36,171 bases of DNA. It comes from an uncultured Candidatus Saccharibacteria bacterium (GTDB lineage: Bacteria > Patescibacteriota > Minisyncoccia > Minisyncoccales > UBA1441). The stretch spans positions 1 to 36,171 of the forward strand of contig CAYZEC010000006.1 in NCBI GenBank assembly GCA_964477715.1, in the 5' to 3' direction. The number at the start of each line of letters is the position of its first letter. Position 1 is the stretch's first letter. Under the pieces are notes generated by a model. The model did no database searches, had not been told where the DNA came from, and saw only the letters and a program-made list of their open reading frames with translations. The position numbers and the translations under genes were made by a program. This document shows, in pieces, positions 1-36,171 of the stretch.

Positions 1-1043
1 ACTGAGGCATCAGGATCAATCGTCGCCCCACTTGGAGTAACTGTTCCGAAAGTAACATTAGCCAATGTAGCATTGGCAATGCTATGAACCGATCCCGAAA
101 TTGGTAAACCATTAACAGTGGATTCGCTCGAGACAACACTGGTCAGGTTAACCCCAACCGTTTGACCAGCCGTAGCAGGAGCTATGTCAGAAACAACTGA
201 AATAACCTTCGACCCTTCTACATCGAATAATCCAGCAGCAGAGCTAAAGTTAATAGCGCCACCCGTCGTAACAGTAGCGGCATCAGTTAAGCGCTGATAA
301 CCATCAAACAGATAAACATTCGCCAGAGTTGCATCATTAGAAACGCCAATTCTCTGTAAACCGACCTGTGTTACCGTGGCATTACCTTCAAAGTTAAATC
401 GAGCTAATTCCGCAGCTGATTGGCCATTAACAAAAACACCAGATGCAGGATTATCTGAGGATAACGAAACATTTAAGCCAGTAACAACTGGCTCTTCCTC
501 TTCTTCCCATTCTTCCTCTTCTTCCTCATCTTCATCCTCATCCTCCCAAACTGGCTCGGTAGCCGCTAAGAGCATGTCATTTAATTTAGCTCGGGTGGTT
601 GCACCAACAAAACCCGTTCCAACAGTCAAGCCATGAGGAGCTAAAACCTCAGTGGCATATAAATTCTGAAACTTGACTACACCTGCTTCAGTCAAAGGAC
701 CAAAATAACTGGTCTCTTGACCAGGCGAACCAACGCCTGAAGCGGCTAACTGAGTAGCTGGATCGCCATTCAAGACGATCTGAAGATATTTAACATCGTC
801 CCCCGAACTGCCTAATCGCAGATTGGTGGCAAATGTAAATTCAGCCGGAATACCGGTGAAGGCTGGAACAACAGTTGTCTCACCCATGCCAGTCAATTGT
901 GTTTGCAATTGAGTGATTTGAGCGGTTAACTGTGTGATCAATGCCTGCATTTCATCGGCAGTCATGCCGGAGGCAACCGGAGCAGCTAAAGTAGCCACGA
1001 AAGCAAAACTGGTAATCAAGGCAAAAATTCTTTTTCTATTCAT
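1..1043 (-). CDS. S-layer-like secreted protein with peptidoglycan-binding domain (runs off window start; missing from ORF track)
   Basis: ATG at 1043. My translation: MNRKRIFALITSFAFVATLAAPVASG signal peptide, coiled coil QALITQLTAQITQLQTQL, PG-binding motif LRLGSSGDDVKYLQIVLN...YFGPLTEAGVVKFQ, acidic linker, then beta-rich region; open to the window edge. Confidence 0.85.
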   Translation of the reverse strand, partial: MNRKRIFALITSFAFVATLAAPVASGMTADEMQALITQLTAQITQLQTQLTGMGETTVVPAFTGIPAEFTFATNLRLGSSGDDVKYLQIVLNGDPATQLAASGVGSPGQETSYFGPLTEAGVVKFQNLYATEVLAPHGLTVGTGFVGATTRAKLNDMLLAATEPVWEDEDEDEEEEEEWEEEEEPVVTGLNVSLSSDNPASGVFVNGQSAAELARFNFEGNATVTQVGLQRIGVSNDATLANVYLFDGYQRLTDAATVTTGGAINFSSAAGLFDVEGSKVISVVSDIAPATAGQTVGVNLTSVVSSESTVNGLPISGSVHSIANATLANVTFGTVTPSGATIDPDAS

Positions 1044-1166
1044 TTTATTAATTTGCTTTGTGTAATTTAATTTTTTTTATTCCTCTAATCGACCGTTATC
1101 GACCAGTCTAATCTTGTTAAACAAGATAAGACCAACGACTTGCTTTCAAATGAAACAAACCGTCAT

Positions 1167-1814
1167 TTAATTTATCAATTCTATTAAACGCCAAAAGGCG
1201 CTTTCGTAATCTTGTGTCTGATATAATTCTTCTATCTCCGATAAGCCTACCATCTTTTCTTGATTTAATAAACCCCTTTCGGCTTGATCCCGTAAATCAT
1301 TCAGCTCTGTTTCCAAAAAAGCTAATTTAATGTCTTCGCCCGCTTCTTTAATTTCATCGCTTAAAGTAGCCAAGACTTTTTCTCGATCAACTTCTTCAAT
1401 ATTCTGAGTCAAGTCTCGAATATCCTGAATCATTTGTTGAATTTCTAAGGCCTGTTGATTCTTATCAATTCGTTTTTCCCGAGTATCGCTTAATTGATCT
1501 TTTAATCCAACAATCTGATCTTTTAAGCCTGTTAATGGTTCAGCTAAAACAAATAAAGGACTTGTTTCGGCCACCATAACCGGTTCTTCCTCTGAAATTG
1601 TTCCTTGATTAAAGCGAATTAAACCCAACAAACCACCAACCAAAGCCAAACCAACCCCTAGGCCAGTTAAAGCCGGCTGCCAGTGAGCCATAAACCAGCT
1701 AGACTTCAACTCTTCTTGACCCAAAATACTCTCTCGAGTTGAAACAACCCAATCACTCCCAGGCTCAACCTGTTTCAAGGATTTAATCATTTTAATTAAG
1801 TCTCGATCTTCCAT
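1167..1814 (-). CDS. putative membrane anti-sigma factor
   Basis: Directly downstream of the ECF sigma; short N-terminal domain (LKQVEPGSDW), one TM helix, coiled-coil C-terminus. Confidence 0.6.
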   Translation of the reverse strand: MEDRDLIKMIKSLKQVEPGSDWVVSTRESILGQEELKSSWFMAHWQPALTGLGVGLALVGGLLGLIRFNQGTISEEEPVMVAETSPLFVLAEPLTGLKDQIVGLKDQLSDTREKRIDKNQQALEIQQMIQDIRDLTQNIEEVDREKVLATLSDEIKEAGEDIKLAFLETELNDLRDQAERGLLNQEKMVGLSEIEELYQTQDYESAFWRLIELIN

Positions 1815-1823
1815 ACATATAAT

Positions 1824-1851
1824 AAGCCGTTTTCCAGCCCAAAAGGTTACA
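1824..1851 (-). promoter_or_regulatory. putative ECF-type promoter TGTAAC-N16-CGGCTT
   Basis: Resembles the AAC/CG ECF promoter pattern; overlaps the sigma stop codon and lies about 10 nt before the anti-sigma ATG. Confidence 0.5.
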
Positions 1852-2380
1852 CTAAATTATTTGATTTATCCTCTAATTCAGCCTTTAGGGCCTCACGAGC
1901 CCGATGTAAAGCCGTTTTAACTGCTCCAATTGAACGATTTGATTCTTCGGCTATTTCTTCCAAAGAAAGGCCATTCAAATAACGTTGAATAATCAAATCC
2001 TGATAATCAGGTTTAATTCGGCTCATAGCCGATAAAACAATATTTGTTTCTTGACGGCGCGCCTCTGCCTCCGCCGGATCATGCCCTTCATCTGGCAAAT
2101 CATAGTTGCCCAAACGAATTGTCCCCTTTCTCGACTCGATACGATAATAATCAACCACCGCATGACGAGCTAGTTGATAAAGAAAAGCTCTCATGTTTTT
2201 AATCTCTGCCTGTTCATGTTCAGGGTCTAGGCTTTGGCGATAAACAATCCACCCCCGCTCAAAAACTTGAGCCGTTAAATCTTCGGCTGTTTCACGAGAG
2301 CTCACCTTCAATCGAATATATCGATATATCTTGGTGACCTGTGCGCTATAAACTCGACCAAATTTTTTTCGAGGGTCCAT
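1847..2380 (-). CDS. ECF-family RNA polymerase sigma factor
   Basis: Region 2 (AEDLTAQVF...AFLYQLARHAVVDYYR) and region 4 HTH (GLSLEEIAE...IGAVKTALHRAR). Confidence 0.92.
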   Translation of the reverse strand: MDPRKKFGRVYSAQVTKIYRYIRLKVSSRETAEDLTAQVFERGWIVYRQSLDPEHEQAEIKNMRAFLYQLARHAVVDYYRIESRKGTIRLGNYDLPDEGHDPAEAEARRQETNIVLSAMSRIKPDYQDLIIQRYLNGLSLEEIAEESNRSIGAVKTALHRAREALKAELEDKSNNLV

Positions 2381-2383
2381 TTA

Positions 2384-2529
2384 TGTGTCCGTAAATAAAA
2401 TTAATGATTGTGTCCGTAATTTTACACGAGTTGTTAACATTCTCTTTCAAAAACTTTCATCGTGTCCGTAATTATTGAATTGATTAAATTATGTCCGTTT
2501 TGGGGACATAATATATGTCCGTTGTGTCC
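2384..2529. repeat. cluster of TGTCC(GTAA) motifs, candidate operator array
   Basis: GTGTCCGTAA at 2385, 2410 and 2462; ATGTCCGT at 2491 and 2515; inverted GGACAT at 2504; GTGTCC at 2524. Confidence 0.75.
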
Positions 2530-2533
2530 TTAT

Positions 2534-3214
2534 TTATTCAGAAGTTATCCCCAAATTTATTTGATAAAAAGTTCCTGTTCCTCGACCAATCCGATTAATC
2601 TTTTTCTGCTGAACCAATCCTTCTAAATCTCTCCTAAGAGTACGAGCGGTTACTTCGGTTAATTGCTCTTGTATTTGTTTCATTTGAATCCTAGGTTGTT
2701 GGCGAATCATTCTTAATATCTGATCCTGCCTTTCTGAAGAAGCAGTTGATCCATTAAGTTCTTCTGACCGCTTTGACTCTAAATCATAAGTTTTATTTTC
2801 TTTCATCAAAACTGAACGAACCCGAGGCTCTGATGTTTTTTCGACTGCAATCTGTTTTTCGAGCTTAACACTCTCCTCTGTCTTGGAATCATCTTCTTCT
2901 CGCTCAACAATATTACTTAATTGTTCTTCTAGTCGACTATATTCTTGATCCAATAAAATTAAATTAATCTCATTAACCCATTTTTGCCCTTGAGAAACTT
3001 CTATTAAAGAACGCAATGTTTGAATATTTTTTAAATTAGTTTTAGCTGTTTCTAAATCTATGTTCGTTCCATTCGAAAAATGATAAGGAGCTAAGCCGGT
3101 TAAAATTTTTAAAGCCCAATCACGTAGACCAAAACGAAGCGGCTCTTGCTCGGGGAACATTTCTGTCACCCGATAAAGAGCCGAAGTTAATTTAGTAAAA
3201 TCTCTTTGGTCCAT
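2534..3214 (-). CDS. transcriptional regulator with helical-bundle N-terminus and C-terminal DeoR-type winged HTH
   Basis: C-terminal RQDQILRMI...VTARTLRRDLEGLVQQKKINRIGRGTGTFY; N-terminal ALYRVTEMFPEQEPLRFGLR resembles four-helix-bundle proteins. Confidence 0.8.
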   Translation of the reverse strand: MDQRDFTKLTSALYRVTEMFPEQEPLRFGLRDWALKILTGLAPYHFSNGTNIDLETAKTNLKNIQTLRSLIEVSQGQKWVNEINLILLDQEYSRLEEQLSNIVEREEDDSKTEESVKLEKQIAVEKTSEPRVRSVLMKENKTYDLESKRSEELNGSTASSERQDQILRMIRQQPRIQMKQIQEQLTEVTARTLRRDLEGLVQQKKINRIGRGTGTFYQINLGITSE

Positions 3215-3319
3215 ATTTGATTAAACGGTCAATGGGTCATGACCGTAGATTTAATATAACAAAAAAAACATCTTTTGGCAATTCACGTAAGAGAATGCCC
3301 GCGGGCCCCAGCACAATCT

Positions 3320-3558
3320 TCAGCCTCGATCGACGTGATCAGCGAAGAACTTGCCCACCAGAGATCCCAGGTAGACCGCTAGGATCATTAAGATGATCAG
3401 CACGATCTTATCCATGGCTATGACCAGGACGAGCAAGTAGCTATCGCGATTGCTCCCATTGGGATCATGATTGACAACCAAGCAGCCAATCCCACCAATA
3501 AGATGAACAATGTCATCTCCCAACCAATTCTGTTCGCCAAGAAAACAATCCTATTCAT
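3320..3558 (-). pseudogene. small multi-TM protein, frameshifted (or two peptides, 3418-3558 and 3320-3415)
   Basis: SD GGGAGG, then ATG at 3558 (MNRIVFLANRIGWEMTLFILLVGLAAWLSIMIPMGAIAIA). The hydrophobic sequence continues in another frame (YLLVLVIAMDKIVLIILMILAVYLG) to the stop at 3320. Confidence 0.5.
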
Positions 3559-3689
3559 CGTCGACACCTCCCTTTTTCAAAACAATCAGATGATCTCATA
3601 AAGAAAAAGTTCCGTCAATCAATGATGCATATCATCCATATTGACAAAACAGAATCTCGTGATTAGATAAGAGGAAAGGAGGTGGCCTC

Positions 3690-3821
3690 ATGTGGATTGC
3701 AGTACTCGGAATATTGATCATGACCGTGGCCACAGTTGCCTATATGACTTGGGTTGAAAGAATATTGATAGCCATCGCGTGGCTTATAGTGCTAATATTC
3801 TGGTGGAGACGAAAGTCGTAG
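3690..3821 (+). CDS. 43-aa two-TM micro-protein
   Basis: TTGACA at 3641, SD AAAGGAGGT, MWIAVLGILIMTVATVAYMTWVERILIAIAWLIVLIFWWRRKS, hairpin at 3833-3857. Confidence 0.7.
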   Translation: MWIAVLGILIMTVATVAYMTWVERILIAIAWLIVLIFWWRRKS

Positions 3822-3832
3822 TCATGGCCCTT

Positions 3833-3866
3833 GCCCGCAGAGATGTTTTCTGCGGGCCTTCTATTT
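3833..3866 (+). terminator. intrinsic terminator
   Basis: GCCCGCAGA/TCTGCGGGC stem followed by a T-rich tail. Confidence 0.6.
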
Positions 3867-3907
3867 AAATTGTTTTTTCTAAGAAATTATAGTAATCTAG
3901 ATAGATA

Positions 3908-3979
3908 GTCCTCGTAGCTCAACGGACAGAGCACCGGCCTGCGGAGCCGGAAATGCAGGTTCGATTCCTGCCGAGGACG
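3908..3979 (+). tRNA. tRNA-Arg(GCG), CCA not encoded
   Basis: Acceptor GTCCTCG/CGAGGAC, D arm GCTC/GAGC, anticodon arm CCGGC-CTGCGGA-GCCGG, T arm GCAGG-TTCGATT-CCTGC. Confidence 0.95.
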
Positions 3980-4090
3980 CATTTTTATATCTTCGTCATT
4001 CCTGATTCCCACCTTAGTACTATGTGCTATAATAGAAATCTGTTTCCGAACAAAATCAAATCCAGGCCAAAAGCTTGAAAGGAGGAAAGC

Positions 4091-4327
4091 ATGAAGCGCT
4101 CTTTCTGGGTGTGGGTTAAAAAACCAAGAAGAGTCACCATCGTATCTGCTTCAGGAGATTATCCGGGACAAGCAGAGATAAAAGGAGTCTGGAATGAAAA
4201 GTGGAAAACAATGAAAGCAATCTATGATGCCGTTGAAAGGCGGTTCCGCAAAAAGGGGGTGAGATGCAAGTGGTTCCAATACCATTCGCATCGTGGGACA
4301 ATCGTTGTTTCCTTCAAAGAGGATTAG
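4091..4327 (+). CDS. small basic hypothetical protein
   Basis: Extended -10 TGCTATAAT near 4026, SD AAAGGAGG, terminator at 4335-4369. Confidence 0.7.
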   Translation: MKRSFWVWVKKPRRVTIVSASGDYPGQAEIKGVWNEKWKTMKAIYDAVERRFRKKGVRCKWFQYHSHRGTIVVSFKED

Positions 4328-4334
4328 TCGTGTA

Positions 4335-4369
4335 GCCGGAAGCTCTAATTAGCGAGCTTCCGGCCTTTT
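4335..4369 (+). terminator. intrinsic terminator
   Basis: GCCGGAAGCTC/GAGCTTCCGGC stem followed by TTTT. Confidence 0.7.
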
Positions 4370-4468
4370 ATATTAAAAAAATGACGCCGAACACAATCGT
4401 CCGGCGCCGCCCCAAGAGCCAGGCCAACAACCTGCATCACACGAAGTTTGATTTAACCTACCGCCCCT

Positions 4469-4564
4469 TCAGTCTTTTCTTAGGATCCCCAAAAGGATCA
4501 ATAGAATGACCATCACGACGATCAATCCACAGACAACCAACGCTGGATTATTGAATAGTCCCAT
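4469..4564 (-). CDS. 31-aa single-TM micro-protein
   Basis: MGLFNNPALVVCGLIVVMVILLILLGILRKD; start overlaps the upstream stop (TGATG coupling). Confidence 0.6.
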   Translation of the reverse strand: MGLFNNPALVVCGLIVVMVILLILLGILRKD

Positions 4565-4674
4565 CACCCCATCCTCTTCTCAGGAAGACGAAAACGTTTC
4601 TTTCCCGTAAAGATACCGAGCGCCAGCACGATAAGGCCGAAAATCGGCATTATCACCCAGAATGAAGGATCCAT
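4564..4674 (-). CDS. 36-aa single-TM micro-protein
   Basis: TTGACA-N16-CATAAT (4738-4711), SD GGGGTGAGG, MDPSFWVIMPIFGLIVLALGIFTGKKRFRLPEKRMG. Confidence 0.65.
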   Translation of the reverse strand: MDPSFWVIMPIFGLIVLALGIFTGKKRFRLPEKRMG

Positions 4675-4831
4675 TACCTCACCCCCCTTTGGCTAATAAG
4701 ATCTAAATCTATTATGTCATCAAAATAACTCTTGTCAATCTTGGAGTAATCTTTGATTAATATCGATTCTTTAATTAACACGCTCTTGATTTGAGGATAT
4801 AAATAAACAGAGCACCAAATAAGGAGGAAGC

Positions 4832-5104
4832 ATGGAGTTCTACTTCAGAGGAAGAATAGTCACAATAATCCCACTGAAAGATCGAGGGCTTCCCAAAAGA
4901 GAAGCACATATTCCGTCCATTTGGCAATATCTCGGAGAAATACCAATCATGGATTTGATGATTTCAGCCGAGAGACATCTTCGGGATATGGGGAAGGAGG
5001 GCGTTTGCGCACATTGCAAGACTAAGAGAGATTTCCTGTCTCGTTTCGACCCAGATTACGATAGCAATGTTTGCATCACCTACTACGAACCAAGTCATAC
5101 CTAA
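4832..5104 (+). CDS. small hypothetical protein (CxxC)
   Basis: SD AAGGAGG; hairpin at 5122-5151 downstream. Confidence 0.7.
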   Translation: MEFYFRGRIVTIIPLKDRGLPKREAHIPSIWQYLGEIPIMDLMISAERHLRDMGKEGVCAHCKTKRDFLSRFDPDYDSNVCITYYEPSHT

Positions 5105-5231
5105 CACGAGTCGCGTTAAGTTAAACCGGTGGCGAAGTCGCTACCGGTTTATTCTTTTAAATTAAAATATAGCAAAACAAGGGACAATCCTTTAAATTGC
5201 CCCTAAATTAAGCCTATTTGAGTAAAACAAA

Positions 5232-6491
5232 TCAGGAAGGATCGCTAACCCGACCAATGAATAAAATACTTCCTGTTTCTTGATGTTCGATCATAAAAAC
5301 GAAGGGTCTATCAGCCTGAAAAACAGGCACCACCATTGATGCTATTTCTTCCATAATCACTGCCGTAGCGGCTGCGGCTTCTGTCCCTTCTTCATTGACT
5401 TCAACAAAAGCTTGATGGATAACATGGCTAATATAGAGATCTTTCTCTCCTGTCATGCCTGAAAAATCAGCTAAAGCTGAAAAAGCTAACGGCATTCCCA
5501 TTTGAGCTAAATCATCTTCCATGAAATATTTTGTTTCAACCTTAAAGCGAGGCAAGAATAGATCAATATCTTGCAATTCTAACGCTGAACGATATTCATC
5601 CAACTTATCTAAAGTTAAAGATTCTTCTAATTCATTTAATTGACCTAACCCGGGCAATAAAACTAACATTCTTAAGTCTTCTCCCTGATAAGGGAGCGAA
5701 AGGATTTGAACGTCGTCTATCTCCCCATAATTCACCTCTGCTTCGAATCGACTCATCATCGGCACCGACACTGATTCTTCTTCGTCTATATAAAAATCTT
5801 GATCTGTTGTTCGATCAGGATCAAATTGTTCCAGCCAATCTCCTTTAAAGTAGATGGCGTTGGTTAAAACCAACCTAGTGTCGGGGTCGATAAATCCAGT
5901 CGGAATCAAATCCTTAATCTTTTCTTGCGTCTGCCCTTCAACCCAATTGTTAATAGTCAAACGCGATTCTTCGGCCTGCGTTCTGAAATCAAGCAAACTT
6001 ACTTTACCTCGATAATATTTTTCAATCGTTCCAAAATATTCTTCCAGGAAATGATAATCCTGTTCCGGCCATAAAGCATTGGCTGTTTTTAAGATATATT
6101 TTGATTGAGGCTGATTAAAGGCATTGTAAAGCCCAGCGAATCCCGGAAGCCTAACCTCTTCACTCGGAAAATGGAATACTTGTTGCATTTCTTCGGCCGT
6201 CTCTTCTCGGGCTCCTTCATAGGTCATAGCCAAAGCAGTTACAATGCTATAAGGAGAGAAAAATATATTTTCTCCTTCATTAGCTGAATATCGCTGATAA
6301 AGATCGAGCGCAAATTGATTATTCCCCTGAACTACCTCTTGAACGTTTTTAGAATCTATCTCAACATCCGTAATTAAATTATTTTCTGGAACAGATGGAG
6401 CTTTTTGCCAAGTTCCTAAAATTAAAACAAACAGAACCGTTAATAGAGCAACTAGAATAACAATAATCAAAGCCTTTCCCTTTATTTTCAT
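5232..6491 (-). CDS. serpin (serine protease inhibitor), N-terminally anchored
   Basis: NIFFSPYSI, LVLTNAIYFKGDW, hinge EEGTEAAAATAV, FQADRPFVFMI. Confidence 0.97.
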   Translation of the reverse strand: MKIKGKALIIVILVALLTVLFVLILGTWQKAPSVPENNLITDVEIDSKNVQEVVQGNNQFALDLYQRYSANEGENIFFSPYSIVTALAMTYEGAREETAEEMQQVFHFPSEEVRLPGFAGLYNAFNQPQSKYILKTANALWPEQDYHFLEEYFGTIEKYYRGKVSLLDFRTQAEESRLTINNWVEGQTQEKIKDLIPTGFIDPDTRLVLTNAIYFKGDWLEQFDPDRTTDQDFYIDEEESVSVPMMSRFEAEVNYGEIDDVQILSLPYQGEDLRMLVLLPGLGQLNELEESLTLDKLDEYRSALELQDIDLFLPRFKVETKYFMEDDLAQMGMPLAFSALADFSGMTGEKDLYISHVIHQAFVEVNEEGTEAAAATAVIMEEIASMVVPVFQADRPFVFMIEHQETGSILFIGRVSDPS

Positions 6492-6609
6492 AAATTAAAA
6501 TATTAATTAATATCAATATATTAACTGATTATCTATTCTTTGTAAATCTATTATATCTCTATTGACAGAATAGGGATATATGTTAATATTTAGATATAGG
6601 AGGTAGCAC

Positions 6610-6909
6610 ATGAAAGAAGTCATATTCGCTGCGGGTCTGGGGATAGCCTCTCTTGGAGCGCTATCCTACCAGGCCGAAGCCGGCACATGGCTGATGGTAG
6701 CCATAGCCGTCTTCAATATCGGCTTCGCCCTCGTCGCTCGGCGACAGGGACGAGAAAGAAAGGCTATCATGATCATCGCGATCATATTAGCTCTCCTCGC
6801 CAGCACAACGGCGGCCTTCGTCACACCTAGTGGCACGATGTGGTTGTTCCTGCTTATAGGAGCAACTGACGTCGCCATGATATGGCGCTGGCGATGGAGT
6901 ACCATCTAG
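6610..6909 (+). CDS. small 4-TM membrane protein
   Basis: TTGACA-N16-TAATAT (6562-6589), SD AGGAGG, hairpin at about 6913-6955. Confidence 0.7.
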   Translation: MKEVIFAAGLGIASLGALSYQAEAGTWLMVAIAVFNIGFALVARRQGRERKAIMIIAIILALLASTTAAFVTPSGTMWLFLLIGATDVAMIWRWRWSTI

Positions 6910-6985
6910 TATCCCCCCATTGAGCACAAGGGTTTGTAACGCTCAACTGGGGGGAGTCTTTTTATTAAAATGCTATAATAAAAAC

Positions 6986-9052
6986 ATGGATTTGAATCTC
7001 GAAACAAAAACCGAAGATTTGCCTCGAATTGGTGTTGGCTATAGTCGTCGCCTGGCTGAAATAAACATTAAAACAGCTGAAGATCTTTTAAGGCATTTCC
7101 CTCATCGTTATGAGGATTTTTCAGATTTGAAAACGATTGACCAGGTTAAGGCTAATGAAAAAGTCTGTCTTCAAGGAGAAATTATCGAAATTAAAAATAC
7201 TTTTACTTATCGACGTCGCCTAATAATTACTGAAGCCTTTTTGCAAGACCAAACTGGCCAGATAAAGGCTGTTTGGTTTAATCAACCTTATTTGGCTGAT
7301 CAACTCAAAGATCAAATTGTTATTTTAGCTGGAAAAACCACTGAAAAGAAAGGAGAAATATATTTAAGCAACCCCACGGCTGAAAAATTCAACGACTCCC
7401 CGACTCATGCTGGTCGGATTGTTCCTGTTTATTCCGAGACAAAAGGGATCACTTCTCGCTGGTTAAGATATATCATTAAGCCATTGTTGGACCAATTAAA
7501 AGACAATATTGACGATCCGTTGCCTTCAGATATTAAAAAAAAGAACAAATTAATTGACCTATCTAAAGCCTTTCGGCAAATTCATTTTCCTGAAAACATG
7601 TCTGAAGCTGATGAGGCTCGCCAAAGATTGGCTTTTGAGGAACTCTTTTACATTCAGCTCAAGACTCTTCGAGCTAAGGCTACCATTAAGAAACAGATTT
7701 CATGGAAAGTTCCCGTTGAATTATCGGTTATTCAATCATTTGTTAAATCTCTCCCTTTCCAATTAACTCCTGGGCAAAAAATTGCCATTTGGCGAATTTT
7801 AAAAGACATGGATCAAGATCAACCCATGTCTCGACTACTTGAGGGCGATGTTGGTTCTGGAAAAACAGCTGTCATGATGGTTCCTGCCCTGAATGTAGCC
7901 ACTTTCGGTGGGCAAACTGCTTTGATGGCGCCAACTTCTGTTTTGGCCCGACAACATTTTGATAATCTGAAACAAATATTCAAAGATTTTCCGATTAAAA
8001 TTGGACTACTAACCGGAGAAACTTGTTACATCGGAAATAGGAAGTCTTCTTCTGAAGCGACAATCAGGCAATTAAAAGATGGAAAAATTGACTTAATCGT
8101 TGGAACTCATGCTCTTATCCAAGAAAGAGTTAAATTCAATAAACTGGTTTTCGTGGTCATTGATGAACAACATCGTTTTGGCATTCGACAAAGAGCCAGA
8201 TTGATGAAACCAGAGCAAAAAGAAAGGCCTCATTTATTATCAATGACTGCCACACCTATTCCCCGTACCCTCGCTTTAACTGTTTATGGAGACCTAGATC
8301 TTTCTTTGCTTAAAGAAAAACCAAATGGACGGAAAGAAATCATCACTCAGGTGATCAAACCTTCTCAACGTCGAGGCGCTTATCGTCTCTTGCGACAAGA
8401 AATTAAAAAAGGTCGCCAGGCTTTTGTTGTTTGCCCTCGGATTGAATCCGGATCAGAAGAAGAGCAAATTAAAACTGTTGCTAACCAATATCAAAAATTA
8501 TCAGAAGATATTTTCCCCGATTTGAAGGTTGCCCGCCTTCATGGAGGGATGAAAGCTCCGGAAAAAGAAAGGGTTCTTCGGAAATTACAAAAGAATTTAA
8601 TCAATATTCTTGTCACTACCTCAGTTATTGAAGTTGGCATTGATATCCCAAATGCCACCGTCATGATTATTGAAGGAGCAGAAAGGTTCGGTCTAGCACA
8701 ACTTCACCAAATGAGAGGGCGCATCGGTCGCTCTAACCATGAATCTTATTGCCTTCTTTTCACCAGCTCGCCTGAAATTGAAAACACTCGTCGATTATCT
8801 GCCCTAGTTAAATGCCATGATGGATTTAAATTAGCCGAAAAGGATTTAGCTATTCGTGGGCCAGGATCTTTGACTGGCCAAAATCAATGGGGCATTCCTA
8901 ACTTAGTAATGGCTAATATCGGAGACTTACCGCTAATCGAAAAAACAAGACAAGCCGCTAAAGATCTACTAGAAGAAGATCCCGAACTAAGAAAACATCC
9001 CGGATTGCTAAATAAAATAAAAGATCTAGAGACAAACGTACATTTTGAATGA
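6986..9052 (+). CDS. recG: ATP-dependent DNA helicase RecG
   Basis: RLLEGDVGSGKT, DEQHRFG, MTATPIPRTL, QLHQMRGRIGR, DLAIRGPG. Start moved to ATG 6986 because the ORF-track start at 6920 lies inside a terminator hairpin. Confidence 0.97.
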   Translation: MDLNLETKTEDLPRIGVGYSRRLAEINIKTAEDLLRHFPHRYEDFSDLKTIDQVKANEKVCLQGEIIEIKNTFTYRRRLIITEAFLQDQTGQIKAVWFNQPYLADQLKDQIVILAGKTTEKKGEIYLSNPTAEKFNDSPTHAGRIVPVYSETKGITSRWLRYIIKPLLDQLKDNIDDPLPSDIKKKNKLIDLSKAFRQIHFPENMSEADEARQRLAFEELFYIQLKTLRAKATIKKQISWKVPVELSVIQSFVKSLPFQLTPGQKIAIWRILKDMDQDQPMSRLLEGDVGSGKTAVMMVPALNVATFGGQTALMAPTSVLARQHFDNLKQIFKDFPIKIGLLTGETCYIGNRKSSSEATIRQLKDGKIDLIVGTHALIQERVKFNKLVFVVIDEQHRFGIRQRARLMKPEQKERPHLLSMTATPIPRTLALTVYGDLDLSLLKEKPNGRKEIITQVIKPSQRRGAYRLLRQEIKKGRQAFVVCPRIESGSEEEQIKTVANQYQKLSEDIFPDLKVARLHGGMKAPEKERVLRKLQKNLINILVTTSVIEVGIDIPNATVMIIEGAERFGLAQLHQMRGRIGRSNHESYCLLFTSSPEIENTRRLSALVKCHDGFKLAEKDLAIRGPGSLTGQNQWGIPNLVMANIGDLPLIEKTRQAAKDLLEEDPELRKHPGLLNKIKDLETNVHFE

Positions 9053-9100
9053 TGTTCGAGGCTTTTTGAAGCCGGAAAAGATCATCATTCAAGAAAAGCA

Positions 9101-9130
9101 AAACCCCTCTTAAAAAGAAAGAGGGGTTTT
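9101..9130. terminator. bidirectional terminator
   Basis: AAACCCCTCT/AGAGGGGTTT between convergent genes. Confidence 0.65.
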
Positions 9131-9152
9131 ATCATTCACAACTTAAAAATCA

Positions 9153-12100
9153 TTAAGGAGCTACTTCTTCATAACCTGGTAGACCGAAGACACCCGTTGT
9201 TGGCACAGCCTTAGTTAAGTCACAATAGAGCCCGGCTCCATCCGTCACGATCATCTTAACCGAACGTTGTGAAGCCGTTCCGCTGAAGATAACTAAGGGA
9301 TTCCTATCGGTTAAAGTCAATGGATATTGAACCTCCCCGTCAGTAATTTTGGCCTCTGGGAATGTCCAAACATAGCTAGAGCTCCCACCATAAACCCTTG
9401 AATTATCCGTAAATTGAGTTTCTTCCTCTAAAACTGGTGGCTCTGGTTCCCAAGAGAAATCCGGTTCGGGATAAGGATTGGCTGGCGTTACATATATTCC
9501 TTCATAAACAAACCAATCCGAAGAAACACTCTGGCTATCCTTAACTCTAATTCGCCATCGATATTCCTTGCCGTAATTCAGATAGTTAATAGGTATCGCA
9601 TAGGCCTCGCTGTTGCTATTAATCCATCCATTTGTTACTGGAATGTAGTTATTAAAGGCATCATTAGTAGCAAACTGTATTTCAAAAGCAGATTGGTTGA
9701 ATCCATCATCGCTAACAAACTTCCAATAAAGCGTTGGCTGAGTAGGATAAGGGCATGAACGACAATCGTTGGTACAAGTATTCGGATCCATGGTTAAGTC
9801 TTCTACTCGAGGCTTAGATGTTTCTATCTCTGACACTCTGAGATCGGTTACTTGAGCTTGAGCCGCTTCAGCCAGGCCTCGCTCAATAATGACCTTAGGA
9901 GTATAATCTCCCGCTGACCCATAAGTACAAACATCTTCTGCCACATAAGAATCGGCATCTAATCCGGTCATTCGATGGATCCAATTACCACACTGATTAA
10001 TCGCACCTTCAATATCAGCTCCAACATAATCACAATCACACCAGAAAGTGAAATTCGCCGGACCAATAGCCGTACTGTCAGGAGAAATAGATGCCGTCAG
10101 ATCAATGGTCAAAGGAGCATTGCCCGAAGCGGGATTGGCTGAAAGAGAAGCAGTTAATGTCTCTTCCTCCAGGACAGCTCCGATGGCGGTAACCTGTGTT
10201 GCCGCAGGGAAATTGCCTCCCTGGAACCAAAGATTGTCGATTGTGGCGTAAATAAAAGATTCTGGAACCTCCACTCTTATTTCTCCTATTCCCGGACCAA
10301 CTACCTCAACATAATGATACGATCCCTCTCGATAGGTAATTAAATTATCTGTAACTGACACTTCAACTTGGTCCAATGTTAAAGGGTTCGTGGCTGCTGC
10401 TCCGATTTGAGGATTAAAAATGTTATCATGGTTCACACCGAGAGAGCGAGCATTAATTTGATAAGGAGTTAAATATTCGTTATCGATTGATGTTAACTGG
10501 TTGTAATCATTTTCCGCATTATCAACCCAATCAATCGGTGGCGTATCCCAGACCGAACCAGTGAAAAACCACTCTCCCTCTGGTTCTCCTAATTCGATCC
10601 TTAAGATGTCGCCGACACCCAGGATATCTCCCCCATTTATTCTTTCGCCCGTTTCAATATCAATCAGATAGATTGGATAATCATTGGTAAAATTAATTCT
10701 AGCCCCCAATCCGATATGACTTGCAAAAACGCGGCTCCCTCCCGAGAAACCTGATTCATATATCCGATGGCAAGGATTGTTTTGAGGATGACGGATATTA
10801 TTGCAGATAGCGCTTCTTCCTTCTAAAACGCTAGTTTTCCTTTGGGTAGCTGTTTTGGTGTTAACCGTCACTGATCCATCTCTCAATTCCCCAGCTTGAA
10901 AGCGGGGAATCGTCGAAAGCTCCAATCTTTGCGCATAACTCCCAAGCCCTGAAATGATTCGATCAATAAAGCTTTGTTGAGAAGCTTGAGCCAAGAAAGG
11001 CATGAGCATTCCAGTCACCAAGATTAACCCCATCAATGCCATGCTTGTTGCTGATAACGGTTTTGCTGATTTTTTACGTCCTTTAAAGAGTAACCAAATG
11101 ACGATTAATAATGCCGCCAGACCAATCAGCCAGAACCAAACTGCCGAACCGGCCTTGTGCACATATTCCGCCTGATATGAGTTACTACCAGCTAATATTT
11201 TAACCTGATAAGAGTGACCAGCTATAAAATCAACATCTTCTCTTAAATCACTACCATAATAGGAAGGATTAAAATAGACTAAATTACCATCTTGATCTTT
11301 TATTTCAACTGCTAACCGAGTATCAGTTAAGCGACCGGCCATATCATAAGAGCCAACAATCAATTGCCCTCCTTGAACTTCCACCCTTAAATCAGCCATG
11401 TCGGTGAAGAGATTAATATCATAAAATAAATCAACCTGATCAATTAATTGATCGTTCTGATAAAGCTTGCCTCTTAGCCAAACTTGATTATAGTCTCGTC
11501 GAGTCGTAAATTCTGACAATCCGGCCATAATCGAAGGAGTAATCTCTCCCTCATAGTCCCAACGACTAATTTCATTTCCAATTTCATCTTCCAATAATAC
11601 CTCTATCCGTCCTTCGGTTCCATGAAAATCGTTTGTATTGTGGAAACAGACAAAGAAAGAATTGGCTTGGTTTCCTTTAATTGGGAAATCATTTAAAGCT
11701 AAAAAGTTAAACCGAGCTGGTGCATCAGATCCATTGACCACAAATCTTACTTTCAAGATTGACTGATCCGTTTGAGCCTCAAATAAATAAACCCCAGGAA
11801 CTAAATCAGAAATTGCTTGACTGCGAGCAATTACTTGCCCTGCTCCGACTGAAATCTCGCTTTCTTTTTCCCAAATTAGTTGATCTGGACCAACGCTGTC
11901 CCAATGATACAATTTCTCAATCATAGTGACTGTTCTATCCTGAGCAGACAAACTTTTTAAATTAAAAAACAGCTCAACTTGTTCTTCTTCCACAGTCGGA
12001 ATGAATCCTCGAGCTTGGAATGGTTGACTTCCAACCAAAACCGTTTCTTTGTCAAAATAAACCTCGTTAACTTCAACCTCTTCAAAGGTAAAATCGCTTA

Positions 12101-12632
12101 AACCACCGTGGACGCCCTCTGTAAAACTTAAACCGGAAAGGTTCATCTTTTCCGAGATTAAGAAATGACCGACCATAAAATAGGAACCACCCGCTAATCC
12201 TGCTGAGGCTTGCCAATCAAAGCCAATCTGTTTTTCGCTCAAAGCATTCAAAGTGATATCCTTGGTCGCCCAAAATTCATCAACCAAGTAATTACCAGTG
12301 TTGCTTAAGCCATCTGTCTTATTCCGGAAAACTTGAATAAACAAACCGCCATCAACTAAAGGATAATCATTATGATTACGCAAAGTCGCACTAACAATCA
12401 TTTTCTGATCCGGCATCAAAACTTCCTGCCCTAGGCCTAATTCTATCTCGACACTGTTAAAATGATAGTAATCGAAACAATTAATGCCCGTTAAAGAACT
12501 TTCCTCGCCAATAGATATTTCAATCAATTCATCTTCTTCTGAAATTTCGTCCGTTAATACTTCTCCTAAGGCTAAAAGAGGAGTGACTATTAAAGACAAA
12601 ACCACAGCTAACCCAAATATTTTTTTAAACAT
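9153..12632 (-). CDS. large surface protein with Ig/PKD-like beta-sandwich domains and a central TM pair
   Basis: Signal peptide, two hydrophobic helices at about aa 497-548, ASLSANPASGNAPLTIDL and PDFSWEP...QFTDNS...YVWTF PKD-like motifs. Confidence 0.75.
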   Translation of the reverse strand: MFKKIFGLAVVLSLIVTPLLALGEVLTDEISEEDELIEISIGEESSLTGINCFDYYHFNSVEIELGLGQEVLMPDQKMIVSATLRNHNDYPLVDGGLFIQVFRNKTDGLSNTGNYLVDEFWATKDITLNALSEKQIGFDWQASAGLAGGSYFMVGHFLISEKMNLSGLSFTEGVHGGLSDFTFEEVEVNEVYFDKETVLVGSQPFQARGFIPTVEEEQVELFFNLKSLSAQDRTVTMIEKLYHWDSVGPDQLIWEKESEISVGAGQVIARSQAISDLVPGVYLFEAQTDQSILKVRFVVNGSDAPARFNFLALNDFPIKGNQANSFFVCFHNTNDFHGTEGRIEVLLEDEIGNEISRWDYEGEITPSIMAGLSEFTTRRDYNQVWLRGKLYQNDQLIDQVDLFYDINLFTDMADLRVEVQGGQLIVGSYDMAGRLTDTRLAVEIKDQDGNLVYFNPSYYGSDLREDVDFIAGHSYQVKILAGSNSYQAEYVHKAGSAVWFWLIGLAALLIVIWLLFKGRKKSAKPLSATSMALMGLILVTGMLMPFLAQASQQSFIDRIISGLGSYAQRLELSTIPRFQAGELRDGSVTVNTKTATQRKTSVLEGRSAICNNIRHPQNNPCHRIYESGFSGGSRVFASHIGLGARINFTNDYPIYLIDIETGERINGGDILGVGDILRIELGEPEGEWFFTGSVWDTPPIDWVDNAENDYNQLTSIDNEYLTPYQINARSLGVNHDNIFNPQIGAAATNPLTLDQVEVSVTDNLITYREGSYHYVEVVGPGIGEIRVEVPESFIYATIDNLWFQGGNFPAATQVTAIGAVLEEETLTASLSANPASGNAPLTIDLTASISPDSTAIGPANFTFWCDCDYVGADIEGAINQCGNWIHRMTGLDADSYVAEDVCTYGSAGDYTPKVIIERGLAEAAQAQVTDLRVSEIETSKPRVEDLTMDPNTCTNDCRSCPYPTQPTLYWKFVSDDGFNQSAFEIQFATNDAFNNYIPVTNGWINSNSEAYAIPINYLNYGKEYRWRIRVKDSQSVSSDWFVYEGIYVTPANPYPEPDFSWEPEPPVLEEETQFTDNSRVYGGSSSYVWTFPEAKITDGEVQYPLTLTDRNPLVIFSGTASQRSVKMIVTDGAGLYCDLTKAVPTTGVFGLPGYEEVAP

Positions 12633-12704
12633 ATTCGCTTTTTATTAATAACTCACTTCATTGTAATACAAAGAGTAGGATAAGGCAAGTAAAAACCCTC
12701 CTCC

Positions 12705-13181
12705 CTAAACATCAGGGAAGAGGGGAACTTTCCATTCCGGGAACGTAGAGCCTTTCGCGCTGAAGAAGCGGAAAAGCCTTTCGTCGCTCGCTCTCCTCAA
12801 GCCGAACGCCCCAGCGATGTGCTTTGCGATTCTGGCTTGATCTACTTTTCTTCTCGGCCATCGAGCAGTCGAGAACGCAAGCGGCTTCATTATTCTTCCA
12901 CAGCTCTTGTGATCGATTGCACATCTCTGGCAATAAGCACCAGGGAAAATGGTGAAATCTCCGTCCGAGCTCTGGTAGAATACCAGAAATTGAGCACCCT
13001 CCTGCCCACAGCTGGTGCAAGAAGGACCAATTCTGTCTTCTCCTTGCTGGATAAGCCAGGCGGCGTGTCTGTTCCCTGCTTGAGCCAATAAAGACACATA
13101 GCGAGGATCAGTAAACATCAACCGCTCCAATGACTTCCCGGCATGAATCCCAGTTTGCAACACAAACTGACGAACCGTCAT
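12705..13181 (-). CDS. hypothetical protein with two CxxC motifs (possible Zn-binding)
   Basis: SD GGGAGGAGG; CTSC and CQRC. Confidence 0.65.
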   Translation of the reverse strand: MTVRQFVLQTGIHAGKSLERLMFTDPRYVSLLAQAGNRHAAWLIQQGEDRIGPSCTSCGQEGAQFLVFYQSSDGDFTIFPGAYCQRCAIDHKSCGRIMKPLAFSTARWPRRKVDQARIAKHIAGAFGLRRASDERLFRFFSAKGSTFPEWKVPLFPDV

Positions 13182-13235
13182 TATAACCTCCCTCCTAGCA
13201 ACGATACCCTCTTATAACACAATTAAGAAATAGAG

Positions 13236-14015
13236 TCAAGAATAATCAATTATTGAAAAAATTTCATTCTGCTTTAAAAACTCCCTGAGCATATTATTCA
13301 TTACCGGTACAACCAATTGACTCCGATAAGCCTCAAATGCTTCTCTTTTTACGCCCTGATCAATTTTAGAGATATGAAAAACGCGCCAATCCTCATTCAT
13401 CATCAGATTCAGCGGTGGCAATAGATAATTGTCCTGTTTCCGATTTTTCTTTAAAGATGTTTCTGGAAAACGATGATAATGAACTAAATATTGATAAAGT
13501 ATTATTTTGTTTTTTCGAGCTGAAATATCAGCCACTTGACCAATCGCAGCATGATCACGATGAGTGTCCTGAATGTGAGGAGCAATAATTAAATGAGGAT
13601 TAATCTTTCGAATCAATTTATCTAAATTATGTTGTAATTCTTCTAATCTTCCAGTTCTCAACGATCCATCCGAATAATGCCAATAAAATCGACGGTGAGA
13701 GGGAATTCCTAAGACTGAACAAGCTTGGCGAAATTCCCGAAAACGCCTTTTAGATATTCCCCTTTTATTCCCATCAGTCACCAAAACTACCCATATTTCA
13801 GAACCCATTCTGGACGCCTTAGCAATATATCCTCCCGCTCCGATCGTTTCATCATCAGGGTGAGGGGCTAAAACCAAAACCCTTTGCCCTCTTTCAGGCT
13901 GATTCAATCTAGCGATTAAATAGATTAGAGATTGAGGAATGGTTTGACCATACCAGAATATAATCAGCCCCAATAAAAATAAAGCAGCTAAAAATAATCC
14001 TAGAGATAAGAACAT
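13236..14015 (-). CDS. PIG-L/LmbE family deacetylase
   Basis: LVLAPHPDDETIGAGG, VTDG, DTHRDH. Confidence 0.92.
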   Translation of the reverse strand: MFLSLGLFLAALFLLGLIIFWYGQTIPQSLIYLIARLNQPERGQRVLVLAPHPDDETIGAGGYIAKASRMGSEIWVVLVTDGNKRGISKRRFREFRQACSVLGIPSHRRFYWHYSDGSLRTGRLEELQHNLDKLIRKINPHLIIAPHIQDTHRDHAAIGQVADISARKNKIILYQYLVHYHRFPETSLKKNRKQDNYLLPPLNLMMNEDWRVFHISKIDQGVKREAFEAYRSQLVVPVMNNMLREFLKQNEIFSIIDYS

Positions 14016-14127
14016 ATTTTATTATATCTTAAAAAAGAGCTGAAAAACAAGTTAAATGTTTTATCCAACAGGAATAAATTAAACCAAAAAGCCGAACTTG
14101 ATAAGCTCGGCTTTGATAGAACGTCTC

Positions 14128-14742
14128 TTATTTCAGCTCGAAGCTAGCCACTACTCGATCGAATAATTCCTGCCCCTCTGCCCAATCATCTGTGGGAAGA
14201 TTGATGCCAATATTCCAGATATATTCTCCATCATCAAAGAAAGTCGTTGCTGTTACCGATTGATACTGATCCCAATCAACCTCCATCTCGAGGTATCGAG
14301 CTGGAAGCTCCAATACTGTTCTTTCTTCGTCCGCTCTGACGACAACACTATCTTCTCCCATAAGCTCCATCTGCTCTTCTAAGAAACCCATAATTTCTTC
14401 CATGTGCTCATCAAGAGGTTTTTCTTCGTTTAAAAATCTTTGGATCGTTAATTCCGTCCAAACAGTCTCTGATGACATTTCTTCTTCTGTTCCAGTAACT
14501 AAAAAGGCTGAAAACACATCTCCGCTTCCTTCATAACCATACCATCCTTCTGGCAACAAAACGCTAAAATCTTCTGTTTCAAAGATTGTATCTTGTTCAA
14601 CTCCAACCCAATCAACTTCTGGTTGCTCATTTTCATCAACAACTGGCTCTGGCTCTACTTGGCTACCAGAAAAAGCCAAGAGAATAACCATTATTAAGAC
14701 CAATGCAACGACTAATGCAACAACTACGATTTTTTTATTCAT
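14128..14742 (-). CDS. acidic membrane-anchored exported protein (possibly PsbP-like fold)
   Basis: N-terminal TM, FSVLLPEGW, C-terminal FDRVVASFELK. Confidence 0.6.
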   Translation of the reverse strand: MNKKIVVVALVVALVLIMVILLAFSGSQVEPEPVVDENEQPEVDWVGVEQDTIFETEDFSVLLPEGWYGYEGSGDVFSAFLVTGTEEEMSSETVWTELTIQRFLNEEKPLDEHMEEIMGFLEEQMELMGEDSVVVRADEERTVLELPARYLEMEVDWDQYQSVTATTFFDDGEYIWNIGINLPTDDWAEGQELFDRVVASFELK

Positions 14743-14864
14743 ATATCTTTTTTAATTAAAACACTATTATGTTGTCAGTATAACGAATTATAATTTAAAT
14801 TCAAATTAACTTTTACTTCGCGGAATAAATTACTGTAACAAATAAAATCCGTTATAATAAATTC

Positions 14865-15827
14865 ATGTCCAAGTTATTAATTATTCCCATTCTGATTGTT
14901 CTTGGATTAACTATCTTCCCATTATCGATTGATCATATTTCACCCCCAGAACAAGAAACCCCCTCCCCCGAAATTAGATTATTCTTCGTAGGAGATATTA
15001 TGCTTGATCGCGGAGTTGCTTTTTACATGCAAGAAAATCAAGACTGGTTTTGGCCATTTCGAAGAATTGCTGACTTCCTGAGAAAAGCTGATCTTGTTTT
15101 TGGTAATCTTGAAAGCATGATCTCCGACAAAGGAACTAACGTTGGAAGCATTTATTCTTTTCGCGCTGATCCGGCAGTCATTCCCGGATTGAAGTTCGCC
15201 GGATTCGATATTGTTTCTGTAGCCAATAATCATAGCTTTGACTATACTCGGTCCGCTTTCGAAGACACTCTTCATCGCTTAACTGAATCTGGAATTAATT
15301 ATGTCGGAGGAGGATTTTCCGACCCAGAATCTCGTTCTCCTGTAATAAAAACCATCGCCGAAACTAAAATTGCTTTCTTGGGCTATTCTAGCGTTGGTTC
15401 GTCCTCTTGGCAGGCAACATCAGAAACCCCTGGCATTGCCTGGTTGGACATTGAAGAAATAGAAAGATTTAAGCAAGATATCTACTCCGCTCAAGAGAAA
15501 TCAGACATTCTGATTGTTTCTATCCACTTTGGAGAAGAATATCAATTTGAACCAAGTCCAAGCCAAAGAATTTTAGCCGAAACAGCCATTGAAGCCGGAG
15601 CCGATCTAGTTGTCGGCCACCATCCTCACGTTCTCCAACCGCTCGAGCAATATCACCAAGGATGGATCGCCTACAGTTTAGGTAATTTTATTTTCGATCA
15701 ATATTTTTCTTCTGAAACTATGAAATCTGCTATTTTAGAAGTAACTGTTCAAGACAAAAACATCACCAACCTAAATCTTATTCCGGTTGCTTTGACTGAA
15801 GAGTATCAAGTTTATTTGAGCAATTAA
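14865..15827 (+). CDS. CapA/PgsA-family metallophosphatase-like protein
   Basis: FVGDIMLDR, GNLES, SVANNHSFDY, SIHFGEEY, GHHPHVLQ, YSLGNFIF. Confidence 0.92.
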   Translation: MSKLLIIPILIVLGLTIFPLSIDHISPPEQETPSPEIRLFFVGDIMLDRGVAFYMQENQDWFWPFRRIADFLRKADLVFGNLESMISDKGTNVGSIYSFRADPAVIPGLKFAGFDIVSVANNHSFDYTRSAFEDTLHRLTESGINYVGGGFSDPESRSPVIKTIAETKIAFLGYSSVGSSSWQATSETPGIAWLDIEEIERFKQDIYSAQEKSDILIVSIHFGEEYQFEPSPSQRILAETAIEAGADLVVGHHPHVLQPLEQYHQGWIAYSLGNFIFDQYFSSETMKSAILEVTVQDKNITNLNLIPVALTEEYQVYLSN

Positions 15828-16495
15828 ATATTTGGATCAAGCGGTAAGCTCCGATTCAGAGACTTTTCTTTTTTCCAAACAATTGAACCCCAAAGAACGT
15901 AAAATATGATTGATCCGATTCCGGGAGTCAACAGGGCTAAGGCCCACCATTCCGGACAATTAATCCGAGTACAAATCTTTAAATGCCAGAAGAAGATGAA
16001 AACTGACAAAGCGGTTATAGAGAATATATTGACCACCGGAATGAAGAAGGTCAGGATTAATAACATGGGCCACCAGTGCATCTTAGCCATTCGGCTCATC
16101 AAATAAAGATTAAAGAGCGGGATCCAGGCAAACCAAGCATGACGAACACCTAATTTTTGAGCTAATTTCATATAAACTAAAGAAACGTAAACGTACATGC
16201 CTATTATCATCAATATAATCAGCGGAATAAAGAAAACCATCAACGTGGCAAAAATCGTTAAAAAGGTTTCTAATTTTTCAACTCCTGCTGGGATCCTGGT
16301 TGTTTCCTCTAAAAAATTAGTAAGAGCAACGCCCGATATATCATATAAATCATAATCCATGAGATTCTCTCCATCGATTATGGAGTCGAAAGATTCTTCT
16401 AGTGAAATTTCAGCAGAAGTAGGACTCGAGATAATCATTAGTCCAAATAAAATCAAACTAATGATCGATATTAATTTAAAGGCACTTTTTTCCAT
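15824..16495 (-). CDS. multi-TM membrane protein (DUF5684-like)
   Basis: KLGVRHAWFAWIPLFNLY motif and several TM helices. Confidence 0.65.
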   Translation of the reverse strand: MEKSAFKLISIISLILFGLMIISSPTSAEISLEESFDSIIDGENLMDYDLYDISGVALTNFLEETTRIPAGVEKLETFLTIFATLMVFFIPLIILMIIGMYVYVSLVYMKLAQKLGVRHAWFAWIPLFNLYLMSRMAKMHWWPMLLILTFFIPVVNIFSITALSVFIFFWHLKICTRINCPEWWALALLTPGIGSIIFYVLWGSIVWKKEKSLNRSLPLDPNI

Positions 16496-16587
16496 AAAAA
16501 ATAAGATTAATTGAACTTATTGTATCACAAACATGATAATAAATAATCATCCTCTTGCGATTTTTAAAAAGCATGGTAATGTAAAGG

Positions 16588-16728
16588 TATCAGGATTTAC
16601 CTCCTATGGGTCTCTGGAGCGAGAGAGCGGTAACGTTTCTGCGCGCAAGAGCTAGGCACAAGCCTAAACGGTGCCGCCTCTCTCTCCAGATCGACAAAGA
16701 CTCTCGTGTGGGTACGCGAGAGTTTTTC
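16588..16728 (+). ncRNA. candidate structured sRNA 1
   Basis: TTGCGA-N16-TAATGT promoter; long stem 16613-16630/16674-16690 enclosing TAGGC-ACAA-GCCTA; terminator at 16697-16727. Confidence 0.5.
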
Positions 16729-16765
16729 ATATATTGACCGCCGAAAAATCCATGATACAATGGAG

Positions 16766-16862
16766 CTAGGAAGAAATGCCCATCCCGATCTCAAAAATGT
16801 CGGATCAAGCTTTCTTCCGATGGTATAGGACTCTCGCTGTATGCGAGAGTCTTTTCTTTTTT
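16766..16862 (+). ncRNA. candidate sRNA 2
   Basis: TTGACC-N16-TACAAT (16734-16761); stem GGAAGAAA/TTTCTTCC; terminator at 16827-16862. Confidence 0.5.
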
Positions 16863-16985
16863 AATAAGATATAAATCAAATCCTTCCTTTAAAAAGATCT
16901 GATAATAATATGATTCTCTGTGAATCTTCTTCTTGAAATACAAGTGTGTTGCTTGACAAATAAGATAAATAAAATATAATTAATG

Positions 16986-17104
16986 ACTGTTGTATCGAGA
17001 AAAGGGAGAGAGGGGTCAACGAACCCGAACGAATCACCACCTGGACACGAACACGACCCCTCCTCCCCACATGTATCCTCGCTATGTAGCGGGGATTTTT
17101 CTTT
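16986..17104 (+). ncRNA. candidate sRNA 3
   Basis: TTGACA-N16-TATAAT (16953-16980); stem 17004-17017/17055-17067 with a 37-nt A/C-rich loop; terminator at 17075-17100. Confidence 0.6.
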
Positions 17105-17159
17105 ATATAAAACAAAAAAGAACGGAATTGCACACCTTCCGTTCTTTTGTTTTTGAGAA

Positions 17160-17429
17160 TTAGTAGCGACGATCGTCGCGGGGTTTGGGCGGCTTGGCCT
17201 CGCTTACAGCGATGGTGCGGCTGCCTAATTGATGACCATCTAATTCAGTGATTGCCTTAGCGGCATCCTCTTCATTCTTATAGGTCACAAATCCGAAACC
17301 TTTGGATCGGCCAGCGTGGTCGGTGATAATAATCGCCTCTTCCACTTCGCCTAGACCAGCAAAGAGCGATTTAAGCTCATCTTCGGTCGTATTCCAATCA
17401 AGGCTTCCAACAAAAAGCTTTTTTGGCAT
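17160..17429 (-). CDS. RRM-domain RNA-binding protein
   Basis: RNP2 LFVGSL, RNP1 KGFGFVTY. Confidence 0.95.
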   Translation of the reverse strand: MPKKLFVGSLDWNTTEDELKSLFAGLGEVEEAIIITDHAGRSKGFGFVTYKNEEDAAKAITELDGHQLGSRTIAVSEAKPPKPRDDRRY

Positions 17430-17561
17430 AAATTTAATTAACTAATATAGACTACACTTTAACCCCGTGTTTCGATACGTCGTAGAACTAATTGTGCGCA
17501 TTCTTTCTACTTTCTCAGAAAGACGAAGTTACGGCTCAGTATGATATATCTACTGATAAAG

Positions 17562-17819
17562 TCAAGGAGTAATTTCTGGTTCTGGCAAGTTATCGGCAGG
17601 AAGATCAGGTTGTATCTCTTCCTCGACACATGGCTCCTCCCAAATTCTGAGACATTTCTGCTTCGGCTCACACCAACTATAACCAGCAGCTATTAAACAG
17701 CCATGCTCATCTGTTTCACCGCCAATTAATGGCTCTTCTCCTTGATTTCGAGCCAATAACCACCATAATCCAGCAGCAATAATTAAAATAATAACTAACC
17801 AAATAATTATTTTTTTCAT
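17562..17819 (-). CDS. small membrane-anchored Cys-rich protein
   Basis: TM followed by GGETDEHGCLIAAGYSWCEPKQKCLRIWEEPC. Confidence 0.8.
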   Translation of the reverse strand: MKKIIIWLVIILIIAAGLWWLLARNQGEEPLIGGETDEHGCLIAAGYSWCEPKQKCLRIWEEPCVEEEIQPDLPADNLPEPEITP

Positions 17820-17891
17820 ATGTTTTAATTAATAATTGAAACGATTGCTATTTTACTCCCGACCTAAAGAAAGTCAAAGTTTTAGACGCTA

Positions 17892-18539
17892 TCAAGATTG
17901 TGAATTGTGAAAATAATCTGCTATTGCTAACTCGAGATCAATTAGCTGTTCTACTATTCTAAAATATCTACCTTTTTCTAATTGTTCGCGCTTATTGAAT
18001 CCCCAAGTAACTCCTATTACCTGAACATCAACTTGCTCTGCTTCGCGCATATCACCTAAAGTATCGGTTACAAAAACACAATTTTTGGATTCAAGATTGT
18101 GCTTAGAGAAAATTGTATTCATTTTCACAACTTTGCTATGGTGAATATCGTTACCCATTATCTCTACAAAACAATCAGCTAGGCTATATTTTTTCAGAAA
18201 TTCTTGGATCCCTTTAGTAATAGTTGAAGAAATGATAAATAATTTATATTCTTGGGTCAATCTTGTAATCAATTCATCCATCTCATTAAATAATTTTACT
18301 TCTTCTTTCATTCTGGGAATATAGTGGTCAAAAAAATCGTAGCTCCCATTATATCCAACTGCCGCTAGACGATCAGCCCAACCCCAATCATTAACATTGC
18401 CTTCCAGAATTTGACGATAATCATCTTTTGTCATATCAGTAAAGACGGATTTATGAATATCGAATGCTGTTTGGAAAGAATCGGCAATTACTCCATCAAA
18501 ATCAAAGAAAATAGACTTCTTTATTTCAGATTCATTCAT
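17892..18539 (-). CDS. HAD-family hydrolase
   Basis: Motif I FDFDGVIADS, FVTDTLGD, IGVTWGF. Confidence 0.92.
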   Translation of the reverse strand: MNESEIKKSIFFDFDGVIADSFQTAFDIHKSVFTDMTKDDYRQILEGNVNDWGWADRLAAVGYNGSYDFFDHYIPRMKEEVKLFNEMDELITRLTQEYKLFIISSTITKGIQEFLKKYSLADCFVEIMGNDIHHSKVVKMNTIFSKHNLESKNCVFVTDTLGDMREAEQVDVQVIGVTWGFNKREQLEKGRYFRIVEQLIDLELAIADYFHNSQS

Positions 18540-18554
18540 TCTTAAAAAAATAAG

Positions 18555-18596
18555 TTACGGACATGCTAATCGGACATATGTCCGATATTGTCCGTA
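18555..18596. promoter_or_regulatory. second TGTCCG cluster with an 18-bp perfect palindrome
   Basis: TTACGGACAT at 18555; ATCGGACATATGTCCGAT at 18569-18586; TGTCCGTA at 18589. Confidence 0.7.
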
Positions 18597-18621
18597 TTCA
18601 AAAATTATCTCTAAACTAGAA

Positions 18622-19203
18622 TTAAAAAACCAAAGCCGCGTAATAGCTGAGATTAGCAATTTCTTCGGTAGTTAAATTTTCAGCCATAGACATGGCTTCC
18701 GATATCAATTCCTGAGATATCTCAACCTCTTGACCCACTTCCAACCATCGAGAGCCATCCGGTTGACTAAGATCAATTCTCCTCTGAACATAGTCCTCCA
18801 TATATATTTTCTTTTCAGCTGAAATATTTTGATTAGACTCTTCGAGATAACCATTAATCGCCCGACGAGCTAAATGAGTCAGACCCTCTCCATCTCCAGC
18901 CCTTTCTCGATAAACATTAGATGGTTTCGAATCTTGGAGCAAGCTAGTAATTGGTTCATCAAATTCATCGATCTCATCAGCATCATCCTGATTCCCTTCG
19001 TTAATTGAAAACAACCCTCTTTCGATGTTTTCAGCTTGTTCAGAGATACTCGCCCTTAAATCGTTGGGATTGTATCTGACTAGCGCAACTCCCAAAGCAA
19101 AAGCCAAAATAACCATCAAAACAATAATTGAAGATAAATAAAAACTTCTCGTTTTTAGTCTATTTTTAAAAACAATAAGATTTTTCCTAAATTGGAAGTC
19201 CAT
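18622..19203 (-). CDS. single-TM hypothetical protein
   Basis: TM, acidic linker, GEGLTHLARRAI...YMEDYV domain. Confidence 0.75.
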   Translation of the reverse strand: MDFQFRKNLIVFKNRLKTRSFYLSSIIVLMVILAFALGVALVRYNPNDLRASISEQAENIERGLFSINEGNQDDADEIDEFDEPITSLLQDSKPSNVYRERAGDGEGLTHLARRAINGYLEESNQNISAEKKIYMEDYVQRRIDLSQPDGSRWLEVGQEVEISQELISEAMSMAENLTTEEIANLSYYAALVF

Positions 19204-19262
19204 AAATAATAATCTTATTATACCCCAAAAACCATGAAAGACAATCTTCGGTCAATCAGAAA

Positions 19263-19520
19263 TCAAGACAGATCTGCTTTCTCTGATTTTTTAACTAAAA
19301 CCAAAGATTCCTCTTTCTTTTTGCTAAAGAAAAAGATATAAAGGATCTCCAATATGCCTAAAGTATTCAAAAGCAACATTACGATAAACCAATTCTTCTG
19401 ACTGCGGCGAGCTGCTCGCCAGAGAGCCCAGCCTGTCCAAACAAGAGACCAAAGAGCGATCAACAATGCGATCTCCGGGTTGGCCAATAAAAATTCTTCG
19501 ACAACAAATAATTGATCCAT
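19263..19520 (-). CDS. small membrane protein (DUF5652-like)
   Basis: WSLVWTGWALWRAARR...WFIVMLLLNTLGILEILYIF. Confidence 0.8.
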   Translation of the reverse strand: MDQLFVVEEFLLANPEIALLIALWSLVWTGWALWRAARRSQKNWFIVMLLLNTLGILEILYIFFFSKKKEESLVLVKKSEKADLS

Positions 19521-19597
19521 AATATTATTAATTTAATTGCTAATTTATTATATCTGATTAAATCTTGAGAGCAATCAGAATTGTGTTAGAATAAAAA

Positions 19598-19787
19598 AGA
19601 GAAGAGCTTGTACGCTCTCCTTCTTCAGAAGGAGGTGATATCCGCCCACAAGGCTCCAGGAGGGAGATAAGGAGCAGCTCGAAGCTGTTGGCATACTTAA
19701 AGAGCCTTAATGATGGGCGCAAAAAAAATCCGAGAGGACCTCCCTTGGGGGGAACGATGCGTTCGTCGTTCCCCCACCCTGTTTTTA
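19598..19787 (+). ncRNA. candidate ~190-nt structured ncRNA
   Basis: TTGAGA-N16-TAGAAT promoter; nested stems GGAGGT/ACCTCC, CGCCCA/TGGGCG, AAGGCTC/GAGCCTT, CAGC/GCTG; terminal hairpin at 19748-19775. Confidence 0.55.
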
Positions 19788-19805
19788 TCAAAAATATTCT
19801 CTGGA

Positions 19806-20009
19806 TTATTTTTTAAGCAAAATTCGATAGAATGGCCTGGCAACCATTATAATTATAACTAAAACCAACCACCAAAAATTAATCTTGCCCAAAGACGGAA
19901 TTAAAATTACCAGCAAAACACCAAAAAGCACACAGCTCCATTTAACCAGAGCCATATCCCAAGCATCCATTTTTCCCATTTTTATATTTATCCAAGAAAT
20001 AAATTTCAT
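19806..20009 (-). CDS. small 2-TM membrane protein
   Basis: 67-aa hydrophobic ORF with an AT-rich leader. Confidence 0.7.
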   Translation of the reverse strand: MKFISWINIKMGKMDAWDMALVKWSCVLFGVLLVILIPSLGKINFWWLVLVIIIMVARPFYRILLKK

Positions 20010-20083
20010 TTTAAAAAATAATTAATTAATAATTCGACCTTTAATATATTCTACCTCAATTAAAGCAATATTAAATAATTAAT

Positions 20084-20446
20084 ATGTCAAATTCTAGAAA
20101 AGAAATCATTCGAACTATTTATCTTTATCTTTTTTCTTTGATCGGATTAGTTTTAATCATAATTGGTTGTGTCAATTTAGTTAACCTGGGCTTAAAGTCA
20201 TTTGTTTTTAAACAAGCTGATGAAATCATCATTTACCCTCGTCAATCAATTAACCTTGAAACACAAGAAGAGATAAGTGAAGAGAAAATAATTCAAGCTC
20301 AAGAAGAAGAATTGGCTTATCGCACCCAAGAATTAGTTTCTCGCAAACAACGCTCAGCGGCTAATGCCGTAGCTATGATTATTGTCGGATTGCCTCTTTA
20401 TCTCTATCACTGGAAATCAGTGCAGAGCACTAAAGAAAAAGATTAA
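20084..20446 (+). CDS. membrane protein (DUF5671-like)
   Basis: RTIYLYLFSLIGL...AMIIVGLPLYLYHW. Confidence 0.8.
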   Translation: MSNSRKEIIRTIYLYLFSLIGLVLIIIGCVNLVNLGLKSFVFKQADEIIIYPRQSINLETQEEISEEKIIQAQEEELAYRTQELVSRKQRSAANAVAMIIVGLPLYLYHWKSVQSTKEKD

Positions 20447-20516
20447 TCGGAAAAAATCTCGGATTCTCTAAATAAAGAATCTATTTAAAAAAAGAGCGCC
20501 TAAAAAATCTCGAAGA

Positions 20517-20582
20517 TTATTTTTTCGGAGCTTTTTTAGGTTTTTTTGTTTCTTTTTTTCTAGAATTATTCCCTTTAGCCAT
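20517..20582 (-). CDS. 21-aa lysine-rich micro-protein
   Basis: MAKGNNSRKKETKKPKKAPKK, AT-rich leader as in host genes. Confidence 0.55.
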   Translation of the reverse strand: MAKGNNSRKKETKKPKKAPKK

Positions 20583-21086
20583 AAATACTAAAATTAATAA
20601 GCATTCATTGCTTTAATTTTGACGAAAAATATCTATTAATCCCACAGCCTAAAACAATCAATATTCGCCACTACCATCGTCTGGACCCATACATAAACCG
20701 CTTTTTACGCCATCGTTATATCCATTTTCCGGGGGAGGACCCTCTCCGTCTCTGGGTCCGCTAGCTAGTCCACCCGTACCAAGACGCCATCACTTAGATT
20801 CCATAATATTAATAAATATTAATTATTTTAATTGTATCAAAATCGTTTAGCTTGTCAAAGTTTGCCTAAATAATGATAACTATTTGAAGTGATAATATTG
20901 ATATTTATTGTTGTTAATTTAATTATAATTCGTTGTTTTTTTATATTAATTTTAATTTACTTTATTGACATTGATCAATTTTCGCCTATTTATATCCGCA
21001 TCTAAGTTTCGTAAATAAAAAAAGGGGGTGACTCAACATCATCACCCCCCGAAATGTGCCTACGCACAACAAGTCGTTTCGATCGA

Positions 21087-21155
21087 CTACTTCCGGACAC
21101 GCCCGTTTTCGTCGATGTATCCCACGATCGTCACAACGCCAAGTTGCTTCTTCAT
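21087..21155 (-). CDS. 22-aa micro-protein
   Basis: SD AGGAGG, MKKQLGVVTIVGYIDENGRVRK, TTGACA at 21286, terminator at 21017-21050. Confidence 0.5.
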   Translation of the reverse strand: MKKQLGVVTIVGYIDENGRVRK

Positions 21156-21370
21156 GGCTACAGCCCTCCTGTTTCTATCGGCGGGACGAACGAAATTGAC
21201 GACAATAAAGAGAACAAACCTCCTTTCCCGAGTCTACACTTCTCGGATTCTAGTAAATAATAGCTGAAATAATTGCTTGTTGTCAAGTAATCTAAAAGAA
21301 AAATCGCCCAAGAATAAATCCGGGCGATTTAATTCTAACTCAGAAATTTTGGCAGGCTCCTCTGGTTTTA

Positions 21371-22018
21371 TCAATCCAAACAATCTTTGGGACAACTTTC
21401 TGTTGTCTCAGCGCAAGGGCAACCAATTGCCTCGCAAACAATTTCTTGACAAATCCCATCTCCGCACAAGTCTTGGCAGAAAACCATTCCTTTTTGGCAT
21501 TCGCCCTCGAAAAATTCCCATTCGTCACACTCGGAACCATCATCAAAAAGACAGAAGCCTTTTTGTGATTCATCAACCAATGTTCTGATATCAGATTCTC
21601 CGCCTTGTTCAATACAATAAACAGAGGCTGGATTAGCTAATTGAACATTATTCTCTCTGGCAACAGCACAATTATCAAAAATAACCTCTTCATTCTCTTT
21701 AAAAGAAACCATTTCTTCTCCCTTCGTCCAGAGCTCAATGCTTTCATCTTCGCTTAAATATCTAGCCCCACTTCCTGAAATAGCTTGATAAACTTTAATT
21801 TCTCGGCCATCACTCAAAACCAATTCCGCATAGGAAGGTTTTTCTTGATGATTATAGTAAACAACATCGATCCAGGCATCGTCATCACACTCAAAACGAA
21901 CGTTGATTTGATCATAAGGAGTATCCTCTGTTCCTTTGTTACCAAAACTCTCAGTAATTAAAACTACTGCGATAATTATAATCAATGCCCCAATTAAAAC
22001 TAAAATTGTTTTCTTCAT
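21371..22018 (-). CDS. MliC lysozyme-inhibitor domain fused to DUF333 and a Cys-rich tail
   Basis: QAISGSGARY...LWTKGEE (MliC); LANPASVYCIEQGG...GFCLFDDGSECDEWEFF (DUF333). Confidence 0.85.
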   Translation of the reverse strand: MKKTILVLIGALIIIIAVVLITESFGNKGTEDTPYDQINVRFECDDDAWIDVVYYNHQEKPSYAELVLSDGREIKVYQAISGSGARYLSEDESIELWTKGEEMVSFKENEEVIFDNCAVARENNVQLANPASVYCIEQGGESDIRTLVDESQKGFCLFDDGSECDEWEFFEGECQKGMVFCQDLCGDGICQEIVCEAIGCPCAETTESCPKDCLD

Positions 22019-22147
22019 ACTTTTAATTATTTTTTATATTTTAAAACAATTAGAAACCCTAATTATTCTATCACAAAATTATTTTCTTTATTCCAGGCAC
22101 AACTTGTCACACAAAATCTACCTCAATGCTGAAATATATGAATGAAA

Positions 22148-22723
22148 TTAAGGACGATTTTTAACAGCCGCCAAACCCTTCCAATCTTCCAGATCTAAAT
22201 CTGGTTTCTCCTTGCGATATCTTGCATATAATGATATCCCTTCAGGATTTTCCAAAATATCAACCTTAACACCCCTTTCGCTTAACATTTTTTCATTTCC
22301 CGAATTATTGGTAACGTCTCCGACGACTACGCGATTAAATTGACGCATGTAAATAAGAGTAGCGCACACATCACACGGACTAAGTGTGGTGAAAATTGTC
22401 ATTGAACTGAAATCCTGGCGACCCGCATCTCTTATGGCTGAAGTTTCGCCATGGTTGTAGGGATGGTTCTCTTGGACCAAAGTGTTGTGACCTTTCCCGA
22501 CAATCTGACGCGTTTTATTGTCAATTATCACGGCTCCAGCGGGACAACCCCCTTCGTTGTAGCTTTTCTTGGCCAAGAAGAAGGCAATTTTCATAAAATC
22601 CTTGTCTTCAAGCTTCTGGAAAAAATCATCATCTGCCAAATCTCGAAGACTAGTTGTCGGAAGATGGGCAATTATCTCTAAAATTCCATCCTCAATGTTT
22701 GTATTATTGTTTATGAATTTCAT
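22148..22723 (-). CDS. Zn-dependent nucleoside/cytosine deaminase
   Basis: HGE...TTLSPCDVC; the C-terminal EDW region resembles fungal-type cytosine deaminase. Confidence 0.88.
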   Translation of the reverse strand: MKFINNNTNIEDGILEIIAHLPTTSLRDLADDDFFQKLEDKDFMKIAFFLAKKSYNEGGCPAGAVIIDNKTRQIVGKGHNTLVQENHPYNHGETSAIRDAGRQDFSSMTIFTTLSPCDVCATLIYMRQFNRVVVGDVTNNSGNEKMLSERGVKVDILENPEGISLYARYRKEKPDLDLEDWKGLAAVKNRP

Positions 22724-22864
22724 ATTATTAAATTATACTGCAAGTTTAAATTGCAAGAAAGCAAAAACTCTTGATTCTTAAATTCTCAGGCCTCAGGCCT
22801 AAAGAAACTTTTCCCTCCCAAAAAATATTTATCTTTTTAATAAGCAAATAAACGTCGATCCGAC

Positions 22865-24088
22865 TTATCCAAACATCAACCACCCTGGCTTAAATATTAA
22901 CAATAAGCCAATAATGAACATCAATATTCCACCGATCAGATGCGAATAACGAGCATATTTAGTGGTAACTCCGGTCATTTTTAATGTAACCATGGCAATG
23001 AAGAAAACGAGTAAGTCGTCTAACATAAAGAAAAATATGTAGAGCAAGAGATAGGCATAATATTGCCATCGAGCCAGATTGCTCAAAACCAAGACTTGCG
23101 TGTAAATGGCGGGTAAACCAGCCGAGCAAATAAGTTCAACTAAATTAACCGCAAAGGCTAGCAGAATAATTCCTCCTAAAGCTAAATAGAAGCTCTTTTG
23201 ATGAGTAATATTTTTTAGCTTTTCAAAAATCTTTTTTCTTTTCTCTGTCCCAGTGACCTTGCAAACAACTTCGGGATTAGTAAAGTACTCTTTCAGATTG
23301 TAGCCACCAGCCAAAAGAGCGACTGCTCCGATTAATACCCTTATCCAAATTACTAGTCCTATGAATAAAATGAAGTTGAGCCAGGCAGCCATAAAAATAA
23401 AATAGACTGAAGCGGAAGCAACGATAAAGGCTGACCCCAATATCCACATCCTTTTTCGATCTTTCATGCCTAAGAGTAGGCTTATTAAGAATAATAATGC
23501 CCACATAGCACAAGGATTAAAGCCATCTAAGGCACCTAAAACTATCGTCAGAATCGGCAAAGAAAAATTCTTCGTTTCAATTTTACCGAACAAAGGAACA
23601 TTAATTGTTTTCGGAATAGATGATTTTTCTTCTTCGCATCCACAATCATCTTCGCCCCTATCTTGCTGATCATTCTCATGCAGAGCTAATATTTCTCTAC
23701 CGATATCTCGACAAACGCTGTCTTGAGCACACTTAATCGCATCCTCTATGGCGGCCCCGGTGCTTTCTTCGCTGTGCCAACCAATAAAATATTTTTCACC
23801 CACCAAAGTGAAGGGTACAGCAGAAATATTAATATTGAGCGTTTGAGCTATTCCCCTTAATAATTCTATATTCTCTCGGCTTTCTTCAATTTTAAAATCA
23901 TAAACTTTTACTTCCAGATATTTTTCTTCAAGTTTTTCTAAAAAAGGTTTCTCTTTGGCACAATGCGGGCAACCCTCGCTCCAGAAAAAGTAAATATTAA
24001 TATCAGATGATTCTTGAGCAAAAACATCCTGGCCTGGAACAATAAATAAAGAAATGAGAAATGAGAAAAGAATAATCTTTTTAAACAT
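22865..24088 (-). CDS. glutaredoxin/thioredoxin-like domain fused to a DsbD/CcdA-like TM domain
   Basis: FFWSEGCPHC; DGFNPCAMW; VELICSAGLP. Confidence 0.88.
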   Translation of the reverse strand: MFKKIILFSFLISLFIVPGQDVFAQESSDINIYFFWSEGCPHCAKEKPFLEKLEEKYLEVKVYDFKIEESRENIELLRGIAQTLNINISAVPFTLVGEKYFIGWHSEESTGAAIEDAIKCAQDSVCRDIGREILALHENDQQDRGEDDCGCEEEKSSIPKTINVPLFGKIETKNFSLPILTIVLGALDGFNPCAMWALLFLISLLLGMKDRKRMWILGSAFIVASASVYFIFMAAWLNFILFIGLVIWIRVLIGAVALLAGGYNLKEYFTNPEVVCKVTGTEKRKKIFEKLKNITHQKSFYLALGGIILLAFAVNLVELICSAGLPAIYTQVLVLSNLARWQYYAYLLLYIFFFMLDDLLVFFIAMVTLKMTGVTTKYARYSHLIGGILMFIIGLLLIFKPGWLMFG

Positions 24089-24121
24089 ATTTTTAATCTT
24101 GATAAATAAAACACAGATTTA

Positions 24122-25096
24122 TTATTTTAACTCTGTTTTTTCTAAAATTAAACCATTAAGTATTTTCTCGACTAGCTTAATACTATCTCCATCTAATATA
24201 GAGATGGGGGTTACGTCTTTATTTAGCTTTCTAAGTTTTTCGGAAGCTTTGTTAATAATTTCCTCTGAAACTACATCTTTTTTGCTCAAAAAAACATATT
24301 CTCTTTTTTCCAAAAGCATTTTATTGTGTACCCCAAGCTCTTCTCTGACTGTTTTGTAGTCCAATACTGGATCAGCTGAATCAGCAGCCACAAAATGAAA
24401 AAGAATCTTAGTTCTTTCTATATGGCGCAAAAATTTAAAGCCGAATCCCTTGCCCGAAGAGGCGCCCTCGATAAGCCCAGGAAGATCAGCCAAAATCAAT
24501 TCATCATAAACGCCTAAATTTGGTTCTAGGGTTGTAAATGGATAATTAGCTACTTTGCTTTTGGCATTAGTTAATTCGTTGAGCAAACTTGATTTACCAA
24601 CATTTGGCAATCCAATAAATCCAACATCAGCAATTAATTTTAATTCAAAACGAATTTCAAGAGATTCTCCAGGCTTCCCATACTCAAATTCTTTTGGGCT
24701 TGTATTAGTTGAAGACCTAAAATGAAAATTGCCCCTTCCTCCAATTCCTCCACAAACAATCATCTCAGTTTCTCCAATTTTGGTTATTTCAGTACTCTCG
24801 CCTGTTTCTAAATTGTGTATTACCGTTCCAACAGGAACTTTTAAAATCAAATCATCCGCATTGCTACCGTCACAAAATTGAGGACGACCATCTTGCCCAT
24901 TTTCAGCTTTAAATTCTTTTTTAAATCGGAATTTATTCAATGCGCTTAAATCAGAAATACCCTTAACGTAAACACTGCCACCCTCGCCACCCTTGCCGCC
25001 AACTGGGCCCAGAGACATTAGGTTTTTATTAAAAGCCACCGCCCCTTTTCCACCATTTCCAGCCGTCACTCTTATTTTAACGTCATCAATAAGCAT
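24122..25096 (-). CDS. obgE: GTPase ObgE/CgtA (short, no long C-terminal domain)
   Basis: Gly-rich N-terminus, GLPNVGKS, YPFTTLEPNLG, DLPGLIEGA. Confidence 0.96.
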   Translation of the reverse strand: MLIDDVKIRVTAGNGGKGAVAFNKNLMSLGPVGGKGGEGGSVYVKGISDLSALNKFRFKKEFKAENGQDGRPQFCDGSNADDLILKVPVGTVIHNLETGESTEITKIGETEMIVCGGIGGRGNFHFRSSTNTSPKEFEYGKPGESLEIRFELKLIADVGFIGLPNVGKSSLLNELTNAKSKVANYPFTTLEPNLGVYDELILADLPGLIEGASSGKGFGFKFLRHIERTKILFHFVAADSADPVLDYKTVREELGVHNKMLLEKREYVFLSKKDVVSEEIINKASEKLRKLNKDVTPISILDGDSIKLVEKILNGLILEKTELK

Positions 25097-25175
25097 ATTT
25101 ATATTTCTTATAAAAAATCAAATCCCGCTTTTAACGGGATTGATTTTCGTTTACTTAACTCTGCAAAAATGACTA

Positions 25176-25373
25176 TCAAACACGAGTTACATTTATTGCA
25201 TTAGGTCCTTTCGGAGAATCAGCTTTTTCAAAAGAAACTGTGTCACCTACGCTTAAATCTTCGTAGGCTACATCTTTCAGCTCGTTTCGATGAAAAAACA
25301 AATCTTTTTCTTCGCCTTCAATAGCAATGAATCCGAATCCCTTATCAGTAAGGTTTTTGATCGTTCCTTCCAT
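25176..25373 (-). CDS. cold-shock protein (CspA family)
   Basis: KGFGFI, DLFFH, KGPNAINV. Confidence 0.95.
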   Translation of the reverse strand: MEGTIKNLTDKGFGFIAIEGEEKDLFFHRNELKDVAYEDLSVGDTVSFEKADSPKGPNAINVTRV

Positions 25374-25595
25374 GATTTAAAAGATAAATTAATTTAATTA
25401 ATGTTTTAAGGTTTTATCCTAAAGCTTAGCGTCCAGCATAAATTCGACTAGATTTCTATTAGACGACTATCTTACTCGGATAGAGTACCACTTTAAAAGT
25501 AATTCGTCAACTAAATAATAGCCCTATTCGGAAAACAGTTTCAAAAATAGAATATTTTATGTAAATGAAAGTTAAGCAACTAGATGCCGATGTTT

Positions 25596-25835
25596 TTATT
25601 TATATTTTTTACCTGATCTTCTCTCAATTGATGGTATAAAAATATCATCGTTTTCGTTTCGATGAAAAATAATGCGAATATCTCCTTTACGCACCCGGAA
25701 AATATCATCCCGTCCTTTTAATTTTTTTACATCTAATGAGCCAGCTTTTCTTTGTTTAATTTTTTGAAGTATTATTTTAATGATCTTTCGCTCCTTTTCG
25801 TCTAATTTGCTCAATGCTTTTTCAATCTTATCCAT
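25596..25835 (-). CDS. RelE/ParE-family toxin
   Basis: DVKKLKGRDDIFRVRKGDIRIIF; downstream of a Phd antitoxin. Confidence 0.85.
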   Translation of the reverse strand: MDKIEKALSKLDEKERKIIKIILQKIKQRKAGSLDVKKLKGRDDIFRVRKGDIRIIFHRNENDDIFIPSIERRSGKKYK

Positions 25836-25842
25836 ATAAATA

Positions 25843-26064
25843 CTATATTCTGGAAATCAAATCTTCGATATTTAACCCACCTTTATGAATTTTAGTAAAA
25901 TCAATCACCCTTTCCCATTCTCCTTCATCTACGGGGGTAATTTTAAATAGAGGATCTGATCTTCGCATGACAATTAAGCTCTCTCCGTTTTTTACGCGAG
26001 CAACATATTTATCAACATTTTCTCTTAATTCTTTTAAACCAATCATTGTTTCCATAATATTCAT
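25843..26064 (-). CDS. Phd/YefM-family antitoxin
   Basis: IGLKELRENVDKYVARVKNGESLIVMRRSDPLFKITP. Confidence 0.88.
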   Translation of the reverse strand: MNIMETMIGLKELRENVDKYVARVKNGESLIVMRRSDPLFKITPVDEGEWERVIDFTKIHKGGLNIEDLISRI

Positions 26065-26079
26065 ATTAATTCTATTATT

Positions 26080-26099
26080 AGTTTAACTTAAGATAAACT
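26080..26099. promoter_or_regulatory. candidate TA autoregulatory operator
   Basis: Near-perfect palindrome AGTTTAACTTAAGATAAACT just upstream of the antitoxin. Confidence 0.45.
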
Positions 26100-26358
26100 T
26101 TTGTTAATTTTTAGAGATAATAATTTCTTATATCTGAGAATAAAAAACTCGCCAACAAAAAGAGAGAAAAATAATTAGCTTTCGCTAAATATTGATATTA
26201 GAATCTTTATTCCCCCAAGATGCTTAATTTCGAAAAACTTGCTCGAGGTTTTCGACATAATCAAGGGTCACAAACTGATCAAACCCCTTCAATGCCCTGA
26301 CATTTCCAATTCCTACCAAACTATTCTTGGTTAGAATATGGACAACCAGGCTTATTTT

Positions 26359-26880
26359 TCATTTCTTTTTAGCAGTAGTTTTCCTTGAAACTTTTTTATC
26401 TTTCTTGTCCGCTGATTTGAGAGATTTTTTGAAACTAATTTTTCCAGTAACTTTTTTTTCTTTATCTTCGGAATCAGTTTTTATCAAAGATTCTATTGTT
26501 TCTGGTGTTTCTAAGTGCTTGTCCTCTGGCGTTAAGATACTTATGATTATATCTAATTTAGCAATCAATTTATTAATTTGCTCATAATATCGATCATCTG
26601 GTTTTGGGGCACTAAAACTCCCTCTTCTCTCATCTCTGAACCCACCCCTCTCTCCTCCGTTCGAAAATTTCGAACTGCGACTCGGTCCACCCTGCTTTTT
26701 AAAACAATCCGAGCAATAAACTGGCTTGTGGTTCGTTGGCTTAAAGGGAACTTCGCATTTTTTGCCACAATCACTACAAATCGCTGGATACATCTCTACT
26801 GGCCCTCTCTCTCTTTGACCGCCGAAAGAATCTCTCTTGTTGAACCCCCGCCTGCCATCATTCCTTTTAAAGTTACTCAT
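26359..26880 (-). CDS. CxxC-x17-CxxC domain protein
   Basis: CSDCGKKCEVPFKPTNHKPVYCSDCF. Confidence 0.9.
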   Translation of the reverse strand: MSNFKRNDGRRGFNKRDSFGGQRERGPVEMYPAICSDCGKKCEVPFKPTNHKPVYCSDCFKKQGGPSRSSKFSNGGERGGFRDERRGSFSAPKPDDRYYEQINKLIAKLDIIISILTPEDKHLETPETIESLIKTDSEDKEKKVTGKISFKKSLKSADKKDKKVSRKTTAKKK

Positions 26881-27007
26881 ATTTTTTTCTCAGATGTTTT
26901 AATTTTATCTTTCTGATTATTAATGATAATCGTGGCACACATTATAAGATCTCGCTTGGCGGAATGGCTTTTGAGGCGAATTACTAAGAATATTCATGAC
27001 AAAGAAA

Positions 27008-27070
27008 ACAAAAACCCGAGATATTGTCTCGGGTTGCTCGGCTCTGGGAATGCAGCAAAGCTAGAACCTG
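27008..27070. repeat. junction J5 (attR-like): hairpin + GCTCT-N14-GCTAGAAC
   Basis: AACCCGAG-ATATTGT-CTCGGGTT, core at 27041, second box at 27060. Confidence 0.8.
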
Positions 27071-27122
27071 TTTTTGAAAAATAGGACGGGGACCGGGCCA
27101 CTCTGGCCTGATCCCCCGTAGT

Positions 27123-27333
27123 TCAATAACTTCCTTCGCCGACTCTCCATCCCGTCGGAAGATAAGTGTTTTTCTTCGCCATCGCAATCTTGTCTGGATG
27201 CTTGGGCGTTAGCGTGACTCGCAGACCCTCTTCTTCTGGAGTAAGGGGACCTCGTCATCTCTTCACGAGACTGACCTCTTTCCTCCGACGCATGATCGCA
27301 GTACGCTTTGCCACATGCAGGACACAGGCTCCT
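27123..27333 (-). pseudogene. decayed small Zn-finger-like gene
   Basis: TTGACA at 27394, SD AAAGGAG, AGG where ATG is expected, then SLCPACGKAYCDHASEERGQSREEMTR, +1 frameshift, PLTPEEEG...GEGSY stop, then a terminator. Confidence 0.6.
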
Positions 27334-27416
27334 CTGAGTTTCTCCTTTTCTCTGGGATAATCATGTCTCTGGCATTTAACTTGCAAACTGTCAAACCGCC
27401 TCCGGAAAAATACTAT

Positions 27417-27458
27417 TGGCTCCCCCTATTAGATGAAGTTCGAACTTATTTTGCTTAA
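27417..27458. repeat. junction J4: TGGCTCC-N14-GTTCGAAC
   Basis: Core at 27419, box at 27438; + strand reads WLPLLDEVRTYFA-stop. Confidence 0.75.
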
Positions 27459-27937
27459 AATGAAAAATCTGGAAACCCTTCCAACGTTCTGTCTAATAAT
27501 ATAAATGCTTGTAATCCTGTCTCAAATTCAAAAGATATATCTCCGCTATCTAATACAGATGCGTCTTTAATTATAGGCTGTTCCTTGAGCCACTGTACTG
27601 TTATATCAGTTGCATTAGAATCTCCTTGGTCTTTTAGGTCAGTAAACATGCTGTTGGCGTCTTCTATAGTCTGGAGTATTAACTCTGCTTCTTCTTCTGT
27701 CATTTCTCTAAATTCTTCTTCATCTTTATTTATAATAGGCGTTTCTGTATTGTCTATAATCTCGGGCTCTATAACAGTATAATCATCCTTATGATCGTCA
27801 TCTTGATTATTTTCAATGGAAACTTCCTCTTGAATTGAATTATTATCATTCAATACCCAAAAACCCGATAACCCTAACACGCCCATAATAATTATTGTTA
27901 TTACTGAAAATAATAGTATATATTTGTTAGCTATCAT
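27455..27937 (-). CDS. acidic membrane-anchored hypothetical protein
   Basis: N-terminal TM, acidic body, TGGTATAAT extended -10 at 27961-27969; the stop abuts junction J4. Confidence 0.75.
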   Translation of the reverse strand: MIANKYILLFSVITIIIMGVLGLSGFWVLNDNNSIQEEVSIENNQDDDHKDDYTVIEPEIIDNTETPIINKDEEEFREMTEEEAELILQTIEDANSMFTDLKDQGDSNATDITVQWLKEQPIIKDASVLDSGDISFEFETGLQAFILLDRTLEGFPDFSF

Positions 27938-28037
27938 TACTTTATATAAATAATTTATTTATTATACCAAAAAATCTCAATCGGTTCAAGCATGGAATAC
28001 AACTTACTTGGGGCTCTATGAATAAAAAAGTCTGAAA

Positions 28038-28140
28038 CAGCTCCGTATCGTGAACAACGCTAGAACCAAGATGGAAGGGGAAAATGAGCATATTTACATC
28101 TCAGATTTGCAAGAATGCGCTAATGCATAAACCTACCCTG
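28038..28140. repeat. junction J3: GCTCC-N14-GCTAGAAC plus ~100-bp tail
   Basis: Core at 28040, box at 28059; tail aligns ungapped with 29580-29682. Confidence 0.8.
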
Positions 28141-28153
28141 TCGGGCAGGATCA

Positions 28154-28927
28154 CTACAAATATTTTTTAATTTTTTTTAAGTATAAATTATTAAGACCGC
28201 CAAGTCTGAAAATTGCAATAGAATCAATTTTATTTTCTTTACAAAAAAATAAATCTTCATCCAGATTTTCGGGTTTTAAGATTGGTTCATTCCCAAAAAT
28301 CCCGATCGCAATAGTGCCTAAACCAATCTGGAGATTTTTACCCAATTCTAAAGAACGCTTAGCTATATCTTTTTTTATTTTTTCCAAAAGAAATTTATTT
28401 TTAATCATACTTGAATAAAACATTACTATCTTTTTATGAGGATATTTCTCGATAGGATAAGAAATACCTAGCCACTCAAATTTCTTTTGAATTATTTTAC
28501 TTGGAATTGGGTATTCAAAAACTAAGATTTGGATATTTAATTTTTTTGAATCTGTAAAAATTTTCCTAATAATTTTTTTGTTTTTGAAAAAAGAAAACAG
28601 ATTCCAGAAAAATAATTTTGGAGTCAAAAAAGGAAGTTCCAAATCAATCAAAATTTTTAAATATTTATCTTTTTTATTTTTGAGCAAATCATCATATAGC
28701 TTTCTTAATTCAAAAGTATATGAGAACGGCGAAATCCAATAAGATTTTTCTAGAATTGGCCAATATCCTAATTCGACCGTTGAATTAATCTCTAAAATTT
28801 TATCTTTAATAATGTTAAATTCTTCTAAAGACTTGGCAGCTATATAGATTAGTGAAGGAAAATTTATTAGGTTCAGTTTCGCCAAACTTTCCTCATTAGG
28901 AAATTCCTCAAAAAAATTAATCTCCAT
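28154..28927 (-). CDS. hypothetical protein
   Basis: 257-aa, very AT-rich ORF; ELGYWPILEKSYWISPFS...GLGTIAIG...IAIFRLGG; family not recognised. Confidence 0.75.
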   Translation of the reverse strand: MEINFFEEFPNEESLAKLNLINFPSLIYIAAKSLEEFNIIKDKILEINSTVELGYWPILEKSYWISPFSYTFELRKLYDDLLKNKKDKYLKILIDLELPFLTPKLFFWNLFSFFKNKKIIRKIFTDSKKLNIQILVFEYPIPSKIIQKKFEWLGISYPIEKYPHKKIVMFYSSMIKNKFLLEKIKKDIAKRSLELGKNLQIGLGTIAIGIFGNEPILKPENLDEDLFFCKENKIDSIAIFRLGGLNNLYLKKIKKYL

Positions 28928-29013
28928 AAATTAAAAATAATTAAGATATGTGAGTATTGTCTCGGTTAATCGGAACTAACTCGTTATTATGCGAACTCCA
29001 CAGTTTAAATGCA

Positions 29014-29282
29014 CTATTTATAGACGCTTCCTCTCCAATCGATCTGCTCTACAAGAACAACCGAGTTCTCGAAATCAAATTCAATCAGTAAACGCAATTT
29101 ACCACTTCGAAGGCGATAGAAACCCTTCCACTCTCCCTTTAATTTTTGATGTCAATATTAAGATCTTCTCCGTCAAAAAAACGAATGGATCTTCGGACAA
29201 GTTCCTGTATTTTTTCTATTGCTATCTGGTTTTTAACTGAAAATCTCTCTGAATCTTTAGAAAAATACAATTTCCAAGACAT
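29014..29282 (-). pseudogene. RelE/ParE-family toxin with frameshift
   Basis: MSWKLYFSKDSERF...NIDIK, one base missing in the A-run at about 29143-29147, then KLKGEWKGFYRLRSGKLRLLIEFD...IDWRGSVYK. Confidence 0.85.
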
Positions 29283-29285
29283 GTT

Positions 29286-29474
29286 TCAAAGAGGATGACT
29301 CTTGGACTTTTGGCGAGAGGGCTTGCCATACCTTTTTTCAATATCTTTCTGCTCTCGCTCAGAAACATCAGACAAAGACAAAGCCCTGAGCTTCATGAGC
29401 TCCGAAGTCAAAACCTCGCGCACGCTTTCTTTAATAAGTCCTTTTAATTTTTTCTCAGAAACATTGGCATTCAT
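29286..29474 (-). CDS. putative antitoxin
   Basis: MNANVSEKKLKGLIKESVREVL...VSEREQKDIEKRYGKP, ending 3 nt before the toxin ATG; start chosen at ATG 29474. Confidence 0.7.
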   Translation of the reverse strand: MNANVSEKKLKGLIKESVREVLTSELMKLRALSLSDVSEREQKDIEKRYGKPSRQKSKSHPL

Positions 29475-29550
29475 TACCTGCATATTACTATATAGAAATA
29501 CCTCGGTCAATTGCTCAATCACCTGACGATACCCTAAAAGTAAACGCTAC

Positions 29551-29682
29551 AAAAAACCGAGATATTATCTCGGGCTGCCCTGCTCCCCATTGTGAACAAT
29601 GTTAGGACCAAGATAGAAGGGGAAAATGAGTATATTTGTATTCCTGATTTAAAAGAATGCGCTAATATGTAAACTTATCCCA
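29551..29682. repeat. junction J2: hairpin + GCTCC-N14-GTTAGGAC plus tail
   Basis: CCGAG-ATATTAT-CTCGG, core at 29582, box at 29601. Confidence 0.8.
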
Positions 29683-29857
29683 CCCCGCTAATCACTATAT
29701 ATCATTATTAGAAAATCAAGAAAATATCTCTGTTATTTCAATTCGCTCTGGCCTGTTCCGGGGGTTAGCAGAACCTAAACCCGTCCGAGAAAGAAACAAA
29801 AGTTTCCTCGAAAACACTAAATAACTTGACAAAATGCTACGATGGTAATATCCTGTA

Positions 29858-29914
29858 ATTAGAATTCACAGGAAAAAGCACCTCTTAAGGTTTTGTCCTT
29901 CTGCGGTGCTTTTT
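29858..29914 (+). ncRNA. candidate short RNA convergent on the NYN gene
   Basis: TTGACA at 29826 with -10 candidates TAATAT/TATCCT; stem AAAAAGCACC/GGTGCTTTTT enclosing AAGG/CCTT. Confidence 0.35.
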
Positions 29915-30414
29915 CATTTTAGCTTTCTCTGGTATCCCAGCTTTTTCTGCAGATTGTTGATAAAAACAATTTTTTCTTTGGCTGATTTTTTTATCAAGCT
30001 GGAACAGGTTTCGCTATAAGGGCTGATTACGCGTTCAAGCTTGTTTTTGCCATAAAGATACTTGATCAAAGAATAGAAATCTCCATCGCTGGAAATAATT
30101 ACTGCTTTATCGTAATTATCAAGATCAATCATCGCTTGAAGAACAAGATCGGCATCTATATTACCCTTTATATTCCCGTCACTATCGGGAATAGTCGGTT
30201 TGAATATTAGAACATAGCCTGCTTTTTGCAGGAAAGAATAAATGTCTTGATTTCCGGAAACATAACCAATGAAATAATAAGCTGTTGTTACAGCATATTT
30301 TTCCTTGAGATATCTGCGAAAACGAATAAAATCCAATCTCCAGCCCAGACTTTGGATTCCAAGATGAAGATTCTGCCCATCGATAAAGGCATAATTCTTT
30401 TCTCTTTTATTCAT
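29914..30414 (-). CDS. NYN (PIN-like, LabA/DUF88) domain protein
   Basis: AFIDGQNL, KGNIDADL, IISSDGDFYSL. Confidence 0.92.
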   Translation of the reverse strand: MNKREKNYAFIDGQNLHLGIQSLGWRLDFIRFRRYLKEKYAVTTAYYFIGYVSGNQDIYSFLQKAGYVLIFKPTIPDSDGNIKGNIDADLVLQAMIDLDNYDKAVIISSDGDFYSLIKYLYGKNKLERVISPYSETCSSLIKKSAKEKIVFINNLQKKLGYQRKLK

Positions 30415-30425
30415 ATTTTCAGTAT

Positions 30426-30497
30426 ATTATAACACAAAAAACCCGAGAAAATGCTCGGGTTTTCAATGCTCCGGGAATGCGACAAAGTTCGAACCTG
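30426..30497. repeat. junction J1: extended -10 + hairpin + GCTCC-N14-GTTCGAAC
   Basis: AAAACCCGAG-AAAATG-CTCGGGTTTT, core at 30468, box at 30487; TGTTATAAT on the - strand at 30434-30426. Confidence 0.8.
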
Positions 30498-30559
30498 CTG
30501 ACAATGAATCATAGAAAATCTGTAGCCGAATAAGATCAGCCTATCGACTGAATAACAAG

Positions 30560-30763
30560 CTAGAACGGTAATAAAGATGGGGAAAAAATACGAACCGATA
30601 AAAGCACAACTAAGAAAACGATGAAAAGGAATAGGGATGCGCCCACGGCAAAACCAAAACCCACTTTAATTGTCTCCTAGAAGGAGATACTTATTTTGAT
30701 CTGATCTTTTTCTGAATTAGAAAAATCATTTTCAGTGGAAATCGATAAATCCTTGTTTTCCAT
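30560..30763 (-). pseudogene. small single-TM protein with premature stop
   Basis: MENKDLS...KISISF*ETIKVGFGFAVGASLFLFIVFLVVLLSVRIFSPSLLPF; in-frame TAG at 30679-30677 (possibly from TGG). Confidence 0.6.
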
Positions 30764-30770
30764 ATATTAA

Positions 30771-31319
30771 TTAGTTGATGTTCTCACTTAGTTTGTTTCT
30801 TTGGTCAAGAAATCCATCGACTAGGCCAGAGATTTCTATGAGGCCATAAGATTGCCCAGCTCTTACGCGTAGGATGGATAAGCCTGCCGAACCTAGAGCC
30901 ATGTCAACGAAACTATCTCTTTTTTTAACATTTTCTTTGCTGTGGCTTGAGTCATCTAGCTCTACCACTAAAAGGGGTCTTATTTTCACTTTATCGCAAA
31001 GCAAAAAATCTACATGTCTTGATTTTATTCTCTGGCGCAAAGCAAATCTTTCCTTTGAAGTTACTCCTTTTGGGATCCAGAGCAAGTCTTCTAGGCGCAC
31101 TTTCGCAAACAATAGAAGATCCTTTTTCGCGGCAACTTCCTTTAAAACGTCATAGAAATTCTTTTCAGCAATAGATAAAAGATAGTCTTTTTTTCTATAT
31201 GGATAAGACTTTGATTCCTTTTTAGAAGAAAATAGCTTGCCCTCGTAAGCGGAAAAAGCAATTATTGCAAAAATTATGATTAGTAATATTATTAATGGCT
31301 TCATATTATTATTTGCCAA
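30771..31319 (-). CDS. DUF2726-domain protein
   Basis: LLSIAEKNFY, FAKVRLEDLL, HVDFLLCD, VELDDSSH, RDSFVD. Confidence 0.9.
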   Translation of the reverse strand: MANNNMKPLIILLIIIFAIIAFSAYEGKLFSSKKESKSYPYRKKDYLLSIAEKNFYDVLKEVAAKKDLLLFAKVRLEDLLWIPKGVTSKERFALRQRIKSRHVDFLLCDKVKIRPLLVVELDDSSHSKENVKKRDSFVDMALGSAGLSILRVRAGQSYGLIEISGLVDGFLDQRNKLSENIN

Positions 31320-31367
31320 CTGACTGGCTAATTATGTTTTCACGTATTGAGCGCATTAAATAAAACA

Positions 31368-31757
31368 TCATGATTTTCCAAAATTATTCAGCTTAAAAGA
31401 TATCTCATAAATATAAACCTCAACATTTGCCAGCATTTCTTGGGCATAATCAAATTTTTGATCGTATTGGCCAACGACAATAACCCCCTTAACATTGCTA
31501 TCGTTCTTGTTCTTCTTTATCCACCCCATATATCGTGTTAGCTGTCCAATAGTATCATCGCTTGTTTGTCCTTTTTTAAGCTCAATCACAACATAAGAAC
31601 TGGTTTCTTTGTCTTTCGCCAAGATATCTATTGATCCAATATCTGTCTTATATTGCTGGCTGACCATCTCCCCGTCTTCAATAATCAAATCAAACTTTTT
31701 ACCCAATTCCGTACTCTCCCAATTATGGATCAAGAACTCCTCTAGATGGCTTTCCAT
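31368..31757 (-). CDS. NucS/EndoMS-like PD-(D/E)XK nuclease domain (possibly N-terminally truncated)
   Basis: ESHLEEFL, GSIDILAKD, VVIELKK, GQLTRYMGW, VKGVIV. Confidence 0.85.
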   Translation of the reverse strand: MESHLEEFLIHNWESTELGKKFDLIIEDGEMVSQQYKTDIGSIDILAKDKETSSYVVIELKKGQTSDDTIGQLTRYMGWIKKNKNDSNVKGVIVVGQYDQKFDYAQEMLANVEVYIYEISFKLNNFGKS

Positions 31758-31821
31758 AAATATTTTTGATTACTCTAGATGTATAATAACACAAAAACCA
31801 GAGATATTGTCTCGGGTTGCT

Positions 31822-31896
31822 TGGCTCCGGGGGTCGGACTCGAACCGACAGCCGACGCGTTAACAGCGCGTTGCTCTACCATTGAGCTACCCCGGA
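31822..31896 (-). tRNA. tRNA-Asn(GTT), CCA encoded
   Basis: TCCGGGG/CCCCGGA acceptor, ACGCG-CTGTTAA-CGCGT anticodon arm, GTCGG-TTCGAGT-CCGAC T arm, G-CCA. Confidence 0.97.
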
Positions 31897-31953
31897 ATGT
31901 ATTTAATTTATAGGAGAATGAATATTTTTTCAAGCATTCTTCCTAATTTCAAT

Positions 31954-33027
31954 TTAATAATCTTCCAATTTCTTCAAAGATTCATCAGAGCGCATTCTTT
32001 CTAAGGCCTTAACCTGAATCTGCCTAATTCTTTCTCGAGTAACATTAAATTTCTCACCCACCTCTTCCAACGTTCTGGGCCGACCGTCATCCAATCCAAA
32101 TCTCATGGCTAAAATCTCTCTTTCACGAGAAGTTAAATCTATTAACATTTTATCGATTCTTTCTTTCAGTAAATTACGAGCGGCTGGATCTGAAGGTGGA
32201 GCCGTATCTTTATTCTCGATAAAATCAATTAAAGAGCTAGAATCATCATCTTGCCCAACTGGCTTTTCCAGAGAAACTACTTCCCGTGAAATTTCCATGA
32301 TTTGATGTGCCTTCTCAATTGGAATATTCATTTCAGCCGCCACCTCTTCAGCTAGCGGTTCTCGACCCAATGTTCTTTGTAATCCTCGACTGATCTTACT
32401 GTATTTTGTTATCTTTTCAATCATATGAACCGGAATGCGAATTGTTCGAGCATGGTTAGCCAAAGCCCGAGTAATAGCTTGACGAATCCACCAAGTGGCA
32501 TAAGTTGAGAATTTATAGCCACGTCGCCAGTCAAACTTTTCAGCCGCTCGGAATAAACCGAGATTCCCTTCTTGGATTAGATCTAATAAACTAAGCTTAG
32601 TTGTCCGATTAGCATATTTCTTAGCAATTGAAACCACTAAACGTAAATTGGCTCGAATAAGTTTCTGCTTCGCCTCCTTATCGCCTTTTTTTATCTTCTT
32701 GGATAATTCTTTCTCCTCATCTCCATCAATTAATTCCGTCCGACCGATTTCTTGCAGATAAGCTTGGACAGGATCTATCTTCGTTACCAACCCCTTTTCA
32801 GATTCTATTTCACCTGATAAATAAGAAATTTTCGGCTTAACTTTTATGCCTTCAATCTCTAAAAAGCGATAAGTCGCCGTCATCTTCTTAACATCACTTT
32901 TTAATCTTGGAAAAGTATAAGAAATTTCGTCCTCGGTTATGAAACCGCGGTCACGAACTTTATCTACTAAAGCGATAAGTCTTTTCTCGTGAGCTGTCTT
33001 AAGCTTTAAAGTCTTTTTCGGGGGCAT
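31954..33027 (-). CDS. rpoD: primary sigma-70 factor
   Basis: [49 protein letters not shown]...VTRERIRQI; follows dnaG. Confidence 0.96.
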
Positions 33028-34762
33028 GATTATTAAATAAATCTTGGCTTAATTGATGAAGCTCTTTCATTAATTGTTGAGCTTTACGAGGTTTTTGTTC
33101 CCGTTCAGCTTGAGCAATTTGTTCTGTTAATTGTCTCATTTCTTCTTGAATATTCATCCGACGTAGCTCTTTTAAACAAAGAGCCATTTCGTCATCAACG
33201 TGCACTTGATCGGCCTCCACTTCGACCGCTAAGACATTCAAGAGATTATCCACGTCACGAGAAGCGCTTCTTTTCCCGTCTAAACTTCCCTCAAAAAGAC
33301 AATTGATTATATCACGAGCCCATTGAGAAAAAAGCTTCAAATCTTTTTTCTCGACCAAGCAATGATACTTACTATCTTGAAGCATTATCCCGATAATCCT
33401 TCTCTCCAAACGATCCTTCCGAGAAAGATGATCTTTCACCGGAGCATTAGCTCGTACTGGCTCAGAATAATCATCTGGCTTAATTTCTTTTTCTATCTTA
33501 GAAAATTCAGTCCAAACGTCTTGCTCGTTCACCTTCAGTCGAACAGCCAGTTCCTGAACCCAATGAGAGCGTTCAATCTGGTCAGAAACACTAGTCAATA
33601 AAGGTAAAATCATTTTATTAATCCCTCGACGCCCTTCTGTTGTTTGAGCATCATATTGGCGGAAAGCTAAATCAAAATAGAAATCAAAGACCGATTGGGC
33701 TTTTTGGGTTGACTCTACCCATTTAGCTGAATCCTGCGCGATCATTTCGGCCGGATCGAGCCCAACATCCATAGTTACCACTCGAACAATGAAACCGGCT
33801 TTTTGAGCTAAACCGATAGCTTTCTGAGTTGCCAAATTGCCAGCGCTATCCATATCAAAAGACATAAGTAAATTCTCGGTATAACGTTTTAAAATAGAAA
33901 GCTGACCTCCCGTCAAAGCAGTCCCACTAGTAGCCACTGTTTGGCCTAACCCGGCCTGATGGCTCATTATCACATCCGTATAGCCTTCAGTCAGGATAGC
34001 TTGATCTTTTTCTCGAATAACTGATTTCGCTTTATCAATTCCATACAAAACACGACTTTTATCATAAATCAGAGTTTGAGGAGTATTAATATACTTGGCC
34101 GAACTCTCATCTCCTTCGAAGACTCGTCCTCCGAATCCAATAACTTGACCCTGTAAATTAGTAATTGGAAACATAATTCGACCCCGGAATCGATCATAAA
34201 CCGTTCCCTTTTCGGGATGCTTAACAGCTAAGCCGGCCGCAACCACCGATTCCTTTCGAAAACCATTATTCTGCAAGAAGTCCAATAAACCAACCCAGCT
34301 TTCGGGGGCATAACCCAGATGCCATTGCTGAATCGTTTCTTCTTTCAGCCCCCGATCAATCAAATATTGTTTTCCTCTTTTACCAACTTCATTTTCGGCA
34401 AGTTGTTGCTCAAAAAAAGATGTTGCTTTTTGACAAATATCATAAAGAACTTTTTGCTCACTTCGAAGCTGATTATCAGCTGGATTTATTTCGACTCCAG
34501 CTCGCCGAGCCAATAGGTGAAGAGCTTCTCTAAACTCAATACCCTCCATTTCCATCACAAAAGAAAAGATGTCACCATAAGCCCCACAGCCAAAACATTT
34601 ATAAGTTTGCCGTTCGGGTGAAACATAGAAAGAGGGAGTCTTTTCATTATGAAAAGGACAAAGAGCCTGATAGCCAGCTCCAACTTTTCTCAATTTCAAA
34701 TATTCTCCGATGATATCGATGATATCCAGGCGGCTTTTTATTTCTTGAGCCGGAGATGTCAT
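32999..34762 (-). CDS. dnaG: DNA primase
   Basis: [11 protein letters not shown]...[34 protein letters not shown]. Confidence 0.97.
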
Positions 34763-34877
34763 TTAAATAATATATTTTACAAATTTAACTTGACAAAAAA
34801 TAATAATGGGTATATATTCATTATAGACGGTCACTCATAAAGGTCGGGCCGCCTGAAAATTAAAATATTCAATAAAC

Positions 34878-35093
34878 ATGCCTAGATTTGATGGAACTGG
34901 TCCTGGAGGATATGGACCTATGACTGGACGAGGCTTCGGGCCTTGCGGTCGTGGATACGGATATGGTTATCCTATGCGCAGACGTTGGCTACCACAAGAA
35001 GAGCTAACTGAATTAGAAGCAGAAGAAAAATTCTTGAACGAAGAACTAGAAGCTATTCGTCAGCGCCGAAAAGAACTCCAAGATCAGAAATAA
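34878..35093 (+). CDS. DUF5320-like protein
   Basis: MPRFDGTGPGGYGPMTGRGFGPC followed by a coiled coil. Confidence 0.88.
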   Translation: MPRFDGTGPGGYGPMTGRGFGPCGRGYGYGYPMRRRWLPQEELTELEAEEKFLNEELEAIRQRRKELQDQK

Positions 35094-35104
35094 GAAGGAG
35101 AGAC

Positions 35105-35132
35105 CTCAGCTCTTCCAGTTGGAAGAGCTGAG
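35105..35132 (+). terminator. strong hairpin between DUF5320 and DUF134 genes
   Basis: CTCAGCTCTTCCA/TGGAAGAGCTGAG; weak U tail. Confidence 0.45.
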
Positions 35133-35163
35133 AACCCTTCTTGCATGATTTTATCATAAAAAT

Positions 35164-35529
35164 ATGCCTCGACCAAGACTCTGTCGTCGGATTAGGTTCC
35201 GACCCAATATTCATTATTTTAAACCACAGGGGATTCCCCTTTCCCAGCTTCAGGTTGCTGAAATCTCTTTAGAAGAGATCGAGGCTTTGCGTTTAAAGAA
35301 CATTGAGGGATTAGACCAAATGGAATGCGCTCAAAAAATGAAAACCTCTCAAAGTACATTTCAGCGAATTTTAAGTTCGGCTAATCAAAAGGTTAGCGAC
35401 GCTTTAATCAATGGCAAAGCCATTAAAATCATTTCTCCTAATCAACCGATTCCTCACGGAAGACATTACCGAAGACTTAATTCCAGTAGTCAAAACCAAT
35501 TGAACAGTTTTCCAACAAAGAATATATAA
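35164..35529 (+). CDS. DUF134 (UPF0251) HTH protein
   Basis: MPRPRLCRRI, FKPQGIP, EEIEALRL, SQSTFQRIL...ALINGKAI. Confidence 0.9.
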   Translation: MPRPRLCRRIRFRPNIHYFKPQGIPLSQLQVAEISLEEIEALRLKNIEGLDQMECAQKMKTSQSTFQRILSSANQKVSDALINGKAIKIISPNQPIPHGRHYRRLNSSSQNQLNSFPTKNI

Positions 35530-36171
35530 ACTGAAAGGAAAAAGGCTCCTTCCCAGATATGAATTTTCTGGGAAATTCCGGAGATAATAAATAAAAGGGT
35601 AGCCGCAGCCATAACCGGCAGTCCAATGCTCAAGGTTTGAACATCCATGGATAATGTCCGAAACAAACCCGGAAGGCCAACTACGATCAAAAGATTAAAA
35701 ACATTAGAGCCGAAAATATTTCCCAAGGCTACTTCTGGCTTATTTCGAAAAGCCGCTTTAGCTGAAACCAAAAGTTCAGGCAAAGAAGTTCCTACCGCAA
35801 CAGCTGTAATAGCAATCACTCCAGCAGCTATATTTAAAGCTGTTGATAATTTGATTAAAGAATCTATCAAGTATTTAGCTCCGAAAACTAAACCGACTAC
35901 GCCAAGAATTAAGAAAACAATATCTTTTGTTGCTATCTTGGGGCGGATGTTTTTTCCTTTATTAATAATTACCTGGCTTCTCCTATCTTGCCGTGATGGT
36001 ATTGTCTCGGTTGATTTCTCGAGATTCTCATCTTTTCTGTCTTTATGTAAAACAGCATAAAGCAGATATGTGCCATAAGTAGCTACTAGCAAAAGAGATT
36101 CTCCCAGCGTAATAACCCCATCCCAAGCAGTTCCCAAGAATAAAACCGTAGCAATGGCCAATAATGGCAAG
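35490..36171 (-). CDS. Ca2+/Na+ antiporter (YrbG family), 5' end outside window
   Basis: AVGTSLPEL...ALGNIFGSNVFN alpha-repeat. Confidence 0.92.
   Translation of the reverse strand, partial: LPLLAIATVLFLGTAWDGVITLGESLLLVATYGTYLLYAVLHKDRKDENLEKSTETIPSRQDRRSQVIINKGKNIRPKIATKDIVFLILGVVGLVFGAKYLIDSLIKLSTALNIAAGVIAITAVAVGTSLPELLVSAKAAFRNKPEVALGNIFGSNVFNLLIVVGLPGLFRTLSMDVQTLSIGLPVMAAATLLFIISGISQKIHIWEGAFFLSVYIFFVGKLFNWF

Follow-up and report, generated by a model that had tools for sequence, protein, structure and literature searches.

The locus described here raises the question of what is encoded in a 664-bp gap, bounded by open reading frames, at positions 16496-17159 of the analyzed DNA. The window, that is, the whole stretch of 36,171 nucleotides, represents contig C6 of a source genome (G000) of 485 kb, which is distributed over 28 contigs, is rated 94.8% complete and has a GC content of 38%. 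The gap is flanked on the left by a minus-strand gene for a 223-aa membrane protein with a weak match to DUF5684 (15824-16495), and on the right by a minus-strand gene for an 89-aa RRM_1 protein (17160-17429), the sole RRM_1 match in the genome. The first-pass annotation had described a gap of about 660 bp with three GC-rich blocks, forming a cluster that converges on the RRM gene. Both observations were confirmed: the gap holds three hairpin/terminator units on the plus strand, and the strands of the flanking ORFs together with the orientation of the units show that the units point at the 3' end of the RRM gene. The GC content, calculated in 60-nt windows, is 0.55-0.58 over units 1 and 3, 0.43-0.47 over unit 2 and approximately 0.2-0.3 in the spacers. 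The possibility that the gap is a minus-strand leader of the DUF5684-like gene was rejected, since this gene has its own extended -10 element (TGATACAAT, 16527->16519) located 24 nt upstream of its ATG. Four sets of DNA contigs that cover the locus represent near-identical strains only, with two single-base variants. A single C>T substitution at window position 16766, just upstream of the predicted start of unit 2, is found in two DNA contig sets, and the runs carrying it may be the source of the present assembly.

Each unit combines a candidate promoter, a hairpin and an intrinsic terminator, all on the plus strand. Unit 1 has two weak candidate promoters, TTGAAC-18-GATAAT (16511-16540; 9/12 consensus matches) and TTGCGA-16-TAATGT with an upstream TG (16555-16582; 7/12, missed by the promoter scan). 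The single-stranded 5' part of this unit contains ACCUCCU (16599-16605; mean unpaired probability 0.43), which resembles the anti-Shine-Dalgarno (anti-SD) tail. It is followed by a long predicted hairpin (16610-16695), composed of a purine-rich 5' arm CUGGAGCGAGAGAGCGG and a CU-rich 3' arm CCGCCUCUCUCUCCAG, and by the terminator GACUCUCG-loop-CGAGAGU with a subsequent UUUUU (16699-16728). Unit 2 starts with an extended -10 promoter (TTGACC-16-TACAAT with an upstream TG, 16734-16761; 10/12), followed by a predicted hairpin in which AGGAAGAAAUGC pairs with GCUUUCUUCC (16768-16824) and by the terminator GGACUCUCGC-UGUAU-GCGAGAGUC with a U tail (16827-16862). Unit 3 possesses a perfect promoter (TTGACA-16-TATAAT, 16953-16980; 12/12), a predicted hairpin formed by GGGAGAGAGGGGUC and GACCCCUCCUCCCC (17004-17068) with AUCACC in its apical part (17033-17038), and the terminator AUCCUCGCU-AUGU-AGCGGGGAU followed by a U tail (17075-17104). 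Thus, of the promoters proposed for every unit by the first-pass annotation, those of units 2 and 3 stand, while the 7/12 site proposed for unit 1 is weak. The U-tailed terminators hold for all three units: that of unit 2 was found by the terminator scan and folding, that of unit 3 by the terminator scan and our hairpin script, and that of unit 1 by the script and folding.

The RNAs predicted from units 1, 2 and 3 are about 140, 95 and 118 nt long, in agreement with the earlier estimates of about 140, 95 and 115 nt. All three are predicted to fold into unusually stable structures on the plus strand (z = -5.4, -5.3 and -3.0, respectively), and none of 200 shuffled sequences was as stable. Over the wider 3-kb region 15500-18500, neither promoter-like sites (14 versus 10.1 +/- 3.0 in shuffles) nor terminator-like sites show an overall enrichment. 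A hairpin of the form GACTCTCG...CGAGAGT occurs in units 1 and 2 only within the entire 485-kb genome. The 3' modules of these two units share direct repeats of 27 nt (70% identity) and 16 nt (88%), which supports the previously suggested common ancestry of their terminators; this ancestry extends to the units of other genomes, as described below. In a BLASTN search of the gap against its own genome, the units were not alignable by sequence. Outside the cluster, two orphan units built alike, with a promoter, a C-rich hairpin and a terminator, were observed at approximately 18300-18445 of contig C24 in G000 and at approximately 1400-1560 of locus L074 (contig C2 of the related genome G001).

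Known RNA families do not account for the units. At the gathering thresholds, Rfam 15 identified only two tRNAs in the whole window, both outside the gap; within the gap the best match at E up to 10 scored 21.9 bits against a threshold of 99, and the corresponding loci of six relatives yielded one tRNA only at E up to 0.1. Two specific identities were rejected. The SRP RNA (RF00169, RF01854) was excluded because its models have no match in the gap, elsewhere in G000 or in the relatives, and because its partner Ffh, as well as FtsY, was not found in G000. For the 6S RNA (RF00013), too, the model found no match, either in the gap or in the rest of G000. It is highly improbable that one of the units is a divergent housekeeping RNA of the 6S type that escaped the Rfam models. 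Such an escape is conceivable, as searches of the whole genome revealed no 6S RNA and 6S RNAs are poorly conserved in sequence. However, the gap has no 6S or SRP match even at E up to 10, the units (95-140 nt) are shorter than 6S RNA (about 180 nt), their predicted folds have no 6S-like rod with a large central bubble, and their copy number varies from one to four between lineages. An SRP RNA is not expected in a genome lacking Ffh and FtsY, and the RNase P RNA and tmRNA are encoded on other contigs. No regular direct repeats with spacers and no tandem array were found in the gap, so a CRISPR- or TIGR-type guide array was rejected as well.

The SRP searches gave an observation in its own right: the SRP pathway appears to be missing in G000 and 40 relatives from the same order. 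None of the 41 genomes, which include a one-contig genome and several genomes rated as 100% complete, gave a match to the SRP54-type GTPase domain of Ffh and FtsY. The RNA models RF00169 and RF01854 had no match in 31 and 13 genomes, respectively, and the SRP_SPB domain was not found in G000. A tblastn search of G000 with the E. coli Ffh gave a best E-value of 0.25, compared with 6e-48 for TrmD and 1e-16 for L19. The literature matches listed contained nothing on a missing SRP pathway.

A protein-coding role of the units can be given next to no weight. The gap does contain ORFs of 32-85 aa, including plus-strand frames of 32-57 aa, and one of these, a 32-aa frame (16776-16874), is preceded by AGGAAG. 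However, this frame reads through the terminator, and most genes in G000 have no SD sequence at all. A tblastn comparison of 19 open stretches of the gap with the gaps of five relatives revealed no conserved frame within the units: the only match below E 0.01 inside a unit (E 0.008) falls on the terminator end of the unit in locus L053, and all matches better than E 1e-3 map to the conserved terminator of the RRM gene, where they occur on both strands and in several reading frames. Insertions and deletions occur within the unit between the loci L052 and L050, which further argues against a conserved peptide. The absence of a credible coding ORF, as proposed in the first-pass annotation, is thus supported.

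The gap sequence itself is barely conserved. A BLASTN search against 61 genomes aligned its last 60 bases, which correspond to the two-way terminator of the RRM gene, and did not align the units. Since BLASTN detects the RRM terminator alone, the units are not alignable by sequence. Nevertheless, the gene order (DUF5684-like gene, gap, RRM gene) is kept in the loci of relatives; by tblastn, the DUF5684-like gene adjoins the units in all five complete relative loci. Each of the five related lineages with an ortholog of the RRM gene has one to four units at the syntenic position: three in G001, a member of the same genus, in which the first unit has two hairpins; two in G007; and one each in G010 (locus L051), G006 (L053) and L052, the complete locus closest to G004, whose own contig is cut. 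The loci L047 and L049 duplicate those of G010 and G006 and were excluded from all counts, and the cut locus L050 was excluded from the motif tests. Pattern scans that included the conserved RRM terminator found four loci in genome contigs and three in metagenome contigs, and no more.

The architecture of the units is retained across these loci. A promoter matching at least 10 of 12 consensus positions lies just upstream of 8 of the 11 full units, two others have a 9/12 promoter and one has none by the rule applied, although the closeness of promoter and unit results by construction, since unit starts were set just after the -10 element. All nine units of the relatives fold with z between -3.0 and -9.2 (40 shuffles each), and the motif GGUGACGU is present in the units of G001. 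Between G000 and G001, identity is 85% for the RRM coding sequence, 83% for its 5' UTR and promoter and 57% for the membrane protein coding sequence, and drops to 39% in the gap. Neutral sequence at 39% identity and 38% GC would lose its GC-rich hairpins, promoters and terminators, which argues that the architecture is under selection. Twelve units have 3' modules that can be aligned; in these, a CU-rich tract and a linker precede GACUCUCGC, which is separated by a GU-rich loop from GCGAGAGUC and a U tail. In this alignment, 5 of the 10 pairs of the terminator helix have changes on both sides, and 80% of the helix cells form pairs, versus 35-59% when the partner strand is slid. In the body hairpins, compensatory pairs were found in two cases between L052 and L050 and in one case between L051 and L053. 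Covariation in relatives, a check that the earlier annotation had proposed, thus takes the form of compensatory changes; it is thin, being drawn from pairs of sequences and from 12 related terminators, but goes in the expected direction.

The conservation of one to four units at the same spot in relatives indicates a real, fast-evolving family. With no match in Rfam, no conserved peptide and an architecture kept in relatives, the three units are quite probably non-coding sRNA genes. The comparison of genomes, as judged from sequence, therefore lends weight to the undescribed sRNA cluster proposed at the outset, whose architecture is kept in five other lineages. The putative family is restricted to one small clade within the ultra-small Patescibacteria.

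The distribution of the units follows that of one particular RRM gene. Orthologs of this gene with 81-98% identity are present in G001, G004, G006, G007 and G010; G003, G005, G009 and G011 possess only paralogs with 47-55% identity, and no match was found in G002 and G008. Among 201 sampled genomes of the order, G000, G001 and G007 alone reach E 1e-25. R1, a covariance model built from the 3' modules, matches 6 of the 12 family genomes, exactly those with an RRM ortholog (at least 81% identity), and none of the six genomes without it; because the positives are mostly the training sequences of R1, the informative part of this result is the six negatives and one new copy in G001. This extra copy, the orphan unit in L074, is a weak match (E 0.022) at another locus, with its own 12/12 promoter and a terminator with a UGU loop, and has no RRM gene beside it within the stretch examined. 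The six genomes with both the RRM ortholog and the units probably form one clade, and thus the co-occurrence of these adjacent features corresponds to roughly one evolutionary event. The gaps downstream of the paralogous RRM genes are short (82-277 bp), the UTRs of these genes are different, and no units were seen in these gaps. Searches of G000 for Hfq and CsrA gave no match.

The regulatory elements of the RRM gene are themselves well-conserved. Its promoter (TTGACT-16-CATACT) and a 5' UTR of approximately 105 nt, which contains a conserved hairpin with the loop AAUGCGCACAAUU, occupy 17430-17565 on the minus strand. At its 3' end, a hairpin at 17110-17154, identified from the sequence by script, can act as a terminator in both directions and carries the loop GGUGUGCAA on the strand of the RRM mRNA. 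Five other family genomes share this hairpin at 86-98% identity, and its loop is kept in five of the six lineages, with GGUGCGCAA in G007. The promoter, the 5'-UTR hairpin and the terminator are kept across the six lineages and are absent from the paralogous RRM genes; these elements are possibly autoregulatory sites. The terminator loops of the sRNA units are GU-rich and resemble the conserved loop of the RRM mRNA terminator. UGU or GUG occurs at the apex of 9 of 10 unit terminators, excluding two terminators from G007 that were missed by the perfect-stem rule of the script, versus 13 of 108 other terminator-like hairpins in G000. The corresponding Fisher value of 5e-7 is overstated, because the motif was chosen after viewing the data and the compared terminators are homologous. 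The first-pass annotation had suggested that the RNAs are RRM ligands. We retain this idea tentatively: the co-occurrence, the presence of a single RRM gene and the shared GU-rich terminator loops are consistent with a possible interaction.

The position of the units also suggests a different function, in which they would serve as transcription insulators: their strong convergent promoters, together with the stacked terminators, would keep transcription of the heavily transcribed RRM gene from running on into the DUF5684-like gene, and the RNAs would be by-products. The arrangement fits, given that the units lie between two minus-strand genes and run towards the 3' end of the RRM gene, and little conservation of primary sequence would be expected of such a device. 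The RRM terminator, which works in both directions, is also in line with it. We nevertheless consider insulation unlikely. A single terminator would suffice for this purpose, yet long GC-rich helices are kept in a genome with 38% GC; the motifs CCUCC, AUCACC and GACUCUCGC are retained across lineages; and the additional R1 unit of G001 lies apart from any RRM gene in the stretch examined.

Retained motifs, in turn, point to a possible target of the proposed sRNAs. The units contain 14 copies of CCUCC versus 4.1 in dinucleotide shuffles (none of 1000 shuffles reached 14), and five copies of ACCUCC versus 0.6. Counted by lineage, CCTCC is present in six of six and ATCACC in four of six (shuffle mean 0.23). 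Together, CCUCC and AUCACC spell the canonical anti-SD tail, which in the E. coli 16S rRNA reads GGAUCACCUCCUUA. For most copies of CCUCC, which form part of the paired long helix, the probability of being unpaired is 0.0-0.1; in each lineage a single copy is partly open, at 0.39-0.79. Tail-like strings, namely AUCACCUCCU in unit C of G001 and AUCACCCUUUCU in L053, are located in 3' arms that pair with 5' arms of the GGAGG type.

The ribosome of these bacteria has itself lost this tail. CCUCC after helix 45 is absent from all nine 16S rRNA genes found in the 12 family genomes. A loss of the anti-SD sequence has already been published for a subgroup of Parcubacteria (PMC9297842). The 3' end of the 16S rRNA in G000 is located at approximately 13029-13090 of contig C15, and a conserved hairpin with the loop YCCUUUCY was observed about 100 nt downstream in the family. 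Three genera of the family, g2, g3 and g5, have neither the unit cluster nor the 16S anti-SD tail; hence the RNAs are no required replacement for the tail.

Translation starts in G000 are mostly SD-less. GGAGG precedes only 11 of 345 long ORFs, and the usual start context is AT-rich (AATTAA-type). TATAAT occurs within 22 nt of 20 starts versus 2.6 expected, which suggests leaderless mRNAs or mRNAs with very short leaders. At the same time, AGGAGG is 10.8-fold enriched upstream of long ORFs, and about 30 genes, many of them hypothetical or phage-like, carry strong and properly spaced AAGGAGG-type sites. Of 20 such genes scanned, 10 have no Pfam family; among the others are a phage portal protein, dCTP deaminase, a ThyX-like protein, NDK, MurD and PGK. 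Positions 3215-7000 of the window contain consecutive small ORFs (43-99 aa) that have strong AAGGAGG sites, together with GC-rich segments; three of these ORFs (78, 90 and 99 aa) were scanned and none has a Pfam family, and this segment may be acquired DNA.

With these data, it is conceivable though doubtful that the units act through pairing of CCUCC, as suggested by the enrichment of this motif. A more far-reaching version, which we consider quite unlikely, is that the sRNA family keeps the lost tail in a form similar to AUCACCUCCU and, together with the sole RRM protein, constitutes a trans-acting 'anti-SD' particle selecting the approximately 30 AGGAGG mRNAs; if true, this particle would either silence these mRNAs or dock them on the SD-blind ribosome. 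Very unlikely in our view is a direct ribosomal role, in which the purine/pyrimidine helix would mimic the SD:anti-SD duplex, so that the RNAs either fill the empty pocket of the 30S platform or supply the anti-SD in trans. The pairing of the tail-like 3' arms in G001 and L053 with GGAGG-type 5' arms resembles such a duplex, the 16S rRNA lacks the tail, and helix h26, which contacts the SD helix, is still conserved in Parcubacteria without the anti-SD motif, its role being described as unknown (PMC9297842). On the other hand, the genera g2, g3 and g5 manage without both the tail and the RNAs, the mechanism has no precedent, and the motif enrichment could simply be due to the shared ancestry of a CU-rich helix strand.

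The reading of the units as sibling sRNAs is in line with several described systems. The sRNAs OmrA/OmrB, Qrr, LhrC1-7 and the Cia-dependent csRNAs are encoded by genes duplicated head to tail, each with its own promoter and terminator, and share a conserved seed. These groups are listed as tandem siblings in PMC11697453. The units described here resemble them in being head-to-tail copies with their own promoter (weak in unit 1) and intrinsic terminator, and with paralogy in part of the sequence, as seen from the repeats of units 1 and 2 and the 12 aligned modules; they also appear to be non-coding and have no co-oriented downstream gene. However, the known tandem siblings keep their seed, whereas in the present family nearly everything except the 3' module was turned over within one genus. 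RsaE/RoxS (Rfam RF01820) represents sRNAs with C-rich, anti-SD seeds. The units share with it CCUCC-type motifs that could cover purine-rich ribosome-binding sites, and differ in that they have no covariance-model match, their CCUCC is mostly paired apart from the partly open copy in each lineage, and the host ribosome lacks the anti-SD tail.

Bacteroides rarely uses SD pairing, and rare SD use is thus a likeness between this genus and G000, in which it was measured here. The closest described system appears to be one from this genus, formed by RbpB and the FopS sRNAs, with no sequence relation to the units (PMC11697453). In Bacteroides thetaiotaomicron, FopS / GibS are multicopy sRNAs that operate with the single-RRM protein RbpB (PMC11697453). 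The similarities include a paralogous sRNA family, the lack of Hfq, a small protein with one RRM as candidate partner, and an own promoter and intrinsic terminator for each sRNA (PMC11697453). The differences are also pronounced: the 14 FopS copies are scattered over the genome, whereas the present units are in tandem and linked to the RRM gene; FopS consists of a single-stranded 5' seed and a terminator, whereas the units have a long GC-rich helix; and RNA binding by RbpB was demonstrated by CLIP and EMSA (PMC11697453), whereas binding by the RRM protein studied here is suggested by gene linkage and loop motifs. The FopS family is deposited in Rfam according to its paper (PMC11697453). No sequence-structure match to FopS/GibS, nor to any other Rfam family, was found in the gap.

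Taken as a whole, the locus is best explained, in our opinion and with moderate confidence, by a tandem family of fast-evolving sibling sRNAs that is co-inherited with the RRM gene; a mechanism involving the RRM protein and CCUCC may be proposed in addition. According to this model, the gap would yield three separate plus-strand small RNAs of approximately 140, 95 and 118 nt. In each RNA, a long helix whose 5' strand is rich in purines and whose 3' strand is CU-rich would end in a variable apical part, and a short linker would lead to a homologous terminator (GACUCUCGC / GCGAGAGUC) whose loop is GU-rich. Within the clade, the family would be inherited together with one particular RRM gene, whose product may bind the RNAs. 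Plausible binding sites are the GU-rich loops of their terminators, which are similar to the terminator loop of the RRM mRNA itself. The RNAs could then act in trans, through their CCUCC / AUCACC tracts, on SD-like purine-rich leaders, and the candidate targets would be the minority of mRNAs still bearing AGGAGG.

To our knowledge, almost nothing is known about post-transcriptional control in ultra-small uncultured Patescibacteria, and literature searches on sRNAs or RRM proteins of this group gave nothing relevant among the matches listed. The locus provides a concrete candidate pair of protein and RNA, composed of one small RRM protein and one to four adjoining putative sRNAs in several genera. 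If the CCUCC / AUCACC tracts are functional, this locus would show the fate of SD-type recognition after the ribosome gave it up.

Follow-up and report, generated by a model that had tools for sequence, protein, structure and literature searches.

Orphan recombinase tails at a Patescibacteria tRNA-Asn gene point to a decayed pile of insertions by self-splitting large serine recombinases

The 36,171-nucleotide stretch analysed here (the window; contig CAYZEC010000006.1 of an uncultured Candidatus Saccharibacteria assembly) carries at 27002-31821 what are very probably stacked and decayed insertions of mobile elements at the tRNA-Asn 3' end, left by a family of large serine recombinases (LSRs) that split their own gene. 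A sequence-only reading had taken five short peptides in this island for severed C-termini of a tRNA-targeting recombinase, suspected to be an LSR. This proposal stands for the two long tails, which come from LSR genes, and extends to the three short ones by analogy only, as our genome and protein searches found no donor for them.

All five readings of the form L(P/R/W)xxxx(V/A)RT were recovered at the places and in the frame first claimed (Table 1). Six-frame translation of the window gave five matches to L[PRW]....[VA]RT, all on the + strand from 27042 to 30469, against a mean of 0.26 and a maximum of 2 in 200 composition-preserving shuffles and just 4 dispersed matches in the remaining 449 kb of the genome. 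As originally noticed, the antisense of tRNA-Asn(GTT) translates as WLRGSDSNRQP in the same frame as the tails, and the tails run opposite to the cargo strand, with all but one (28989-29240) of the eight inter-tail ORFs of 60 aa or more lying on the - strand. The cores at the window junctions share GCTCC with the tRNA-Asn antisense, and the stop-to-stop frames of the five readings are short (22 to 81 codons). The 28038-28130 tail is 80% identical in DNA to 29582-29680. Each junction is spanned by at least one metagenome contig; the source runs are possibly those of the assembly, so this bridging is not independent support. No joint between any two cores was seen among the contigs of four runs (contigs only, covering 26900-31950, with two runs possibly the assembly source and X3 and X4 partly uncovered). 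Two metagenome runs have a 184-base skip at 28178-28363 (short side 21), which probably belongs to another organism.

Table 1 Features of the island and its flanking tRNA gene, in order of position.
Feature	Position	Strand	Basis or remark
Distal copy of the tRNA-Asn downstream hairpin	27002-27038	-	Far boundary marker of the island
Short tail RLWECSKARTCF, then stop	27039-27077	+	Distal; far end of the island
G+C-richer stretch	27061-27416		G+C 0.44-0.51 vs window 0.38
Short tail WLPLLDEVRTYFA, then stop	27417-27458	+	
Cargo, 160-aa ORF	27455-27937	-	No family
Long tail QLRIVNNART...ECANA, then stop (QLRIVNNARTKMEGENEHIYISDLQECANA)	28038-28130	+	Second LSR C-terminus
Cargo, 257 aa	28154-28927	-	No family above cut-off
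Cargo, 83 aa	28989-29240	+	No family above cut-off
Cargo, 78 aa	29286-29522	-	No family above cut-off
Frame upstream of the 29580 tail, TLQKTEILSRAA	29544-29579	+	Spans hairpin 29557-29573
Long tail LLPIVNNVRT...ECANM, then stop (LLPIVNNVRTKIEGENEYICIPDLKECANM)	29580-29672	+	C-terminal 30 codons of an LSR gene
Cargo, NYN-domain nuclease	29914-30414	-	Pfam E 1.3e-15
Terminator-like hairpin, left of the 30466 core	30437-30464	-	Repeat and terminator scans
Short tail MLRECDKVRTC, then stop	30466-30501	+	
Cargo, DUF2726 protein	30771-31319	-	Pfam E 9.1e-29
Cargo, PD-(D/E)XK nuclease (NucS_C-like)	31368-31757	-	Pfam E 7.6e-16
Hairpin and T-run directly downstream of tRNA-Asn	31793-31821	-	Repeat family D1; comparison with LSR 3' ends
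tRNA-Asn(GTT), probable integration target	31822-31896	-	ARAGORN; Rfam tRNA 72.7 bits

The two long tails are true coding remnants. Long-tail DNA occurs at 30 places in 26 of the 401 genomes of the order, counts that include related genomes and are not independent. In 23 of 29 copies, after exclusion of six that had indels or were incomplete, entropy per alignment column was 0.65, 0.49 and 0.89 at the first, second and third codon position (permutation p 0.0056), the strong codon-position bias expected if the junctions once encoded protein. Single-base codon differences are synonymous at a share of 0.57 in the frame first read, versus 0.15-0.21 in four others and 0.42 in the antisense wobble-matched frame. 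Stops tell the same way, with 1 over the 23 copies in that frame versus 19-56 in the other frames, and two tail copies differ by exactly one codon. Beyond the stop codon of the tail lies a block of conserved non-coding sequence. The exact NEYIYIPDL-coding pattern was found in 82 stretches among the species genomes of GTDB, almost all of them Patescibacteria or Parcubacteria-type MAGs by title, and two tail-coding patterns, this one among them, gave 0 matches in IMG/VR viral contigs. As 76 of 78 tails in GTDB genomes sit in frames of just 14-158 codons, orphan tails are the rule; arrays of 2-3 tails occur in other genomes (L165/166, L181-183).

A tail profile search returned 68 proteins, of which 24 are 439-637 aa long, and every one of these carries recombinase-family Pfam domains in the order Resolvase, Recombinase and Zn_ribbon_recom, with the motif at its extreme C-terminus. 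These full-length LSRs end in ...WL(R)IV(N/D)NVRTIxxRQNEYIYIPDLRxYANA followed by a stop, the residues of the 28038 and 29580 tails; the suspicion of a large serine recombinase, and the ending predicted for its circular form, are thereby borne out. The long tails match LSRs at 44-69% identity over 26-41 aa (tblastn/blastx), and when the entire island was compared with 54 LSRs by blastx, these two tails alone gave matches. LSR homologues are present in 159 of the 401 genomes, again a count that includes related genomes and is not independent. No LSR body lies inside the island. The sole complete LSR of the genome (C23:1590-2984) is unsupported as tail donor, since it is without the tail motif and 130 bases separate its end from tRNA-Gln; a second one is a mere fragment at a contig end (C22). 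We also considered the tail as an ssrA-like tag, and the pattern [YF]x[ND][ASTVL] fits just 8 of 21 full-length ends.

In other genomes the LSR gene is found split at tRNA genes. Among the best 30 LSR loci of the order, the LSR frame enters the antisense of a tRNA 3' end in 24, the integrated form that had been predicted, with tRNA-coded endings such as ...WLRG and ...WLPGLDSNQD (each followed by a stop) and ...MLRGKDSNLDR... The tRNAs entered at these 24 loci are Asn (6), His (5), Gln (4), Asp (3), Ser (2), Gly (2), Glu (1) and Pro (1). One whole element, G083:C47, consists of a tail junction, then about 11 kb, then a 542-codon LSR body (PF00239, PF07508 and PF13408 by hmmscan) that ends ...IRARWLPGLDSNQD and a stop within tRNA-Gln; its cargo comprises a methylase-Mrr fusion, a ClpP-like protease and unknowns. 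Body and tail thus lie at opposite ends of the element, an arrangement verified on one contig for this element only, and the bases common to both junctions are GCTG, compared with GCTCC in the window. No free circular form of the element was seen. Taken together, the LSR frames ending in tRNAs and the G083:C47 element place attP within the LSR gene, at its 3' end, so that integration severs the tail.

We propose that Patescibacteria-wide LSRs built the island in this manner. Their attP would lie within the last ~100 bases of the LSR's own gene, with crossover in the W-L codons (TGGCT...), which are the antisense of the tRNA 3' end ...AGCCA, so that the gene would be split on integration. The body (~500 codons) would land beside the tRNA and finish its frame in tRNA-antisense codons (WLRG..., WLPGLDSN...), and the conserved tail of ~30 codons (IVNNVRTIxxRQNEYIYIPDL...) would be left behind at the element's other end, in the orientation opposite to most of the cargo. 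As to insertion order and body loss, we infer that fresh insertions enter beside the tRNA and displace older units outward, and that all LSR bodies in the window were later deleted. What is left would be the tails, the adjacent cargo (nucleases, NYN, unknowns) and hairpins, which may terminate the tRNA transcript and which resemble the last codons of older LSR bodies.

It is improbable, although some evidence in the window agrees with it, that the tails are instead 5'-truncated pseudogenes of ordinary, unsplit LSR genes, with no severing by recombination at this site. LSR similarity at 29544-29672 does extend upstream of the core: residues 524-564 of P0014, a full-length LSR, match 29553-29669 (blastx, 61% identity over 41 aa, E 8.7e-07), a weak continuation of the similarity reaches 29496 (E 0.009 against a small database), and an LSR in genome G006 is eroding from its 5' end. 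In 29 copies elsewhere, however, similarity ends at or just right of (T)GGCTCC, with unrelated frames upstream, and the split form prevails in both the LSR loci and the GTDB tails counted above. The 29544-29579 frame (KTEILS--RAA) aligns with LSR residues KTEALASVRAR and is thus probably a remnant of an older body's 3' end; the DNA left of at least the 29580 tail therefore resembles the closing codons of an earlier LSR gene and not plain host DNA. Re-insertion beside an older split body would also yield an unsplit 3' end in an array, so severing and truncation overlap as explanations.

Less credible still is the idea that the tails are mere translations of tRNA-derived att repeats, conserved as DNA or RNA and never coding. 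Cores and tRNA antisense do share GCTCC and a T-loop-like motif (GTTCGAAC/GCTAGAAC), the tail frames are tiny, and in the three short tails nothing but the motif itself speaks for coding. Yet GCTCC and the T-loop-like motif stand 3 bases further apart than they do in the tRNA, T-stem pairing was not seen, and the Rfam tRNA model found no fragment at E up to 5. For 28038 and 29580 this explanation is already refuted, since synonymous bias and freedom from stops are confined to one frame and their residues are the C-termini of the 24 full-length LSRs. We also reject displaced tRNA 3' fragments of tyrosine-integrase islands, as the repeats have just GCTCC(GGG) and the downstream hairpin in common with the tRNA region and their spacing is 3 bases longer, and cores as tRNA halves or a - strand RNA gene (no Rfam match, no T-arm pairing by eye, coding signal on the + strand). 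Integron-like attC sites were rejected as well, there being no integron integrase nearby and cores (GTTAGGA, GTTCGAA, GCTAGAA) that do not fit GTTRRRY. Finally, we give almost no credence to the conserved stretch functioning independently, as a micro-protein from the GTG of ..IVNN.. or as a - strand RNA in the cargo 3' region: a - strand transcript could include it before reaching the hairpin terminators, and it has the conserved block past its stop codon, but it matches no Rfam family, has its coding signal on the + strand, ends proteins of ~550 aa with the same residues, and shows neither a conserved start codon nor a ribosome-binding site upstream.

Under the preferred reading of severed LSR tails, the three short tails would share the origin of the long ones; with no donor found, we infer this by analogy, as they too lie next to GCTCC and a hairpin, at the corresponding place and in the same register. 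The 30466 tail shares GCTCCGGG with the tRNA-Asn 3' end and is identical to the LSR consensus at 17 of 27 bases, and the 27039 tail at 16 of 27; 16-17 of 27 is also reached at 155 of 968,456 genome positions, so each match is weak alone. The 27417 tail resembles LSR ends such as ...LLRMLNDVRTYLL... (L090), and LSRs with short tails after RT do exist (L090, L108). A coding pattern for EC.K[VA]RTC gave only the window's own two matches in the 401 genomes, and a protein search with the 27417 frame gave no candidate donor. Several donor lineages had been suggested from the tail types; the three sequence types and the analogy to LSRs with short ends would fit this, but no short-tail donor appeared in these searches.

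Insertion into a tRNA gene splits the integrase genes of SSV1 and Mx8 or alters the C-termini they encode, and the donors here resemble both in having attP within the integrase's own reading frame. Those enzymes are tyrosine recombinases, whereas the donors are LSRs (PF00239, PF07508, PF13408); they work like the SSV1/Mx8 type but, by their serine-recombinase domains, are not members of it. The Mx8 and SSV integrases 'extend across attP', in the wording of the Islander paper (PMC4383910). In mycobacteriophages with integration-dependent immunity (BPs and relatives), as described in PMC9262239, a phage gene carries attP at its 3' end, and integration into a tRNA gene strips C-terminal residues and alters the protein. 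In those phages a tyrosine-family integrase cuts the repressor gene, which loses an ssrA-like degradation tag, whereas here the recombinase itself is severed. In domain order the donors are like the A118/LI integrase, SPbeta SprA and TP901-1: P0014 matches SprA (9dxh, E 4.2e-12, residues 11-194) and the A118 integrase C-terminal domain (4kis, E 5e-09, residues 211-450). Unlike that A118/SprA part, its last ~114 residues, tail included, lie outside all matched solved structures, and the target, in contrast to those of A118, SprA and TP901-1, is the 3' end of tRNA genes. Tandem arrays at tRNA genes and recombinase-less elements (accretion, cis-mobilizable) are known from tyrosine-integrase islands and streptococcal elements. 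The island resembles them in having several units in a row at one tRNA, att-like repeats as bounds, the newest unit probably beside the tRNA and no recombinase left, but its repeats are the ends of serine recombinase genes. Short units of one to three genes, mostly in one orientation with repeated sites between them, also recall integron cassette arrays; here the genome's sole Phage_integrase-family gene (PF00589) is on contig C11, and the repeats are coding remnants.

Our full-text searches gave no description of tRNA-targeting, self-splitting LSRs, and the tRNA-gene niche is usually assigned to tyrosine integrases. If correct, our reading extends both tRNA-gene targeting and the design of an integrase gene across attP to serine recombinases, and orphan tails offer a simple marker with which earlier insertions can be mapped in Patescibacteria, whose genomes are tiny and poorly understood. 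As far as we know, LSRs require only short sites and no host factors, and LSRs aimed at conserved tRNA ends could therefore help to insert DNA into organisms without genetic tools. More tentatively, self-splitting may be a built-in switch of this large Patescibacteria-wide family, which would have taken over the tRNA-gene niche. The full enzyme with its 30-residue tail might exist only in the circular form; integration might swap the tail for a few tRNA-coded residues, altering activity, direction or stability, and a second insertion beside an older body might restore a full-length gene of chimeric make-up. The final codons of the gene might, in one clade, also serve on the other strand as terminator of the target tRNA, a hairpin with a T-run being present at 14 of 24 loci.

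The hairpin copy beside tRNA-Asn (31793-31821), which the terminator scan did not pick up, reads QKPEILSRVA on the + strand ahead of WLR, resembling the last codons of one LSR clade (KTEALASVRAR-WLR). Its surroundings (31785-31831) are 89% identical to 27002-27048 at the distal end, next to which the G+C-richer stretch is without match to LSRs or any family. This site is a hotspot whose content varies. In G006, which belongs to the same family, an identical arrangement of NYN unit and tail adjoins tRNA-Asn, and the half-deleted LSR, eroding from its 5' end, reads ...CPTWLRGSDSNR into the tRNA gene. G001, of the same genus, has a different 1.46 kb between Obg and tRNA-Asn, with a core like the 27039 tail distal to the tRNA. 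The NYN unit is 88% identical in DNA over 525 bases to L031, and the product of 31368-31757 matches PDC-S02, a defence candidate, over the C-terminal half of the latter (PADLOC E 8.8e-45).

Translation of the window confirms all five tail readings, together with the antisense reading of the tRNA, in the frame originally proposed. Five matches to L[PRW]....[VA]RT fall in the window, always on the + strand and between 27042 and 30469, against a shuffle mean of 0.26; the rest of the genome holds only four scattered matches. The sequence-only reading took these tails for severed C-termini of a tRNA-targeting recombinase, suspected to be a large serine recombinase (LSR), from several donor lineages. 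The pattern is real and its interpretation is in the main right: it holds for the long tails, for which donor LSRs were found, while no donor was found for the short tails at 27039, 27417 and 30466.

The source genome (485 kb, 28 contigs, completeness 94.8%; the window is its contig C6) carries the tails in about 4.8 kb of small genes between tRNA-Asn and a housekeeping block encoding Obg, a cold-shock protein, a Phd-like antitoxin and a zinc-finger protein. Seven of the eight island ORFs lie on the minus strand, and the genes encode a NucS_C-like PD-(D/E)XK nuclease (matching defence candidate PDC-S02, E 8.8e-45), a DUF2726 protein, an NYN nuclease and four family-less ORFs. Each junction runs from a hairpin through GCTC(C/T) into a tail. 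No LSR body was found in the island, and the genome's own LSRs (one on C23, a fragment on C22) could not be linked to it.

Features of the island and its junctions
Feature	Position	Strand	Remark
Bounding repeat pair	27002-27048 / 31785-31831		89% identity
tRNA-Asn(GTT)	31822-31896	-	directly downstream of dnaG and rpoD
Short tails	27039-27077, 27417-27458, 30466-30501	+	
Long tails	28038-28130, 29580-29672	+	
Repeat family D1	27010, 29551, 30437, 31793 (starts)		hairpin plus first bases of tRNA 3' end
Repeat family D2	28040, 29582 (starts)		99-base repeat, 80% identical
Terminator-like hairpins	27013-27035, 29557-29573, 30437-30464	-	strand of the tRNA
Sites comparable to the LSR-clade hairpin	31793-31821, 27010-27038, 29551-29576, 30437-30465		
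Conserved block beyond tail stop codon	29672-29700, 28130-28160		
G+C-richer family-less stretch	27061-27416		motif CTCTGGCCTG(A/T)TCC at 27105
Second motif CTCTGGCCTG(A/T)TCC	29748 (stretch 29748-29790)		conserved there in G006 (L031)
Promoter-like TTGACA-17-TATCCT	29826-29854	+	precedes next hairpin
Strong hairpin with T-run	29860-29919		-22.1 kcal/mol

Relatives of the D2 stretch occur in other families of the order, at 30 places in 26 of the 401 sampled genomes. Aligned copies show an abrupt onset of similarity at (T)GGCTCC, the antisense of the tRNA ...GGAGCCA end, from which it extends about 120 bases rightward; they translate as (W)LRIVNNVRTIxxRQNEYIYIPDLRxYANA followed by a stop, in the frame first proposed. 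Variation among 23 of 29 D2-type copies (six were dropped for indels or partial length) is biased by codon position, with entropies of 0.65, 0.49 and 0.89 at positions 1, 2 and 3 (permutation p 0.0056). In these 23 copies, the synonymous share of single-base codon differences was 0.57 in the tail frame vs 0.15-0.21 in four other frames and 0.42 in the antisense frame with coinciding wobble positions, and the tail frame held one stop in total vs 19-56 in other frames; as copy pairs are related, these values are descriptive and should not be taken as probabilities. In two copies the stretch is exactly one codon shorter, and the longest frame around the 29 anchored copies is at most 128 codons. 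This recurrence and coding-type variation rule out, for D2, that the tails are decayed tRNA-derived att repeats with a meaningless translation. Beyond the tail stop codon, most copies retain a conserved non-coding block (..ACTTACCCCACCC.GCTACTCACTATAT..), which may represent the outer section of the attP arm, or a promoter.

An exact-pattern search of GTDB species genomes returned 78 tails, 76 of them orphan (frames of 14-158 codons) and the other two closing frames of 525 and 350 codons; nearly all the records are titled as Patescibacteria lineages. A seventy-ninth match, L175, was a chance match. Some GTDB contigs from other Patescibacteria genomes hold several tails, with three inside 2 kb (L181-L183) or two 1.16 kb apart (L165/L166), and tail arrays are thus not confined to the window.

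The sequence-only reading had predicted integrases ending either in the tail motif or in tRNA-antisense residues, and both kinds were found. A profile of 19 tails gave 68 matches among longer proteins (E up to 0.01), of which 24 are 439-637 aa long; all 24 have Resolvase, Recombinase or Zn_ribbon_recom domains and carry the motif at their extreme C-terminus. The shorter matches are mostly fragments sharing that C-terminus, and one of them, P0064 (DUF497), is without the motif. LSRs like P0014, one of these proteins, occur in 159 of the 401 genomes; among proteins of solved structure, SPbeta SprA and the A118 integrase come nearest to them, and since structural matches stop at residue 450 of 564, the last ~114 residues are special to this LSR family. 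Endings such as ..YANA, ..YSNA and ..YADA are frequent among the LSR C-termini (P0006-P0063), and the genome's tmRNA tag (C19:564-859) ends ..PAYAYA. A role as degradation tag is conceivable, but a loose tag-like pattern fits only 8 of 21 full-length LSR ends.

In the integrated form, the LSR frame enters the 3' end of an opposite-strand tRNA gene in 24 of the best 30 loci, so that its last residues are coded by tRNA antisense (...VRTQWLRG, ...IRARWLPGLDSNQD or ...MLRGKDSNLDRLDQNQLSYH, each followed by a stop). The targets are tRNAs for Asn (6), His (5), Gln (4), Asp (3), Ser (2), Gly (2), Glu (1) and Pro (1). At L091 and L092 (contig end) the frames finish in tRNA-like sequence with no tRNA called, and the LSRs of L090 and L108 retain their own tails. 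Both halves are preserved on contig C47 of genome G083: a tail junction, then cargo spanning about 11 kb (a methylase-Mrr fusion, a ClpP-like protease, DUF5659 and further uncharacterised ORFs), and last an LSR body of 542 codons that is fused to tRNA-Gln(CTG). GCTG is common to both junctions, which would put the crossover in the W-L codons, corresponding to the tRNA acceptor end.

One LSR clade encodes K-T-E-A-L-A-S-V directly before W-L, and on the opposite (tRNA) strand these codons give a hairpin with a T-run, 8-11 bases past the tRNA end (L079-L084, L087, L096, L098, L100). By a simple rule, such a hairpin and T-run precede W-L in 14 of the 24 loci. The recombinase gene of this clade appears to supply its target tRNA with a terminator.

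At each junction of the window, the final codons of an earlier LSR body would lead into the shared core and then into the next element's tail, the bodies themselves having presumably since been deleted. We read the junctions in this order because their hairpins resemble the clade's pre-W-L codons and because P0014 spans the core, aligning with 29553-29669 at 61% identity. Sister genomes illustrate this process. In one of them, G006, an NYN unit 88% identical to that of the window still adjoins tRNA-Asn, joined to an LSR 3' half whose frame continues into the tRNA as ...CPTWLRGSDSNR. The window has its nuclease-DUF2726 unit interposed between the NYN unit and the tRNA, and this unit is therefore probably the newer arrival. 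L200 (G006:C12:11900-13022), with L031 (G006:C3), holds an NYN gene lacking its first ~42 codons and fused to the LSR 3' half (zinc ribbon through C-terminus), which reads into tRNA-Asn; the locus captures an LSR body undergoing deletion. G001, of the same genus, has 1.46 kb between Obg and tRNA-Asn, with no similarity to the island and a hairpin-plus-core at its far end. L034 (G018:C6) comprises FtsX, tRNA-Gln(CTG), core, an Imm5-like immunity gene, a second core and LemA; flanked by two cores and adjacent to a tRNA, this single-gene unit repeats the window's design. Neither a circular form nor excision polymorphism was seen among IMG/VR viral contigs and metagenome contigs.

The short tails share the place, register and L-x4-[VA]RT pattern of the long ones, and their identity to the LSR consensus is weak taken singly. 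Short ends after RT do occur in LSRs (L108, ...NEARTYFSKNV-stop; L090, ...LNDVRTYLL...), and another genome has a tail reading ...IPDLGVLDEVRTLLL... (L151). A pattern search of the 401 genomes and a protein search with the 27417 frame found no short-tail donors.

A mycobacteriophage review describes an attP inside the repressor gene, such that the repressor loses a C-terminal tag upon integration at a tRNA, and states that the tyrosine integrases there use tRNA sites exclusively (PMC9262239). Passages of PMC12884075 make no mention of tRNA-targeting, self-splitting LSRs, and in the open-access articles searched we found no description of tRNA-targeting LSRs, self-splitting LSRs or LSRs in Patescibacteria. 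Our finding indicates a variant of site-specific integration that is widespread and, as it appears, undescribed.

Two further loci drew attention. The strong hairpin of the island is single-copy in the genome, and in four metagenome runs it lies on short contigs with 4 to 15x the surrounding depth; it could be a small RNA, or a terminator module of wide distribution. On C23:1-3046, 3 kb hold a GluRS-like fragment, a 208-codon frame, a second, different tRNA-Gln(CTG) and a convergent 464-codon LSR ending 130 bases short of that tRNA; a further tRNA-Gln(CTG) lies at the start of C13 (C13:61-132).

Follow-up and report, generated by a model that had tools for sequence, protein, structure and literature searches.

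Asn-tRNA islands such as HPI use tyrosine integrases that act at the 3′ end of tRNA-Asn. For SSV-type archaeal integrases and for integration-dependent phage immunity, attP lies within a gene, and the free and integrated forms encode different proteins. Units that lack a recombinase, are flanked by att sites and are stacked at one target have been described, in the excerpted text of PMC5704250, as cis-mobilizable elements (CIMEs) formed by tandem accretion. For serine integrases, an excerpt of Rutherford et al. (2013; PMC3783163) places the motif of the zinc-ribbon domain 5 bp nearer the centre in attB, at bp 11–19 rather than bp 16–24.

We analyzed a tandem array behind a tRNA-Asn gene in a window of 36,171 nt (the whole stretch of DNA under study), in a host taken to be a Patescibacteria-type genome from the labels of related contigs. 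The initial annotation knew of no named system of this form; as far as the excerpt of PMC5704250 goes, tandem accretion of CIMEs is the closest named concept. As in the elements described there, integration genes are lost, att sites are kept, and units are stacked successively at one gene end; the five joints of the array lie in tandem, on the same strand, behind tRNA-Asn. The cases in that excerpt use tyrosine integrases, whereas the scars of the array point to a serine recombinase, an enzyme not expected to use an occupied site again. The array also differs in its very small units (0.4–1.5 kb) and in its Patescibacteria-type host.

The attachment sites of large serine integrases or recombinases (LSRs; Listeria A118/LI, Bxb1, phiC31) offer a second comparison. 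Shared with them are a zinc-ribbon-domain motif that in attB stands 5 bp closer to the centre than in attP, a short central crossover (predicted here), and hybrid scars composed of one P-type and one B-type half. Unlike theirs, the predicted attP of the array lies inside the 3′ end of the LSR gene, such that integration would swap the last 10–30 residues; the B half-site corresponds to the T-arm and acceptor end of a tRNA, and one target bears several tandem scars. Relative to the SSV-type and phage-immunity cases, which involve tyrosine integrases, the piece exchanged here would be a short serine-recombinase tail, replaced by antisense-tRNA codons or an early stop.

Like integrons and CALINs (attC clusters without an integrase), the array is made up of small gene units on one strand that each close with a conserved site; its cargo is accessory, and it holds no recombinase. 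Yet its sites are coding remnants rather than folded attC hairpins, the family is serine rather than IntI, promoter-like and terminator modules belong to the units themselves, and insertion is at a tRNA gene rather than attI. An attC site is an imperfect inverted repeat that folds and has a GTTRRRY core. No inverted repeats were found within the junctions apart from terminator hairpins, and conservation follows codons. Nor was an IntI-type recombinase found beside an attI: rpoD and dnaG lie upstream of the tRNA, and the sole PF00589 match is the Xer-like protein of contig C11. The earlier analogy in which the tRNA acts as attI finds no support here; no unit was seen moving alone, and neither IntI, folded attC nor promoterless cassettes were found. 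Tyrosine-integrase tRNA-gene islands (Islander-type arrays) likewise target the 3′ end of tRNA-Asn, leave the tRNA intact and form tandem same-strand joints; in the present array, what was displaced is no tRNA fragment, and a different integrase family is involved.

Organization of the array

Five junctions had been claimed at 27041, 27419, 28040, 29582 and 30468, and all were found there, on the + strand (Table 1). Their coordinates agree with the reported unit lengths of 1356, 886, 1542, 621 and 378 bp. The core GCTCC recurs within tRNA-Asn at 31824, and sequence inspection places the following box at +19 in the junctions versus +14 in the tRNA, where it reads ACTCGAAC. Other points of the initial annotation also stood: unit ORFs of at least 60 aa with family matches all lie on the − strand, that of the tRNA, and profile and LSR-query searches detected no recombinase gene in the window. 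When the organism's own genome was scanned with the motif GCTC[CT]-N14-G[CT]T[AC]G[AG]AC, as had been proposed, only the five array sites were returned from 28 contigs (484,956 bases), against an average of 0.2 and at most 2 in 30 mononucleotide shuffles; the motif was built from these same sites, which shifts the weight from the match count to the clustering and common strand.

Table 1. Features of the array and the adjoining tRNA-Asn gene. Positions are those of the window; attR and half-site assignments are predicted.
Feature	Position	Strand	Description
tRNA-Asn(GTT)	31822–31896	−	ARAGORN; Rfam 72.7 bits; putative B (left) half of attachment site
tRNA trailer	31794–31821	−	Terminator-like hairpin CCAGAGA/TCTCGGG and T-run; 89% identical to trailer after junction 27041
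Unit 1, 129-aa PD-(D/E)XK nuclease	31368–31757	−	NucS_C, 7.6e-16; C-terminal part of PADLOC candidate defence family PDC-S02, 8.8e-45
Unit 1, 182-aa DUF2726 protein	30771–31319	−	9.1e-29
Degenerate sixth scar	~30539–30600	+	Core decayed to GCCTA; box GCTAGAAC kept; like 28040 tail
Junction 1, putative attR scar	30468–30501	+	Core GCTCC and attP-type half-site; detached LSR tail LRECDKVRTC, stop
Terminator hairpin and T-run right of junction 1	30437–30464	−	Aligns with G010 tRNA-Asn trailer up to NYN start codon
Unit 2, 166-aa NYN-domain nuclease	29914–30414	−	Family match
Junction 2, putative attR scar	29582–29672	+	Tail LPIVNNVRTKIEGENEYICIPDLKECANM, stop; aligns to residues 493–521 of 522-aa LSR P0044
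Terminator hairpin right of junction 2	29557–29573	−	
Unit 3, three ORFs: 78 aa (29286–29522), 47 aa (29139–29282), 257 aa (28154–28927)	28154–29522	−	No family match in domain and defence-family searches
Junction 3, putative attR scar	28040–28130	+	Tail LRIVNNARTKMEGENEHIYISDLQECANA, stop; aligns to residues 306–334 of 334-aa LSR fragment P0023
Unit 4, 160-aa protein	27455–27937	−	N-terminal hydrophobic stretch; no family match
Junction 4, putative attR scar	27419–27458	+	Tail LPLLDEVRTYFA, stop; no hairpin after
Unit 5, G+C-rich piece	27078–27418		G+C 0.51 vs ~0.38 for contig; no convincing gene
Junction 5, putative outermost attR scar	27041–27077	+	Tail LWECSKARTCF, stop; length equals native tail of LSR P0033
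Terminator hairpin right of junction 5	27013–27035	−	With tRNA trailer, ~45-nt direct repeat flanking whole array

Junction 3 is an 80%-identical repeat of junction 2, and in the sixth scar (30539–30600) the frame is broken, with a stop after 3 codons. The region 27041–31821 is a tandem stack of at least five recombinase-less units, and probably contains six. A related terminator hairpin, in tRNA sense, follows tRNA-Asn and junctions 27041, 29582 and 30468; junctions 27419 and 28040 and the sixth scar have none. The segment 27002–27048 matches positions 6–52 of the tRNA-trailer query at 89%. After the tRNA-Asn trailer comes a promoter-like box, TGTGTTATTATAC.

The cargo of the stack consists of nuclease and defence-like genes. 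Flanked by the putative att sites are nucleases or unknowns, with no integrase or transfer genes among them. The NYN gene of unit 2 has a 46%-identical counterpart in genome G010, where it is the first unit after tRNA-Asn, and a 94%-identical, 5′-truncated copy behind an LSR remnant in genome G006.

Recombinase gene ends at the junctions

On the + strand of the window, each junction encodes (L)(R)xx(D/N)x(V/A)RT… and then a stop. The tails of junctions 2 and 3 align end-to-end with the last 29 residues of LSRs (55% identity; E = 8e-9 and 3e-9). A 29-mer, AGGTTCGAAC-N12-CCGGAGC, has 82 instances in 80 metagenome loci, and its opposite strand reads LRGxDDVRT.... Tail frame lengths cluster, at 27–28 codons in 32/82 and 31 codons in 9/82. 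Across 27 unique tails, column entropy is 0.83, 0.77 and 1.40 bits by codon position, and the two long window tails differ at 4, 4 and 10 sites, respectively.

The same 29-mer lies near the 3′ end of full-length ORFs in two loci (L082, 623 aa; L087, 713 aa), and proteins with the junction sequence at the 3′ end of their genes carry Resolvase, Recombinase and zinc-ribbon domains (PF00239, PF07508 and PF13408). The C-terminus encoded in L110 has 94 homologues, nearly all with these three domains; 10 of them have the native tail, 25 an antisense-tRNA-like tail and 52 a stop at most 3 residues from the crossover. G006 provides an example of a predicted attL: a remnant of 233 aa from an LSR C-terminus runs convergently into tRNA-Asn, and its end reads CPTW, directly followed by LRGSDSNRQPTR and a stop, the last 12 residues being antisense tRNA. 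Among relatives, the end of the LSR ORF overlaps or reads through a convergent tRNA in 16 of 23 loci, with ten tRNA types represented.

Read from the sequence, the left side of every junction corresponds to the 3′ coding end cut from an LSR gene, together with its attP-type half-site. The five junctions are very probably the leftover attachment-site scars of elements that inserted at the end of tRNA-Asn by means of an LSR. This agrees with the initial annotation, which took them for site-specific recombination joints at the tRNA 3′ end. Among the observations that count against the LSR-scar reading, an LSR of the tRNA-Asn type is absent from the assembly (94.8% complete). LSR queries matched only contigs C22 (a truncated LSR) and C23 (a different LSR, beside tRNA-Gln); assembly-wide, PF00239 matches C23 only and PF00589 matches C11 only. 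Also against it, searches of the window, the array included, detected no LSR gene or remnant at E up to 5 apart from the antisense-tRNA codons themselves. The earlier proposal of serial units and a recombinase acting in trans fits in part: recombinase-less units have piled up and the recombinase is encoded elsewhere, but insertion in trans, cassette by cassette, found no support.

Half-site geometry

In P-type sites, GGTTCGAA occupies positions –24 to –17 (7 attP examples and junctions 30468 and 27419), and the other three junctions have variant boxes at this same position. In tRNA-Asn, GGTTCGAG lies at –19 to –12 from the predicted central GG of CCGGAGC (+ strand CC, 31827–31828). The +19/+14 offset matches the attP/attB geometry published for serine integrases: the box is shifted by 5 bp from the tRNA T-loop, as would be expected between attP and attB half-sites. 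The crossover is placed by geometry. The tRNA and four of the five junctions carry the predicted central GG; at 27041 this dinucleotide is mutated to AG. A mirrored motif in the right half-sites was not found in the attP, attL and attB examples, which weighs against the scar reading. These data show that the scars are LSR-derived and that their parts have the geometry and arrangement described here.

Relatives and strains

The trailer and NYN start that come after window junction 30468 recur in G010, joined there to tRNA-Asn at GGAGC. In the same-genus genome G001, tRNA-Asn and obg are separated by unrelated sequence of only ~1.4 kb. Both cases count in favour of precise boundaries. Trailers starting AGGCTAGTG...GACCGAG make up 4 of 18 distinct tRNA-Asn trailers among the relatives, and the same sequence follows scars in seven other loci (L042, L043, L064, L105, L116, L126 and L155). 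We count this in favour of occupied sites having been re-used, as judged from sequence comparison. Exact matches to the 29-mer were not found in viral contigs.

Among contigs of related samples there are hints that strains differ at two of the cores. In two runs, the contig of a near-identical strain stops exactly at 27040, and pieces of unit 1 are identical. Contig cover is absent over 27170–27803 and 28438–29388 in two runs, gaps that at 3–5x depth prove nothing. Contigs that cross the tRNA in runs X1 and X4 have 21 and 16 unlike letters before 31821; the 16 letters of X4 do not occur in the assembly, and runs X3 and X4 may be one data set. The run contigs also contained a joint from 24279 to 30921 (22 letters between) and two 184-nt skips, which have short sides, probably come from other organisms and were set aside.

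Alternative explanations

A classical tyrosine-integrase island array at the tRNA gene would have displaced tRNA 3′ fragments as its junctions. tRNA-Asn is a known target of such islands, and in one related locus (L060, on a contig labelled Bacteriovorax) a Phage_integrase fragment, from a tyrosine integrase, lies 53 nt upstream of a copy of the 29-mer, a point that also counts against the scar reading. Yet identity to the tRNA is limited to 8–9 nt, with only CC(C)GGAGC in common with the tRNA 3′ part and the T-loop-like box 5 nt off register, in line with the initial annotation's view that the junctions are not plain tRNA fragments. Moreover, an LSR gene end makes up the left arm, and the only tyrosine recombinase of the genome, the Xer-like one of C11, sits amid housekeeping genes. 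We consider such an origin very improbable. A reading of the repeats as structured RNA, or as a duplicated terminator or 3′-UTR module, with no role in recombination has a chance that we rate as close to negligible. The junctions do lie at the 3′ end of unit genes, most with a terminator after them, and the fold of a longer copy (L042:1405–1600) has z = –2.2. But an Rfam scan of window positions 25000–33000 and 11 related loci gave only tRNAs at meaningful scores, variation tracks codon positions on the opposite strand, and alignment A1 (9 rows; the L041 row has wrong coordinates) showed no consistent compensatory pairing by inspection. The RNA reading was dropped after the opposite-strand coding frame was recognized. 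Also rejected were a tRNA-like identity, as ARAGORN gives no tRNA or tmRNA at any junction, and an Xer/dif-like or IMEX identity, prompted by the Xer-like recombinase, as the 29-mer has no inverted arms by eye.

A nearer rival takes the units for living cassettes. A directionality factor would let an LSR, acting in trans or in cis, recombine the tRNA site with any tandem attR, and units without a recombinase would be taken up, carried and dropped singly or several together, in integron-like fashion. This overlaps our preferred explanation, the sole difference being the route by which units arrived. Units 1 and 2 and the whole array begin and end exactly at the core, promoter-like and terminator modules are intact, and the array interior is free of LSR debris. 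Inner trailers resemble the tRNA-Asn trailers of other lineages, such as G010. The contig ends at 27040 and the unlike letters before 31821 also fit, and in G030, L094, L113, L120 and L150, too, two or three tails stand in an array that lacks an LSR body. Against this, neither a circular nor an empty-site form was seen for any single unit, and the run data are low-depth contigs with uninformative gaps, from runs that may be partly one data set. The mutated dinucleotide at 27041 and the lack of hairpins at three of the scars look like decay, and different tail types follow the NYN genes of G000 and G010. We know of no documented serine-integrase reaction between attB and attR, or with alternative attR sites. 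Living cassettes are possible but, on balance, doubtful. We conclude that the stack is probably decayed or deposited mobile-element cargo rather than a new integron-like system.

Proposed mechanism and implications

In the scar model that we favour, the attP of an LSR clade would lie inside the 3′ end of the recombinase gene itself, with the crossover predicted at the GG of CCGGAGC, that is, at codons L-R of ...(W/L)LRG.... Integration would join the LSR gene body to the tRNA (attL), and the reading frame would then end in antisense tRNA. The last 10–30 codons, with the attP-type left half-site, would move to the far end of the element and be joined to the former tRNA neighbour (attR). The box GTTCGAAC/GTTAGGAC/GCTAGAAC would be the T-loop-like motif of this half-site, 5 bp farther from the crossover than the real T-loop. 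Units would pile up through repeated integration at the tRNA, which, with almost any right-hand neighbour, may serve again as target. The LSR gene would be lost each time, by decay or by excision via a different attR that leaves distal cargo behind. Against this model, tRNA-trailer-like hairpins follow three inner junctions at near-equal distance from the core, which random LSR deletion explains poorly. Nor, to our knowledge, do canonical serine integrases target attL, and repeated integration at one tRNA therefore needs an extra assumption.

A bolder proposal, which we think unlikely, is that the tandem attR scars are still live. An LSR and a directionality factor would pair the tRNA site with any scar and shuttle recombinase-less defence or nuclease units as cassettes; the LSR clade, a large one found in Patescibacteria and some other phyla, would have attP in its own gene end and use the universal tRNA T-loop as zinc-ribbon motif, and the system would be the serine-recombinase counterpart of the integron. 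On this proposal, the swap of the C-terminal tail upon integration may also set LSR activity or stability. We found no description in the literature of an LSR clade with at least ten tRNA target types and a change of its own C-terminus, though supplementary tables of large LSR surveys may list such sites.

A seemingly nameless repeat becomes a readable record, in which each junction names the recombinase family behind it. The result also offers a natural, many-fold replicated case of the 5-bp shift between attP and attB, the recognized motif being the T-loop of the tRNA. If occupied sites really are re-used, this would bear on the substrate strictness of serine integrases, and hence on their use in genome engineering. 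In very small genomes of the Patescibacteria type, a tRNA-Asn locus gathers nuclease and defence-like genes by way of serine-recombinase elements.

The junction array behind tRNA-Asn

The window comprises the complete contig C6 (36,171 bases) of an assembly of 484,956 bases in 28 contigs. The array sits within a conserved backbone, dnaG-rpoD-tRNA-Asn ... obg. The distance from tRNA-Asn to obg is 6.7 kb here, versus ~1.4 kb of unrelated sequence in G001, a genome of the same genus. The initial annotation had listed five junctions, each a GCTCC-type core followed by a box, and a scan of the whole assembly with GCTC[CT]-N14-G[CT]T[AC]G[AG]AC, together with the sequence itself, bears out all five (Table). 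No further copy was found elsewhere in the 28 contigs, and 30 shuffles gave a mean of 0.2. The box stands at +19 from the core in the junctions, versus +14 in tRNA-Asn (GCTCC at 31824), just as first described.

In tRNA sense, a related terminator hairpin with its T-run comes after each of junctions 27041, 29582 and 30468, and also after tRNA-Asn itself. A terminator scan called three of these four hairpins, with 9 sites in total versus 3.1 expected. Junctions 28040 and 29582 have a 99-nt repeat in common (80% identity), and a decayed sixth junction copy is also present. Composition is patchy: the G+C of 300-nt windows ranges between 0.25 and 0.51.

Cargo genes of the units (the stretches between cores) all lie on one strand, and several unit ORFs had no match in family searches. 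One stretch of unit 5 without a gene family has a G+C of 0.51 versus ~0.38 for the contig, and is probably foreign DNA. A likely toxin–antitoxin pair, the gene for a 73-aa antitoxin of the Phd/YefM type plus an adjoining 79-aa ORF, lies between the array and obg; metagenome locus L162 has a 60%-identical counterpart. A structured-RNA reading of the junctions was rejected: Rfam returned only tRNAs in the window and related loci, and no RNA fold was supportable.

Table. Features of the window and of related contigs
Feature	Position	Strand	Remarks
tRNA-Asn(GTT)	31822-31896	-	
Junction	30468	+	
Junction	29582	+	
Junction	28040	+	
Junction	27419	+	
Junction	27041	+	
Sixth junction copy	~30539-30600		decayed
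PD-(D/E)XK nuclease, 129 aa		-	NucS_C; PADLOC candidate family PDC-S02, C-terminal part
DUF2726 protein		-	unit cargo
NYN nuclease		-	unit cargo
High-G+C stretch	27100-27399		probably foreign
Antitoxin and adjoining ORF	25596-26064		likely toxin–antitoxin pair
Depth spike	29706-30022		non-coding stretch and NYN 3' end
LSR, 452 aa	G000 C23:1388-2948		convergent on tRNA-Gln(CTG)
LSR, N-terminally truncated	G000 C22:1-667		runs off contig start
Split tRNA-Asn match (L006/L035)	G007:C1:21548-21870		may be an intron-bearing gene

Junctions read as recombinase gene ends

The strict junction form is a 29-mer, box-N12-CCGGAGC in tRNA sense. Its opposite strand reads (W)LRGxDDVRT and then stays open to a stop at near-constant length: 27–28 codons in 32 of 82 instances and 31 codons in nine. 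Typical tails are LRGADDVRTYWQTTKEWFEVPVLVHP and LRGTDDVRTFLEDAEEEIEIPAYALPA, each ending at a stop. Outside the part fixed by the pattern, 27 unique tails varied by 0.83, 0.77 and 1.40 bits at the three codon positions, the third being highest; the two long window tails differ at 4, 4 and 10 sites, respectively. In some loci the frame is open far upstream, and in L082 (623 aa) and L087 (713 aa) it belongs to a complete large serine recombinase (LSR) with the 29-mer near the 3' end of its gene. All five window junctions translate as LSR-type tails (LRECDKVRTC, LPIVNNVRTKIEGENEYICIPDLKECANM, LRIVNNARTKMEGENEHIYISDLQECANA, LPLLDEVRTYFA and LWECSKARTCF, each followed by a stop). The two long ones align with the C-terminal ends of LSRs P0044 and P0023 over the final 29 residues, with 55% identity (E 8e-9 and 3e-9).

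The C-terminal 126 residues encoded at locus L110, searched against longer proteins, gave 94 homologues, nearly all of 490–534 aa with Resolvase, Recombinase and zinc-ribbon domains. The native tail (...D.VRT...) is kept in 10. Another 25 end in strings like ...RGQDSNLQP..., the coding of antisense tRNA T-arms, and 52 have their stop at most three residues from LRG; the remaining seven are other or without the anchor motif. At L197, the one locus inspected, the early stop is antisense of the T-stem. In three loci (L109, L134 and L136), an LSR C-terminal fragment stopping at the crossover has a tail scar ~3.7 kb upstream of it (tRNA sense), with no tRNA called between the two.

The integrated form at tRNA genes

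LSRs were found at E <= 1e-20 in 16 of 61 relatives. At 16 of 23 loci, the LSR ORF at its end runs into or through a tRNA gene in convergent orientation, of type Asn, Gln, Ile, Ser, Gly, Leu, Ala, Glu, Pro or Asp. G006 has a C-terminal LSR remnant of 233 aa convergent with tRNA-Asn. It ends in ...CPTW followed by LRGSDSNRQPTR and a stop, its final twelve residues being antisense of the tRNA; the remnant adjoins a 5'-truncated NYN gene 94% identical to that of the window. These convergent loci, taken with the tail data, place the element-side attachment site (attP) within this clade's own LSR 3' end. Integration at a tRNA 3' end would then keep the LSR gene body at the tRNA (attL) and move the piece that codes for the tail to the opposite end of the element (attR). 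The five window junctions are attR scars.

The window's own genome (G000) has a 452-aa LSR whose stop lies ~130 nt short of tRNA-Gln, on a 3-kb contig that ends just upstream of the LSR start. By eye, a 203-aa ORF upstream of this tRNA looks like a putative homing-endonuclease-type insert. In G007, the two halves of a tRNA-Asn match lie ~229 nt apart, with the break close to the anticodon; ARAGORN does not report a tRNA-Asn at this locus, and the gene may bear an intron.

Geometry of the sites

According to Rutherford et al. (2013, PMC3783163), the motif bound by the serine-integrase zinc-ribbon domain lies 5 bp nearer the centre in attB (bp 11–19) than in attP (bp 16–24). The sites studied here behave alike. 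Seven attP examples and the window junctions, three of these with variant boxes, have GGTTCGAA at -24..-17 relative to the GG in CCGGAGC, and tRNA-Asn has the true T-loop, GGTTCGAG, at -19..-12. The +19 versus +14 offset, initially taken to set the junctions apart from simple tRNA fragments, is real and corresponds to the attP/attB shift described there. From this half-site geometry the crossover is predicted at GG, so that the tRNA end (AGCCA) would be restored from the element side, where the LSR frame reads W-L. Junction 27041 has AG where GG is predicted, and no motif was found in the right half-sites of the attP, attL and attB examples.

Spread of the 29-mer

A stricter junction form, AGGTTCGAAC-N(5-45)-CCGGAGC, occurred in 13 of 401 same-order genomes (reversed control, 1 match), and 11 of these 13 matched over exactly 29 nt. 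In a species-genome collection, 19 contigs contained the fixed 29-mer pattern. Ten carry Patescibacteria-group labels (Nealsonbacteria, Saccharibacteria, Terrybacteria and others), and four have low G+C, other labels and the same inner consensus. The other five have high G+C without that consensus and were taken as chance, because ~4 chance matches are expected by arithmetic. Metagenomes yielded a further 107 stretches with the pattern; viral contigs gave no match. Among the 80 metagenome loci examined, tRNA-Asn lies upstream in only four, within the stretch examined. In genome loci G010, G030, G148 and G240 it lies 0.7–1.3 kb upstream.

Locus L060, a 7.7-kb contig labelled Bacteriovorax, has three exact 29-mers on one strand. 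The first is 53 nt past a tyrosine-integrase fragment, and the same ~45 nt follow copies 1 and 3, enclosing two-component and phosphoesterase genes. This content extends the element family beyond Patescibacteria and puts a second integrase type at the same locus.

Assembled contigs from other sequencing runs, two of which cover the window almost fully and may be its source, were compared with it. A near-identical strain is present at 3–5x depth in runs X3 and X4, which may be a single data set. Their contig over 26370-27040 stops exactly at the 27041 core, and they match the window in pieces of unit 1 (30590-30832 and 30929-31269) and in the tRNA-rpoD region; no contig of that depth covers 27170-27803 or 28438-29388. 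Immediately before 31821, the contigs that span the tRNA in X1 and X4 diverge from the window by 21 and 16 letters, so that the tRNA has a different neighbour there. These are hints, no more, of strain differences at cores. At 29706-30022, summed contig depth in all four runs compared is 64.6, 209.9, 11.8 and 12.3, versus ~10, 20, 3–5 and 3–5 nearby (3- to 10-fold), so the sequence is also present in other organisms or copies; this stretch has no Rfam family.

Origin of the stack

We infer two possible routes to the stack, decay and deposit. By decay, elements would integrate repeatedly and lose the LSR gene after each integration. G006 and C22 both have LSR remnants, so decay does happen, and the decayed scars at 27041, 27419, 28040 and the sixth copy fit this route. 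By deposit, the tRNA site would pair with a different scar at excision, so that whole units would be left or taken. Clean unit ends, the lack of any LSR debris found in the array and trailer-like hairpins at near-constant distance favour deposit for some units. G030, L094, L113, L120 and L150 likewise have two or three tails in an array but no LSR body.

Unit boundaries look precise. In G010, the trailer, promoter-like box and NYN start found behind junction 30468 are attached to tRNA-Asn at GGAGC, which places unit 1 exactly between the tRNA core and the 30468 scar.

Also in line with precise boundaries, the trailer of tRNA-Asn and the one behind junction 27041 share 89% identity across 47 nt. 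Among 18 distinct trailers of tRNA-Asn in relatives, four open with AGGCTAGTG...GACCGAG, which also follows scars in seven other loci (L042, L043, L064, L105, L116, L126 and L155) and in the LSR frame reads like a relic of a recombinase gene end. In L008 (G040), L009 (G031), L012 (G008) and L013 (G002), it lies directly behind tRNA-Asn, followed by a terminator, and there reads like an attL relic. Its presence at both trailers and scars points to re-use of an occupied site.

Relation to known systems

The junctions of the proposed integron-like cassette array are real, but the defining features of integrons were not found, and that reading is a minority possibility. Cis-mobilizable elements formed by tandem accretion, as treated in PMC5704250, likewise stack recombinase-less units at one target, although the examples there use tyrosine integrases. 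A search of literature listings found no paper on serine recombinase genes at tRNA genes with attP spanned by the 3' end of the recombinase gene. What accounts for the array is a known enzyme family, arranged in an unusual way.
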